Assembly (NCBI GenBank): GCA_035221665.1
Contig: CM069174.1
Span: 10,664,001 to 10,728,000, forward strand
DNA from: Okamejei kenojei
Taxonomy: Eukaryota
Direction: 5' to 3'
Length of the DNA stretch: 64,000 bases
Shown: in pieces, positions 1-64,000 of the stretch
Position numbering within the stretch: the first letter of the stretch is position 1
How the letters are laid out: the number at the start of each line of letters is the position of its first letter
Translations under genes and position numbers: made by a program
The notes under the pieces: model-generated
What the model was told of the DNA's origin: nothing
The model's input: only the letters and a program-made list of their open reading frames with translations
Database searches by the model: none

Positions 1-181
1 AAACAGCAGGGGGCTTAGGACACAGCCTTGGGGCGTGCCAGTGCTCACGGCTATGGTTTTTGATGTCCTACTGCCCACCCTGACTGTCTGCTGCCGTTGT
101 GATAGAAAGTTCAGAACCCAGTTACATGTGCCAGCATCAACCCCCAATAACTCCAACTTCTCCACCAGCTGCTGCGGAATG
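1..181 (-). mobile_element. LINE reverse transcriptase fragment (Rex1/Babar-like), runs off the window start
   Basis: Minus strand reads IPQQLVEKLELLGVDAGTCNWVLNFLSQRQQTVRVGSRTSKTIAVSTGTPQGCVLSPLLF, containing the RT GxPQGxxLSP motif. Confidence 0.8.
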
Positions 182-194
182 AGTTAAGATGGGT

Positions 195-792
195 GGTATT
201 TGCCACGTGTTCAGGAAGGTTTCCTCAGGCAATGTGTAGAGGGCCCTACAAGGGAGAGGGCAAAGCTTGAACTACTTATAGGAAATTGGGAGGGGTAAGT
301 GACTGAAGTGTCTGTGGCCGGCCCATTTGGCACCAGCGACCACTGTTCTATTAGCTTTAAAATAGTTACGGATAAAGACAGGGCAGGCCCACAAGTTAAA
401 ATTCTAAATTGGGCAAGGCCAAGTTTGATGCTATTACACGGGAATTTGCTAATGTTGATTGGAGAAGGTTGTTTGTGGGCAAAGGAACAACCAGAAAGTG
501 AAATGCTTTTAAAAGTGTGATGACAGGAGTTCAAGGCATGCAAGTTCCTGTTTGAGTGAAGGGCAAGGCAGGTAGGTGGGAGTAAGGAAGCTTGAACAGT
601 GAGAGAAATTGAGGCTCTGGTCTGGAAAAAGGAGGGGACGTGGGACAGGTATAGGCATAAGGGATCAAGCGTATCCCTGGAGGGGTTTCGGGAACCAAGG
701 GGCATACTTAAGAAGGAAATAAGAAGAGCAAAAAGGTAGCTCTGAAGGAAAATTCAAAGAAATGTTGTAAGTACATTAAGGGAAAGAGGGTA
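195..792 (+). mobile_element. Degenerate CR1/HER1-type LINE ORF2 fragment (endonuclease C-terminal region)
   Basis: GFLRQCVEGPTRERAKLELLIGN..VTEVSVAGPFGTSDHCSISFKI (APE SDH motif) with stops and frameshifts. Confidence 0.75.
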
Positions 793-946
793 ACATTTTG
801 TTCCTTGTGTGACGGCGCCAGTGGGATAAATCACTCCTTGTCCCTGTGCAATAAATGAGGAGTTCAGTGGACACACCTACTCCTGTAGAATGTGCTTGAG
901 AGGTTGAATGGCCTCTTCGTGTTCTTGTGCAAAACAACTTACTTTC

Positions 947-3052
947 TAAGGTACACAAAATGCTGGAGAAACTCAGCGGGTGCAGCAGCATCTATGGAGC
1001 GAAGAAGATAGGCAACGTTTCGGGCTGAAACCCTCTTCAGACTGCTGGGGGGAAGAAAGGAAAAAGGAGGAGGAGCCCGAGGGGTGAGGGAGAGGTAGGA
1101 AAGGGAGGAGACAGCAAGGGTTAACAGAATTCGATAATCAACTCGATAATCAAGTTTGCTGATGACACCGTGGTGGTGGGCCTGATCTCAGACAATATGA
1201 GAAGGCCTACCGGGAGGAGGTAGCTGATCTGGCACTCTGGTGTCAGGACAACAGCCTCCTCTTGAACATCAAAAAAACGAAGGAGCTGATCGTGGACTTT
1301 AGGAGGGCACATCATCCGAGGACGTACACACCATTGAGGATATATGGGGATACTGTGGATAGGGTGAACTGTTTTAAATACCTGGGAGTCCACATCTCTG
1401 AGGATATGACATGGACATTGCACGCTGCAGCACTCGTGAGTAAGGCGAGGCAGCGCCTTTACCACCTCAGGCAATTGAGGAAATTCAGAGTGTCTCCGAG
1501 GATCCTCCAGTGCTTCTACTCTGCGGCTGTGGAAAGCGTCTTGTCCGGAAACATTACAATCTGGTTTGGTAATTGCTCTGCCCAGGACAAGAAGGCTCTG
1601 CAGAGAGTAGTGCGTTCGGCCGAACGCACTATGGGAACTTCTCTCGCCCCTCTGCAGGAACTATACATCAGGAGGTGCAACGCCAGAGCCAATAAGATAA
1701 TGGGAGACCCCTTCCACGCCTGCAACGGACGGTTCCAGCTGCTACGGTCAGGCAAACGCCTCCGTTGCCATGCTGTGAGAACGGAGAGGATGAGAAGGAG
1801 TTTCTTCCCAGAGGCCATTCGGACTGTAAACTCCTATCTCACCAGGGACTAACTCTACTAACTTACTGTACCACAATACCGCCCAAAATACTTAATATGG
1901 AAAAGAACATGTGATTCTGTTTGTAGTTTGTTGGTTGTTTGTTTGTTAGTTTTTTGCACAAGATCCGGAGGCACTGCCACTTTTCATTTCACTGCACATC
2001 CCATATGTGTATGTGACGAATAAACTTGACTTGACTAGACTTGAGAGAATTCATGTTCGTGCCAAGAGGATGCAGACTCCCCAAGCAGTATATGAGGTGT
2101 TGTTCCTCCAATTTGCGGTGTTGCTCACTCTGGCCATGGAGGAGGCCCAGGACAGAGAGGTCGGATACGGAATGGGAGGGGGAGTTGAAGTGCTGAGCCA
2201 CCGGGAGGTCGGGTTGGTTATTGCGGACCGAGCGGATGTGTTCGGCGAAACGATCGGCAAGCCTCCGCTTGGTCTCACCGATATAGATCAGCTGGCATCT
2301 AGAGCAGCGGATGCAATAGATGAGGTTGGAGGAGGTGCAGGTGAACCTCTGTCGGACTTGGAAGGACTGCTTGGGTCCCTGAAAGGAGTGGAGGGGGGAG
2401 GTAAAGGGACAAGTGTAGCATCTCTTGCGGTTGCAAGGGAAAGTGCCCGGGGAAGGGGTGGAGCGGGATGGAAGGGAACAATTGACAAGGGAGTTGCGGA
2501 GGGAGCGGTCTTTGCGGAAGGCAGACGGGGGGGAGATGGGAAGATGTGGCGAGTGGTGGGGTCACATTGGAGGTGGCAAAACTGGCGGAGGACTGTGTTG
2601 TATGTGCCGGCTGGTGGGGTGAAGGGTGAGGACCAGGGGGACTCTGCCCTTGTTGCGAGTGGGAGGATGGGGAGAGAGGGCAGTGTTGCGGGGTACGGAG
2701 GAGACCCTGGTGCGAGCCACAACTATAGTGGGGGAGGGGAATCCCCGTTCTCTGAAGAATGAGGACATTTGTGATGCCCTGGTGTGGAACACCTCATCCT
2801 GGGAGCAGATGCGGCGTAGACGGAGGAATTGGGAATAGGGGATGGAGTCCTTACAGGAAGCAGGGTGGGAGGAAGAGTAGTCCAGGTAGCCGAGGGAGTC
2901 AGTGTGTTTATAGTGGATGTCGGTCAGGAGTGTATCCCCTGCGATGGAGATGGTGAGGTCAATGGAATGGTAGGGCAGTGTCGGAAATGGTCCAGGTGTA
3001 TTTGGGTGCCGGATGGAAGTTGGTGGTGAAACGGATGAAGTCAGTATTCCAA
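947..3052 (-). mobile_element. Penelope-like element (5'-truncated, GIY-YIG endonuclease region plus terminal repeat), with a nested Rex1-like LINE
   Basis: Minus strand ~2225-2358 reads VRQRFTCTSSNLIYCIRCSRCQLIYIGETKRRLADRFAEHIRSVR, followed by AQHFNSPSHS..RKLEEQHLIYCLGSLHP. 11-bp TSD aacttactttc at 936-946 and 3053-3063. Confidence 0.85.
1133..2045 (+). mobile_element. Rex1/Babar-like LINE 3' portion (RT C-terminus), nested in the Penelope-like element
   Basis: [52 protein letters not shown]; aataaa plus (cttga)n tail at ~2018-2044; candidate TSD agaattc at 1126-1132 and 2046-2052. Confidence 0.85.
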
Positions 3053-5405
3053 AACTTACTTTCCAAATTCAGTCTACCCTTTATAATTCTGCTTCTGCTT
3101 GTTAAAGGTTATACATATTATAATGTTTGTGCAGTCATTTAAGAATGGGTTAATTGCACAAAACATATGAATTGATGAAAATGGAGTTTGAAAATGGGTA
3201 AAAACACATTTATTTTTTTTGTTAGTTACCATTTGTAATCGGCAGATGGTCAAAATGAATTGTCCTTTATCCCTAGTTCTATACAATTATAGACAATTAC
3301 TAGTGATTGTGATTGAAACTTGCTTTGTCTGGCATTTCATTTTAATGTAAAATGAGCACCGAACACTTGGTAGGAGGAGAGCATTGCAGAGTTGGTGGGG
3401 CCTTCATCTTGCTGTATGGATCTGTGTGCTCGCTCTGGTGAATATAAATGATCCCACATCTGCTACTTTGAAGCTGACACCCTGACCATCATTCATCCCT
3501 TAGTCAACATTAGTCAAAACCAAGATAGGTCGTCTATTTGAATGCCGACTTTTTGTAGCACGACAAGTAGGGTAGACAAAATATCTGGTCTCCATAATGA
3601 ATGTGGTGGGACTGCAGTAGGTTCAGAGGTGGTCTAACCGTGTGGCCCTACCCAATTTTGGCCAATTGGTCTTGCCAGGGATAGCTCTTCAGGAACTCTA
3701 TTGATGGGTATGAAGAAATGGGAGGAGATGGGCTGTAATTGATTTATCCGTGCATGGGTTTAGAGGGATGGAAAGGCCCTCAATTAAGCTTATCTCCACG
3801 GATTTTTCAAGATCCTGATTAACAATAGGTTGCAGGATGTTGAAGATCTGGCTTGGGTGCATTCTAAATGAGGGGAAAAAAAGGATCTATGGTGTGGCAC
3901 GGTCAGAAGTGTTTGGAGGTGGCAATGGCATAGGACAGGGAGAAAGGTGGTTGACTAACATAATGTGTCTCCCAAGAGGTTGCCAGTCACTCAGGTGTTG
4001 TAAAAAGTCCAAGGAGTGAGCGGATAGCACAGAGAAGATGAAATGGACCTCAGGACCCTCATGCCAGCCGGGAGATGGAGCTGTCCGCAAACCAACTCAG
4101 AGTGACTTGAGACTGATACTTTTTTATTGTCCACACTTTGGAGTTATTTGGCCTTTAAAGCAATTAATCTGTTTATTAGCTTGTGGGAAGGGCAAACAAG
4201 CCAAGGAAATAAGTAGTCAGACACTGAACAGGGTAGTAGAGCAGAAGGATTTTGGGGTATATGGATAAGATAATTAAGAAGCCACAAATACTTGCTCCAA
4301 TCAGTCAAGGCATAGAATACAATAGGGGCGAAGCCATGTTAGAACTGTGTAAAACATTCCATTTCCTTAGTCTGCCCCTTGAGGGTCAAGCGTGACTTGC
4401 TTGCATTCCAGTTCTGTGGGTTCTGAGACGGCTGATAAGACCAATCTAGGACCCACATACTCTGACAGAGGTGGGGGAAGAAGGTACTTGACAGGGCAGT
4501 TGGATGGGGTGGTTTGGGAAATGATGCACTCCATGTTCATTCTTGACACATAGACTCAAGGTTCTTAATGCCATCCCAAACACTCCTCCATTTTGAGTGG
4601 TCTCGGGCCAGGGATTCCCAGTGCACTTTTGCAAGGATCTTTCAGAAGACTCCCACCTCAACATTCTGGGCTGGATTCAAAGGCATGGTCTGAGTATAAA
4701 TGCAGAGAATTGGAAAGTGGTACACATTAGCAGAACAGATGAGAGAGAGACGATAAAATATCAATCAAGCAGTTTGAAAAGTTGTGCAGCAACAAAGGGG
4801 CATTATATAATATTTTGTAAGTGGCAAGCTGTGCTGATAGAGTGGTGAGTAAAGAATACAGGATCTTGGGTTTCACATTCCGATAATACAAAAGCAAAGT
4901 TTTTATAAACCACTACTTAAGGCACATTGGCCTTTTCTATGTTGGAATATTGGCCTAGTCCCATGTATTAAGCTTGAGCCGCATAATCTCTTGCTGTATA
5001 AACAGTTAGAATGACAACAATTTTGTTCCTCATGTGACGGCGCCAGTGGGATAAATCACTCCTTGTTCCTGTGCAAGAAAAGAGAGGAGTTCAGTGGATA
5101 CTCCTACTCCTGTATAATGAGCTTGAGAGGTTGAATGGCCTCTTTGGGTTTTTTTTGTGCAAAACAACTTACCTTCCCAATTCAGTCTACCCTTTTCTCA
5201 CTCTGCTTCTGCTTGTCAAGGGTTTAACACAGTAATGTTTTGCAGTCATTTAAGAATGGGTTAATTGTACAAAGCACATAATTGGATGAAAATTGAGTTA
5301 CATGGGATGAAAATGCTTAAAAGATCCAATTTAGGATTCAATTGATTTTGTTGTTATTCACTATTTGCAATTTGCAGAAAATCAAAATGAATTGTCTGTT
5401 ATCCC

Positions 5406-5512
5406 TATGTGTAGGAAGGAACTGCAAATGCTGGTCTTGACCCGAAACATTACCCATTCCTTCTCTCCAGAGATGCTGCCTGTCCCGCTGAGTTACTCCA
5501 GCACTTTGTCAC
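5406..5512. mobile_element. Short Penelope-terminal-derived insertion
   Basis: gaaggaactgca..gatgctgcctgtcccgctgagttactccagca family sequence; 13-bp TSD tgtctgttatccc at 5393-5405 and 5513-5525; absent from duplicate copy A (~3260). Confidence 0.8.
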
Positions 5513-5630
5513 TGTCTGTTATCCCCAGTTCTATATAATTATAGACAATTATTGGTGATTGCGACGGGCAAAGTTTGAAACTTCCTTTGTCGGCACTTCA
5601 TTTTAATGTAAACTCTGAGCACCAAACACT

Positions 5631-5980
5631 GTTTTAGTTTAGTTTAGTTTATTGTCACGTGCACTCAGGTACAGTGAAAAGCTTTTTGTTGCGTGCTATC
5701 CAGTCTGCGAAAGGACTATACATGATTACAATCGAGGTGTCCACATTGTAGAGATAAAAGATAAAGGGAATAACATTTAATGCAAGATAAAGTAGAGTAA
5801 TGTTCGTTCCAAGAGACTCCAATAAGGTAGACAGTAGCTCAGGACCACTCTCCAGTTGGTGATGGGATGGTTCAGTTGCCTGATAACAGCTGGAAAAAAA
5901 CTGTTCCTGAATATGGAGGTATGAATTTTCACACTTCTGTACCTCCTGCCTGATGGGAGAGGGGAGAAGAGGGAATGTCC
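5631..5980 (-). mobile_element. Rex1/Babar-like LINE 3' end with (aaact)n tail
   Basis: Minus strand PLPSGRRYRSVKIHTSIFRNSFFPAVIRQLN; ttagt repeats at 5634-5650. Confidence 0.75.
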
Positions 5981-6724
5981 AGGATGAATTGCAGCTTGGG
6001 ACCCTCATACCAGCCGAGAGTTGGAGCTGGCCGCAAACCAACTACAAGAGACTTGGCTAAACTGGTAATTTTTTGTTAAGTCCACACTTTGGAATTATTT
6101 GTCCTTTGCAATTAATTGATTTATTAGCTTGTGCGAAGGACAAACAAGCCAGGGAAATAAGTAGTCGGACACCGAATAGTGTAGAAGCGCAGAAGGATTT
6201 TGGAGTGAGACACAAAATGCTGGAGTAACTCAGCGGAACAGACAAGGATTTTGGAATGAATGGATAAGGTAATTAAAGGCCACAAATAAATACTGGTTCT
6301 TATCAGTCGAGGCATAGAATACAATAGTGGGGAAGCCATGTTAGAACTGTGTAAAATATTCCCATATATAAAATTGAGAGCTGAAAAGCCTTAATTACTC
6401 TTTTTGACCAACGTGAATAAAATGGGTTGAATGGTATCCGGTGATGATAGCTGGAGCAGTGTGTGGCTAGAAACCCAAAGGCCCCTTGTCAGAGGCTGAG
6501 AGAGACCGAGTAATCATTTTTAATGAGGAACTTCATTCTGAGGGGAGTGCAGGCTACACAACATTTGTGTACGTTTGACCTCGGTCTGTATGGCTCGGTT
6601 GTTCCAAGTACTGTTTTTGTGGTTCCGTTTCATATCAAGTGAGAGGTGGCTTCAGAACAGTATTTCCGTACTCTTATTATCTAATAGTACAAAAGTTTGG
6701 TTTTAAATCCACAGACCAGTTTTG

Positions 6725-6895
6725 TTTTCAAGAGAGAGGTACATTTAGCTCTTGGGGCTAAGGGAATCAAGGGATATGGGGAAAAAGCCGGAACGGGGCA
6801 CTGATTTTGAATGATCAGCCAAGATCACATTGCATGGTGGTGCTGGCTGGAAGGGCCGAATGGCCTACTCCTGCACCTATTTTCTATGTTTCTAT
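6725..6895 (+). mobile_element. HER1/CR1 LINE 3' end
   Basis: gggccgaatggcctactcctgcacctattttctatgtttctat tail typical of this family; recurs at 62035-62080. Confidence 0.7.
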
Positions 6896-8099
6896 CCCAT
6901 GCCCAGCCCTTGGCTTTAGTTTACTAAAGTTGAAGTCAGTACTCTTGTGCAGTGCTGAGATAGTGCTGCACTGTTTGCTTTTACTATACACACATAAACT
7001 CAAACCCACCACCATAATACAAAATAAACAAATATTCTTAAATATTAAATTATTATTTCCATACCCTTATTGAGGATACATTCCACCCCCCGCGGTGCCC
7101 AGCGGTCCCGGAAATCCCCCAGGGCGCCCATGGACAGCGCGTAGTCCCTTTCTATTACCACCCGGGTGCAGACGTAACCCCGGAAAAGGGGCAGGCAGCC
7201 GGCGCAAGTGCTACACTAAGATCACTAAGGCGGCTTTTAACCTTCCCTCCATTGTTTCTGGGATCTCGCTGTGCAGAAGCAGGCTGCCCCGTTTTCGCAT
7301 TCCAAAAGCGTTGGCGTTTTGTAGCGTGCGGACGTGCGGGGCATTTTGATGTGACCCGAGGGTGTGAATGATGCTACAGAAATGCTAGTCTGCCTTTCTA
7401 TAAGCAGATGAGCAGAGTGTGGATGAATAGCTCACTCTAGATGCTTCTGGAGAAACTAAGGGTTGGCAGTCAGTTTTATTATGTTGTCACTACCCTTTTA
7501 AATGATTGTTTAATTATGGTTGGTTTGGGATTAGGGCAGACAATCTAGATAAGCCCAATGGAAAGCTCGGGTGCATTTCAGTGCCCCCTTCTTTATCACT
7601 CGTCAAACTCCGCACTCAACCGCTGCCCAGAAATGTGATGCTGCGTGTAATGTGGAGTGTTTGATGGCATCAGACGGGACCGCAATGTATGCCATCCTTG
7701 ATTAGCCAGACAGCCCTCATTGTCTGCACCGACACATGAAGAGTGCCTGTTTTGCATTTGATCCCAGTGGAGGTGGGTGGGTAGTGAGGAGAATAAATCG
7801 CACCAAAAAAGATCAAGATAAGTGTGTTGCTCGGTGTGATCTCATCCAAAGAGTATTTTTTAATGTAGTGTGAGAATAACAAGGCTGGAATGATTCAGGA
7901 TCCCTGTGGGGTTGTCATCTGTAATTGTGCCATCTAGAATGGATAATAATAGACTCGATGTACGTGTGGGCTGTGTTATCACAGTCGATGTGGATCAGTG
8001 TGCTCCGAGACATGTTGGAGATGACAGGAGCAACACGGTTCAGCTCCACCTCAGGAAACAAAAGTGGAATCTGCACCATTCAGTTAGTTGGTGTGTATC

Positions 8100-8480
8100 A
8101 GTGTGCCTCCCTGTGCAGCACTCCTCCTTGAGTCGGAAGGTTGCGGGTTCAAGTCCCACTCCAGAGACCTGAGCTTCATTGTACAGGGCTGAGGGAATGC
8201 TGTGCTGCTGGAGGGGAATGGCTGCACCGTTGGAGCAGTTGTTTTTCAGAATGAGCCATTAAACATATCTTCCTTCTCAGATGGGGATTAATGATCCTCT
8301 GGCTGCTATTTGAAATGAACAAGAGAATTCTCTTTGGTCCTCTTTCACAATCTTGTTTTGAAAAGAAACAGATTATCAGGTCATTTTCTCACTGCTGTTT
8401 GTGGGAGCTTGCTGGGTCCAAATTGGCTGCCACGTTTCTCAGATTGCACCCGTGACTGAGTTTCAGTGAGGCATCATTGA
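8100..8480 (+). mobile_element. Old tRNA-derived SINE (SacSINE/Deu-domain-like)
   Basis: B-box ggttcaagtcccac and 3' motif aaattggctgccacgtttc; similar tails near 13500, 14590, 18160, 28420 and on minus near 25200 and 50900. Confidence 0.55.
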
Positions 8481-8616
8481 CGGGCTGTGAAAGGTGAGCA
8501 GTGATTGTGACTCATTACATTGCTGTGTGTGGCGCAGATAAGGAGGCCGTCGCTTCTCCCTGCCCCCAAAGCGTGTGTGTGACCTGCTGTTTATTGTGTC
8601 TGCCTTTGTTTTGCAG

Positions 8617-8772
8617 GGTGATCTGCTGAGCCCCTGTCGCTGTGATGGCTCTGTGCGTTGCACCCACCAGCCGTGCCTAATCCGCTGGATCAGCGAGCGA
8701 GGCTCATGGAGCTGCGAGCTCTGCTACTTTAAGTACCAGGTCTTGGCCATCAGCACCAAGAACCCCCTGCAG
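8617..8772 (+). CDS. MARCHF9: E3 ubiquitin ligase MARCHF9, internal exon (RING-CH domain)
   Basis: ttgcag|[52 protein letters not shown]|gtcagt; 156 bp, phase 0/0; CYFKYQVLA is MARCHF9-type rather than MARCHF4-type. Confidence 0.95.
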
Positions 8773-9749
8773 GTCAGTCTCCGGTGCTCACTGGCATGCT
8801 GGAAGTAGGGCAAAAGAAACGGGTCTTTGACGCATTTCTTGTGTGGCGAAAGTTGTTTCCAGCGGCCTCTCCATGACAGATCACGGCTTGAGTAGGGGTA
8901 CATCCCATTTTACTGCACTTCATGTGCGGTGACCAACAGCATTACGGACCAAAGTTGGGATAGGGGACTAGTCTCAACAGTTCCTTCGTCCTGATGGCTG
9001 AATGGCCTCCTCCTGTGCCATCAGTGTCTGTGCACTACAGCCCCAGACGACAGCTTCAATCCTGATGGAGCTACCCCTTTATGTTCCAGTGCTACTACTC
9101 CCTGAACCCTTTCTCACCCCCCACCCCACGCATGGCAAGTAGTAACCTAATATCCATGGCTCTTCTGCGCATGCTGATGAAAGGTGCTGATGGTAATGGG
9201 AAGAACTACGGAGCGAAAGGAAGGAGGTGGGGTGGGGGTGAGGGGGCGGTCAGGGTTTACCAGCATTAGCTCCTGTATTTGAGCAGCATCAGGTGGGAGC
9301 TGCTTGCAGGCTGCGGCATCTCCCGGTCAGAAAGATAGGAATGAGATGAAGGAAGTGGGGAGGGAACCCGTTCCCCAGCCTCAACTACCTTTTACTGTCT
9401 GCTGACTGCAGTTCTGGCAGCGGATCGGTGGTATACTACCACAGCAGCTGTTGAAGAGCATGAACATTTTGTTTTTAAGTTGGGAAAGGGGGATGCAGGG
9501 CAATTACTAAAATGCCCCTGAAAAGTCAAAAGATTGCCACGCATTGGAGTTCCAGCACATTGTGCCACCGAGCCACAAACCTGTCATTAACAAACTCAGT
9601 GCCCGAGCCATGCTCTCTGCCAACAACGCACTAATGCAGCACACCAGCACTGTAAATAAAGATAACTCTATTCAACTCTCTCTTTCTCGCTTACATTTTG
9701 GGGAAATACAGTATGATCTTGGGAAATTTTCTGGTAGTTGTATTACTAT

Positions 9750-9945
9750 GTCATAGTCGCAGCAGGTTGCGGAAAATGTTCAACATGTTGAAAATCCAGC
9801 GGTGACCAGAAAAAGGTATGACTCTTTGAGCGATTACTCACCACCAAAAAGGCTTCACCCCAAAACATGTTGAAATTTTTCGGCAACCTGCTGTGACTAT
9901 GACGGGTGCCGGCAAGTCGCCGAAAAATATCGTGCAAGTGGCCCT
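9750..9945. mobile_element. Palindromic MITE remnant (possibly Harbinger-like)
   Basis: Inverted arms gtcatagtcgcagcaggttgcggaaaatgttcaacatgtt (9750-9789) and aacatgttgaaatttttcggcaacctgctgtgactatgac (~9864-9903); terminal aagtggccct followed by tta. Confidence 0.55.
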
Positions 9946-10564
9946 TTAATTTCACAAACAAGTTTTTTGCTGTTCAAAACAATCTGCCGAGAATGTGACA
10001 CTGCCTCATAGACCTGAGACCGGGTACAGTGGGGTATCTTCCACAGTGCATGCATGAATTACAGCTTCCGGCCCACACCCACAGCGGAGTGCGGTGTGAA
10101 CTCCAAAAGTTTCAACATTCGTTCCTAGAAAACCGCTTGCATGTGATTGGAAAGAGAGGAGGGAAGTGGTGGGATGCAGAGTGTGAGAGAGATTAGATAG
10201 AAAAAGAGAGGGGAGAGGGCTTCTGACTGTCCAAAAAGATGGAGAGGGCTTCTGACTGTCAATCGATGCCAGCGTCTTGTTAGTGAACAGGCAAACCTGC
10301 CCTGCATTGGCAACATAGCTGTGCTGCGAATGTTGGCAAAGATTTGCTGTTGATGAACTGCAACATAGACAAAGTAACAGTCAGATGAGAGGGATTCAAG
10401 GAATACTAAGTGTGCCTAGTCTGCAGAGAACATTTCATCTGTTCCCAGTTATTAACTTTGTTTTTCTAACCACCCCACCAGGGGACCTCAAGTGCAATTT
10501 CACAGGCATCAGCTGCCCTTAGGTACTTGGCCTGCTTGCTCACTCTTTATGGATAGTGCAGTGG

Positions 10565-10885
10565 ATCAGTGGGTAGCCCTGCTGCCACACAGCTTCAGAG
10601 ACCCAGGATCAATCTGACCTGTCTGTGTGGAGTTTGCAGTGTCCCTGTGACCAAATCGTTTCCCCCCGGGTGCTCTGGTTTCCTCCCACATCCCAAAGAT
10701 ATGCTGATTTGTCGGTTAAGTAGCTGTGCTGAATTTCCCCAAGAGCGTATGTGAGGGGTAGAATCTTGGGGTGGGTGACGGGGTGGGGGGAGAATATATT
10801 GTGATTAGTATAGGATTAGTATAAATGGATGCTTGATGGGTGGTGCGGACTCAGTGGGCCGAATGGCCAAATTCCATTCTGTTTA
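10565..10885 (+). mobile_element. Diverged HE1-like (V-SINE) element
   Basis: gctgccacacagc..gagaccc..tgtgtggagtttgca..ggtttcctcccacatcccaaaga..gggccgaatggcc. Confidence 0.6.
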
Positions 10886-12854
10886 ATTCTGTTGCGATCC
10901 TAGGTGTTTCAGTTAGGCTGTTTAATTCTGGGTGGTGTCGACTGATCCTATGGCTCTCCCGGCTTCTCCACACACTCAGTTTCCAGCAGAGAGTGTTGGG
11001 GTGGGGAGCTGGGGGCAGGGAGGTGGTTAGAAAGTCAGTGGATTTAACAGAACCGATCTATTCAGCCTAGGGTTCCCATGTTACAGAAGGACAACAGGGG
11101 AGTATCACTGTGTGACGGGGGCATTATGAGGGAGTGCTTCCCTGTGGGAGCGGCTGTACAAGGGATGACTGGGAGATGCAGTATGAGGAAGGGTGTCAGA
11201 GGCAACATTTTGGACACAATTTTAATCCAAGGCTCCATCAGCCCCCCTGGCTATGCATGGGTATTAAAAATGCACGTCACTATTTGTAGAAGACAGGGAC
11301 ATTCTTCGTGCTGACTGTAAGGCAATAACCAACAACCTGGTCATTTACTGAATTCTTGCTTGAGGGAGCTTGCTAGGCGCAAAGTGGCCACGCATTTTCC
11401 TTCACTCTGTATGGCCGTGAAGCATTTTGGGGATACGCTGTGCTCATCAAAGACGCAATAGAAATGCAAATTAAAGCCCAGTTGTACTTGGCACACAGCA
11501 AACACACGCAGTCTTAGTGTGTGAGAGGGCAGGAATACCAAGAGAGAGGATCATGTGGCTGAGATCACGGACGCATTGTCAAGCAACTTCAGCTGCTGTA
11601 ACATGATGTGGCAGCACATAGGATCACTGGCTCGCACCTTATCAACCTTTTGGTCTCTTGCATGCAATCCTGCACCTTCTGTCAGCTCGAAGTGGCATTG
11701 TCCTTTAATTGGGCACCATGTCTGCTTGGAACCCCGTCACCCAAGCAAGCTATGGACCATTTACCAAATGTAACACCAGTGTTTTTCACTGGAGATGAGC
11801 TTCAGCCTCTGGAGTCCAGGTGCCACTTCCTACAATGGACTGTTAAGGAGGGCAGCTACAATGTTCCTTGTTCATTAACTAGAAGATATTACTCCAAGGC
11901 TGCAATGTGAGATGCAGCAGCTGGGACCAGTCTCCATTTCTCCTGCTTGATCAGCATGAATCTGATGGGCCAAATAGCTGCTTCTGCCCAATAGATCCCT
12001 CTTGCACTGATTGTTTGTAATCGTAGAACACCAGTGCTCGTGTCCCAGTCAGGCAGAAGCTTCTTGTAAGGGAATTCCTCATCCTGTGCGTATTCGTGGA
12101 ACTTCTGATAATGTGAAGAGATTCCCTGGAGGCTAGATGGAAGGTTTGAGAAACTTATTGAATGTGTGCAATCCTTCGAACCATAGTCCCCTGAATTTCC
12201 CCTGACCTCTATCCCAACAAACTGCCACTCCCTGCTGAGCAGTTCATTCAATGCTCAATACCACCATCTTGCTTGATTGTTGGCGTGTGGATTCACTATG
12301 ATGACAACTGCTTCTCCAATGGAATTACTGTTATAGTAGAGCAAGTGTGTAAGTTACCTGCTGGAGCTCACAGATTACCTTCTGGGATTCTGGTGTCCCA
12401 TCCCTTTTGAAAGACCTTGCGCTAAACACTGCCACACCCGTGCCATGGCAGGTGTCTGATACTGCATAGCAGGCACTACAACTGGCACTTGTCGTGGGAC
12501 AGTCTCAGCTGCAGCTGAGGTTAACTCTCTGGGTGCTGTCCCATCGGGCTTGTCTCTGTCCAACTTCCCAGTGTGCTGAATCTGGTCGGGGATCATCTCT
12601 GTAGAGCAGCAGAGCCAGGTTCCCACTTCGTCTGCGCTCTGTAGCTCTGCTGAGAGCTCCAGACAGATTCATAGAACATAGAACAGTGCAGCACAGGGGC
12701 AGGCCCTTTGGTCCACAATGTCTGTGCCAAACATGATGCCAAGACCAATTATTCTCTGCCTGAACATAATCCATATCCCTCCATGTTCTGCATATCCATA
12801 TGCTTATCGAAAAGTCTCTTAAATGTCACCATTGTATCTGCCTCCACCACAACC

Positions 12855-13140
12855 AGAGTTGCTGCCTTACAGACCAGAGACCCGGGTTCGATCCTGACTA
12901 CGGGTGCTTGTCTGTATGGAGTTTGTACATTCTCCCCGTGACCATGTGGGTTTTCTCCAGGATCTTCCGTTTCCTCCCACACTCTAAAGACTTACAGGTT
13001 TGGAGGCTAATTGGCTTGGTATAATTGTAAATTGTCCCTAGTGTGCGTAGGATTGTGTTAGTGTGCGGGGATCACTGGTCGGTGCAGACTGAATGGACAA
13101 AGGGCATGTTTCTGCGCTGTATCTCAAAGCTGAACTAAAC
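12855..13140 (+). mobile_element. HE1-type tRNA-derived SINE, inserted in a minus-strand HER1 3' fragment (~12672-13180)
   Basis: agagttgctgccttacag..gagacccgggttcgatcctgac (B box), V-domain-like core, aactaaac tail. Confidence 0.8.
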
Positions 13141-15884
13141 TTAACCACTCCTGGCAGCACGTACCAGGCACTCACCACTCTGCTCGTTGCACTGCATTTT
13201 TCCATGAGAAATCACAGCTGTCCACCCAAGATCTCAATCTGGCTCACAGAGTCCTTCTTGGTCTTCCAATAAATCTGCAGTGGACATATGCAACCTGTGT
13301 CAGTGATTTCTGCTCAAATAAAAATGTGTATTTGCTGAGATTTGATCCCTCGGCATTGGAGCACAGCTGGAAACCATTAGACCACCTGCCAGACAGACAA
13401 CTTGCTCCTCATCATTTCCTGTGACACACTTTAATAGTTATCTCTTAAATAACATCCCAGATAATATCTTGTTGGTAATCACATTGCTATTTGTGGAATT
13501 TTTCCGCGCGCAAATTGGCTGCTGCATTTCCTGGCTGCAACTCAAATGTCAACCTCCTGCCACAGTTAACCATTCCAGAGTCAATTGGATTCTCTGGTGC
13601 AATCCAGTATGCAACAATAGATGGGAAGATTTTGATTTCAGATCTGGCTTCCTTTCATCTTGCTACGCTCCCCCTCAAATCGGGGCTGGATTTCATGGGC
13701 TTTGGATTCCCACCAGTGCAGGCTGATTTTATTGCCAATATGAATGCATTGTTGGGATCATCAGGATAGATGGAGCAGTGCTGTTGAACACATCACTTCA
13801 CGTCCCTGCACAGTGAATAACCATCGACCCGCTTGGCTAAGTTGCAAACATTCCTCATTAAAAACATTGCCACCTGGAGACTTCTGCCAAGCACATGGGT
13901 CACATTGCCATCTGCTCATCTTGTTGGATCCTCATTCAAACAACCCCTTCCTTGCTCTGGCCCTTCTACAGAATAATGATGAACATCACATACTAAAATT
14001 TGGCCTTGCCGATCTTTCTTTTGCGCTTATTTGTGACACCTTGTCATGCCCAGCAATACTTTGGGCCTTGCCAACCACTGATTTCTTTTAGTTTGCGATC
14101 TTCCATCTGGATGTGCTTGGGTTATCTCGGTCAGATTTTAGATCTTCTAAAAAGCCCAGTTCTTGGCTTTTGCGACAGAGAAATTATGGGCAGCACCATC
14201 TCTCCTCAGGATCAAAATGTAATAGGTGCACGACCAGTGCAGAGACTCGAGCACAAAAAATCCAATCTGACCTTACAGTGCTTGGACTGAAGGGAGCACG
14301 GCCTTTGACCACTAGTCCTTGTACCTTTGTTTGATAACGACCCTGTAAAGCCCCGAGAGAGTTTTGTTTTAGTAAAAATGCTAAATAAATGGAGGTTGCT
14401 GTTGTTTTTTGGATGAAATGCTAAACCAAGGCCTTTCTGATCTCTTAAATGGATGTAAAAGATATTACAATCACTACTATGAAGAATTCCCAATGTCCTA
14501 GGCCAATATTTGTCTTTCTGCCTACCTCCCTAGAACATATCGTCTCATCTTTATAAGATAGTTATTTGTAGGAGCATGCTGTGCATAAATTGGATGCCAC
14601 CTTTCCTACATTACTAAAATTATTTCAGTGACTGTGAGGTGTTCTGGGACATCCTGAGGTTGTAAATGACATCATAAATTCAAGTCTCTTTTTCTTTCAG
14701 ATATTTGTGAAGTATATCATGTGTACATGAAAATTGCATAGTTAGTTTGCAGTGTACGTTTGGGTCCATGGGTTATCCATCTTCTCAATTCCTCCTGAGT
14801 TTGCGCCATTTCTTGTGTTCCCTTTGCTCCATCAAGGATATAATCAGTTCCGCCGAGCTGAGTGGCTCTCCCAATAAAATAATGTCCCGCACACTTTAAT
14901 CTCAGTCCCTGGAGGAATGCCTGTGGAAATCAGCGCAAGTAGGTCCCTTCTCTTCTCAGGGGCATAGAGATTTGTAAAGAGATGCTGGACCTTGTTCTTG
15001 ATCCTGCTGCTCTCTGCATGCCATTTATTGCAGGTTCTGGAAAGAGCGTGATGGTGCCATAGCTGGCACGACTGGAGATGCTGAATAAAGTCTAAGCCAT
15101 GCTCACCCGCCCCTCAAACTGTGCTTGATTGATCATTTCTGGGACACAGCATGTCAACGCGTTTCAACTGTTCCACCGCTCAGCGGATGATTGCACTGGT
15201 CAGTGGGTTTTGGGGTTGCGACACAATCACCGAAGGCTGAGTGGACTTTGTGCTGAACCTCTGTGCTGGCAAGGCTGGCATTTTATGGCTCTCCCTCAAA
15301 CAGGTTAGATATTGTAGTCAGGAGTAGGGGTCCACAGGGGGAGTTTGGTTTGGTGCTCCAGGAGCATCTTGGGTTGTCATTGGTAAAACAGGTATGTAGA
15401 TGTACAAGATTGGGGTCATGTTATGATTTTTCCGTTCCTTCCCACTCTTCAATCCCTCTCCAAAACCCACCCACCCTTCCTACTGGAATAGCCTAGTGTC
15501 CCTCCATATTGGCCCGCAAGAAGAGTTGAGACCTGAGCAAGGTAGCAGGGAGCTGGTGGCACCTATGCTCTGTGCCCACAGCGTGTCTGAATACCGATAA
15601 TGTTTTTATTATTACTTATTTACAGGATGTGGGTATTGCTGGCAAGGCTGGCCATTTATTCCACTTCCCTCACTGATTTTTGAACTGAGCGGCTTCATGA
15701 CCACTTTGGGGCAGTTAAGAGTCAACTACATGAGTATGTCTGAACCAGATATGCGCAGCAGACTTCCTTCCCAAGAGCACATCGTTTAACCAGGCCGGTG
15801 TATGTGACAAATAAACTTGATTTTTCACAATGATTCAAAAGTTTTACACCCACCATCAGCAATCTGTCTTGTTTTATTCCAAAT

Positions 15885-16016
15885 CTGTCTGAAGAAGGGT
15901 TTCGACCCAAAACGTCACCCATTCCTTCTCTCCAGAGATGCTGCCTGTCCCACTGAGTTACTCCAGCTTTGTGTCTATCTTCGGTTTAAACCAGCATCTG
16001 CAGTTCCTTCCTACAC
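15885..16016 (+). mobile_element. Penelope-terminal-derived short element with degenerate hammerhead core
   Basis: ctgaagaagggtttcgacccaaaacgtc followed by gatgctgcctg..ctgagttactccagc..ccagcatctgcagttccttcctacac. Confidence 0.75.
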
Positions 16017-17480
16017 ACCAATGAATTCATTAACTAGGTTTAAATTTCCCACCTGCTGCAGTGACATTTCCCTGTGACCTTTTAGTTTCTTCTGGGTGCT
16101 CCAGTTTTCTCCCACATCCCAAAGACATAACGTTTGGTAGGTTAATTGGCTGTCTTAAAATTGCCCCAAGTGTGTAGGTGAGTGGTAGAATCTGGGGAGG
16201 TGGGGGGAGTTGATGGGACCGTGGGGAGAAAAATATAGTGTTTATGGCTCAGTGTGGGCACAGTGGGCTGAAGGGCCTGTTTCCATGCTGTATGTATAGC
16301 TCTGACCCAATACTTCCAAGTCAGGATGATGTGCAACTTGGGGGGAAACCTGCAGAAGTAGGCACACAACCTGCAGGTTGTGTGTGCCTACTTCCTTTTA
16401 AGGGGCCTGCCAAGATTGAGGTGGAGGAGGGGCAAGGGGATGATTTGCTGTCAAATCTGTGCTGCCTTGTGTCTGATATTTCCTTTATTCCCACACATGG
16501 TTCATTCACTTCTCTGACTTTTGCTGCCCAGCACCAAGTGTGTGTAATTATATGTCATTTCAACCCTGGGTCCAGTAGCCCAGTTAGCTTACCATACCAG
16601 CAGGACCTCTCTTTCGCTACCATGCCACACTCAGCCACGGAGATGACACAGGCACAGAGGGATAGGAGGTTTAAAAAAAAAGCAAATGTCATGAGATAAA
16701 GGCAAATGAGGCAGGTAGCAATTTAAGGGGCAAATGGTGTTTGCAGATTGGCAGAGTAGGCAAGAGTGACATCCTTTCAGCCCTTGAGTTGAAATCCAGC
16801 CCCAGAAGCTGATGGAGCAAGTCTCTCATCTCTGCTGGGAAAAAGGAATGAGTTGAAGGAAGGAATTGAAGTCGGGTAGGGGGAGTGTGGAAATGGGAAC
16901 CCAGACACAAAGCCACAGCTCATTAGTTTTCACATTTCATAGTGGAACTGCGAAACTTGAGTTAAGGCACCCTTACTAAGACAGATCCCGTATTCAACCC
17001 ATGCTACACCTGGAGCTGCTTCGCACTGTGACGACCAGTCCCATCCCAACGCCAATCGATCTGTCATGTTAGAGTGCTATTGTTTTGAGCAATCCTCAGG
17101 GCTTGTTCATTCAGCTGTAACTTGAGCCATCTCGCGGGCCAGACCTTTAGGTGACTCCCTGGGATTAAGAGTCCCAAGATGTCATAATTTCATGCGCAAT
17201 TGCATTGGAATCATGTGATACTAGCAACAGGTGCTTAGCTTTAATGTTATTCTCTTTCCCTCTCATGTTCCCAACCCTGGCCCACTCATTCTCTTGTGTT
17301 GAAATTGCTCACATAATCTTAATTTCTCTCCCCTTCCCCATTCTAACTTGTTCATTCTGTGTTTTATTTCTGCCTCCCGTTTCATCTTGTCTGGTCTGTC
17401 ACGCTATTTTGCCCCCTCTCTCTTTCCACCTTGTATTCTCTCACCTTCCATCTTTTGCGCCCTCACCCCTCCCATTCCAG

Positions 17481-17673
17481 TGGCAGGCAATCTCCCTCAC
17501 AGTGATTGAAAAGGTGCAGATAGCCGCAATCATCCTTGGCTCCCTCTTCCTAATTGCTAGCATCTCCTGGTTAATTTGGTCCTCCCTCAGTCCGTCGGCT
17601 AAGTGGCAGAGACAGGACCTGCTCTTCCAGATCTGTTACGGGATGTATGGCTTCATGGATGTCGTCTGTATAG
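17481..17673 (+). CDS. MARCHF9: MARCHF9 exon (two transmembrane helices)
   Basis: ttccag|[64 protein letters not shown]-g|gtgagc; 193 bp, phase 0/1. Confidence 0.95.
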
Positions 17674-20600
17674 GTGAGCATCTCTGAATCAATGGTCAAA
17701 TTGTAGATTGTGCTGTGGACAGTGTCCGTATGACAACCGAGATTCAATATGTCAGATTGCACAAACGATTAAAGTCAGGGTTCTAGCCTCTTAGACTAAC
17801 TTGATGCACATCAGAAGTGTGGAACTGTTCACATTTCATTGCCTCCTCTCCCAAGACTTACTGTGTCTTGCAAATCTTGTCTTCATTAGGTTTCAGGTTA
17901 GCTTGGCTGGTTTGCACTTTCACCCCTCAAGTCAGTAGGCTGTGGGTTCAAGCCCCACTCTAGGACTTGAGCGCATTATCTACACTGTCCCTCCAATCGC
18001 AATATCATAGCTTTATATACTTGCCCCAAGACAATAATTATACACTCTTGGAAGTAGGGCAGGGAATTTTCCCAATATCCTGATGAACATTCATCTCTTG
18101 CAACAACACGTAGGCTGGCCATTCATTTTATTGCTGTTTGTTTGATCTTGCTGTGCGCAAATTGCCTGCTGCATTTGGCTCTGTAACAGTGACTCAACTC
18201 TCAAAGCAATTCATTCAATGAGATGTTTCTGAGCAATGTGATGAGGCGCTATAAAATTGCAAGTCTGCCATTTCTTGTCTGCTGCCTGGTTCCCATCTCT
18301 GGCTTGAATGGCCTCATTCTAAAAATTCACAAATTTTGTCTTATTTGGGCCAAACCTTCCTCATTTTTACTGAGCATGTGCAGAAAGGTCTCAAGACATC
18401 CTGGGAGTGGTGCTGCTCCCCCTCCCCCCCCAGTTGGGTTGTATCTATGGAGTGAGGCAAAACTCCCATGATGTTCTTTATCAATTGAGTGGACTCAATG
18501 GGCTCGCTTTATGACCCATTGATCAATCAGCAACATTAAACAGGTTCTGCAGTTAGTCTGCCCAAAGACATTTGTGATGTTTTATTCTTTATGTCCAGTA
18601 AGATTTATATACAAAGTGATGTTTGTGGGCTGTACAATGCTAATCACAGTTTTACAGAGATTACAAAACTGCAATCTGGGAGCACATATCCCACTCAGTC
18701 TGTAATGACCCTGACCTAGGCTCTTAGTGACACCAGTGGCTGGGGAACCTTCCCTTAATGCTCCATCGCTGCAACCTGCCACTTGTCAGCCAAGTCAGTA
18801 TTGAATGTTCCAGTGGAAGAGGTAACACTTTGGCTCCAGAGGTTACAATTCCACCGGGGCTTGGGGCTATTAACACAGAAGTGATGGAATCCTCGGGTCA
18901 CAAGACCAGAATGCCAGTGAGGCAGGGCATGTTGCTCGTGGTAAGTCAGAGAACACATTGTCTAATAATACAACATAATACTCTGGAGCATATCAGAAGG
19001 CACTGTACAAGATGCCCCCTAATAAAGGTAAATTTTCTTTTAGGAAGGCTTTCCTGGTGGTTTTGTGAGACTCTGTTTAATGTCACCTCTCCTTCTGAGG
19101 CTTCAAGATGTATTCAAACCAGGAAATAACAACTCTCATTTGAATAATGTTCTTAACATAGCAAGAATCTTTCCAGAAGGATATCAAACAAAATTTGACA
19201 CCAGGAACATATGAGGCCTGGTCTGACAGAAAGAGTACAGTGAAAGCCACCTAGACCTGTGTCAGGATGGCTATGCTTCAGTCTGGGCCCAGTCTTAGAT
19301 GGGCCGCATTGCACTGTCAGTTTGTCACAAGATTATGACTAGAGTGGTGTAAAAACTGTTAATCTCCATGGATGCATGAGGGCCATGCATTGAGACACCG
19401 TGCTTCGCTACAAGACCATACATATTACCGTCAATGCCTTACATTTATATAACAGGAAAGGTCCCAAAATTATTCTCATGAGAGTAACATGACACTGAAT
19501 CCACATTTTAGAACAAGAGACCAAAGGTCAGGTGAAAGAAGTGGGTTTTGTGAAGCATTGTAGAGGAGGGAATTCCAGAACCTTGGGAGAACTCCAACTG
19601 TTATTCCTTCCGCCCGTGGAACACTCTCCTAAATAGTGTCAACACCTGGAACACTGTACTTGGTTTGCATGGTCAAGAGCCGCCTATTGCTGGCTGACAT
19701 GAGATTTTTAAAAGGTACAATTGGCATCTCCTCCCCCAGATGATGTTCACTCCTGATCATTCCAAGGACCATCCCCCATGCTCGGAATGCTGTCTTTGTT
19801 GGAGCTTCCCTTTAACTACATCTCCTCCAGATAGAACATATATGTTGTGGAAACTAGAACCACTGGAAATCAGAGATTTTTAAGAACATGGGGACGTCAG
19901 CATTAATTTTCCATTCCTAGTTGCCCCTAGAGTCACAGATAGCCCAGACTTCATAAGGAGGGCAGATTTCCATCCCTGAAGAACATTAGTGAACCAGATA
20001 GGTTTTTACAACAATCCTGTAGTGTCATGATTGATATACTTATATTAGCTTATTGCCCTTTAAATGTCAGATTAATGTAATTACCTGAATTAAATCCCCC
20101 ATTCAAAGTTGTGGGATCTAAACTTGTGTCACTAGATCAATGGGCTAAACCTCTCAATGTTAATCTAGTAATTTAAACCACTGCTTCCACACCACTAGCA
20201 ACTAGGGCAAAGGAGCATTGGGAATTTCCGAGTAAATCAATTATGTGGAATTGTCTGTAGAATTTTCTCAACGGGCTTCTGTTTTGCTCTTTTAAATTAT
20301 CAAAAAAAAACCTTGTTTCTAATTTTGAAGGCTGACCTCCAGTTTAAATAGCCTTAAGTTAAGTCACCATACCTGTCTGACCTTTCCCAGCGGGAGTTTG
20401 TCTGCTGAACACAATGCTTCAAATTAGTCAGGAAACTACTTTTCAGTGGAAGCAACGAAGAATATCTGAAAAAAGAGATTCAGCACATCAAAGCTCATTC
20501 CCTTACATCTGAATTTTTTCAGGATCATATTGAGATACATTTTAAATGTTTTAGCCTTCATTTTTATTAAAGGGTACAGACGTCCTCTGAAAAAAGGAAG

Positions 20601-21849
20601 AAGAAAATAAAAGAAAGATGAAACTGGCTCAGCGGTAGAGTTGGTGCCTCACAGCACCAGAGACCCAGGTTCGATACTGACGATGGGTGCTTTACTGTAC
20701 GGAGTGGGTTTTCTCCGGATGCTCTGGTTTCCACCCACACTCCAAAGGGATATTCAACATTTTGTGTTGAGATCAGGACTGAGAGTGTAGTGAGCAGATA
20801 GCCAATATAAAGAGGTGAGGGGGAGGCGTGAGGCCGGATGCTGATAGAGGCCAGTGGGGGATGATGGGCAGCTGGAGCCAGGTGGGAATTTTGGATAATG
20901 GTAAACATGGAAAAGGAGAACAAAGGGAGAGAGTACTAAGGTGGACCAGCAGGAGTGGGACCAAAACACTGGGGATGTGGGATGGACACAAAATGCTGGA
21001 GTAACTCAGTGGGTAACCCCAGCACTCCGTGTCTACATTATAAACCAGCATCTGCAGTTTCCTCCTAACACTAAGCATGTGGGAAATTTGGAATTGTAAA
21101 ATCCACTGTTCATTCTATTGGGATGTATGCTAGGCTACCCAAGTGGAATATTAAATGCTGTTCTTATAGTTTGCATTTGGCCTCATTAGTGTAGTGGAGT
21201 AGGCTGAGGACAGAGAGGGCAATATGGGAATGGGAAGAGGAGTTGAAATGGCATGCAACCAGGAGGTCAGGATAGTTATTGAGGGCAGAGCACAAATTAT
21301 ACCATCAAGTGTGTTTTAATTTTTCATTCCCCTACATGGCAGCATGCTCCGGCTTCCTCTCAGTCAAATAATGAGAGCCACATTTGATAATTTGTGCCAG
21401 GATTCCTCAACTCCTTTCAAACATGCTAAATGTGAGATGGCTGCTCCCTTAATTGAATTGGCCTCGTAGAATAAAGATCTGGACTACTGTATTTAGACAG
21501 GGCCTCTGAAGGCCTATAATGTGCCATGTTAAATAGACATCTTGTTTATAGTGAAGTGCTGTCACTTGACATAGGCTCACCTTTATTTAACCTTAACAAA
21601 CTGCTGCAGGGCCAATTGCAGCAGTCAATTGTTGCACGTGCCTAACTCCAATACCGCTTTACGGCATGTGGAATCATAGAAAATGTACCACACAAAAAAG
21701 AGACTGTATGGCTCACTGTCCCTGTGCCAATCAAAAAGCTATGCAGCATAATTCCAAGTTCCAGCACTGAGTCAGCAGCTCATGGCTCCAAGTACATGTA
21801 CATGTCCTGTTAAAATGTAGTAATGGTTTATGTCTACACCACCCTCTGC

Positions 21850-22009
21850 TTAAAAAAACCAAAATGTATAAAAATGGCCTTTATTAAAATCTGACAATGT
21901 GCACTTTAACCACATGTGATTTTTTTTCTATTACAAATCTCAAATTGTGGAGTACAGAGACAAATAAATAAATGATGGGTCTTTGTTCCAAACATTATGG
22001 AGGACACTG
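21850..22009. mobile_element. Tc1/mariner terminal fragment
   Basis: Ends ...caaacattatggaggacactg followed by TA (CAGTG-type TIR end plus TA target site); opposite TIR not found. Confidence 0.55.
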
Positions 22010-22463
22010 TATCTCCCTCAATTGTTCGGAGGCCTTCATTACGCTCTCAGCAGTGTGATTGCCTACTTTTTTGTTAATTGAAACCATGTAGCCTATTTGA
22101 TGATCTTGTAACATATCATGTCTTTTACTATTGTAACCTTTTTGAAGTCAAAATTGCCCCATCCCCCTCTTTTTCATCCCCTTTCCTATTCCATCTGGGT
22201 CAAGCCATGTTGAGCCAAGAATACCTTATTCGTTCAGCTTAGAGTCATGGAAGGAGAAGTGTCAGAATGGTGGCCCAATCTTGATTCGAATGATAGTGGA
22301 GGTCAAAATTAATGATTCGGCTTATGGTCAGAAGCAGAGCTAGGCTTTCTGCCAGAGCCTAGAGACAATTCAATAAATGCCCTGATATATTAACTATTGC
22401 TCAATGGTGATAACATGATGTGCGGGGTTTTTGAGCTTAACAGTTCACATGCTCTTTTGCCAG

Positions 22464-22786
22464 GCCTCATCATTCACGAGGGATCGTCTGTGTACCGAAT
22501 CTTTAAGCGCTGGCAGGCTGTGAATCAACAGTGGAAGGTACTGAACTATGAAAAAGCCAAGGACCTTGGGGAAGCCATTAGTGGGACAAGCAAGATAGGG
22601 GGAAGGAATTCACGGACGAACCACTCGTCAAACAATGACAGGAGTTCCAATCAGCGCACTGGAACCATTTTGAATCATCACTGTGGATATACCATCCTGC
22701 ACATTCTCAGCTATCTGAGACCGAGCAACCATCAGAACAGTAACAACACAAACAGAGAGCTGGTCATGCGAGTTACAACTGTCTGA
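22464..22786 (+). CDS. MARCHF9: MARCHF9 last coding exon (cytoplasmic tail, C-terminal RVTTV)
   Basis: tttgccag|(G)LIIHEGSSVYRIFKRWQAVNQQWKVLNYEK..HHCGYTILHIL..RELVMRVTTV*; phase matches the previous exon. Confidence 0.95.
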
Positions 22787-23356
22787 GGTTAAATAAGAGA
22801 GACCACTCAGTGAACCTCATTTAAAATAAAGACAACCAAAACTTTAAAAGTACATGCGACAAAGCCAAGTACTGCTGGGGCTGTGAGAGTGAATTAAACT
22901 GAAGGCTCAGAATGGCAACAGCAGTGCAATGAGCCATGCTGGGCCTCAATCTCTACGTCTGGAGTCTGCCATCTTTATTGTTTTCTAAACCATTTTTTTA
23001 AAAATAAACTCTCTCCTTAAACAAATTATGGGGGGTGTGGGTGGGGGGAGTGAAACTGACTCAGAGAGGTATTGAACGCAAGATAGTTTGTTGAAAAATC
23101 AACCAAAAGAACAGCGGGCAATAACGAACGTCAGTTCCAGGATGCTGTGGGATTTTGGCAATAAGTTCCCTGTGTACTTCACCTTTAAGTTAATGCATGT
23201 CACTGTTTCTCTTGTCTCCTATCTCGAATCAGAAGACAATTAATTTATATGCAAATGGTGGACTGCAAATAAATTTCTGTTTTTTTAGGAGTGTGTTTCG
23301 GAGAGCTGTAAATATAGATCTGTGAGGATTATTGGGACATCATTTATACAGTCTCC

Positions 23357-23580
23357 CAACTCGGTACTATGGATTGTGTTCTAATGTACCTGTGGGAGCT
23401 TCTATCTTGCTCCAATAATGTCTATACTGATATGTAAATGAGCGTCCTATCTTGGTACTGTGAAGTGTATTTTAATATGTACAAGAGTGGCCTAACAAGG
23501 TACCGCAGAGTGAATTTGAATATATATAGGAGTGCCCTATCTTGGTTTCACAGATTGCATAAATATCCAATAAATTCAAA
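23357..23580 (+). repeat. Degenerate 45-bp tandem repeat downstream of the MARCHF9 stop (likely 3' UTR)
   Basis: ctatcttg-like anchors at 23357, 23402, 23447, 23492, 23537, exactly 45 bp apart. Confidence 0.7.
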
Positions 23581-26180
23581 TTGGTACACCTCAAAAGCAA
23601 ATAATGTATTCTAATATGTGCAGGACACTTTTTATATATTAAAATACAATTCGGTATAAATTTCCTTTTTGTGTTGTTTTAACGTCTTGAACATGGCAGT
23701 AAATTTTCATCCTGACGTACGTTACCAATATCACACGACAACATTTGAATACCGACGACCTCCTCCCACCCCCAGAAACATTCTGTCGGTGTTGACCTGG
23801 ATTTTGGTTTTCCAATTATTTGATTTAGAGAGAAGCTTTTTTCAATAAAGGATGGTGGACAGTGGAGCATAAAGTAAGTAAATAAGAATTTAATTGTTCT
23901 CTCTGGGACATATGACAATAAAGCACTCTTTACTCTCTATTACAAAGCTAGAGGCCGACTTTGAGATGCAAGAAATAAAAGCTCAATGATATCTGGCAGA
24001 TATTGCTGGGCACCAGAGTTGATCTCTTAATTCACTTGTTACTTGTTATTAACAGTAAGAGATCCTTTTCTTTGCTTCTCCACGCCCCAAAGCTGGAGGG
24101 AGAGGCTTCGCACAGTCGGGTGCCAAGTGGCCACTGGAGTGTTGGAGGTCTGTAGAAATTGGCAAACATAAGGACTTTGCAAGTGTTCAAGGGAATAGCC
24201 TCCAATGACTAAACCCACCCCTTTCCCTGAAGCAGAAATATGTTTTACAGGTGGGCATGATGCAAGTTCAAGTGTGCAGCCAGATATTTGATCTCAAACG
24301 ATAAGGATGCTGATCATCATCAGAAATTGACATAATGATTTTCATGCTGACTTGGAGGCAACCAAGTGGAAAATAGGTTGAGCATAAACTGCTGGGAAAT
24401 TATAAGTATAGGGCTCAGTAAGTGATCCATCCAACTCCACACTGATGCCATTTAGTGAGAAAGCACTGAGTACCCTGGTCCCCTTCCTCTGCCAGTCACT
24501 CCATTGGTGGGTAATTATTTTTCTATTGATGTTGGAGAGCAGCGCTGACTCGTGCTCACTGGTCTGGACGTGTTAACTATCAGCCCTTGTTCAATCCACA
24601 ATGTGGTCCCTGAAATGTGGGAGGTTAAGGCATGATGAGGGGATTAAAGGGTTGGATTAGAGAGAAACATTCCTCAAGCAAGGGGAATGGGGGTTAGGGG
24701 GAAGAAGAGTCAGGAAATACATTTTCCACACGGGAGTTGGAGGAAATCTGCAAGTCCTTCTCCAAAGATAGAATATGGCTGAGGGGTCAATTGAAAATGT
24801 ATGTCTCTTAACGGAGATCAGTCTGGTGCATATTGAAAGGATGCAGGAGAGAGACCGTCATTACATTAAAATATACCTGGATGAGCACTTGGAGTGCCAT
24901 ACCTACTGGGCTCTGGACTGAGAGTTGGGGAGTGGGATTCAGCAGAATAGCTGTTTTTTTAGTTGTTCAGTTTTTAAAAATAAACATTTCTCCTTCAACT
25001 GTTTCTTTCAAGCAACCCTTGCAGACCTCTTGAATCAGGAGAGTGTGTCTGATTGCACGGCGAAGCTCCCTTCTAGAGTTTAGGTATTGAACAAAGTGGC
25101 ACACTTCTGTAATGCCTTTCACATCTCTTTATGGACATCACAAAGCACTTTCCAGCCAACAAACTGCTTCTTGATGCCATGCAAGGGGTACAGCTGCCAA
25201 TTTGCACAAAAGGTATTTTGATTCTATGTATTGACTGTATGTTCCAAGGTTGTGAAAGTTTATTTTTCGTTTTGTCTTCCACTTGTATCTATCATTGCAA
25301 TCACAGGTCCACCCAATGGCTGGTGCTGAAATTTTAGTTTTATTTATTTGCAAGATGTGGGCAATTAGTGTCGAATGCAAGACCAGCATTTGTTGACTAT
25401 CCCTAATTGCCCCCTGAGTAGATGGTGAACTGTTGCAGTCCTATTCCCACAGCACTGCTGCTTGGGAGTTCCAGGATTTAGATCCAGCCAGATTGAAGGG
25501 ATTTATTTGTTATTTATTTCTAAAAGAGAAATTGAGTTCTTCCTGGTGTCCTGGAGGCAATACACTCATACCTTCATATGCATTACTAAAATAGATGATC
25601 TGTGAGATCATGGTTTGTGATTGGGCTGGCACCTTACTGAGATTATTAAAGAAATGTACTGCATTGGGTGTAAAGCACTTTGGGACATCCTGAAGGGATG
25701 TGAAAGGCACTATGGAAATACGTCTTTCTTTCCTCTTTGTCTTAAAAGTGGCAAGTGTATTTTCCAAGTAAAAACATGGCACTGCTCTTGATTTGCTGCC
25801 TTCTTGGTGGGATGCAACATTATCTGACTTTTGTTCAAACTAACTGACAAATGGAGATTAAAGGCCTTGTGCCTTTTCACAGCGTGCAGTAACGCCCCAT
25901 CATTGCTGTTCCTGATCCATAGCTTCATTGTAAGCAACCTTTGAGGCATGCTGTCATGGCAACATGACTGTCTTTTATGTTGCAGCAATCTTCAACGCTT
26001 TCACTGCCACCTGCAGTAACGAAAAGCCTGTGCTTTCAAAACAGATGTGGTTCCAAATTGAATTCTTTAGGCCCAATATCTACCCACGTGATTATTTATT
26101 TCTATTTGCAGTGTACTTGGATCCTGAAATCTATCCATTTCTATTGCGATAAGCATTGTTGAGAAGTAAAGACAGGCTAT

Positions 26181-26351
26181 AAATAAAAGGTCCTCCGGGT
26201 TGGAGGTTGAGCACAGGGCTAACAACCCTGTCTCGTAAAACAAATATGTTACGGAAACAGCAACTGAAGGAATCTACAGGAGTGGAGGACCTTCATTGCT
26301 GCCCTACATGCCAGGGGGCATAATAGGTAGCAAGTAAGTAAGTAAGTAAGT
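26181..26351 (+). mobile_element. Short bipartite RTE-like non-autonomous retroelement with (taag)n tail
   Basis: 17-bp TSD aagtaaagacaggctat at 26164-26180 and 26352-26368; (agta)n tail; family assignment from recognition of ggtcctccgggttgg..gggctaacaaccct. Confidence 0.65.
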
Positions 26352-28869
26352 AAGTAAAGACAGGCTATTTGAGAACATGATGTAAATCAACTTTGTGAAT
26401 TTTGTGTTTGAAATAAAAGTAATACAAAAACAGTGCATTAAGGGGAGGGAACCATGCAACTAATGAGCTGTGGAATCCGCGTTGGTGCTGAAGCTGATTT
26501 TGTTGCGAACCCGGGTCTCTGGTGCTTTAAGGCAGCAACTCTGCGCCACTGCATTGTCAAGAGAGACAATATCAAGAGAGTACCAGTCAGAGGAGCTGCG
26601 CTGAGGGAGCCTTGCACTATTGGAGTGCTGGATGTCGGAGGGGCTGTATGAACAGAGTACTGAACTTGCAGGGGGGGGGGGCGGGGGGAAAGTAGTGCTA
26701 CACTGTTGAGTTATTTTTCAGATGAGAAATTAAATCAAGATCCTAACCGCTCTTTTAGGTGGATGCAATGGATCCTATTGTGACTCTTGAAGAGCAGGGG
26801 AAGTATCCTTGAGGGCAACACTGATCTCTTGCTCAACATCTGGTCATTATTAAGTTAATGTTTGTCACAGCTTGCTGCCACGTTTTTCAAATAACAACAG
26901 GGGCTGTATTTCATTGGCTTTAAAGTGCCCCAAGGTTGTGAAAGGCAGCAGAGAAATGCATGTAAGCACAAGGAACTGCAGGTGCTGGAATTTTGAGCAA
27001 AGCACAAAGTGCTGGAGGGACTCAGAGGATTAGGCAGCATCTGTGGAGGGAATGCACAGACAACATTTAAGGTCAGCACCCTTCTTCAGATGAGGAGTGA
27101 AGAGTAGAAACAGGAATGGATAGTGGGTAGAAGGGAACAGGGGGAAAAGTAAAATAGGGGATCTGTCAATTACCACCTCTTGCTTCACCCCTTCTCCTCA
27201 CCTCTTTTTCCCCTCCACTCCATCAGTGTGAAAAAATACCTTCTAGAGAAATGCATGTCTTTTTCTTTCTCAGTCCGAGATTTTGCAGCAGAGCAGGGTT
27301 GGAAGAACTGAGCCTCACGATTTAGTTACCCCGTAGTGCAGGCATCTTCGTCCAGTGAGGCCATACCATGCAGCCACAGAGGACCTTGATGTTTCCTTGC
27401 CTTTCCCCTATCAGTGTCAAAACTGAGGCATTTTCAAATTAAATTTCAATCTAATAAAATCAAACTAGGAATAAATTAAACAAATATTGATTGTGCATGT
27501 GGGAATGTGACAGAAACTCTTGATCTGTAGTTTGTATAACAATTAATTACCTAATACTGACTTTGCATTATTATAAAATGTCACTGGGCTTAACAGTTGG
27601 ATTTCAGTCCCATGCCACCTTCAAGGCAGTTAATGATTTTATACCCAGACAATAACTTCCACTTATGCAGCACTAGCAGCATACAATAGCTAATAAATCC
27701 CAAAATGTTTCATAGTATCATCCTCATAGTATCATCCAACAAAATCTGATGTGGAGCCATATCAGGAGATGAAGAGGAGATCAAAAACTCAGCCAAAGAG
27801 GTAGGCATTAAGATATGTCTTGTAATGGGTGGAAAGATTTGGGGGGGGGGGGGGGGGGGGGGTTCCAAAGCTAGGGAGGCCCAGGCAGCTGAGGACAAGG
27901 GCACCAGTGTGCTGAACTGCCAGAGGTGCTGGTTTTTGAATTAATTAATTAATTAATTATTGTCAAGTCAAGAGAGTTTATTGTCTTGTGTCCCATATAG
28001 GACAATGAAATTCTTGCTTGCTGCAGCACAACATAGTATTGTAAGCATGAATACAGAATGGTTCAGTGTGTCTATATTGCATAGACCATATATATGCACA
28101 TAAATAAACAGATTTGACAAGTCACAGTGACATTCTTTGCATCCAAGGTATGCAAATAGTCACCACAAAAGGCGCTGACAAATCCTGCGCCAGGTTCTCT
28201 TTTGTTCTCCTTCATCCCCCCCCCCCCCCCCCCCCCCCACGAGACTTTAATTGCTCAGATGGCATCATAGATAGCATCACACGATTAAGAAGATGTGCAG
28301 AGGAGCACTCCCTGATGTGCTGTGACCAATATTTACCCTTCCTTTGCGATCATTAAACAACTCTCTGGAAATCATCTCAACCCCACGCTGGTGTTTGTAA
28401 GCTCTTTCTGTGCACAAATTGGCTGCCACATTTCCTACATAATAGCTGCACTTCACAAAATGTGAAACATTTTGGTGTGTTGTGAATGTAAGCCTTTCCT
28501 TATAATCTCCTGAATACCCAACACTAAAACAGAAAGCCTGGTGTGTTTAGTAGAAAGCCTGAGGGACCACATTCAATTCCAGCTGTTGCAGAGTTTATTT
28601 TTAAATGCTGTTTCCATTAATAATTATACTTAAGTATTAATGGTGCAGCATCCAATTAATTTTGATGAAGTTTCACGGCAGGAACCTTCAGCTAATTGTT
28701 TTCCAAAGATATCTCAGAAAAATGTGTTTGTTTGAAAGCCATTATCACTCTGCAATCATAAAAGAAAGAGCTTGTATGTAGCCTCCTACTGCAGGTATCC
28801 AGGCATCCTGAAGCATATTGTATACAATGAATTCCTTTTTGCGACAGTTAGCAGGCAGATTTATCTCTT

Positions 28870-29460
28870 CATATTCATTTATGGGATGAGAGTGTCACTG
28901 GCAAGCCAGTATTTATTGTCCATTTGTAATTGCCCTTCAGAAAGTGATTCTTGAAATGCTGCAATCTTCGATGAAGGCTCTCCCACAGTGTTGCTGGGCA
29001 GGGAATTCAGAATCTAGACCCAGTTACAGTGAATAAATGGTGAAATATTTTGCAGATCAGAATGCTTTGTGACTTGTCCTTCTTGCTGATAAAAGATTGC
29101 AGGTTCAGGAGGTGCCATGAAAGTAACCTCAGTGAATAACTACATGTACAATTCATAGATAGTATACATTGCAACCACGGTTCACTGGTGGTTGAGGGAA
29201 TGAATACTTTGGCTGCTTGATGCTTGCGTGTTGCTTTATCCTGGATAGTATCAAGCATTTTGAGTGTTGTTCGGGTGGCACACATCCAGACAACTGTAGA
29301 ATATTCCCTCATATTGTTGAAACAGTAGTGTTAGAAAAATCATGGGGTATCAGGAGTTGAGTCGCTTGCTGCAGGATATGCAACTTCAGACCTGCTCTTG
29401 TAGCCATGGTCTTTATGCAGTTGGTCCAGCTACATTTCTGGTCAGTGATGACCCCCAGAA
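28870..29460 (-). mobile_element. Old CR1-group LINE 3' fragment
   Basis: Minus strand REYSTVVWMCATRTTLKMLDTIQDKA, resembling the CR1 ORF2 C-terminus; degraded. Confidence 0.55.
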
Positions 29461-31381
29461 TACCTACTCATACCTACCTACTCATGATGTTCAAAAGTAT
29501 GACCATTATGAATCGACCATCACCAATTTTTACTGAAGCCAATTAACCTACAAACCCACACGGTCACAGGGAGAACGTGCAAACTCTGTACAGACAGCAC
29601 CTGTAGTCAGGATCGAATCGTAGTCTCTGGCGCTGTAGGGCAGTAGGTTCCCATTCTATCCTCTCACAGAATGGTTGATGGATTAACAAATCTCTTGCCC
29701 ACTGTCCAGAGAGAGAAAATTCCTCATTGATATCTGTGTCATCCCAGTTCAGGGTTAATGCTGTTTTTGAGTTTAACCTTGTTGCATTTTCCTCTTATTT
29801 ACCCTGTCACATGGCCATACAGCAAATAAAACATCTAACCAGACAAGTTAATCGCCAGCAGGAGACTTAACAACTCTCCAGAGGCCTGATTTATGATGCC
29901 TCAAAAACCAAGTTCCATTTTCATTGTTGAATATTTACAGGTGTTTTAGGAATTCATACTGCAATGCCACACATTTATAACTACTGGCAGGGCCTAGACT
30001 ATTGATCCAGGGATACGAGTTCAAAACTCACTATAGCAGCTGGGGAATTTTAATTCAGTCAATTACATACATTTAGAATTAAAAGCCAGTCTTTGTAACA
30101 GCGACCATCAATCTGCTGGTTCACCAATGTCCATTGTGGGAGGAAATCTGTCATTCTTCTCCGAGCAGACTTCTATATGACACCAGACTCGCCGAATATG
30201 ATCGACTCTTCACTGCTTTGTGGAATGATCCAGCCAACGACTCAACTCAATGTACAATTGAGGATGGGAAGTGAATTCCAACCTTGTCAGTGACACACAC
30301 AACCCATGAACAACTTGAAATACTGAGGCTCATTGGTTCCTAATGTTTGAATAATCCACATTATTTTCTTGTTGCAAGGCTTTCTCAGATCCTTACCAAT
30401 CATAAGACCATAAGACAAAGGAGCGGAATCAAGCCATTGGGCCCCATCAAGTCAGCTCCGCCATTTAATCATGGCTGATCTATTCCACGACTGAGATAGA
30501 TTTTGGAGACGGCAAAATCAGCCTGGGAAGTGGAGTTGATGCAATGATCAGATTGACCAGGATCTTACTGAATGGGAGAGGAGACATGAGAGTCCTAATG
30601 GCCGATTCCAGGTCTGATTTCATATGTGGCTGTTGAAAGCAAATCTTAATTCGTGATGTAGAAACAAGGAACTGCAGGTGCTTTTTCACACAAAAGGACA
30701 CAAAGTGCAGGAGTAACTTCAAGAAGGGCCCCGACCCGAAATGTTGCATATCAATGTTCTCAAAACAAATAAATGCTTGGGTCATTTGTGAGTAAAATAC
30801 AATCTAACCATTCCTGCTGTTATCTACAGTTATTCGTTGCATACAAATGCATCATGAAATGTGTATGAGCAGATTTTCAAAGTGGCATGGTCGGGTTTAA
30901 TAGAATGACATTTGTCCAACTGAACAGGGGAAATTAAGGTTGAATAAGATTGAAGGGAGCAAAAATAATAGCTGCTTAGATTTAACAAGCACAATGGGAT
31001 TGTCAAGAGAGCAAATGTATGCTAATATTTGACAAAGTTAGTCATTTTTTCTCATTGTTTCTAGCAAGTTAGTCATCCTGCAAAATTCAATCGCACGAAA
31101 GGAAGGGCAGAAAAATAATTTTCCTCAAAATCCGATTGAGGTAACTATTGGATGGACATGGTACGTTGAACTCTCTGTAATAGTTTCATACTTCATGAAT
31201 CATTACCCCACCCAGCATTAGCAGTGAGATCTTAAGTTATTTTGTCTCCATTTGAAGTTCTCATTCATTGGCTTTTATCTTACTGCCTATTTAAGTGCCA
31301 ACTTTCCAGGTTTGTCCTGGAGTCTCTCACAACCAAAGAGTCCATGGGGTGCATGATGACACCCACCATCACTACAGTGCA

Positions 31382-31682
31382 GCACGGTGGCGCAGTGGTA
31401 GAGTTGCTGTCTTACAATTCCAGAGACCCGGGTTTAATCCTAACCTCAGGTGCTGTCTGTACGGAGTTTGTATGTTCCCCTGTGACCAGCATGGGTTTTC
31501 TCCGGGTGTTCCGGTTTCCTCCCACACTCCAAAGATATACAGGTTTGTAGGATAATTGCTTTGGTAAAGATTGAAAATGGTCCCTAGTGTGTAGGATGGG
31601 GTTAGCGTATGGGGTGATCGCTGGTTGATGCGGACTTGGTGGGCCGAAGGGCCTGTTTTCGCACTGTATCTCTAAACTAAAC
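31382..31682 (+). mobile_element. HE1-type SINE, near full length
   Basis: gcacggtggcgcagtggtagagttgctg (A box)..gagacccgggtttaatcc (B box)..gggccgaagggcctgtt..tatctctaaactaaa. Confidence 0.85.
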
Positions 31683-34164
31683 CCACTATCATGCATTACC
31701 CCCAAACATCCCCCCCAAAAAATTCACCTTATTCATCCCCTGATAGACTCAATGGAATCGATACAGAGACTTCATACAGGTTCCAATATTGGCTTTATAA
31801 CAGTCGAAAATGCAAAAGGAAGCCGAGTTTGAGTACCTGGAAAAGATGATGTTTTGGGAGTTGTAGAACTAGGGTAATATGCAGCTCTGCCAATGCAGCA
31901 GAGGCTGCAGTGAAGCATTGCAGCATCCCACCGACAATGCCAGGTACCAGTCTAGGTTGGTGCCAGTGTCCACATATCAATCACCCTACCACTGGGACTT
32001 GGGACTACAACAGTCATTTAGGTGGTTGAGTTCTGGCAAGTGAACGGGACCTTGACTGGAACACGACACCAAAGAATAACTATGATATTGTCTGATATTA
32101 TCAAGACCAACTGGGATAAATAAGCGTATTGGAAAGAGGACGGTTAAGGGCACAGGACGACCACTGTTCAGCCACTCTAGGAAGCTCTTCCAAGCTAAAT
32201 ATTCATCATACTGGGGAAATACTGCATCATACTGAGGGCAGATTGCAATGATTAATGTGCAACTCAGAGATTCCCTTCTAGGGAATAGAAATCCGTTGCT
32301 CAGATTCATGCCAATAGCTTTCAATGTCTCATTAGTTAACAAAATTGGATAATTTGTGTTCTCGTCAGCTACTGTTTCTTAGCCTTTTATGCAGAAAATG
32401 ATTCATTTTCTCTGTTAATGAGAAATGAAGAGCAGTTTGCTGAATGCTTCCTGTGCTCCGAAAGCTTGATACATTAACATAACTTTAAAATCTTGATACC
32501 ATATTTACATGCTGCCGATCGACTGGGAATGCCGAGGAATTTCAAGGCTTCAACTTTTCAATCCCATTTCAAGGCTTCCTGTTTCAATGCTTCAACTTTG
32601 GAGAATTCAGAGAGAATTTGTAGAAACTGTAGGAGGTCAGTGTGTCAGGCAGCATCTGTGGAGAGAATGGACAGACGATACTTCAGGTTGGGACCCTTCT
32701 TCATAAATATTCCCACTCCAAAACGTTGCTTGTCCATTCCCTCCACAGATGCCGCCTGACCTGCTGAGTTCCTACAGCATTTTGCGTTTTGCTCAAAATT
32801 GCAGCATCCGCAGATTCTCATGTCTCCAAATTTGTTTTACAGGATAGATATGGGGGAGGTGTTTTCCCTGTCTAAGATGTCTAACTCCAGGATTTAGAGC
32901 CTCAAAGTATATTTAGAAATCTCTGCTCCAGTCCTGGTGAACCATGGAGGCAAGATTGCAGACAGTCACCACATTAATCCCTAACCTCAGAGCAAATTAG
33001 TTCAACAGCTTAACTTTGTTAGGTTTGTCCAGAGGTTTTTAAGAATAACTAGTAGACATCCAAAGATGGAACATTTGTAAAGATGATCCAGCCTTTATGA
33101 GGAAAGCTTCACTATCAGTTGGGATCTCTGGACCACAATACCATGAAGTGTCACTCTGGTTGATAGTGCAGACTCCACAAAACCGTAATGGCTCTTTTAA
33201 CTGAGAACTGCTGCCAAGCATGTGATGAAATCAGGTTAAAAATGTAATTTCGTAATTTCACACATCACAGATTGACTAAGTGCATACTGCTGAACTACGA
33301 GTTCCATTCAGTCAGATTTGTTTTTAATATCCTCCATTGATGAAGTTTGTTCAATGATGGAGAATGGAATGGTTCTTTCTCTCCACTGGGAGCTTTCTAC
33401 CTGAGTTTTTTAATGTTACTTTGAGACACTGCTTCCATGGGCTATAACTGGAACTGATGTTTGTGACCTGAATGCAAAGATTTCTTCCTTTTGCTTTTGT
33501 TTGAATAAAAGATCAGAACCTGTGATTCCCATTGCCAAATAAATGGAAACACAGCTAGCTATGTAGTTTTCCAAGTAAGACCTCACCCTCCTCTTTTTAA
33601 AACTTAACTCTTTGACATTATCTCTTCATTTTGATGTCTTTAATCCTGATAACCCTTAAGCTATGCTAAATTTTGTTGTTTGTTCTTAGTCAAGAACAAT
33701 TCCATTTAAAAATTCTCATTTTGCTTTGCAATCCATTCCTAGTTTCTCGTCTCCCTATTTCTGGAATATTCTCCACCCCAAGTCTCTCCCTTCCCGACTT
33801 CTGGAATAATCTCCAGCCCTAGCCCCCCCCCCCCCCCTCCCCCCTCCCCCCCCTCCTTCCAATTTAGGAATATTCTCCAGTCTCTACTAACAACCAAGAT
33901 ATCTGGTTAGAGGCAGAGGTGGTCAAATAGTCCAAGATGAAAGTGGGACAAAAGTAAGACAAAGTCTGGGGAAGATACGGATGGGGGGGGGGGGGGGGGG
34001 GGGGGGAGAAGAATCATTATCTGCAAATAACTGTGAAAGCTGGGATGCTACAATTAAATTGCCAGTTACCTGAAATCACTGAGCTCGGTGTACTCGACTA
34101 GCAGAGGAGGCGCTGTTCTTTGAGCTTAAAAAACTTCTCTGGAACCGTGGAGGAGGTCCAGATG

Positions 34165-34300
34165 TGTTAAAAGAAGGAACTGCAGATGCTGGAGAATCGA
34201 GGGAATACAAAAGGCTGGAGAAACTCAGCGGGTGCAGCAGCATCTAAGGAGCGAAGGAGATAGGCGACGTTTCGGGGTCGAGACCCTTCTTCAAACTGCT
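34165..34300 (-). mobile_element. Penelope-terminal-derived short element with degenerate hammerhead core
   Basis: 14-bp TSD aggaggtccagatg at 34151-34164 and 34301-34314; gacgtttcggggtcgagacccttcttcaa. Confidence 0.8.
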
Positions 34301-34499
34301 AGGAGGTCCAGATGGTTGTCGGAGTAGAATGGGGGGATTAACATGACATTAAAGGAGCGTTAACCCTGTTTTTCCCTCTCTCTCTCCACAGACGCTGCCT
34401 GACCGACTGAACGTTTCCAGCGCCTACAATATATATATATATATATTTTTTTTAAATCTATGACAGAAAATATGCTCATTTATTTTTCCTCTGCAAGAA

Positions 34500-34706
34500 A
34501 AAAAGCGCCACTTTTATGCCTCTGCTTGTGTGGGACAGCGAACGACAACACATCACCACAGCAACGGGCTGTTGGAGCCGCTCACGTGGCCTGGGCGGGA
34601 GCGCGCTGATGACGTATTTTGGGCGCGCGGGGCAGCGCGAGCTTCCCTTCCGAGCGCAAGCCCGGCAGCTGTTGCAGCTGCTCGTCTCCTCACGGAATCG
34701 GCGAGA
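34500..34706 (+). promoter_or_regulatory. METTL1 CpG-rich promoter / 5' UTR
   Basis: CpG-dense; E-box cacgtg 34583-34588, gggcggga GC/E2F-like box, tgacgt at 34610-34615, immediately upstream of the ATG. Confidence 0.7.
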
Positions 34707-34786
34707 ATGGCGGTGCCGGCTCCTCAGAAACGTTATTATCGACAGCGCGCTCACTCCAACCCGATGGCCGATCACTCCTTCGATTA
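34707..34786 (+). CDS. METTL1: tRNA (guanine-N7)-methyltransferase METTL1 exon 1
   Basis: MAVPAPQKRYYRQRAHSNPMADHSFD-ta|gtgagc; conserved Trm8/METTL1 RQRAHSNP motif. Confidence 0.95.
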
Positions 34787-34994
34787 GTGAGCAATAGTTG
34801 CTGAGGGGGAGGTGTAATTGGGGAATTATGGATGTGGGAAGGGAGGGGGTGTGCAAGAGGGCGAGGAAGGGTAGGGGGAAGAGGAATGTGTGAAAAGGAT
34901 GGGGGGAATAAAAGATTTGGTCCTTTATAGGATGGAGATGGTAATTCATTGAGGATGCGATTTGTTTTATTTTCTTGTGTGTGTGTGTCTCCAG

Positions 34995-35161
34995 CCCCGT
35001 TAAGCCTGAGGAAATGGATTGGTCTCAGTACTACCCTGAATACATCAAGCCACTTTCTGAGAAAGATCATCACGATGATGAGAAAGATATGACCGACAAA
35101 AATAATTTAAAGTTTCAGGTGGAATTTGCAGACATTGGATGTGGCTATGGAGGCCTACTGG
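34995..35161 (+). CDS. METTL1: METTL1 exon 2 (SAM-binding motif I)
   Basis: ctccag|(Y)PVKPEEMDWSQYYPEY..QVEFADIGCGYGGLL-g|gtgaga; 167 bp. Confidence 0.95.
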
Positions 35162-35536
35162 GTGAGAGTGTGTTACTGGAGCAATGTTCTTTGTCTTTGT
35201 CAGTCTGGATATATTTTATCGGGATTTCAATATGGCCTTTGATAATCGACTAACGAATAAGGTTCAAGAAGGTGGAGTCGGGACAAGTAGCAGAATGGAT
35301 TACTAGCTAACTTAAAGATAGAAAGCACAGAGTGGGAGTAAAGGGTAACTATTCAGTGAAAGTACTAGAATACAATTAACCATCAGAGATGAGTGCTGGG
35401 GATGACACCATTCAGTTTACATTATCAGGGCAAAGAAGGCAAGAACCGTGTATAGGAAAGTTGGGCGAGGGCCTGGGTGGACCATAAATAACAGCATGAA
35501 CTGCTTGGACTGACAAGCCTATTTTTGTGCTGAACA

Positions 35537-35833
35537 TTTAGTTTTAATTAATTTTTGGAGATACAGCGTGGAAACAGGCCCTTTGGCCCATTGAGTCTGT
35601 GCTGGCCAGTGATCACCCAACACTAGTTCTATCCTACACAGTAGGGACAATTTAAAGAAACCAATTAACTAACAAACCTGCATGTCTTTGGAATGTGGGA
35701 GGAAACCGGATCACCCGGAGAAAATCTACGCGGTCACAGGGAGAACATACAAATTCCGTACAGACAGCATCTGTAGTCGGAATCGAACCTGGGTCTCTGG
35801 CGCAATAAGGCAGCAATTCTACCGCTGCACCAC
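35537..35833 (-). mobile_element. HE1-type SINE
   Basis: Reverse complement of the 31382-31682 family. Confidence 0.8.
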
Positions 35834-36281
35834 ATTCGGCAGGGAATATCATGAACTAAAATAGTTACATTTGGGTTGAATCTGGAAGGGAGCATATAGT
35901 TTACAGTATGGAAACTGGCCTTTCAGCCCAACTCATCCACACCAGCCATGTTTTATAACTGGGTCAGTCACATTGGCCTAGTTTGGCCTGTGGTGTGGGC
36001 TGTGATCCCACACAGTTGTCACTCAGTTTTTTTTTAATGTCACTTGTTTTAGTCACCTGTGATACCCTCGAGATGCTCTTTTAGTGCTACATTAAGCCAA
36101 TTATCCTAGATCCTGCAGAGATCTTGTGTGCTTCATTTGTATCAGGTGGAGGGTGGGAAACACTGCGGGTAGTATTGTTTGGTGCTTGGCTTAAATTGGT
36201 GTCTTACAAAAGTTCTTAATTCCAGGAAATTAGGCACCAAAAACAGGCTCGACACTAATGAGACATCTTTTTTTTTTACAG

Positions 36282-36466
36282 TTGAGTTATCTCCTCTCTT
36301 CCCCAATTCCTTAATTCTGGGGTTAGAAATCAGAGTGAAGGTATCTGACTATGTCATAGATCGTATCAAATCCCTCAGAGCTTCAAACCCTGGAAAATAT
36401 CAGAACATCGCTTGCATCAGAAGCAACGCAATGAAGTATTTACCAAACTTCTTCAAGAAAGGACAG
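36282..36466 (+). CDS. METTL1: METTL1 exon 3
   Basis: tttacag|(V)[49 protein letters not shown]|gtacag; 185 bp. Confidence 0.95.
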
Positions 36467-36611
36467 GTACAGTGTTTGGCTCATTCCGTGACTGATTCTG
36501 GTTATGTAACTAGACTAGTCTACTTACATAAACTTAACTGGCACAGGTTTAAGGTGTGAGGGGAGAGGGTGGTGGGTATATGGAATAAGCTGCCGGAGGA
36601 GTAGTTGAGGT

Positions 36612-37255
36612 AGGTAGATACAAAATGCTGGAGTAACTCAGAGGGACATGCAACATCTCTGGAGAGAAGGAATGAGTGTCATTTCGGGTTGAGACCCTTC
36701 TTCAGACTGATGTCGGGAGTGAGCGGGACAGAGATAGAATGTACTCTGAGACAGTAAGACCGGTGGGAGAACTGGGAAGGGGAGGGGATGGAGAGAGAGG
36801 GAAAGCAAAGGCTATTTGAAGTTAGAGAAGTCGTAATGTTCATACTGCTGGGGTGTAAGCCACCCAAGCAAAATTTGAGATGCTGTTCCTCCAATTTGCG
36901 CTGGGCCTCACTCTGACAATGGAGGAGGCCCAGGACAGAAAGGTCAGATTGGGAATGGGAGGGAGAGTTAAAGTTCTGAGCAACCGGGAGATTAGGTTGG
37001 TCTCTGCGGAAAGCAGAAGGGGGGGAGATGGGAAAATGTGGCCAGCAGTGGGATCCCGTTGGAGGTGACGAAAATGTTCAAGGATTATATGCTGTATGCG
37101 ACGGCTGATAGGGTGGAAGGGGCGGACAAGGGGGACTCTGTCCTTGTTACGAATGGGAGGAGGGGGAGCAAGAACGGTGCTGCGGGATATCGAGGAGACC
37201 CTAGTGAGAGCCTCGTCTATAATGGAAGAGGGGACCCCCTGTTTCCTAAAGATTG
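36612..37255 (-). mobile_element. Penelope-like element fragment (internally deleted) in METTL1 intron 3
   Basis: Homologous to 947-3052 (EEQHLKFCLGGLHP; ggaggaggcccaggacaga); terminal repeat with hammerhead-like core at 36678-36705. Confidence 0.8.
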
Positions 37256-37940
37256 AGGACAGTTGAGGCAGGTTCTATAACAGCATTTAAAAGACATTTG
37301 GACAGGTAGGAAAGATTTAAAGGGAGATGGGCCAAACATGGTCAAATGGGGCGAGTGTAGATGGTGCAATGTGGTTTGCATGGAAGAGTTGGGCCAAAGT
37401 GCCAAATTTCTTGCTTTATGATTCTGGTCACCAAGAAAGCTCAACTATTGATCTAGGCGCAAGTTCAAATTATACCAGAGCAGCTGGGGATTTCTATTTT
37501 ATGAAATCTGCAATTAAAATGAGAGGTTGTGGGATATTTTGCATCAAGGTGGCAGAACAGGACTCAATTTAATGTTTAAGGGGGCACTCGCTGCACCCGC
37601 TCGTTGCTGTAGCTAGTTTTGATTGTCTATCCAGGCCCATGTGGCGGCAGTGGTGTGCTGTATTGTTATAAAAATTCATCTGGTTCAGCAATATCGTTTT
37701 GGAAGGGAAACAAGTGACCTTGCTTCTATGTGACTCAGCTACCTGCCAAAATGGCAAGTAAGTTGCTCAGGTCAGAGCCACTTAGGAACAGGCATTACAT
37801 GTTACCTTTGCTAGTGATGCTCTTGCCCCACAAAATTCTGGAGCTATTGTCCTAAACCATTATATTTTGAATTCCCACCCAAGTGAATGTTTAGCCACTG
37901 GATATATTTAAGGCTGAGAATAGATTTTGTTTGCGAGTAA

Positions 37941-38225
<285 letters not shown>

Positions 38226-38883
38226 TAATTGGAAGGTGTACACTACCAGGGTTTAATTGAGAGAAAGGTGCAAATGAAGTTCCCCATACATGGAATTTCT
38301 AAAAGAAAGAAGACTGCAAAAAAAAAAGACATTAGTGCAAAAACTTAATTAGAGAAAAAACAAGTCCAAGGAAGAGCAAGAGACTGTAACATTCTGTTGC
38401 TATTATTCCGTATGCCAGTATATTCTTTCTTAAATAAGGGGGCCAGATGTAGAATTTAGTCTTTTGAACGAATCAGGCATTTATTGAGTTCTATAGCAAG
38501 TCCAGATCCAGTTGCTGGGCCCTGTTTTGATGCTGTCCATTAATTCTCCATCCCCTGCTTTAAATGGCTCTGCCAGAGTGGGGGCATCTTCAGCTGTCTT
38601 CAGTGCTCTGGAATTAGCTTCCTTGAACCTTTCTCTTTTTTCTTTGATAATCCTGCTGTGCATCTTGGGATGATTTTATTTTGAGCTTTTAAGTTAATTG
38701 CAACTTATTGTAGCCCGATTGGGTTGTGGGGATAGTTATAACCCCTCAGTTAAGTTTTAAAATGAGTCAAAAGCTATTAAAATGGTGTAGTTTAATGAAA
38801 TAACAGTGCTGTTATGGTCATATTTAATATTGTTACCCTGTGATTTAAAAAAGAAAAATGTATCTGCACTTTCTCCGCTTTAG

Positions 38884-39051
<168 letters not shown>

Positions 39052-39800
39052 TAAAGCATAATATATAATTGGAATGCTTTGTGCTTTGGTAGTTTTTACC
39101 AACATTTCCCACTTTTTATGCTAACTTTGCAAAGCTATATTTCCTTTAGAGTCAATAGTACTTTGATTAAAGCTAAACAGAAGTTCGACAGCTTATTTAG
39201 TCTTGCTAGCCCCATCCTGTTCTGGTCCAATCAATCAAGTACACTTTCAGCGGGAATCTGGAAAATGAATTGAATCCCCCCCCTCCCCAGCGTTTGGCCG
39301 CTGAACTGCTTTCTATCAGCTGGTATTTTGCTCTGTCTATAGAAACCTACACAAAGGATTCCACACTTTGTGTGGATAGAAAATCAGCTTGGATCTTGTG
39401 TCAACTTGGATTTACATTCTAAAACCAATGATGTCTAGGTTCCCTGTGCCTGTGCAATATTAGGAATCTTGCATAAGTATGATTTGCAAATGTCAAATTA
39501 AAAAAATTGGCATCAGTTTTGTCAGCATGCTTAGCCACGTAGGCAATGCACCCGTCCTGGGTTATTTCTTCCTGTTATATCATATTTATAGGAATATACT
39601 GTCACTTTGTGATCTTTTGCTGTGTTTGGAGGCAAGGATATTTTTTGAGTTATTGCTGCATGACTGTATTGCACTATCCCATTTCCACATTGGTGAGGGA
39701 GCACGTTGTCCTTTTCCCCTTTAACGGTAGATGTAGATTGACCTTGGCAGCAATGGGGGTTACTTTTCTGAAGCCTATCTTTTTCTTTTATTTAAACCAG

Positions 39801-39947
39801 AAGGATGACATCATTATTGACCGTCTGGGTGTGTGCACGGAAGAAGGTAAAAAAGTATTGCGGAATGGCGGACAGAATTTTACTGCAGTATTCCGACGAA
39901 TTGAGGGAAAAAACCTGAAGCTGACAAATGAAGGGAAAAAGTCCTGA
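39801..39947 (+). CDS. METTL1: METTL1 exon 6 (last coding exon)
   Basis: aaccag|KDDIIIDRLGVCTEEGKKVLRNGGQNFTAVFRRIEG..KKS*; TEEGKKV motif; total CDS 795 nt = 264 aa. Confidence 0.93.
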   Translation, partial: KDDIIIDRLGVCTEEGKKVLRNGGQNFTAVFRRIEGKNLKLTNEGKKS

Positions 39948-40098
39948 GGAGAGCACTTCTTGCCTTGATTTTACAAAGACAGTTGAAAGGCACGTTGCTC
40001 AGTTGGACAATACTGGGTGCCTTGTTTTAACCTCAGCCACTGGGACACTGCATTGAAGAATGCGCCACCTTTTTTACAAAAACCATGAAAGGAGACAA

Positions 40099-40104
40099 AA
40101 TAAA
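40099..40104 (+). terminator. Candidate METTL1 polyadenylation signal
   Basis: aataaa ~150 nt after the stop codon. Confidence 0.5.
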
Positions 40105-40365
40105 TCTGAGCAAGTGTTAATAACTATCATTGCGTGGTGGGTAGGTATTTTGCTGTGCCAACAGAAGCATTGAAAATCTGTCTGCTTGTGCCATTTTTGA
40201 GATGTTCTATTTATCCTTCATTAAAAAGTAAGGAACACATCATTATAATCATCCCTGTAGGAAATCCCGCTGAACAGTTTGCATCGCGAGTTATCACCAT
40301 GGCTGTTTATTCTAGCAAGTTTGCATTGTTGCTGTGAGATTTGTGTGCAAACATGTTAGTTCAGA

Positions 40366-40512
40366 AATAGACACAAAAAGCTCTGAAGAAGGGTCTTGAC
40401 CCAAAACGTCACCCATTCCTTCTCTTCAGAGATGCTGCCTGTCCCGCTGAGTTACTCCAGCATTTTTGTGTCTTATCTTCAGTTTAAACCAGCATCAGCA
40501 GTTCCTTCTTGC
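40366..40512 (+). mobile_element. Penelope-terminal-derived short element with hammerhead-like core
   Basis: 15-bp TSD acatgttagttcaga at 40351-40365 and 40513-40527; ctgaagaagggtcttgacccaaaacgtc at 40383-40410. Confidence 0.8.
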
Positions 40513-41425
40513 ACATGTTAGTTCAGAGACTTGCTTATACCCTAGCTTCTCGCACTGCTACAGAGACCACGCTTCAGAAATAATTTAGCAGCTTTGGAGC
40601 ATCTTGCAGTCATAAATAGTGATGCCTTTCTCTCTACACCCAAGGGAATTTATCACTCAGGCTCCAGGCTATGTTACTGTCCTAAATAATTTTGCCCTTT
40701 TTAGCATAACTGTCCTGTGTGCCATCTACGATCTGTCATAGGATCAACCAAGGCAAAAAGGTTGTGGGTTCAAATCCTATTTCAGACAACGAGCACAAAC
40801 TCCAGGCTGGCTCTGTAGTGTGGAACTGAGTGATGCGCTGTTGGAGGTTGCAAATGGTGATGTCTTTAATCTAAATATAAATCATCTGGCAACAAGGAAC
40901 ATTATGCCACTGTGCTGGCTAACTTTCCTCCCTCTGCATTTGCATCAAAAATGGATCATTGCTATCCATTTTGTTTACCATTCATGGGATCTTGCAGTGC
41001 TTAAGTGAACAGTTGCTTGTGCATATGCAACATTAACAACATTTTAGATTTTAATTATATTGCATTTTGCACCATCTTGAGGATGTAATGAGAAATTTCT
41101 TCATTTGTTTTTCCTTTCAACTTTATCTTTTAGCTGAAAATTGTATTAAAATTGACAGATCTTTTAGGAATAACTATTTTTGAAACCAAATTTATCGTCA
41201 TGTGGCCTTCAATCTTAATCCAAGTCAAAATATATTTTATTCATTATTCTCATCGGTTTCATTGAACAATTTTTGTATAAGCCAGGGTAGTCTTCCAGCA
41301 CAGAGACAGGCTGGGGAGACACGAGACAGAAAATGCTGGAATCTTGAACAAAAAAACAAACTGCTGGAGGGGTAATCTTCTGTCTACTCACAGAAATGGG
41401 TCGTTCAGCCCACTGTGCCTATGCT

Positions 41426-41731
41426 TCTTCTGTCGTATGTCTTTTATACCTTCAGCTCCGTTGAGGCGAGCCAGGCCAAGTGTCATCGTCCAGGTCAATC
41501 AGACCTTGTTCACCATTCGGTGGCCGGTGTTTGGGGCAACTGGTGACTGTGTGCTCCACTGTCTGTGTTGGGTCCCCACACTCGCAGGAGGCGCTCGCTG
41601 TCCACAAGGCCCCACCTCTTCATCACTACTCCATAGTGTCCGATGCCGGTCCTCAAGCGGTTGAGGGTTGTCCACTGCTTTCAGGGCAGGTCCTGGCCAG
41701 GGACGTCCATGGGATCATCGATGTAATGGTG
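41426..41731 (-). mobile_element. Vingi/Ingi-like LINE 3' end
   Basis: Minus strand PGQDLP*KQWTTLNRLRTGIGHYG..KRWGL..SCECGDPTQTVEHTVTSCP (CCHC-like), ending catacgacagaagaag; 12-bp TSD tgtgcctatgct at 41414-41425 and 41732-41743. Confidence 0.75.
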
Positions 41732-41759
41732 TGTGCCTATGCTGACCATCAAATACCCA

Positions 41760-42180
41760 TCTATACTGCTCCCATTTACCAGCACTTCTTCCTGAGCCTT
41801 CTTTGCCTTGGTGATTCAAGTTCTCATGTAAATACTTAAATGTTGTTGGTCTCTGGATGAAAAAAACTCCTTCCTCAGGTTCTGGCCTCTCATCTTAAAC
41901 TGAAAGCATCTGATTTTGGACACCTCGGTTATAGGGAATGGTTTCATATCAGCTATCTTATTTATACCCCTCATAAATTTGTACACTGCCACCTCTGCCT
42001 CCTCCACTCCAAGGAACATGAGCCCAGCCTTCATAGAGCACTTCAGTTAAGAGGAGAGACTATCTCAGGCAACATCCTGATGAATGTCCTCTGCACTCTT
42101 CCAGTGCAGCCACAGCGTTCCTTTAGTGTGGTGACCAAAACTGTGCACAGCCCTTCAACTGCCTCAGGTACACTTTGACA
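41760..42180 (-). mobile_element. Degenerate HER1/CR1 LINE 3' region
   Basis: Minus strand remnants such as RVQRTFIRMLP and VYKFMRGINK. Confidence 0.6.
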
Positions 42181-44769
42181 CCAGTCATAGATCACGTTTT
42201 GCTGTTCTATCTTCGACACTGATTCTTTGGCCATTTGCATTGAAATTGCTTTGGTTTCAGACAGGTGGTTGGTAACTACAGCACAGGGCTTGTAAAAGGA
42301 CAATAATTAACCAAAAGGTTCATCATATGAGTTAAGGCTCTAAATACCAAAATGCATACATGGCCTTATGACCCAGAATATGGAGCTTAGATAAGGATTA
42401 TTTTTGGTTTAAGGGAGTATTTTGTAGGCTTGTTCATGTCCTTACAAATAAAAAAATAGTTTAAAAATAAATATCTGGAATTTGTCCCAGGTTAGCAGAC
42501 ACCCTTCCATTTTCTGTTTATTTTTGCTTATATCTTTGAGTTATGAAACTGTTTTGATGGAATTAGAATTCAGAATTTAAAAACTACAGGTTTCTAACCA
42601 TAGATTTGGTGTCTTCAGAAAAAGCTTTCAGTTGCCGACCACCATAGGTACTGCTGCTTTTGGTATAAAATTATTGTCTTGTGTAAGATAATTGTTCTAA
42701 GGTATTTTTGCAGTCAGTGGCTTGACCTATGTGGTCACCAGGATTACAGTGCAGGATTGACATCTATTGATCTTGATGGGTTGTGTTTGCACGTAAAACT
42801 AAACCTAAATGGAAAGCTTTGCCCTGGCGATCTGCCCAGCTTGGAACAATTAAATGAAGTATTTGCTCAGGACTCTGTGTCACTTGGCTTGAGTTGATGG
42901 TCATTCTCTGACAGAAAGTCCAAATCTGTAGTGTCCAATGTGTGATCTCAAAACATTATGCAAAAGAAAACAAAATCATGTCACTGAACACACTGTTCAT
43001 TCGGTGTATTGAAAACAAATAATGGGTTTAGGAATTGATTCAATATTTAAATTGTACACCACCTGGTTTTGTAATTCTTATTGACCATTCCAGTGGAGTG
43101 ACATTTATGTTATTGAAGTATTCATTCTATTTAACAACCATTGACATAACAGTGTTAAAAGCTAACAGTTTTTAAATACGGAAATGTAGCTGTGCTTGGA
43201 ACCTAGAAAATCAACAAAGATTTTTAAATCAGTTGAATTATTGAAATGAAAATAGTCCATTAATGAATGTTATGTTGATTGATTTTTGAGAATGTTGCCA
43301 CAAAAATTACATTGTAAATAGCGATTGTCAATGACAGCTTCCATTAAATGTAAATGTGGCTGGAACTTGCCTGGATGTGTGTAAATGCAACAACTCCAGA
43401 GAAGCTTAACACTGCACCATCCAGGGTAATGTGGTCCACTTGACACCCCATCCACCAGTGCTACATAGGGCCAGTATGTTTCTCATCTGGCCCAGCCAGA
43501 GGAATAAGAGCACCTGATGCAAGTGAACACCACCACTTGCAGGTTCCCCTCCAAATCACATACCAGCCCTACTTGTCGCCATTCTTTTCTTGTCGCTGGG
43601 TCTAAATGTTGGTGCTTTCTGCTTAATAGCACAGTGGAATGAAAATTGTATAAAAAGTCAAACTACAGGTGCTGTAAATCTGATATCAAAACAGAGGCTA
43701 ATGGAAATGCCCAGCACGTCGGAGAGTAGTTGTGGAATGAAATAACTAACGTTTCTGGTCCCAATTCTGACCAAGGTCTCGGCCTGAACTCTTTCTCCAC
43801 TGCCACTTCGCAACCTGCCTCATGTTTCCAGCATTTCCTGTTTTTATTAACATAGTGAGAACTCCTTCACCAGTGGTTCGAGCAGCGTACTCGCCACTAC
43901 CTTCATAAGAGGAATAAGGAAAATTTAAAAACGCACTGATTTCTCATGGTGGAGGGCGATAAACGTGCCCCCACCCTCCTCCTCTTCTCCACAACCAAAA
44001 TATAAACAGGTGAAATCTGAACCTTGGACTGGACCCTTTCAAGATCTGTGCAGAATCATCTTTTTTTTTAAAGAACTCATAAATTTCTTCATTCGATGAT
44101 TTGGAAATCAGATACAGAATGTCACGAAAGGGGATTCTGTTGTAATATGTGTACTGCTCCGCACAGGACATTATGCCGCTGCGTGTTGCAAGACATTGTA
44201 ATCCAATGCTTTTTTCTTGTAGTTTTCCATTTGTAACGTTGCCCCATCACTAGGTGCTTTTGTGTACCCTGACAAAAGGACAGTGCGAGTCACCGAGAGC
44301 TCTGATTGTGAGAGGGGGTTGTTGGTTACGAGGTCATGACACCTCGTCATCAGTATAACTTCGGTTTTCAAAATGCATCTGTTTCCAACTTAAAGCAGGG
44401 AAATATTAATATGAAAATCACCAACTGACCAAAACTCTGCAAATTTACTGTATTAAACATTGGCGTTACCCGATCCTCTTACCGACGAGGGATGGAGAAA
44501 TGAGCAACACATTCCAAAACCTTCACAAGAAGGCCATTTTCTTACATAGGGCCAAATCTGGGTGAAATCGGGAACTGGAGCCCTAACTTCGATGAAGGTA
44601 GAAGACCATACATGTTCAATATATTTATAAATTAACCGGTCTTAAATAACATAAAATAATGTCAACCAGCCTGCAGTGGGTGAAGCGAGTGTTGGGGTGT
44701 CAAATCTTGTGCCCATAGAGTGTATATGGTTCCTAAGAGATACCGTGGGTCATCTCTTAAAAAGGAATG

Positions 44770-45125
44770 GGCGGCACAGAGCCGCTGCCTCACAGCGTCA
44801 GAGACCCGGGTTCGATCCTGGTGCTGTCTGTGTGGAGTTTTGCACGTTCTCCCAGTGACCGTGTGGGTTTTCTCCGGGAGCTCCGATTTCATCCAACACC
44901 CCAAAGTCCTGCGTGTTTGCAGGTTAATTGGGCTTCGATAAATTGACCGGAGCGTGTAGGGAGTGGATGAAAAAATTGGATAGCATAGAACTAGTGTGTG
45001 AACTCTAGTCATCTCCTTCGCTCCTTAGATGCTGCTGCACCCGCTGAGTTTCTCCAGCTTTTTGTGTACGCTAGTGTATGAACTCCATGGGCCGAAGGTT
45101 TTTTTTTCCGTGTTGTTTTTCTTAA
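44770..45125 (+). mobile_element. HE1-type SINE with a nested Penelope-terminal fragment (45006-45070)
   Basis: gagacccgggttcgatcc B box; nested piece flanked by ctagtgt(g/a)tgaactc duplication at 44991-45005 and 45071-45085. Confidence 0.7.
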
Positions 45126-45399
45126 GTACTAAGAATGGGACACAGAGTGCTGGAGCAACTCAGCCGGTCAGGCAGCACCTGGAGAACATGGATAGGCAAC
45201 GTTTCGGGTCGGGATCTGTTTCAATGTATTTATAAAATCGACTGGTCTTAAATACTATAATGCAATATCCCCCTTCACGCTCAAATGAATAAATAAAAAT
45301 ACTGCTGTCAGTTTTGAAATGTGACCATGTTTAAAAATAACAGACACGCAGCCATTTCATATTTTATTTTCTCCCGCTACCATGAACCATCAATCTCGC

Positions 45400-45650
45400 T
45401 CCGATGTCTGGAGTGTCCCATGAAATATCTGGCGCCGAACAACAGAAGCCGCGTGTCGTCTTGATTGGTTCGGCCGCTTATTAATATTTATAGTCGGAAA
45501 GATACATCCGCAGCTCAGCTCCTGATCGGTCAATTTACCGAGCCCCCTCCCCTCTCGCCGTCAACCTTGGTTGACAGCCACTGCTGCATCAATATAAACC
45601 CAGCAGAATGAAGGTGAGGATGATTGCACTGTTTTAACAGGGTACCTGCG
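45400..45650 (+). promoter_or_regulatory. Putative CYP27B1 proximal promoter
   Basis: CpG-enriched; inverted CCAAT (gattgg ~45463) and tataaa at 45593-45598 upstream of ATG 45651. Confidence 0.55.
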
Positions 45651-45836
45651 ATGTCTTTACTTCTAAAGCTAGCTAACCGCTTCCCTGTGTGCGGCAGGTA
45701 TGTTGCAGGGATGCTGGCGAAGCCAGTTCTGGCCAAGAGTCCGACAACTCTCGCTGACATGCCGGGTCCTAGCGCTGTCCGCTTTGCCTACGATCTCTTC
45801 TTCAATAAAGGGATTTCCAGGTTACACGAGCTGCAG
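45651..45836 (+). CDS. CYP27B1: 25-hydroxyvitamin D 1-alpha-hydroxylase CYP27B1 exon 1 (mitochondrial targeting peptide)
   Basis: MSLLLKLANRFPVCGRY..TLADMPGPS..DLFFNKGISRLHELQ|gtaaga; basic presequence and PGP motif. Confidence 0.9.
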
Positions 45837-46488
45837 GTAAGAACAACTTGTTCTAACATCATTAAAAACACACCCAGACTGATGTTTGAGTGTTGCCTGA
45901 CTTGTTGGGTATTTCCAGCACATTTTACGTTTATTTCGAAATTCCAGTATTTTGCTTCTAATATTTTGCTGTCCCTGTTTAATTAGAGGTTCCTCTCAGG
46001 ATATCAGAGTCTTGACTGAATTATCGGTTCATAGTGCTACTTGCTAACTGTACTCAGAATCACACAGCACAACAAAGGAGAAGGCTATTTGTCCCATTAA
46101 GCCTGAGCCAGCTCTGCGAAAGCTTTCCATTGGCTCACTCACTCCACAGCCTGGCACATTGCCCCCTCTAGTGTTTCCGTGATTTCCCCCTTCCTATTGT
46201 AAGCATCTCTAAATTATCTCTCCTATAATCTGATTAAAATAAAAATATTCACAAGTATTAACTATTTTTTATGAATTTGGGTAATAGCCCTGCCCATCCC
46301 CAACAGAAGCGCGTGTTAAGCTGCCTACTTGACCCGCTGAAAATGATCCCAAGGTGTTGTTGGCTCAGAAATCCCAAGGACTAGAAACATAGAAAACGTC
46401 GGAAAATAGGTGCAGGAGTAAAGCCACCTGTCCCTTCGGACCAGCACCGCCATTCAATATGATCATGGCTCATCATCTAAAGTCAGTA

Positions 46489-46653
46489 GGTACACAAAAA
46501 GCTGGAGAAACTCAGCGGGTGCAGCAGCATCTAAGGAGCGAAGGAGATAGGCGACGTTTCGGGTCGAGACCCTTCTTCAGACTGCACCCGCTGAGTTTCT
46601 CCAGCTTTTTGTGTACCCTCGATTCTCCAGCATCTGCAGTTCCTTCTTTAAAA
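46489..46653 (-). mobile_element. Fold-back Penelope-terminal-derived element with intact minimal hammerhead core
   Basis: 14-bp TSD atctaaagtcagta at 46475-46488 and 46654-46667; inverted arms gtacacaaaaagctggagaaactcagcgggtgcag / ctgcacccgctgagtttctccagctttttgtgtac. Confidence 0.85.
46553..46580 (-). ncRNA. Minimal type I hammerhead ribozyme motif (PLE-associated)
   Basis: Minus strand CUGAAGA-A-GGGUCUCGACCC-GAAA-CG-UC: CUGANGA box, helix II, GAAA box, palindromic ACGU helix III, GUC site; helix I is weak. Confidence 0.65.
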
Positions 46654-47424
46654 ATCTAAAGTCAGTACCCTGTTTCTGCTTTTTCCTCATATCCCTCAAT
46701 TCCTTTTGCCCGAAGAGCTAAATCTAACTCTAACTCTATTTTGAACTGTCTCTCTAGACTACAGTCTAGAGTTGTGGTGTCACTGGACGTAGGAGGGTTG
46801 GGCCTGTGTAACTGCCTCTCTATGCTTCACTAGTGCAATGTCTTAAGGAGGAAACATGGGTGGCATTAACTAGAGTCATACAGCACGGAAACATGCGTTT
46901 GGCCCATATCCCTCTAAAACGTTCCTATCGTGCACCTGTCGAAATGTCTTTAAAATGTTGTTATAGTGCCTGCTTCAACGACCTCCTCTGGCAAGCTCGT
47001 TCCATGTACTCACCACCCTCTGTGTGAAAAAGTTACCCCTATTCTTGTTGTAAGAGATTTGATTGAATTGCTGGTACAATTGACATAAATATAATTATGA
47101 ATAAAGACCCTTCTGCAAACAAAAGTCTCAAAAGGCCAGCAACCTCTCACCTCAACGAATGTCAATCTGTTTTCTTTTTTAAATAAGTCAATTCATGCCC
47201 AGTCGGCTGCAAACTCTGGGACACATGGACCTGCAGGTTGGGGGATGATTTTAAGGAAATAAACCCTGTTGTGCTGTTGGTTGGTTGGCTTTGGACCCTC
47301 TTTTGAAATGGCCTTCTTCAAGCTCCTCTGACTCAGGCAGAACTGGGGAACTGAAGGGTTAAACGGTCACCATATTAACATCCTCGGCCACATTCCCATC
47401 TGAAGAAGCGTCCTAACCCAAAAC

Positions 47425-47912
47425 CTCTGAGGAAGGAGGTGCTGGCATTGGGAGGGTCCAGAGGAGGTTTAGAGAATGATCCCAGGGATGATTGAATTAA
47501 CATATCAGAAGCATTTGATGGCACTGGGCATGTACTCACAGGCATTTAGAAGGTTGAGGGGGATCTCATTGAAATCTAGTAATAATGAAAGGCCTGGAAA
47601 GAGTGGATGTTTCCAGTGATGGGAGAGTCTAGGACAAGAGGGCACGGCCTCAGAATAAAAGGACGTACCTTTAGAATGGAGATGAGGAATTTATTTAGCC
47701 AGAGGGTGAAACTGTGAAATTTATTGCACAGACAGCTGTGGAATCCGAGACATTGGGTATTTTTAAAGTGGAGATTGATAGGTTATTGATCAATAAAGGT
47801 GTCAAAGGTTACGGGAGAATGGGTTTGAGAGGGGAAAAATAGATCAGCCATGATCAAATGGTGGAGCAGATACGATGGGGCAGAATCGCTTAATTCTGCA
47901 TCTGTGTTATGG
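47425..47912 (+). mobile_element. HER1/CR1 LINE 3' fragment in CYP27B1 intron 1
   Basis: agggtccagaggaggtt..agaaggttgagggggatctcattgaaa..agatcagccatgatc..tail; same family as 54400-54660. Confidence 0.7.
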
Positions 47913-48044
47913 TCACCTAACCACGTTCTCCAGAGATGCTGCCTGACCCACTGAGTTACTCCAGCACTTTGTGTGTCTTATTTTGTAAACCAGCATCTGC
48001 AGTGCCTTGTTTCTCTCTTCTTCATCCTCCCTCTTGTTTAACAG

Positions 48045-48235
48045 CTTGAGGGCAAGGCGAAGTACGGGCCAGTGTGGAAGGCCCGTTTTGGCCCCATCCT
48101 CACCGTACACATTGCAGATGCAGCGTTAATCGAACAAGTCTTGCGGCAGGAGGGCCAGCACCCAATCCGATCAGATTTGTCGTCTTGGAAAGATTACAGG
48201 CAGCACCGAGGACACGCATACGGGCTCCTCACTGC
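48045..48235 (+). CDS. CYP27B1: CYP27B1 exon 2
   Basis: ttaacag|LEGKAKYGPVWKARFGPILTVHIADAALIEQVLRQEGQHPIRSDLSSWKDYRQHRGHAYGLLT-gc|gtgagt; 191 bp. Confidence 0.95.
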
Positions 48236-48829
48236 GTGAGTAGATCGCCGTGGCTGGGTGTCTCTACACTGCTCAGGGAAGGGGTTAGACCACAGGCCTG
48301 CCCCCGTGCCTCAGACCCCTCAGCACAAATGGAAGCGTGGGTGGTGGAGTGCTCCTGATACCCCGGCAAACAATCTGCAGCAAAAAACGAAAATGCCATA
48401 AACACTCAGCAGGTCAGGCAGCATCCTTGGAGAAAGAAACAAGAGTTAATGTCGTCGATTGATAATGTTAACTCTTCCTCCATGGATGTTGCCGGGCTGC
48501 CCAGTAATTCCAGCTTTTTTGGCTTTGTTTCAGATTTCCAACATCCGCTAGGTTTTTTTATTTTTGGGGTCGTGTACAGATAGACAATGTGTTTTATTTT
48601 TTCCTTTAGGGGAGTTAGTCAGACGTTTCTGAAGGGAGAATATTAAAGCGAGAGACTGGGGCAGATCAGAGAGGATCATATTGAAAGGTGGGGCAGGCAT
48701 GAGGGGCCGAGTGGCCTAGTCCAGTCACTGCACAATGCAGTCGATTGGTACCCAGATCTGCGGATGGCAGTGCCGGTGAGTGTACATGACGGTTCTCCCA
48801 CCTGAACTCAGAGTCTTTCTTTCTTGCAG

Positions 48830-49026
48830 CGAGGGCGAGGAGTGGCAGGAACTCCGCAGCACGCTCAGCAAGCACATGCTGAAGCCCAAGCAAGTGGCGG
48901 CGTACGACGGTGTTCTTAACGATGTCATCACTGACCTGGTCCTTCGCCTGCGTCAGCAGAGGGCAACCAGCAGCCGCCTCCTGGTCAGGGACTTGGCTGG
49001 CGAGTTCTACAAGTTTGGATTGGAAG
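48830..49026 (+). CDS. CYP27B1: CYP27B1 exon 3
   Basis: ttgcag|(A)[32 protein letters not shown]-g|gtgagg; WxxxR motif; 197 bp. Confidence 0.95.
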
Positions 49027-49592
49027 GTGAGGGATAAAGAATCAGCAGCTTCTTCCCACTCCACCTTCAGACCCTGCTCCAGCCCAGATGAATGGTCTTG
49101 GAGCTCAAGCGTTCACTCTGTTTCCCTCTCTGTGGGTGCAGTCCGACCTGCTGTGTATTTCCAGCACTCTGATTTTATTTCAGATTTCCAGCATCTGCAG
49201 CAATTTTCTTCATCAATTCACTCCAACCTTTCTTGCCCTGGGGGAGATGGTATCTTAATCCAAGTGGGAATCTCAGAGGATGGGCCAGTTTTGTTTTTGC
49301 ATGCTCTCCCTTCAACTACTGCAGAGTGTTCAAATTCCCTGCTTTGACAGTAGAATTGGTAGGGGCAGCCGATAATGCCCTTGTCCCGGGCTCCCGTGGT
49401 GTATCCCGACCACCCCTCCCAGTGCCCGGCATCCCAAGCTTGTGAGAGATGCAGAAGAAGTTGGGGTGAGGGCAGCTTACCTAGACCACACTCCTGAAAC
49501 TGGAGTAGGATGAAAGGACCTTCTGGCGCTCCAGGCTAAATTCAGAAAAAACCACATGACTTGTATGTTAATTCACTGCCCACTCTTCCTAG

Positions 49593-49793
49593 GTATCTCC
49601 GCGGTGCTCTTTGAGACCCGGATTGGCTGCCTCAAGACGGACGTTCCCAAAGAAACAGAAGACTTTATCCAGTCAATTAACACCATGTTCCAAATGACGC
49701 TCCTCACCATGGCCATGCCCAAGTTCCTGCACAAAATCTACCCGGGACCCTGGCAGAGATTTGTCGCCTGCTGGGATTACATGTTCGCCTTTG
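49593..49793 (+). CDS. CYP27B1: CYP27B1 exon 4
   Basis: tcctag|(G)ISAVLFETRIGCL..TLLTMAMP..PGPWQRFVACWDYMFAF-g|gtgagg; 201 bp. Confidence 0.95.
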
Positions 49794-49971
49794 GTGAGGA
49801 GTTTGTGTTGTCGATATGTTGAGGCTGAGGGATTGAAGCAGGAATGTTGTCTGAGTGAGGTTCTCTTTGTGGGTGGTAGAGACCGATGAGAGCGAAGAGA
49901 GAGAGACATAAAGATACAGGGAACTGCAGATGCTGGAATCTTAAACAAACCATTAAATATTGGATGAGCTC

Positions 49972-50243
49972 TTTAGACTTTAGAGATTCAGCGCGGAAAC
50001 AGGCCCTTTGGCCGACTGAGTCCGCACCGACCAGCAATCCCTGTACACTAATACTATCCTACACACGCTACGGACAATTTACAATTTTACGAAAGCCAAT
50101 TAACCTACAAACCTGTACGTCTTTGGAGTGTGGGGGGAAACCAGATCACCCTACTCCATACAGACAGCACCCATAGTCAGGATCGAACCCGGGCCTCTGG
50201 CGTTCTAAGGCAGCAACTCCACAGCTACGCCACCGTGCCGCTC
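49972..50243 (-). mobile_element. HE1-type SINE
   Basis: Reverse complement of the HE1 family, including the B box (caggatcgaacccggg). Confidence 0.8.
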
Positions 50244-50520
50244 ACAGTAATCCTAGTGTGAAACATTTGCTGCATCTCTGGAGAACATGCTTAAGTGACG
50301 TTTCGGGTCGAGATCCTTCTTCCTGGGATTGACTCTGCGATGTTAGGGTTGAGCAATAAATGTTGGTGTTACCAGTGATGCCCACATCCTGAAAAATATG
50401 AAAAAATGAATACATTTATAAACTGCAGAGACTCCCCCAGCTTGTTGTGTGAAGTGGCGATTGGGGAGGCGATGCAGTTGGATGTTTCTCCACAAAACTT
50501 ACAATGCCTTCACTGTGCAG

Positions 50521-50684
50521 CTAAAGGACACATCGATAGAAGGATGGTTGAAGTTCAACACAAGTTAGCAAGAAGCCAACCAGTCGAGGGAACGTACCTG
50601 ACCTACTTCCTTTCCACCCAGAGGCTCCCGATGAGAGCCATTTATGGAAATGTGACCGAGTTGCTGCTGGCTGGTGTGGACACT
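50521..50684 (+). CDS. CYP27B1: CYP27B1 exon 5 (I helix)
   Basis: gtgcag|(A)KGHIDRR..YLTYFL..IYGNVTELLLAGVDT|gtaagt; 164 bp. Confidence 0.95.
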
Positions 50685-51512
50685 GTAAGTGCATGTGACT
50701 AGTTGCTTACATGAGCTTCAGGTTCTATCATCGGTAGCGAGGTGGGGGTGCAAAGTTCAGATTGGGCAGGACGTGTGGGTCACACCCACACACCTACCCA
50801 GGGTTTCAAAGACGTGTATTTCCACTGCAACTTTCTTGTCCCTTTCAGAACGTCTCAAAGTGCTTCACTGCCAGTGACGTACTTCCAAAGTGTTGTCACT
50901 GTTGTGATTTAAGAACCAAAGAAAGCCAATGTATTCACAGCAGGCTTCCACAAACCCACAAAGTGATAACGATCATGTTTGAAGAGATGTCATTTGAGGG
51001 ATAAATACTGACCACAATTACCCTTCTTTTCAAAATATTAGGATTTTTAACATTCATGTGTAAGTGCAGACAGGGCCTTAGTTTAAGATTAGGTACAGGC
51101 ACTGAACTTCTGACCATGTAGCACTCCTTCGACACCACGCCCCTCTAATAGTGTGGCACTCCCTTGACATTGTCCCCCTCTGACAGTGCAGCACATCACC
51201 CCTTCCTCCTCCCAGAATGTGGCACTCCCCGAAAGTGCAACGTACCTCTCTTGGACGGCACACTACTCATTTCCCCTTTGACAATGCAGGGGGAATGTGC
51301 AAACTCCTCGCAGAGAGCAGTGGCTGGAATTGAACCGGGATTGCTGGAACTGGGAGGCAGCAGCGGTATCAGCTGCACCACTGTGCCCCCCCCCCCCCCC
51401 CCCAGTTGAAATACTGACAGCTAACCTGGGATCTCAGTGTTATACCAGCTGGCCGACCTTATCTTCCATGCTAGCCCTGATTTGATCTGTGTTTCCTCTC
51501 CCATTTGGATAG

Positions 51513-51679
51513 ATTTCCAGCACAATGTCATGGTGCCTTTACGAGTTGGCCCGGCACCCAGATATTCAAGCAGCCCTGCACCGGGAAATAAGAGAGACAG
51601 TTGGAGACAAACCCATCCCTTCAGCTGCTGACGTGGCAAAGATTCCGCTTCTGAAAGCTGTTGTGAAGGAAATACTGAG
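51513..51679 (+). CDS. CYP27B1: CYP27B1 exon 6 (K helix)
   Basis: ggatag|ISSTMSWCLYELARHPDIQAALHREI..PLLKAVVKEIL-ag|gtgagg; ExxR motif; 167 bp; not in the ORF track in this frame. Confidence 0.93.
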
Positions 51680-51974
51680 GTGAGGGGGTGAGAGTGGGTG
51701 TTGCTACCTGGCAGCTGTGGGTGCCTTCACAAGGCAGTTGATTTCCTTGCCTGTCACCTCCCGGTCCGTCACCTCTGTCCCCACTATCTCCTTGTCAGTC
51801 ACCTATTTGGCATTTCCTCCTCTGATCTCCCCATGTTCTGAGATTGGAGGAGAGGTGAGCTGGTGGCACAGTGTTGCGGGATGTGTTGCACCTCTCCTTT
51901 CCTTTCCCCCCCAACCTTTGGTGCCATGACTGAAAACTGAAATATGTGTAATGTACCATTTCTGCACTTTCTAG

Positions 51975-52056
51975 GCTTTACCCTGTAATACCAGGTAATG
52001 CCCGTGTGATTCCAGATAAGGATATCCAAATTGGAGAATACATCATTCCACAAAAT
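51975..52056 (+). CDS. CYP27B1: CYP27B1 exon 7
   Basis: ttctag|(R)LYPVIPGNARVIPDKDIQIGEYIIPQN|gtaagt; 82 bp. Confidence 0.95.
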
Positions 52057-52815
52057 GTAAGTGCAGAGATTCTTAAGATTTTTTTCATTAAACCCCCCCC
52101 CTTGCAGTGGCTTTGGAGTGTTTTATTATATTTACTTCTAACTAGTTGATTCAAATAGTATGTTTTAAGAAAACACCAAATTGTCAGAAGCAGAAAATGT
52201 GCAGGTAATCTCAACAGTAAACTAGAACAACGCCTTGTATTCTGTGTGGGGAACATCCCTCCAGCGTTCACTCACTGCCTGCTTCCAAGGTACACCCTTG
52301 CATTCTGTGACAAGCCCCAGCCCTTAGATTTGTGTCAGTGACAGTCAGATTGGAGTTCTTCTGAAGGCCTGGCTTTGGAAGCCACTTATAGGAGAGTGGC
52401 AGCAGTGACCCATGAGTATTTCTCTTCCCTCAGTTGGGTAATTAAGGCCCGAGTCTGGAAGGGTGACACTCTGGAGTTGAAGAGCTGTCAGTTGCTACTC
52501 AAAAATGCGCAGTCAGATGGCCCAATCTCATTCTACAAGAGCTCTTCATATACCTAAATGCAGCTTTTACCATTTCAAATCCCTTTAAGCGTTCTATTAT
52601 GCATGGAGAAGACTATGTAATATAGTTGATGAGAAAAGTGATTGTGACATTGAGCAGCAACTTGTCACTCAGACACTCAAAGTTTTCTCCGAGCACCCTG
52701 GTTTGGTTGGTTAACCTTGAAGTTAAGTCCACTATGAGCGAGGTAGGATTTTCCGACTCGGGTCTGGTTCTGATGAAGTCCTGCTGGTTCTGACACTCTC
52801 TGTCCTTCTGCCCAG

Positions 52816-53013
52816 ACTCTGATCACTCTGTGTCACTACGCAACCTCACGAGACAAAGAGGTCTTCCCCAACCCTGACTCATTCCAGCCGATGCGATGGC
52901 TTCACAAGGACGACAATTTCCATCCTTACGCCTCCATCCCCTTTGGCTTCGGGAAGCGAAGCTGTATCGGAAGAAGAATCGCAGAGTTGGAGGTCTACCT
53001 GGCTCTGGCAAGA
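52816..53013 (+). CDS. CYP27B1: CYP27B1 exon 8 (heme-binding cysteine)
   Basis: cccag|[51 protein letters not shown]|gtaagt; FxxGxRxCxG motif; 198 bp. Confidence 0.96.
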
Positions 53014-53900
53014 GTAAGTTGGATTTGAACTCTGTGGTGAATGTAGGCTCTGCTCGGCATGAGGGAGGGTAGCGTGATGGTCGAGAAGCAGAAAATGTGA
53101 ATTTAAATCCCATTTGAAAACTGGGAATTTAAATTCAGTTCATGAAATAAAAAGTCAGTATCAGTGCCAGTGACCATGAGTCTACCAGCCTTATTTTGAA
53201 ACGTAAAAGCAATCACGAGACAGATTTGCTGTACTTGGCTTGTCTGGCTTTTATGTGACTCCAGACCCATAGTCTGTTACATGGGGATAGGAGGAGGCTA
53301 ATCAACCCCTCCGTCTGGCCTGTCACACCACTCGGTCAGACTGCAGCTGATCTCTTCCTCTAAGCCCATTTTCCCTCGGTAATTATACAAAGAAAACCCA
53401 TCCATCTCAGTCATGAGGAGGGAGAATTCCAGATTGTCCCAAATCTTTGTGTGAGGAAAAAGCTCTGGCTCCAATTTTAAGTTTGTGGCCCTTGTTCTGG
53501 ACTCTTTCTCCAACCAGAGGAATAGTCATTGTAAATGTTTGATAGTGTCTTCATGATTCAATAACACTTTATTGTCATATGTACCTGGGTTCAGTGAAAT
53601 GCTCGGTTTTGCATACAACCCGGTAAAATCTTACAGCAGGCCTCACCTAGGCAGTACACAGGAGTAGCCACATTTCTGGCGTCGACAAAGTTACAAAAGT
53701 TCACCAAACAGTTCTATCTTCTGCTTGCCGCCGCACGTGGCAATGGGCGGCTCCCCGCCAGGTCCCCTCCGAAACAGCTGGTACTTGCGGACTAACCCTT
53801 GAAATGCCGGTACGGCTATGACAAATGCAAGGTCCTGACAGCTGTGCAGAATCCCCCCTGGATGAACAACACCGATCCTGACATGCCATTTCCTTTTCAG

Positions 53901-54014
53901 ATCATGACCCACTTTGAGGTGAGACAGGAGATCAAAGGCAGCGTCGTAAAACCCATGACCAGAACTGTGCTGGTGCCAGAGCAGCAGATCAATCTTCAGT
54001 TTATTGACAGATGA
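53901..54014 (+). CDS. CYP27B1: CYP27B1 exon 9 (last coding exon)
   Basis: tttcag|[37 protein letters not shown]; total CDS 1500 nt = 499 aa. Confidence 0.95.
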
Positions 54015-54399
54015 ACGGGTGTACAGTGAACAGCTCCAGTACTACGATGAGAGAACCCAAACCTGCTGATCCCAGCTTTAACTCTGGCCGACAAGATTTT
54101 TTCTGGGACTTTACCAAGTGCTGTCTGGAAGTCCTTAAAGCAGCTACAGACATTCCCCTGGCTCATCACCACTTTTAAAAAAAAAAAACGTTATCAGCTT
54201 TGCCAAATCTGAACAGCTTGGTGTTCAGCCAATCACTCCAGACATGATTGTGGACTCCAGTAACTGCCCCAACAGTGTATTGGTATGCAGTTGTCTGCTT
54301 TCCCTCTCTCACCTTCCTTAAGGTGAATGCACAATTGTCCAACATGAAGAAATGGTTCCCAAATCAAGAGAGCTTTTGAAAATCATAGGTCATTTCCCC

Positions 54400-54660
54400 A
54401 TAGGGTGGAAGTATTAAGGACTAGAGGGTGTAACTTTAAGGTTAGAGGGGCAATGTTTTTAGGAGATGTGGGAGGGATGTCTTTTACAGAGGGTGCCTGG
54501 AATGTGCTGCTTGGAGTGGTGGTGGTGGTGGTGGAGGCAGATACGATAGCCGTGTTTAAGTTGCTTTTAGATAGGCACATGGATATACAGGGAATAGAGG
54601 GAAATGGATCACATACAGGCAGTGGAGATTTGTTTATCTAGGCATCATGTTTGGTAAATG
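54400..54660 (+). mobile_element. HER1/CR1 LINE 3' fragment in the CYP27B1 3' region
   Basis: ggactagaggg..tttaaggttagaggg..gtggtggaggcagatacgata..gataggcacatggat. Confidence 0.65.
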
Positions 54661-55434
54661 GGTTAATTAAGATAATGCAGGCATTTTTGTCTGCAAATGC
54701 TCCTGAACTCTAGGAACCTGAAATGAAACGGCAGAAGTGGTGATCTCGGAAAAGTAAAGATGGACACATTACCAGAAGCTAGACAAGGTGGTGAATAAAA
54801 CCACTGAATGTATTGGTACATACAGCTTTTTTTTTTTAAAGCACTTTGTTACACAGTTCAAGCAGTGGTGAAAATTCACCCGAATTAAGAAAGAGAAACA
54901 GATTTGCTTTTCCAAAGCACCTCCACATCCCTTTCAGGATGCCCCAATGTGTTTTGCAGTGAGTGCTGTGGCTGTCGGCACTGTTGTGATACAGGTATGT
55001 GGTCAGTGCTGAATTCCTGTCATCTCTTTTTTTTATCTCCTCTTCACTGATGGCCTTCATTTATTTTCTACATTTTGGAGTTCAGCTCGGAGCAACTCAT
55101 CAAGATTTTTTCTATTGGTCTTTGTGGGTAATGATCATTATTTTGAAAATTCTGCTCTTTTTGTTATTTGTATTGGTAACAGATTAAAAAAATGGTGTCA
55201 AATCATTATCTTGTTGCAGTGTGGCTGTTCACTAATAACAAAAATGTTTTATCTGGAGTGGATGTGATTGGGATACAGGTTGCCGTGTTCATCCATCTCC
55301 CTCATTGCACCCTTGGTGCTTCTCCCCCACCGAATGCATCACTCACTTTGCTCCAGTGTATGCTTTAAAACGCCATACATGAACGATCCCCCATAAATGG
55401 TGATGTTCTTCAAGGCACCCTCTGTAGATACTTA

Positions 55435-57195
55435 GATCTAGGGACTTCTGCTCTAAGCTGGAGGATGAGACGGATGTTCGGCAACTATGGCAGGGCTTGA
55501 ATGCCATCGCCTCCTAAAAGGCGAAATCAGGAGGCAGCTCAATTGTCAGCGAAGCATCCCTCCCTGACGAGCTCAATACGTTTTACGCACGCTTTGATAG
55601 GGAGAACACTGATGTGCCTTCCTGAGCCCCCATTCGCCGTGATGGTATTTCGGTCACAGTCACAGAGGCCGACGTCAGAAGATCCTTCATGGGGGTGAAC
55701 CCTCGGAAAGCGCCTGGACCTGATGGTATACCCGGCTGTGTTCTAAAAACCTGTGCGGACCAACTGGCTGGAGTTTTTAACGGATATTTTCAACCTCTCA
55801 CTTCTGAGGTTCCCACCTGCTTTAAAAGGGCATCAATAGTACTGGTGCCCAAGAAGAGCAAGGTGACGTGCCTCAATGACTTTCGACCAGTGGCACTAAC
55901 GTCTGTGGTGATGAAGTGCTTTGAGAGGTTGATTATGGCGCATATCAACTCCTACCTCGACAAGATCCTCTACCCTCTGCAGTTCGCTTACCGCCACAAC
56001 AGATCAACGGTGGATGCGATCTCACTGGCCCTCCACTCCGCTCTGTACCACTTGGACAACAGAAACTCATATGTCAGGCTGTTATTCATTGACTACAGCT
56101 CGGCATTTAACACCATCATTCCCCCTCCAAGCTGGTTACCAAGCTCTCAGATCTGGGTCTTTGTGCATCCCTCTGCAATTGGATCCTCGACTTCCTCATC
56201 CACAGACTACAGTCTGTCCGTATTGGTGGAAATGTGCCATCCTTGATAACAATCAGCACGGGAGCGCCTCAAGACAGCGTGCTCAGCCCCCTGCTGTACT
56301 CACTCTATACTCATGACTGCGTAGGCGGTCATAGTGCGAACTCCATCATCAAGTTCGCCGACGACACCACTGTTGTGGGACGAATCACTGATTCTTAGAA
56401 GTGAGATTGACCGATTGACCAGCACAATAACCTGGCTCTCAACACCAGCAAAACCAAGGAACTGATTGTGGACTTTGGAAGGGGTAGGATAGGGACCCAC
56501 AATCCCGTTTATATCAACAGGACGATGGTGGAAAGGGTCAAGAACTTCAAATTCCTGGGCGTGCATATTTCCGAAGATCTGTCCTGGTCCCAGCACAATG
56601 ATGCAATTATAAAGAAAGCACATCAGCACCTCTACTTCCTGAGAAGATTACGGAGAGTCGGTATGTCAAAGAGGACTCTCTCGAACTTCTACAGGTGCAC
56701 AGTAGAGAGCATGCTGACCAGTTGCATTGTGACTTGGTTCAGCAACTTGAGCGTCCAGGAGCGGAAAAGAATGCAGAAAGTTATGACCACTGCCCAGTCC
56801 ATCATCGGCTCTGATCTCCCTACCAACGAAGGGATCTATCGCAGTTGCTGCCTCAAAAAGGCTGCCAACATCATCAAGGAGCCACACCATCCTGGCCACA
56901 CACTCAAATCTCTGCTGCCATCAGGTAGAAGATACAGGAGCCTGAAAACTGGAACATCCAGGTTCAGGAACCGCTTCTTCCCCACAGCCAACAGGCTATT
57001 AAACTCGCCATCAAACAAACTCTGAACTATAACAGCCTATTGCACTTTATCTGTATATTTATGTGTGTATATATATGGTCTATGCTATATAGACGCACTG
57101 AACTGTTCTGTATTTATGCTTACAATATTCTGTTGTGCTGCAAGCAAGAATTTCATTGTCCTATCTGGGACACATGACAATAGACTCTCTTGACT
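55435..57195 (+). mobile_element. Rex1/Babar-like LINE, 5'-truncated, frameshifted RT
   Basis: [71 protein letters not shown] split across frames; tail tagactctcttgact. Confidence 0.9.
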
Positions 57196-57799
57196 AGTAA
57201 ATAGTGACAACTCCTTAGGCAATCCTGTAACTAATAGCACGTACACAATGAGCGCTGTCTCATACACACACACACTGGAATACAACTCCTTACCAATATG
57301 AACACATTTCTGGCCAGAACTCACAGTAAATACTGCCACTTGCCCTGGAGAGTCACTTTAAATACAGACGACCTCTTGGCAGCAAACCTCTGTGAATGCC
57401 AAGGTACTCACTAAGCACCATGTTAATACTGATGCAATCCTGAGGATACCCTGTGAACATCAACACACTCTTGGAGCCCCCTGTAAACGCTGGCAACACT
57501 CAGGGCAAGATAGAGGGAATGTTACATCTTTGGAGGTGTCATCTTTCAGAGAGGTTGTTCACCAATGTCAATGCCGTCCTCTCAGCTGAATATGGTGATG
57601 CAGGCCAACAACATGAAGACAATTGGGAGATCTCGTCATGTCTGCAATTTATCCTTCAATCAGCATCTCGGCACTGGTTATCTTGTTGCTGGACCAGTGG
57701 GCAGAAACTGGAGCATGATTTCAGAAACGTTCAACTTGAATCCTGGCTGCTGAGAAATTTGAATTCAATAATCTGGGATCAGTTTAAAAAGTAGTTTTA

Positions 57800-58165
57800 G
57801 GAAGAGAACTTTAAATACGATAGAACTTTTCTTATCCCAGGAGGAAAATTAATCTGCCAACAGTCCGCCATAAAAACTCAAAATACATGAAACGTGAAAT
57901 TAAAGCGACGAGTGGAAAGGATTAAGGATGTGCAGATTGGGGAGGGCAGACTCAGTCTCACCCACAACAGAATGGGGAAGGTTGTGCAGTTTGATGGCCA
58001 CAGGGAAGAAGGATCTCCCGTGGTGTTCTGTGCTGCACCTCGGTGGAACCATTCTGTTGTTGAAGGTGCTCCTCAGATTGATCAATGTGTCATGGAGAGG
58101 GTGAGCTGTAGAGCTACAGGATTGTTGTAAAACCTCATCTGGGTCACAAATACTCCTCGGGATGA
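57800..58165 (-). mobile_element. Rex1/Babar-like LINE 3' fragment
   Basis: Minus strand HPLHDTL..STFNNRMVPPRCSTEHHGRSFFPVAIKLHN. Confidence 0.65.
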
Positions 58166-58194
58166 AATCAGCACTGCCCGTCCTGTGGCATAGC

Positions 58195-58300
58195 ATTCCC
58201 ACAGTACTGCCCCTCCCACAGTGCGGTGCTCCCTCTTCACCTCCCCTCCCACAGTGCGGCCCTCCATCAGTACTACCCCTCCCACAGCGCATTGCTCCTC
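58195..58300. repeat. Short minisatellite of cccacagt(gcgg/actg)-type units
   Basis: cccacag recurs at ~58198, 58216, 58248, 58281; similar units at 51120-51270. Confidence 0.6.
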
Positions 58301-58361
58301 CCTTAGTGGGGATCTCTTTTGATCCTGTGCTAACAGTATTGGCCATGTTTCTTCATCCAGA

Positions 58362-58577
58362 AGGTAGATAAAAATGCTGGAGAAACTCAGCGGGTGAGGC
58401 AGCATCTATGGAGCGAAGGAAATAGGCAACGTTTCAGTCGAAACCCTTCTTCAGACTGGTTTCGACCCGAAACTTTGCCTATTTCTTTTGCTCTATAGAT
58501 GCTGCCTCACCCGCTGAGTTTCTCCAGCATTTTTGTCTACCTTCGATTTTCCAGCATCTGAAGTTCCTTCTTCAACA
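58362..58577. mobile_element. Long fold-back Penelope-terminal-derived element
   Basis: ~85-bp inverted arms; 14-bp TSD tttcttcatccaga at 58348-58361 and 58578-58591; degenerate hammerhead cores near the apex. Confidence 0.85.
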
Positions 58578-59431
58578 TTTCTTCATCCAGATATGTTTTA
58601 TTGCTCACTGAACTTTTATGGTTCTACTGACTCAGAATATTGTGTCATCAGCACATGCTGCGTGGACAAAGGGCAGGTGGGTTAGAGTATCTGGACACCT
58701 CATGTTCACATGCTGATCTAACGGAGAGCAATGTCCTGCTGTGACCTGCTATTGGTCAGAGGTGTCCAGTTATTGCTGTTTGTTTTCCAGCTGCCACGTG
58801 GACACTTTTTTTCATGTTGTGTTTTTTTCCTGTTTTCTCTGGTGGTGAGCAGAACTAACTCTGGGGCCAAGGTGTGGAGTCAGCCAATTGGGCTGAAGTC
58901 AAAGGTCTCCTTCCAACTGAACAAACAAACACCTCTTCAACTGCAGCGTACCTGCCAGACCAGCCACACAGGGAATGCTGATGGTGGCACCAAACCATCG
59001 GTATGTTTGTTCTGAGGCGGTCCCGGCTAGTTTTCCTAATCCCTCCCATCTCCTGCTGTACCGTGGTTACCTATTCCCTTCCTGAATCTCTATCCATCTG
59101 TTAGGAGCCTTTGTGCCTGGATTGAATGCACTATTTTAACAGAGATGCACCCACACACACCTGCATATACGCACTGCAGTACAAAGTGTACACAGTGTTA
59201 GTCAGGGGTGCAGGGTGTAGGGTGTATCAGAGTTTATACACATGAAGGATGTGGGATCATCAGGTTATACAGCACAGATACAAGCCCTTCATCCCAACTC
59301 ATTGCTGTTGACCTAAGTGCCTTCCTGTGCATTTATTTGCTCCATATTCCTCTAAATCTTTCCTATCCATTTACCTGTCCAAATGTTGTTTAAATGCTAT
59401 ATTTTTACCAGCCTCAACTACCTCCTCTGGT

Positions 59432-59630
59432 GTTTAAGAAGGAACTGCAGATGCTGGAAAATCGAAGGTAGACAAAAATGCTGGAGAAACTCAGCGGGTG
59501 AGGCAGCATCTATGGAGCGAAGGAAATAGGCAACATTTCGGTCTGAAGAAGGGTTTCGGCCCAAAACGGTGCCTATTTCCTTCGCTCCATAGATGCTGCC
59601 TCACCCGCTGAGTTTCTCCAGCATTTTTGT
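59432..59630. mobile_element. Long fold-back Penelope-terminal-derived element (opposite orientation to 58362)
   Basis: 14-bp TSD ctacctcctctggt at 59418-59431 and 59631-59644; ctgaagaagggtttcggcccaaaac at 59543. Confidence 0.85.
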
Positions 59631-59894
59631 CTACCTCCTCTGGTAGCTTGTTTCACATACATCACCTCTATGTTAGGGTGTCCCTCTTTCCCCTCTCACC
59701 AAAGGAGGCCAATATCATCAGAGACCCACACTACCCTGGACATGCTCTCATTTCACTCCTACCATCAGGAAGAAGGTGCAGGAGCCCCTGGAACTGTGAC
59801 CACCAGATTCAACCACCAGATTCAGAGCACATGAACATTACACACCATTAACCTCAACTGTGAACAATGGTCTTTGGGAGCACTCTGGTTATTA

Positions 59895-60213
59895 GCATGG
59901 AAACAGGTTGTTTTTTTTTGACGTACCGAGTCTATCATCCCACATTCTCATCCATTTCCCATGCACTTGGAGGAATTTTACAGAGCAATTTACACATGTC
60001 TTTGGAGTGTGGGAGGCAACCAGAGCAACCGGATTAAACCCAGGGGGTTTAACTGTTCATTTACAGAACCAGTCACTCTTCCGTCAATTCTCGCTCCTGA
60101 CAGACAAGAGCTTTGAACGTTGTCTCTCACGGGGAGAACGTGCAAACTCCGTACAGACAGCACCCGTGGTCGGGATCGAACCCGGGTCTCCGCCGCTGCG
60201 CTACCGTGACGCA
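59895..60213 (-). mobile_element. HE1-type SINE interrupted by an ~80-bp non-SINE insert
   Basis: tctttggagtgtgggagg..[insert]..tcacggggagaacgtgcaaactccgtacagacagcacccgt..gatcgaacccggg. Confidence 0.7.
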
Positions 60214-60214
60214 C

Positions 60215-60660
60215 CGAAGTTGGGTTGTGCTCCAAGCCTTGCCTGTGGCGCTGCGTTTTGCGACGGCTGAAGTAACTTCACGGCGAAAACATTTATGTGC
60301 AAGTGAAAAAGAAAAGTTGAACAGCCCCACCCTGAGGGGAAAAACAGAAAAGCTGGAGCTTGGCGCCTCTCCCTTCACATCTGAAGTGGGCGGGACAATG
60401 TGAGGAGCACGTGGTCTGGCGATGCGTCAGTCAAACCTGACAGCAGGCGGATGAGTGACAGTGGCGCTGGCCAATCGCGAGAGGGGTTTTGTGTCCTGGG
60501 AGCGGCAAGTTAGGTTGCGCCCCGAGTCCCGCCCCCTGGCGCCGAGTCAGCGGCAGCGGGACGACGTTAAAGCTCTTGTCTGTCAGGAGCGAGAGCAGTA
60601 TTGACGGAAGAGTGACTGGTTCTGTAAATGTAAAGCTAATGAAAGAAACAAAAAGTTTCC
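60215..60660 (+). promoter_or_regulatory. CpG-rich promoter / probable non-coding first exon, most likely of the EEF1AKMT3-like gene
   Basis: GC boxes (gggcggga ~60388, cccgcccc ~60528), E-box cacgtg 60408-60413, CCAAT 60471-60475, cgtca half-CRE. Confidence 0.55.
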
Positions 60661-61581
60661 CCGAGTGTTTCCGCGCTGCAAACATTGAGCAGGTCGGGCA
60701 GCATCGGCGAAGAAAGGATCGGCGGAGACAGTCTGAAGGGTCTTGACCTGAAACATCACCCATCACTTCTCTCCACAGATGCTGGCTGACCCGCTGAGTT
60801 ACTCCAGCTTTTTGTGCAAAGTACATCTTCGTTGTAAACCAATATCTGCAGTTCTTTCCCACACAAAAGAACTGAGTTCACGGTTCAAATCGGATACAAA
60901 CTTTACAAGTTATAAAGACTGGGGTGTAGTGGAGGAAAATAAGGAAGTGCTTCTGACTGTTATCCTGGTGACCAACTAACCTAATCTTCAGGTGTTCAGG
61001 AATTGTTCTGGGTGCCTTCGAAGAGAGGCGGATGAATGCTTTTTAACTGCAAAACGACACAAAATGCTTGAGTAGCTCAGCACAATTCTCCAGAGATGCT
61101 GCCTGCCTGACCCGCTGAGTTACTCAACCACTTTGTGTCCTTCAGTGTATTAATCAGTATCTGCAGTTCTTTATTTGTGTTTTTAATTACAGTCTGGATG
61201 AGAATTAAAAAATCATGCTGGAATTGTGAGATTCAGGCCACAGGTGGGACTGCAGGAAATACCCAGCAGGTCGGGCAGTAACTGCAGCGAGAGAAAGAAA
61301 CTAAATCATGTTAAAAGTAAATGACATAACCCTCGTTGGCCAGTTCTGATACAAACAGAAAGGATGGTTATCTAACATTGTTGAATTCACCTAGTTAAGT
61401 TCAGAGGGCTGCTATGTTCTTCAATGGAAAATGAGACGCTGTTTCTCAGTTTAGGTTGGGCTTTGTTGGAATAATGGAGGAGGCCAAATATCAGGATGGG
61501 AATCAAATGGAGAATTAAAATGTTTTCTGATATCATTTTGGGTCGGCTGGCATTTTTGAAAATGTCTTTCTCCCCTTCAAA

Positions 61582-61697
61582 GATAGACACAAACAGCTGG
61601 AGTAACTCAGCGGGACAGGCAGCATCTCTGGAGAGAAGGAATGGGTGATGTTTTGGGTCTTCAGTTTAAACCAGCATCTGCAGTTCCTTCTTACACA
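61582..61697. mobile_element. Penelope-terminal-derived short element
   Basis: 15-bp TSD tttctccccttcaaa at 61567-61581 and 61698-61712. Confidence 0.75.
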
Positions 61698-61819
61698 TTT
61701 CTCCCCTTCAAATTGGTTTATCTTTTCACCCCAGGGGAAAATGTGTCCAACGTTGGGAACAAGTTAATTTGGCAGAGCCGGTGGAGATTGGAAATCCAGA
61801 TGTCAAGGGATGACGTAAA

Positions 61820-62219
61820 ATGATGGAACAACATCTATGCATGGTGGTGAGTCTCTGGAAACTCTCTGCCACAGAGGGTAGTTGAGGCCAGTTCATTGGC
61901 TATATTTAAGAGTGAGTTGGATGTGGCCCTTGTGGCTAAGGGGATCAGAGGGTATGGAGAGAAGGCAGGTACGGGATACTGAGTTGGATGATGGATACTG
62001 AGCCATGATCATATTGAATGGCAGTGCAGGCTCGAAGGGCTGAATGGCCTACTCCTGCACCTAATTTCTATGTTTCTATGGAGTGCCTTTCCCAAGGACG
62101 ATGATCTGTTTGCAGACTATTACATGGAGGAGAGCACATACGAGTTTTGTGGACATGTTGTAAAGATCACCGAGAAGTTCAGCGCTGACCTGGGAATTGC
62201 TGGTTCAGTCTGGGAATCT
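61820..62219 (+). pseudogene. EEF1AKMT3: EEF1A lysine methyltransferase 3 (METTL21B)-like first coding exon, interrupted by a LINE insertion (functional status uncertain)
   Basis: 62082-62219 reads SAFPKDDDLFADYYMEESTYEFCGHVVKITEKFSADLGIAGSVWES|gtaagt, resembling the human N-terminus [45 protein letters not shown]; synteny agrees; downstream exons not seen in the window. Confidence 0.8.
61840..62080 (+). mobile_element. HER1/CR1 LINE 3' end inserted into the EEF1AKMT3-like exon
   Basis: gtggtgagtctctggaaactctctgccacagagg..gaatggcctactcctgcacctaatttctatgtttctatg; tctatg repeated at 61834-61839 and 62075-62080. Confidence 0.85.
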
Positions 62220-63304
62220 GTAAGTGTAGTGGCCTGAAAGTTGATGAAGCTGAGAGAAAGAACTCCTTTTGCAACTGCTCTATCCACCCCACTGAGCTGC
62301 TGTATTGGCTCATTTTTTCTCGCTGAGCAAGAAGGCTCCGTGTATAACCCCCAGCTCTGTGCCTCGAGCAAAGAAATACAGGCAGGCAGTACCATGAGAG
62401 TGCAGATGTTGGAATCTGGAGCAACAAACAATCTAATGTTAGACACACATTCCTCCTACTGGGCTATCTGACCAGCTGAGTTCCTCCAGCAGATTTATTA
62501 TACAAAGAGCCTGCCGCACTGGTCTCTCAGATGTGGGATGTCCTCTCTGTTTGCCTATGCATGTGCATCCCACATGACTATTTGAATGAAAGGGGCCACA
62601 ATTCCTCCTTTTTCTCCTAACCAACCCACTCCAATATTTTGTTTGTGGCTTCCTGTGACAGGCAAATGTTGCCACAGCATTTGCCTATGTAACAGGAGGA
62701 GCTGCACTCGAGGGTACGTCGTTGTGAAGCTTTATGGGCAAATTAAGAACATGAGCAGATGGTATGCAAATGTAATAACTAGGAACTGCTGGTTTATACC
62801 AAATATGGACACAAAATGCTGGAGTGACTCAGCAGGTCAGGCAGCATCTCAGGAGAACATGAATGGCTGATGTTTACCAACCATGCTCAATCTGCCCCTC
62901 CTCTCTCCCAGCTTTCTTCCCCCCACCCTACAATCAGTCTGAAGAAGTGTTCCAACCCAAAACATTACCTGTCCATGTTCCCCAGAGATGCTGCCAGACC
63001 CACTGAGTTACTCCAGCACTTTGTGTCTGTCTTTGATTTGCAAATGTACTTTCTTTTTGCAACACACCTGCTGTAACATCAGTTAATTCCAAACTGAATT
63101 GACTGATGGAAGGTCAGTCTGGCAATAGCTGCTCCCATTAATCATCCCTTCTCCTCTCATGGAGGTGTTTAAACATACGTGGTGACTAGAGGTAGCACAC
63201 TCGCCTTTAACTCCTTGGGTTGTGAGTTCAACCACTCCAGATCTTCAATCACTTTCAAAGCTGCCGTCATTCAAATGGTGCATTAAATTGAGGACCACCC
63301 TCAA

Positions 63305-63933
63305 TTTAAGTCAGACTCATCATGCAACAGCGAAAGCAACAGGTGTCCTAAACTTCCTGAGGTGCAACTTCCATCATTGTTCAGCTTCTGTCAAGGAGAA
63401 GCTGTATTTCACCCTCGTTAGACCTCATCTGGACTATGCATCTTGGGACCCATACACAGATAAAAACATTTCATCCATCGAGCGTGTCCAAAGACAGGCC
63501 GCTCGATTTGTTACTAACACCTATGATAAAGAAGCGAGTGTCACCAAACTTCTGAATTCTCTGGGGTGGAACCCTCTCCAAGACAGACGTGAAGCTCACC
63601 GTTTGACCTGTTTTTACAAAATGTTAAATGGTCAGCTAGACATAGATCACAAGACCTACACCAACCCCAAACCAATTAGGAGCAGACGAGGGCATTCGAT
63701 CCAATTTGTGGTCACAGCCACAAAGACAGATGTGTACAGCAATTCATTCTTCCCACACACTATTAAAGCATGGAATAATCTCCACCAAACCACGGTTGCC
63801 CAGCCAGATGCAACTAAATTTAAAGTGGCACTTTCATCCCAATAACCCTCTCTGGCTTAACCCCTCCCTTCACCGCCTCCAGTTTAAATTCCAGTTGGAA
63901 TATTTTGGAGGACCAAGTAACCAGGAACCAAGA
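63305..63933 (+). mobile_element. CR1-group LINE 3' portion, distinct from HER1 (invertebrate-like), with (accaaga)-like tail
   Basis: Open frame KATGVLNFLRCNF..KEKLYFTLVRPHLDYASWDPY..IERVQRQAARFV..LGWNPLQDRR..NSFFPHTIKAWNNL; tail accaagtaaccaggaaccaagaacc. Confidence 0.75.
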
Positions 63934-64000
63934 ACCCTCCTACTCTCTCCAGTAGAACTAAAAAGATCCACACTATGGATGCTGAAATGCTCATGTAGAG

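Follow-up and report, generated by a model that had tools for sequence, protein, structure and literature searches.

The first coding exon of EEF1AKMT3 (METTL21B) in this skate is interrupted by a 241-nt, 5'-truncated CR1-type repeat (61840–62080), which lies in the orientation of the gene, has TCTATG on either side and splits codon 7. (Positions refer to the window, i.e., the whole 64,000-nt stretch of DNA that was analysed; features are on the plus strand unless noted otherwise.) With the insert kept, the frame that opens at ATG61820 reaches a TGA at 61883–61885 after 21 codons, the stop being codon 22. Because of this premature stop, a working methyltransferase is unlikely to be produced from the allele, which is likely a pseudogene. 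We consider it probable that the gene is disabled, possibly having been lost across skates, with the loss likely buffered by paralogues. A preliminary description of this stretch had left open whether the LINE tail disrupted the exon or rescued it by supplying a start codon or a new intron. The split codon, the early stop and the position of the insertion, 3' of the ancestral start, bear out disruption.

In seven of 20 registers (deletion starts 61834–61840), deletion of 241 nt left a single frame that is open between ATG61820 and the GT at 62220. The slide between registers is the 6-nt TCTATG, present at 61834 and 62075. All coordinates previously given for this joined frame, which ends at the native donor and is broken by the insert, were confirmed. 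The hexamer precedes 16 of the 63,980 window positions, and the insertion together with its 6-nt junction match exceeds chance. Since the tail of the element itself ends in TCTATG, a target-site duplication is indistinguishable from priming on the element's own tail. By the established mechanism, target-primed reverse transcription would have placed the element at this site, where TCTATG of the host matched the octamer tail, and left it truncated at its 5' end.

The ancestral start and first 20 coding bases (61820–61839; codons 1–6 and two bases of codon 7), ending in the left TCTATG (61834–61839), align residue for residue with the starts of all four ray orthologues. The remainder, codons 7–53 (62081–62219), has no stop or indel and runs into the native donor GTAAGT (62220–62225, phase 0); both native splice sites are intact. 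The upstream acceptor that had been proposed as a candidate proved strong (61715–61734, the AG ending at 61734): it scored 6.8 in our own rough matrix, from which all splice scores given here derive, placing it in the top 0.6% of AGs in the window, and it is the candidate opening of the exon. The putative 5' untranslated part (61735–61819) holds upstream ATGs at 61741, 61800 and 61810 and an in-frame stop at 61811, which rules out an in-frame extension upstream of ATG61820. Further upstream lies a CpG-rich, promoter-like region (60001–61000; CpG observed/expected 0.80–0.84), which may have a promoter role and hold the first exon and transcript start of EEF1AKMT3, and possibly also the transcript start of TSFM. 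No later EEF1AKMT3 exon was found in 62226–64000. At codon 22 of the uninterrupted frame (62124–62126), a skate-specific Thr-to-Met change creates a further in-frame ATG with G at +4; translation from it would omit the conserved F-P and L-F segment.

The insert consists of a peptide-coding remnant (to ≈61982), which we take to be the C terminus of ORF2 (reverse transcriptase), followed by a 3' untranslated region that ends in the terminal octamer TTTCTATG, present twice at 62065–62080. It is an interspersed repeat: nhmmer found seven other matches in the window, the best 77–80% identical, and the short peptide remnant is shared with eight other places in the window. The ESM Atlas returned only unnamed clusters for this peptide, and neither it nor the exon had a Pfam match. 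The interspersed, 5'-truncated copies, which share a 3' end, and the terminal octamer of the insert substantiate the earlier assignment to a CR1-type LINE tail. As described in the accessible part of one study, the hallmarks of CR1 are 5' truncation and a 3' hairpin with an octamer microsatellite (PMC4316615), and CR1-group elements are reported to make up 22–34% of shark and ray genomes in the accessible part of another (PMC13343379). The name HER1, used in the preliminary description, appears in the available portion of its source in a list, paired with the HE1 SINE (PMC3747384). A 3' hairpin stem is predicted in the insert but is not significant, with a z of −1.18 and 23 of 200 shuffles folding as well. 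The insert also shows wear: the 10-mer GGATACTGAG occurs twice (61974 and 61993), where the insert has 6 nt more than the aligned copy at 6727, and inspection by eye suggests a one-base shift in its ORF remnant.

Other repeats were observed in the window. Further LINE remnants with long open frames lie at 1166–1849, 55626–57022 (with a reverse-transcriptase Pfam match) and 63186–63845, the last falling in the intron after the broken exon. An abundant family of short palindromic repeats (58358–58588, 59431–59640, 61577–61698 and others) gives ≈15–18 overlapping matches per copy, and one copy splits a CR1 fragment at 46400–46735. The CpG-rich region is flanked by an 81-nt inverted duplicate (60049–60124, minus strand, and 60560–60639, plus strand; 87.7% identical, with no other copy in the window), whose left copy lies inside a SINE-like repeat with its head at 60127–60198. 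This arrangement suggests a local template-switch insertion.

The identity of the gene is supported by similarity, phylogeny and gene order. The exon matched human METTL21B (PDB 4QPN) with an E of 1.1e-10, the only match at E ≤ 1 among 177,635 sequences, and with the insert skipped 42 of its 53 residues agreed with the sawfish orthologue. Of 43 representative matches, the best was a red stingray protein, the others being set aside as potentially mammalian or human; a search with the stingray protein returned 63 proteins (230 candidates), and cluster look-ups brought in orthologues from 17 species of sharks and rays. In a 54-row tree, in which the exon row fills only 48 columns, the exon was sister to the sawfish, Mobula and stingray orthologues (98/92), within the orthologue clade (100/98) and apart from 34 paralogues. 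The earlier designation "EEF1AKMT3-like" is upheld by the METTL21B match, the orthologue clade and the synteny and, as judged from tree and synteny (MARCHF9–METTL1–CYP27B1–EEF1AKMT3), the locus is the true EEF1AKMT3 orthologue. The intact donor, together with tree and synteny, led us to reject a dispersed paralogue or retrocopy. We likewise rejected a second copy in the window: the sole other tblastn signal (45650–45961, minus strand, E 0.009) is antisense to CYP27B1 exon 1 and contains a stop. Searching the exon peptide against longer proteins gave four candidates and no match; that search also missed ray orthologues that were found later, and is no evidence of absence.

The ancestral start codon, which had been considered uncertain, is now settled at ATG61820. 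All four ray orthologues open with two methionines exactly at this position, which places the insertion inside the coding sequence, and all 13 shark orthologues begin 3–4 residues or more upstream of it. The main isoforms of all 17 species thus start at or upstream of ATG61820; this excludes an ancestral start 3' of the insertion and refutes the suggestion that orthologues might begin downstream of the insertion point, as would speak against disruption. One sawfish isoform (X2) was found without the sequence of the first coding exon. According to the accessible part of one study, METTL21B methylates eEF1A Lys-165, and its orthologues are scattered among vertebrates and stated to be absent in birds (PMC5416902). 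Our search matches, however, include a low-quality cormorant protein.

The neighbouring genes are those expected around EEF1AKMT3. CYP27B1 (45651–54014) has nine exons and an intact 499-aa frame, identical to that of Leucoraja erinacea at 487 of 499 residues and to that of Amblyraja radiata at 418 of 432; these two are identical to each other at 427 of 432, and identity is 88% for the sawfish CYP27B1. By this marker the window comes from a skate that is probably neither L. erinacea nor A. radiata. METTL1 exons (34707–38985) were recognized by Pfam PF02390 on three exons and a PDB match, the first exon being read by eye, and a RING-variant exon (8617–8772; Pfam PF12906, E 9e-10) was named MARCHF9-like from its position. 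In Pristis, Mobula birostris, Chiloscyllium plagiosum, Mustelus and Rhincodon, the EEF1AKMT3 orthologue and CYP27B1 are on contigs of equal size. The four genes in the window (8617–62219) are all on the plus strand. In human, CYP27B1 and METTL1 are on the opposite strand, with METTL1 head-to-head with EEF1AKMT3, and the difference would imply an inversion in one lineage. In two Mobula species and Pristiophorus, the annotation gives the orthologue as a TSFM isoform, a hint of shared exons or read-through between both genes in cartilaginous fish. The window contains no tRNA or Rfam match.

We looked for signs of loss in other skates and in the exon itself. None of the 63 matches (230 candidates) was a skate orthologue protein. 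The protein collection does contain skates (a paralogue cluster with Rhinoraja and Amblyraja, and CYP27B1 from Leucoraja and Amblyraja), and for Mobula and Pristiophorus the search recovered even orthologues that carry a TSFM isoform name. However, the Narcine and Callorhinchus orthologues were also not retrieved, so that absence from the search is imperfect evidence. In the little skate, the gene numbers are 17501 for cdk4, 17503 for mettl1 (G0017503), 17505 for tsfm (G0017505) and 17507 for pan2 (PMC9605692, supplement 2), which agrees with the gene order in the window. A single number thus lies between mettl1 and tsfm, compared to two genes in the window, and CYP27B1 would presumably fill that slot. 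G0017502, G0017504 and G0017506 are absent from the eight supplementary files, and the annotation itself was projected from the thorny skate, according to the accessible part of that paper (PMC9605692).

Seven residues of the exon were seen in none of the 17 orthologues, and five of these lie at columns invariant in all 17. L34, Q38 and V46, invariant in 27 of 27 orthologues, are changed in this exon. Skate-only changes affect six of 40 shark-invariant columns, compared to 10 of 228 in CYP27B1 (Fisher p = 0.019, for two different genes and three sharks). Relative-rate tests were not significant (p = 0.22–0.45), the exon branch is not long (0.12, compared to 0.15–0.16 to sawfish or Mobula), and the exon contains no second lesion. 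This pattern fits, but does not prove, inactivation on the skate branch and slow drift thereafter.

A transcript that enters the exon via the acceptor at 61734 and is translated from ATG61820 would stop 334 nt 5' of the next exon junction and would be a substrate for nonsense-mediated decay. The element also carries a donor-like GTGAGT (61847–61852; score 4.9, top 0.6% of GTs, against 1.4 for the native donor). This site shares phase 0 with the native donor and could therefore be joined directly to the following exon, with the loss of residues 7–53. This third outcome was overlooked in the preliminary description. Where the donor at 61847 is used, the next native acceptor would be its likeliest partner, giving an in-frame protein that lacks two beta strands (21–29 and 32–40 of the model) and W51, a tryptophan invariant in 58 of 58 family members, and that is predicted to be inactive.

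That the CR1 tail rescued the gene, either by becoming a spliceosomal intron with a newly gained branch point and a borrowed host AG or by donating a start codon, is in our view unlikely. To gauge how often such signals arise, the same element was placed at 1374 random positions of the CYP27B1 coding frame. Two tail ATGs cover two of the three frames, so that an in-frame tail ATG was present at 60% of positions. An in-frame GT-AG intron was available at 46%, both signals at 33% and either at 74%. The rescue signals in the exon are therefore not above chance, and both routes have probably arisen by chance from the sequence of the element itself.

Rescue by the tail ATG (62070–62072) would give a protein in which the first five residues are replaced by two new ones, conserved positions are kept and the enzyme is active. 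The ATG is in frame with the exon, as previously described, and the downstream part of the exon and its donor are intact. In the predicted product the invariant F-P and L-F positions are retained, and all residues missing from it lie outside the predicted core. Residues 1–17 are of low confidence in the model of the sawfish orthologue, so that the product of either rescue route would be expected to keep the folded core. However, an in-frame tail ATG is expected at 60% of random sites; this one belongs to the terminal octamer repeat and is also present in the copy at 6881. Its context is poor, with no purine at −3 and no G at +4, and an out-of-frame upstream ORF (62018–62104) overlaps it. In the predicted mRNA entering at 61734 (the exon being assumed open at 61735), it is the fifteenth ATG, preceded by 14 others including the original start. 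Use of this codon would require a transcript that starts or is spliced within ≈50 nt upstream of 62070, and no AG between 61900 and 62070 scores above −2.6, leaving no good acceptor just upstream. None of the 63 retrieved proteins was a skate protein with this start, and three exact look-ups in the protein collection, among them one with the ORF from ATG62070, were negative, which is weak evidence. The in-frame ATG thus stands, and its role as a working start appears distinctly improbable.

Alternatively, the species may keep an intact copy, the insertion being polymorphic, confined to one haplotype or an error of assembly. In favour of this, a single sequence was available, in which the exon shows no stop, indel or overall increase in rate. 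On the other hand, the duplicated GGATACTGAG and the shifted ORF remnant argue for some age of the element, the clean 6-nt junction match fits real retrotransposition, and no orthologue protein was seen for three annotated skate genera. We therefore regard an intact copy in the species as quite unlikely, and a disabling insertion as the better reading.

Less probable still is a new 250-nt intron (donor 61847, branch 62061, acceptor 62096), which would leave the gene functional, with six host residues exchanged for three. All three signals noted in the preliminary description are present and the junction 61846^62097 is in frame, but a working intron does not follow from them. The donor is strong. 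The branch-point-like CTAAT (62061–62065), ≈32 nt before the AG, reads CTATT in both of the other in-window copies that reach this site, and could be a gained signal. The residues that would be lost lie in the low-confidence N terminus of the model, and non-LTR elements are reported as 5% of classified introners in the accessible part of one study (PMC12130899). The acceptor, however, is an AAG inside host coding sequence (62094–62096) with a score of −1.5; 20% of AGs in the window score higher. It also scores below all 13 acceptors used for comparison (eight CYP27B1 sites fixed by alignment and five taken from METTL1 and the RING exon, of which one is unverified), which all end in YAG. A GAG ending at 62083 (score −3.5) is the first AG after the branch-like site, precedes the candidate acceptor and would shift the frame. 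In-frame introns are in any case permitted at 46% of random sites, and 12 of 40 GT-AG pairs here are in frame. The intron would also remove P11, invariant in 27 of 27 orthologues, and F10, where each of the 27 has F or L. A second in-frame acceptor, at 62024 and likewise overlooked in the preliminary description, would spare the F-P residues; it scores −2.7 and lacks a pyrimidine tract. Intron gain at this site is accordingly very unlikely.

Equally remote is the idea that the donor at 61847 truncates the exon to give a short in-frame isoform, or an exon in a TSFM read-through, with a separate function: the score of this donor is above that of the native donor, with which it shares phase 0, an annotated sawfish isoform lacks the sequence of this exon, the orthologues of two Mobula species and Pristiophorus carry TSFM annotations, and METTL21B–TSFM read-through is reported in human tumours in the accessible part of one paper (PMC12564374), but truncation deletes two beta strands and the invariant W51, and no truncated skate protein was retrieved among the 63, though the sawfish isoform lacking the exon was.

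Disablement of the gene thus remains the probable reading. With several related genes present in sharks and rays, which may buffer it, its loss is likely tolerated. Sharks, rays and the chimaera have an expanded EEF1AKMT3-like family with several well-supported subclades that are separate from the orthologue; Heterodontus has six paralogues. An expression table for the little skate lists Eef1akmt3-4 and -6 among the entries listed (PMC10115646, supplement, accessible part), and human METTL21B knock-out cells have been obtained (PMC5416902). The insertion may have caused the loss or may have come later than relaxed selection.

If the gene is indeed disabled, one or more skates have undergone a lineage-specific loss of the orthologue of the eEF1A Lys-165 methyltransferase, and the retroelement insertion can date the loss and serve as a phylogenetic marker. 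The loss would also raise the useful, if modest, question of whether eEF1A Lys-165 is still methylated in skates via a shark/ray paralogue. If instead one of the rescue routes did operate, the locus would be among the rare cases in vertebrates in which a LINE has made an intron or a start codon, caught in the act. Rescue of this kind could be general for the element family in skates, given the in-frame ATG that the tail supplies at ≈60% of coding positions. One study describes vertebrates as apparently without recent intron gain (PMC12130899), although 342 human intron gains are reported in another (PMC12124190). We found no report of this instance, or of EEF1AKMT3/METTL21B in connection with sharks or skates, in the open-licence literature.

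Gene disruption by a LINE is a known and ordinary kind of event, and the loss of a gene by retroelement insertion into a coding exon is an instance of the general concept of the unitary pseudogene. The skate locus likewise has a disabling insertion at the orthologous locus, a premature stop and conserved synteny; it differs in that paralogues exist in the skate lineage. Like the CR1-group 3' fragments described in the accessible parts of PMC4316615 and PMC13343379, the insert is heavily 5'-truncated and ends in an octamer repeat, before which a hairpin, not significant here, is predicted; it differs from them in sitting in a coding exon. As in the introners and other TE-derived introns covered by the accessible part of PMC12130899, the element carries a donor-like site close to its 5' end and could make use of an AG of the host, but its removal would be imprecise (affecting six host residues), the acceptor is non-canonical, and it represents one site rather than an intron family. 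Finally, the exon sequence, tree position and gene neighbourhood are those of EEF1AKMT3/METTL21B (PDB 4QPN; PMC5416902, accessible part), and the model of the sawfish orthologue matches 4QPN at 1.3 Å over 201 columns. The skate gene departs from this enzyme in that its frame is interrupted at codon 7, while the catalytic motifs (Motif 1, Post 1, Motif 2 and DXXY) are located on exons beyond the window.
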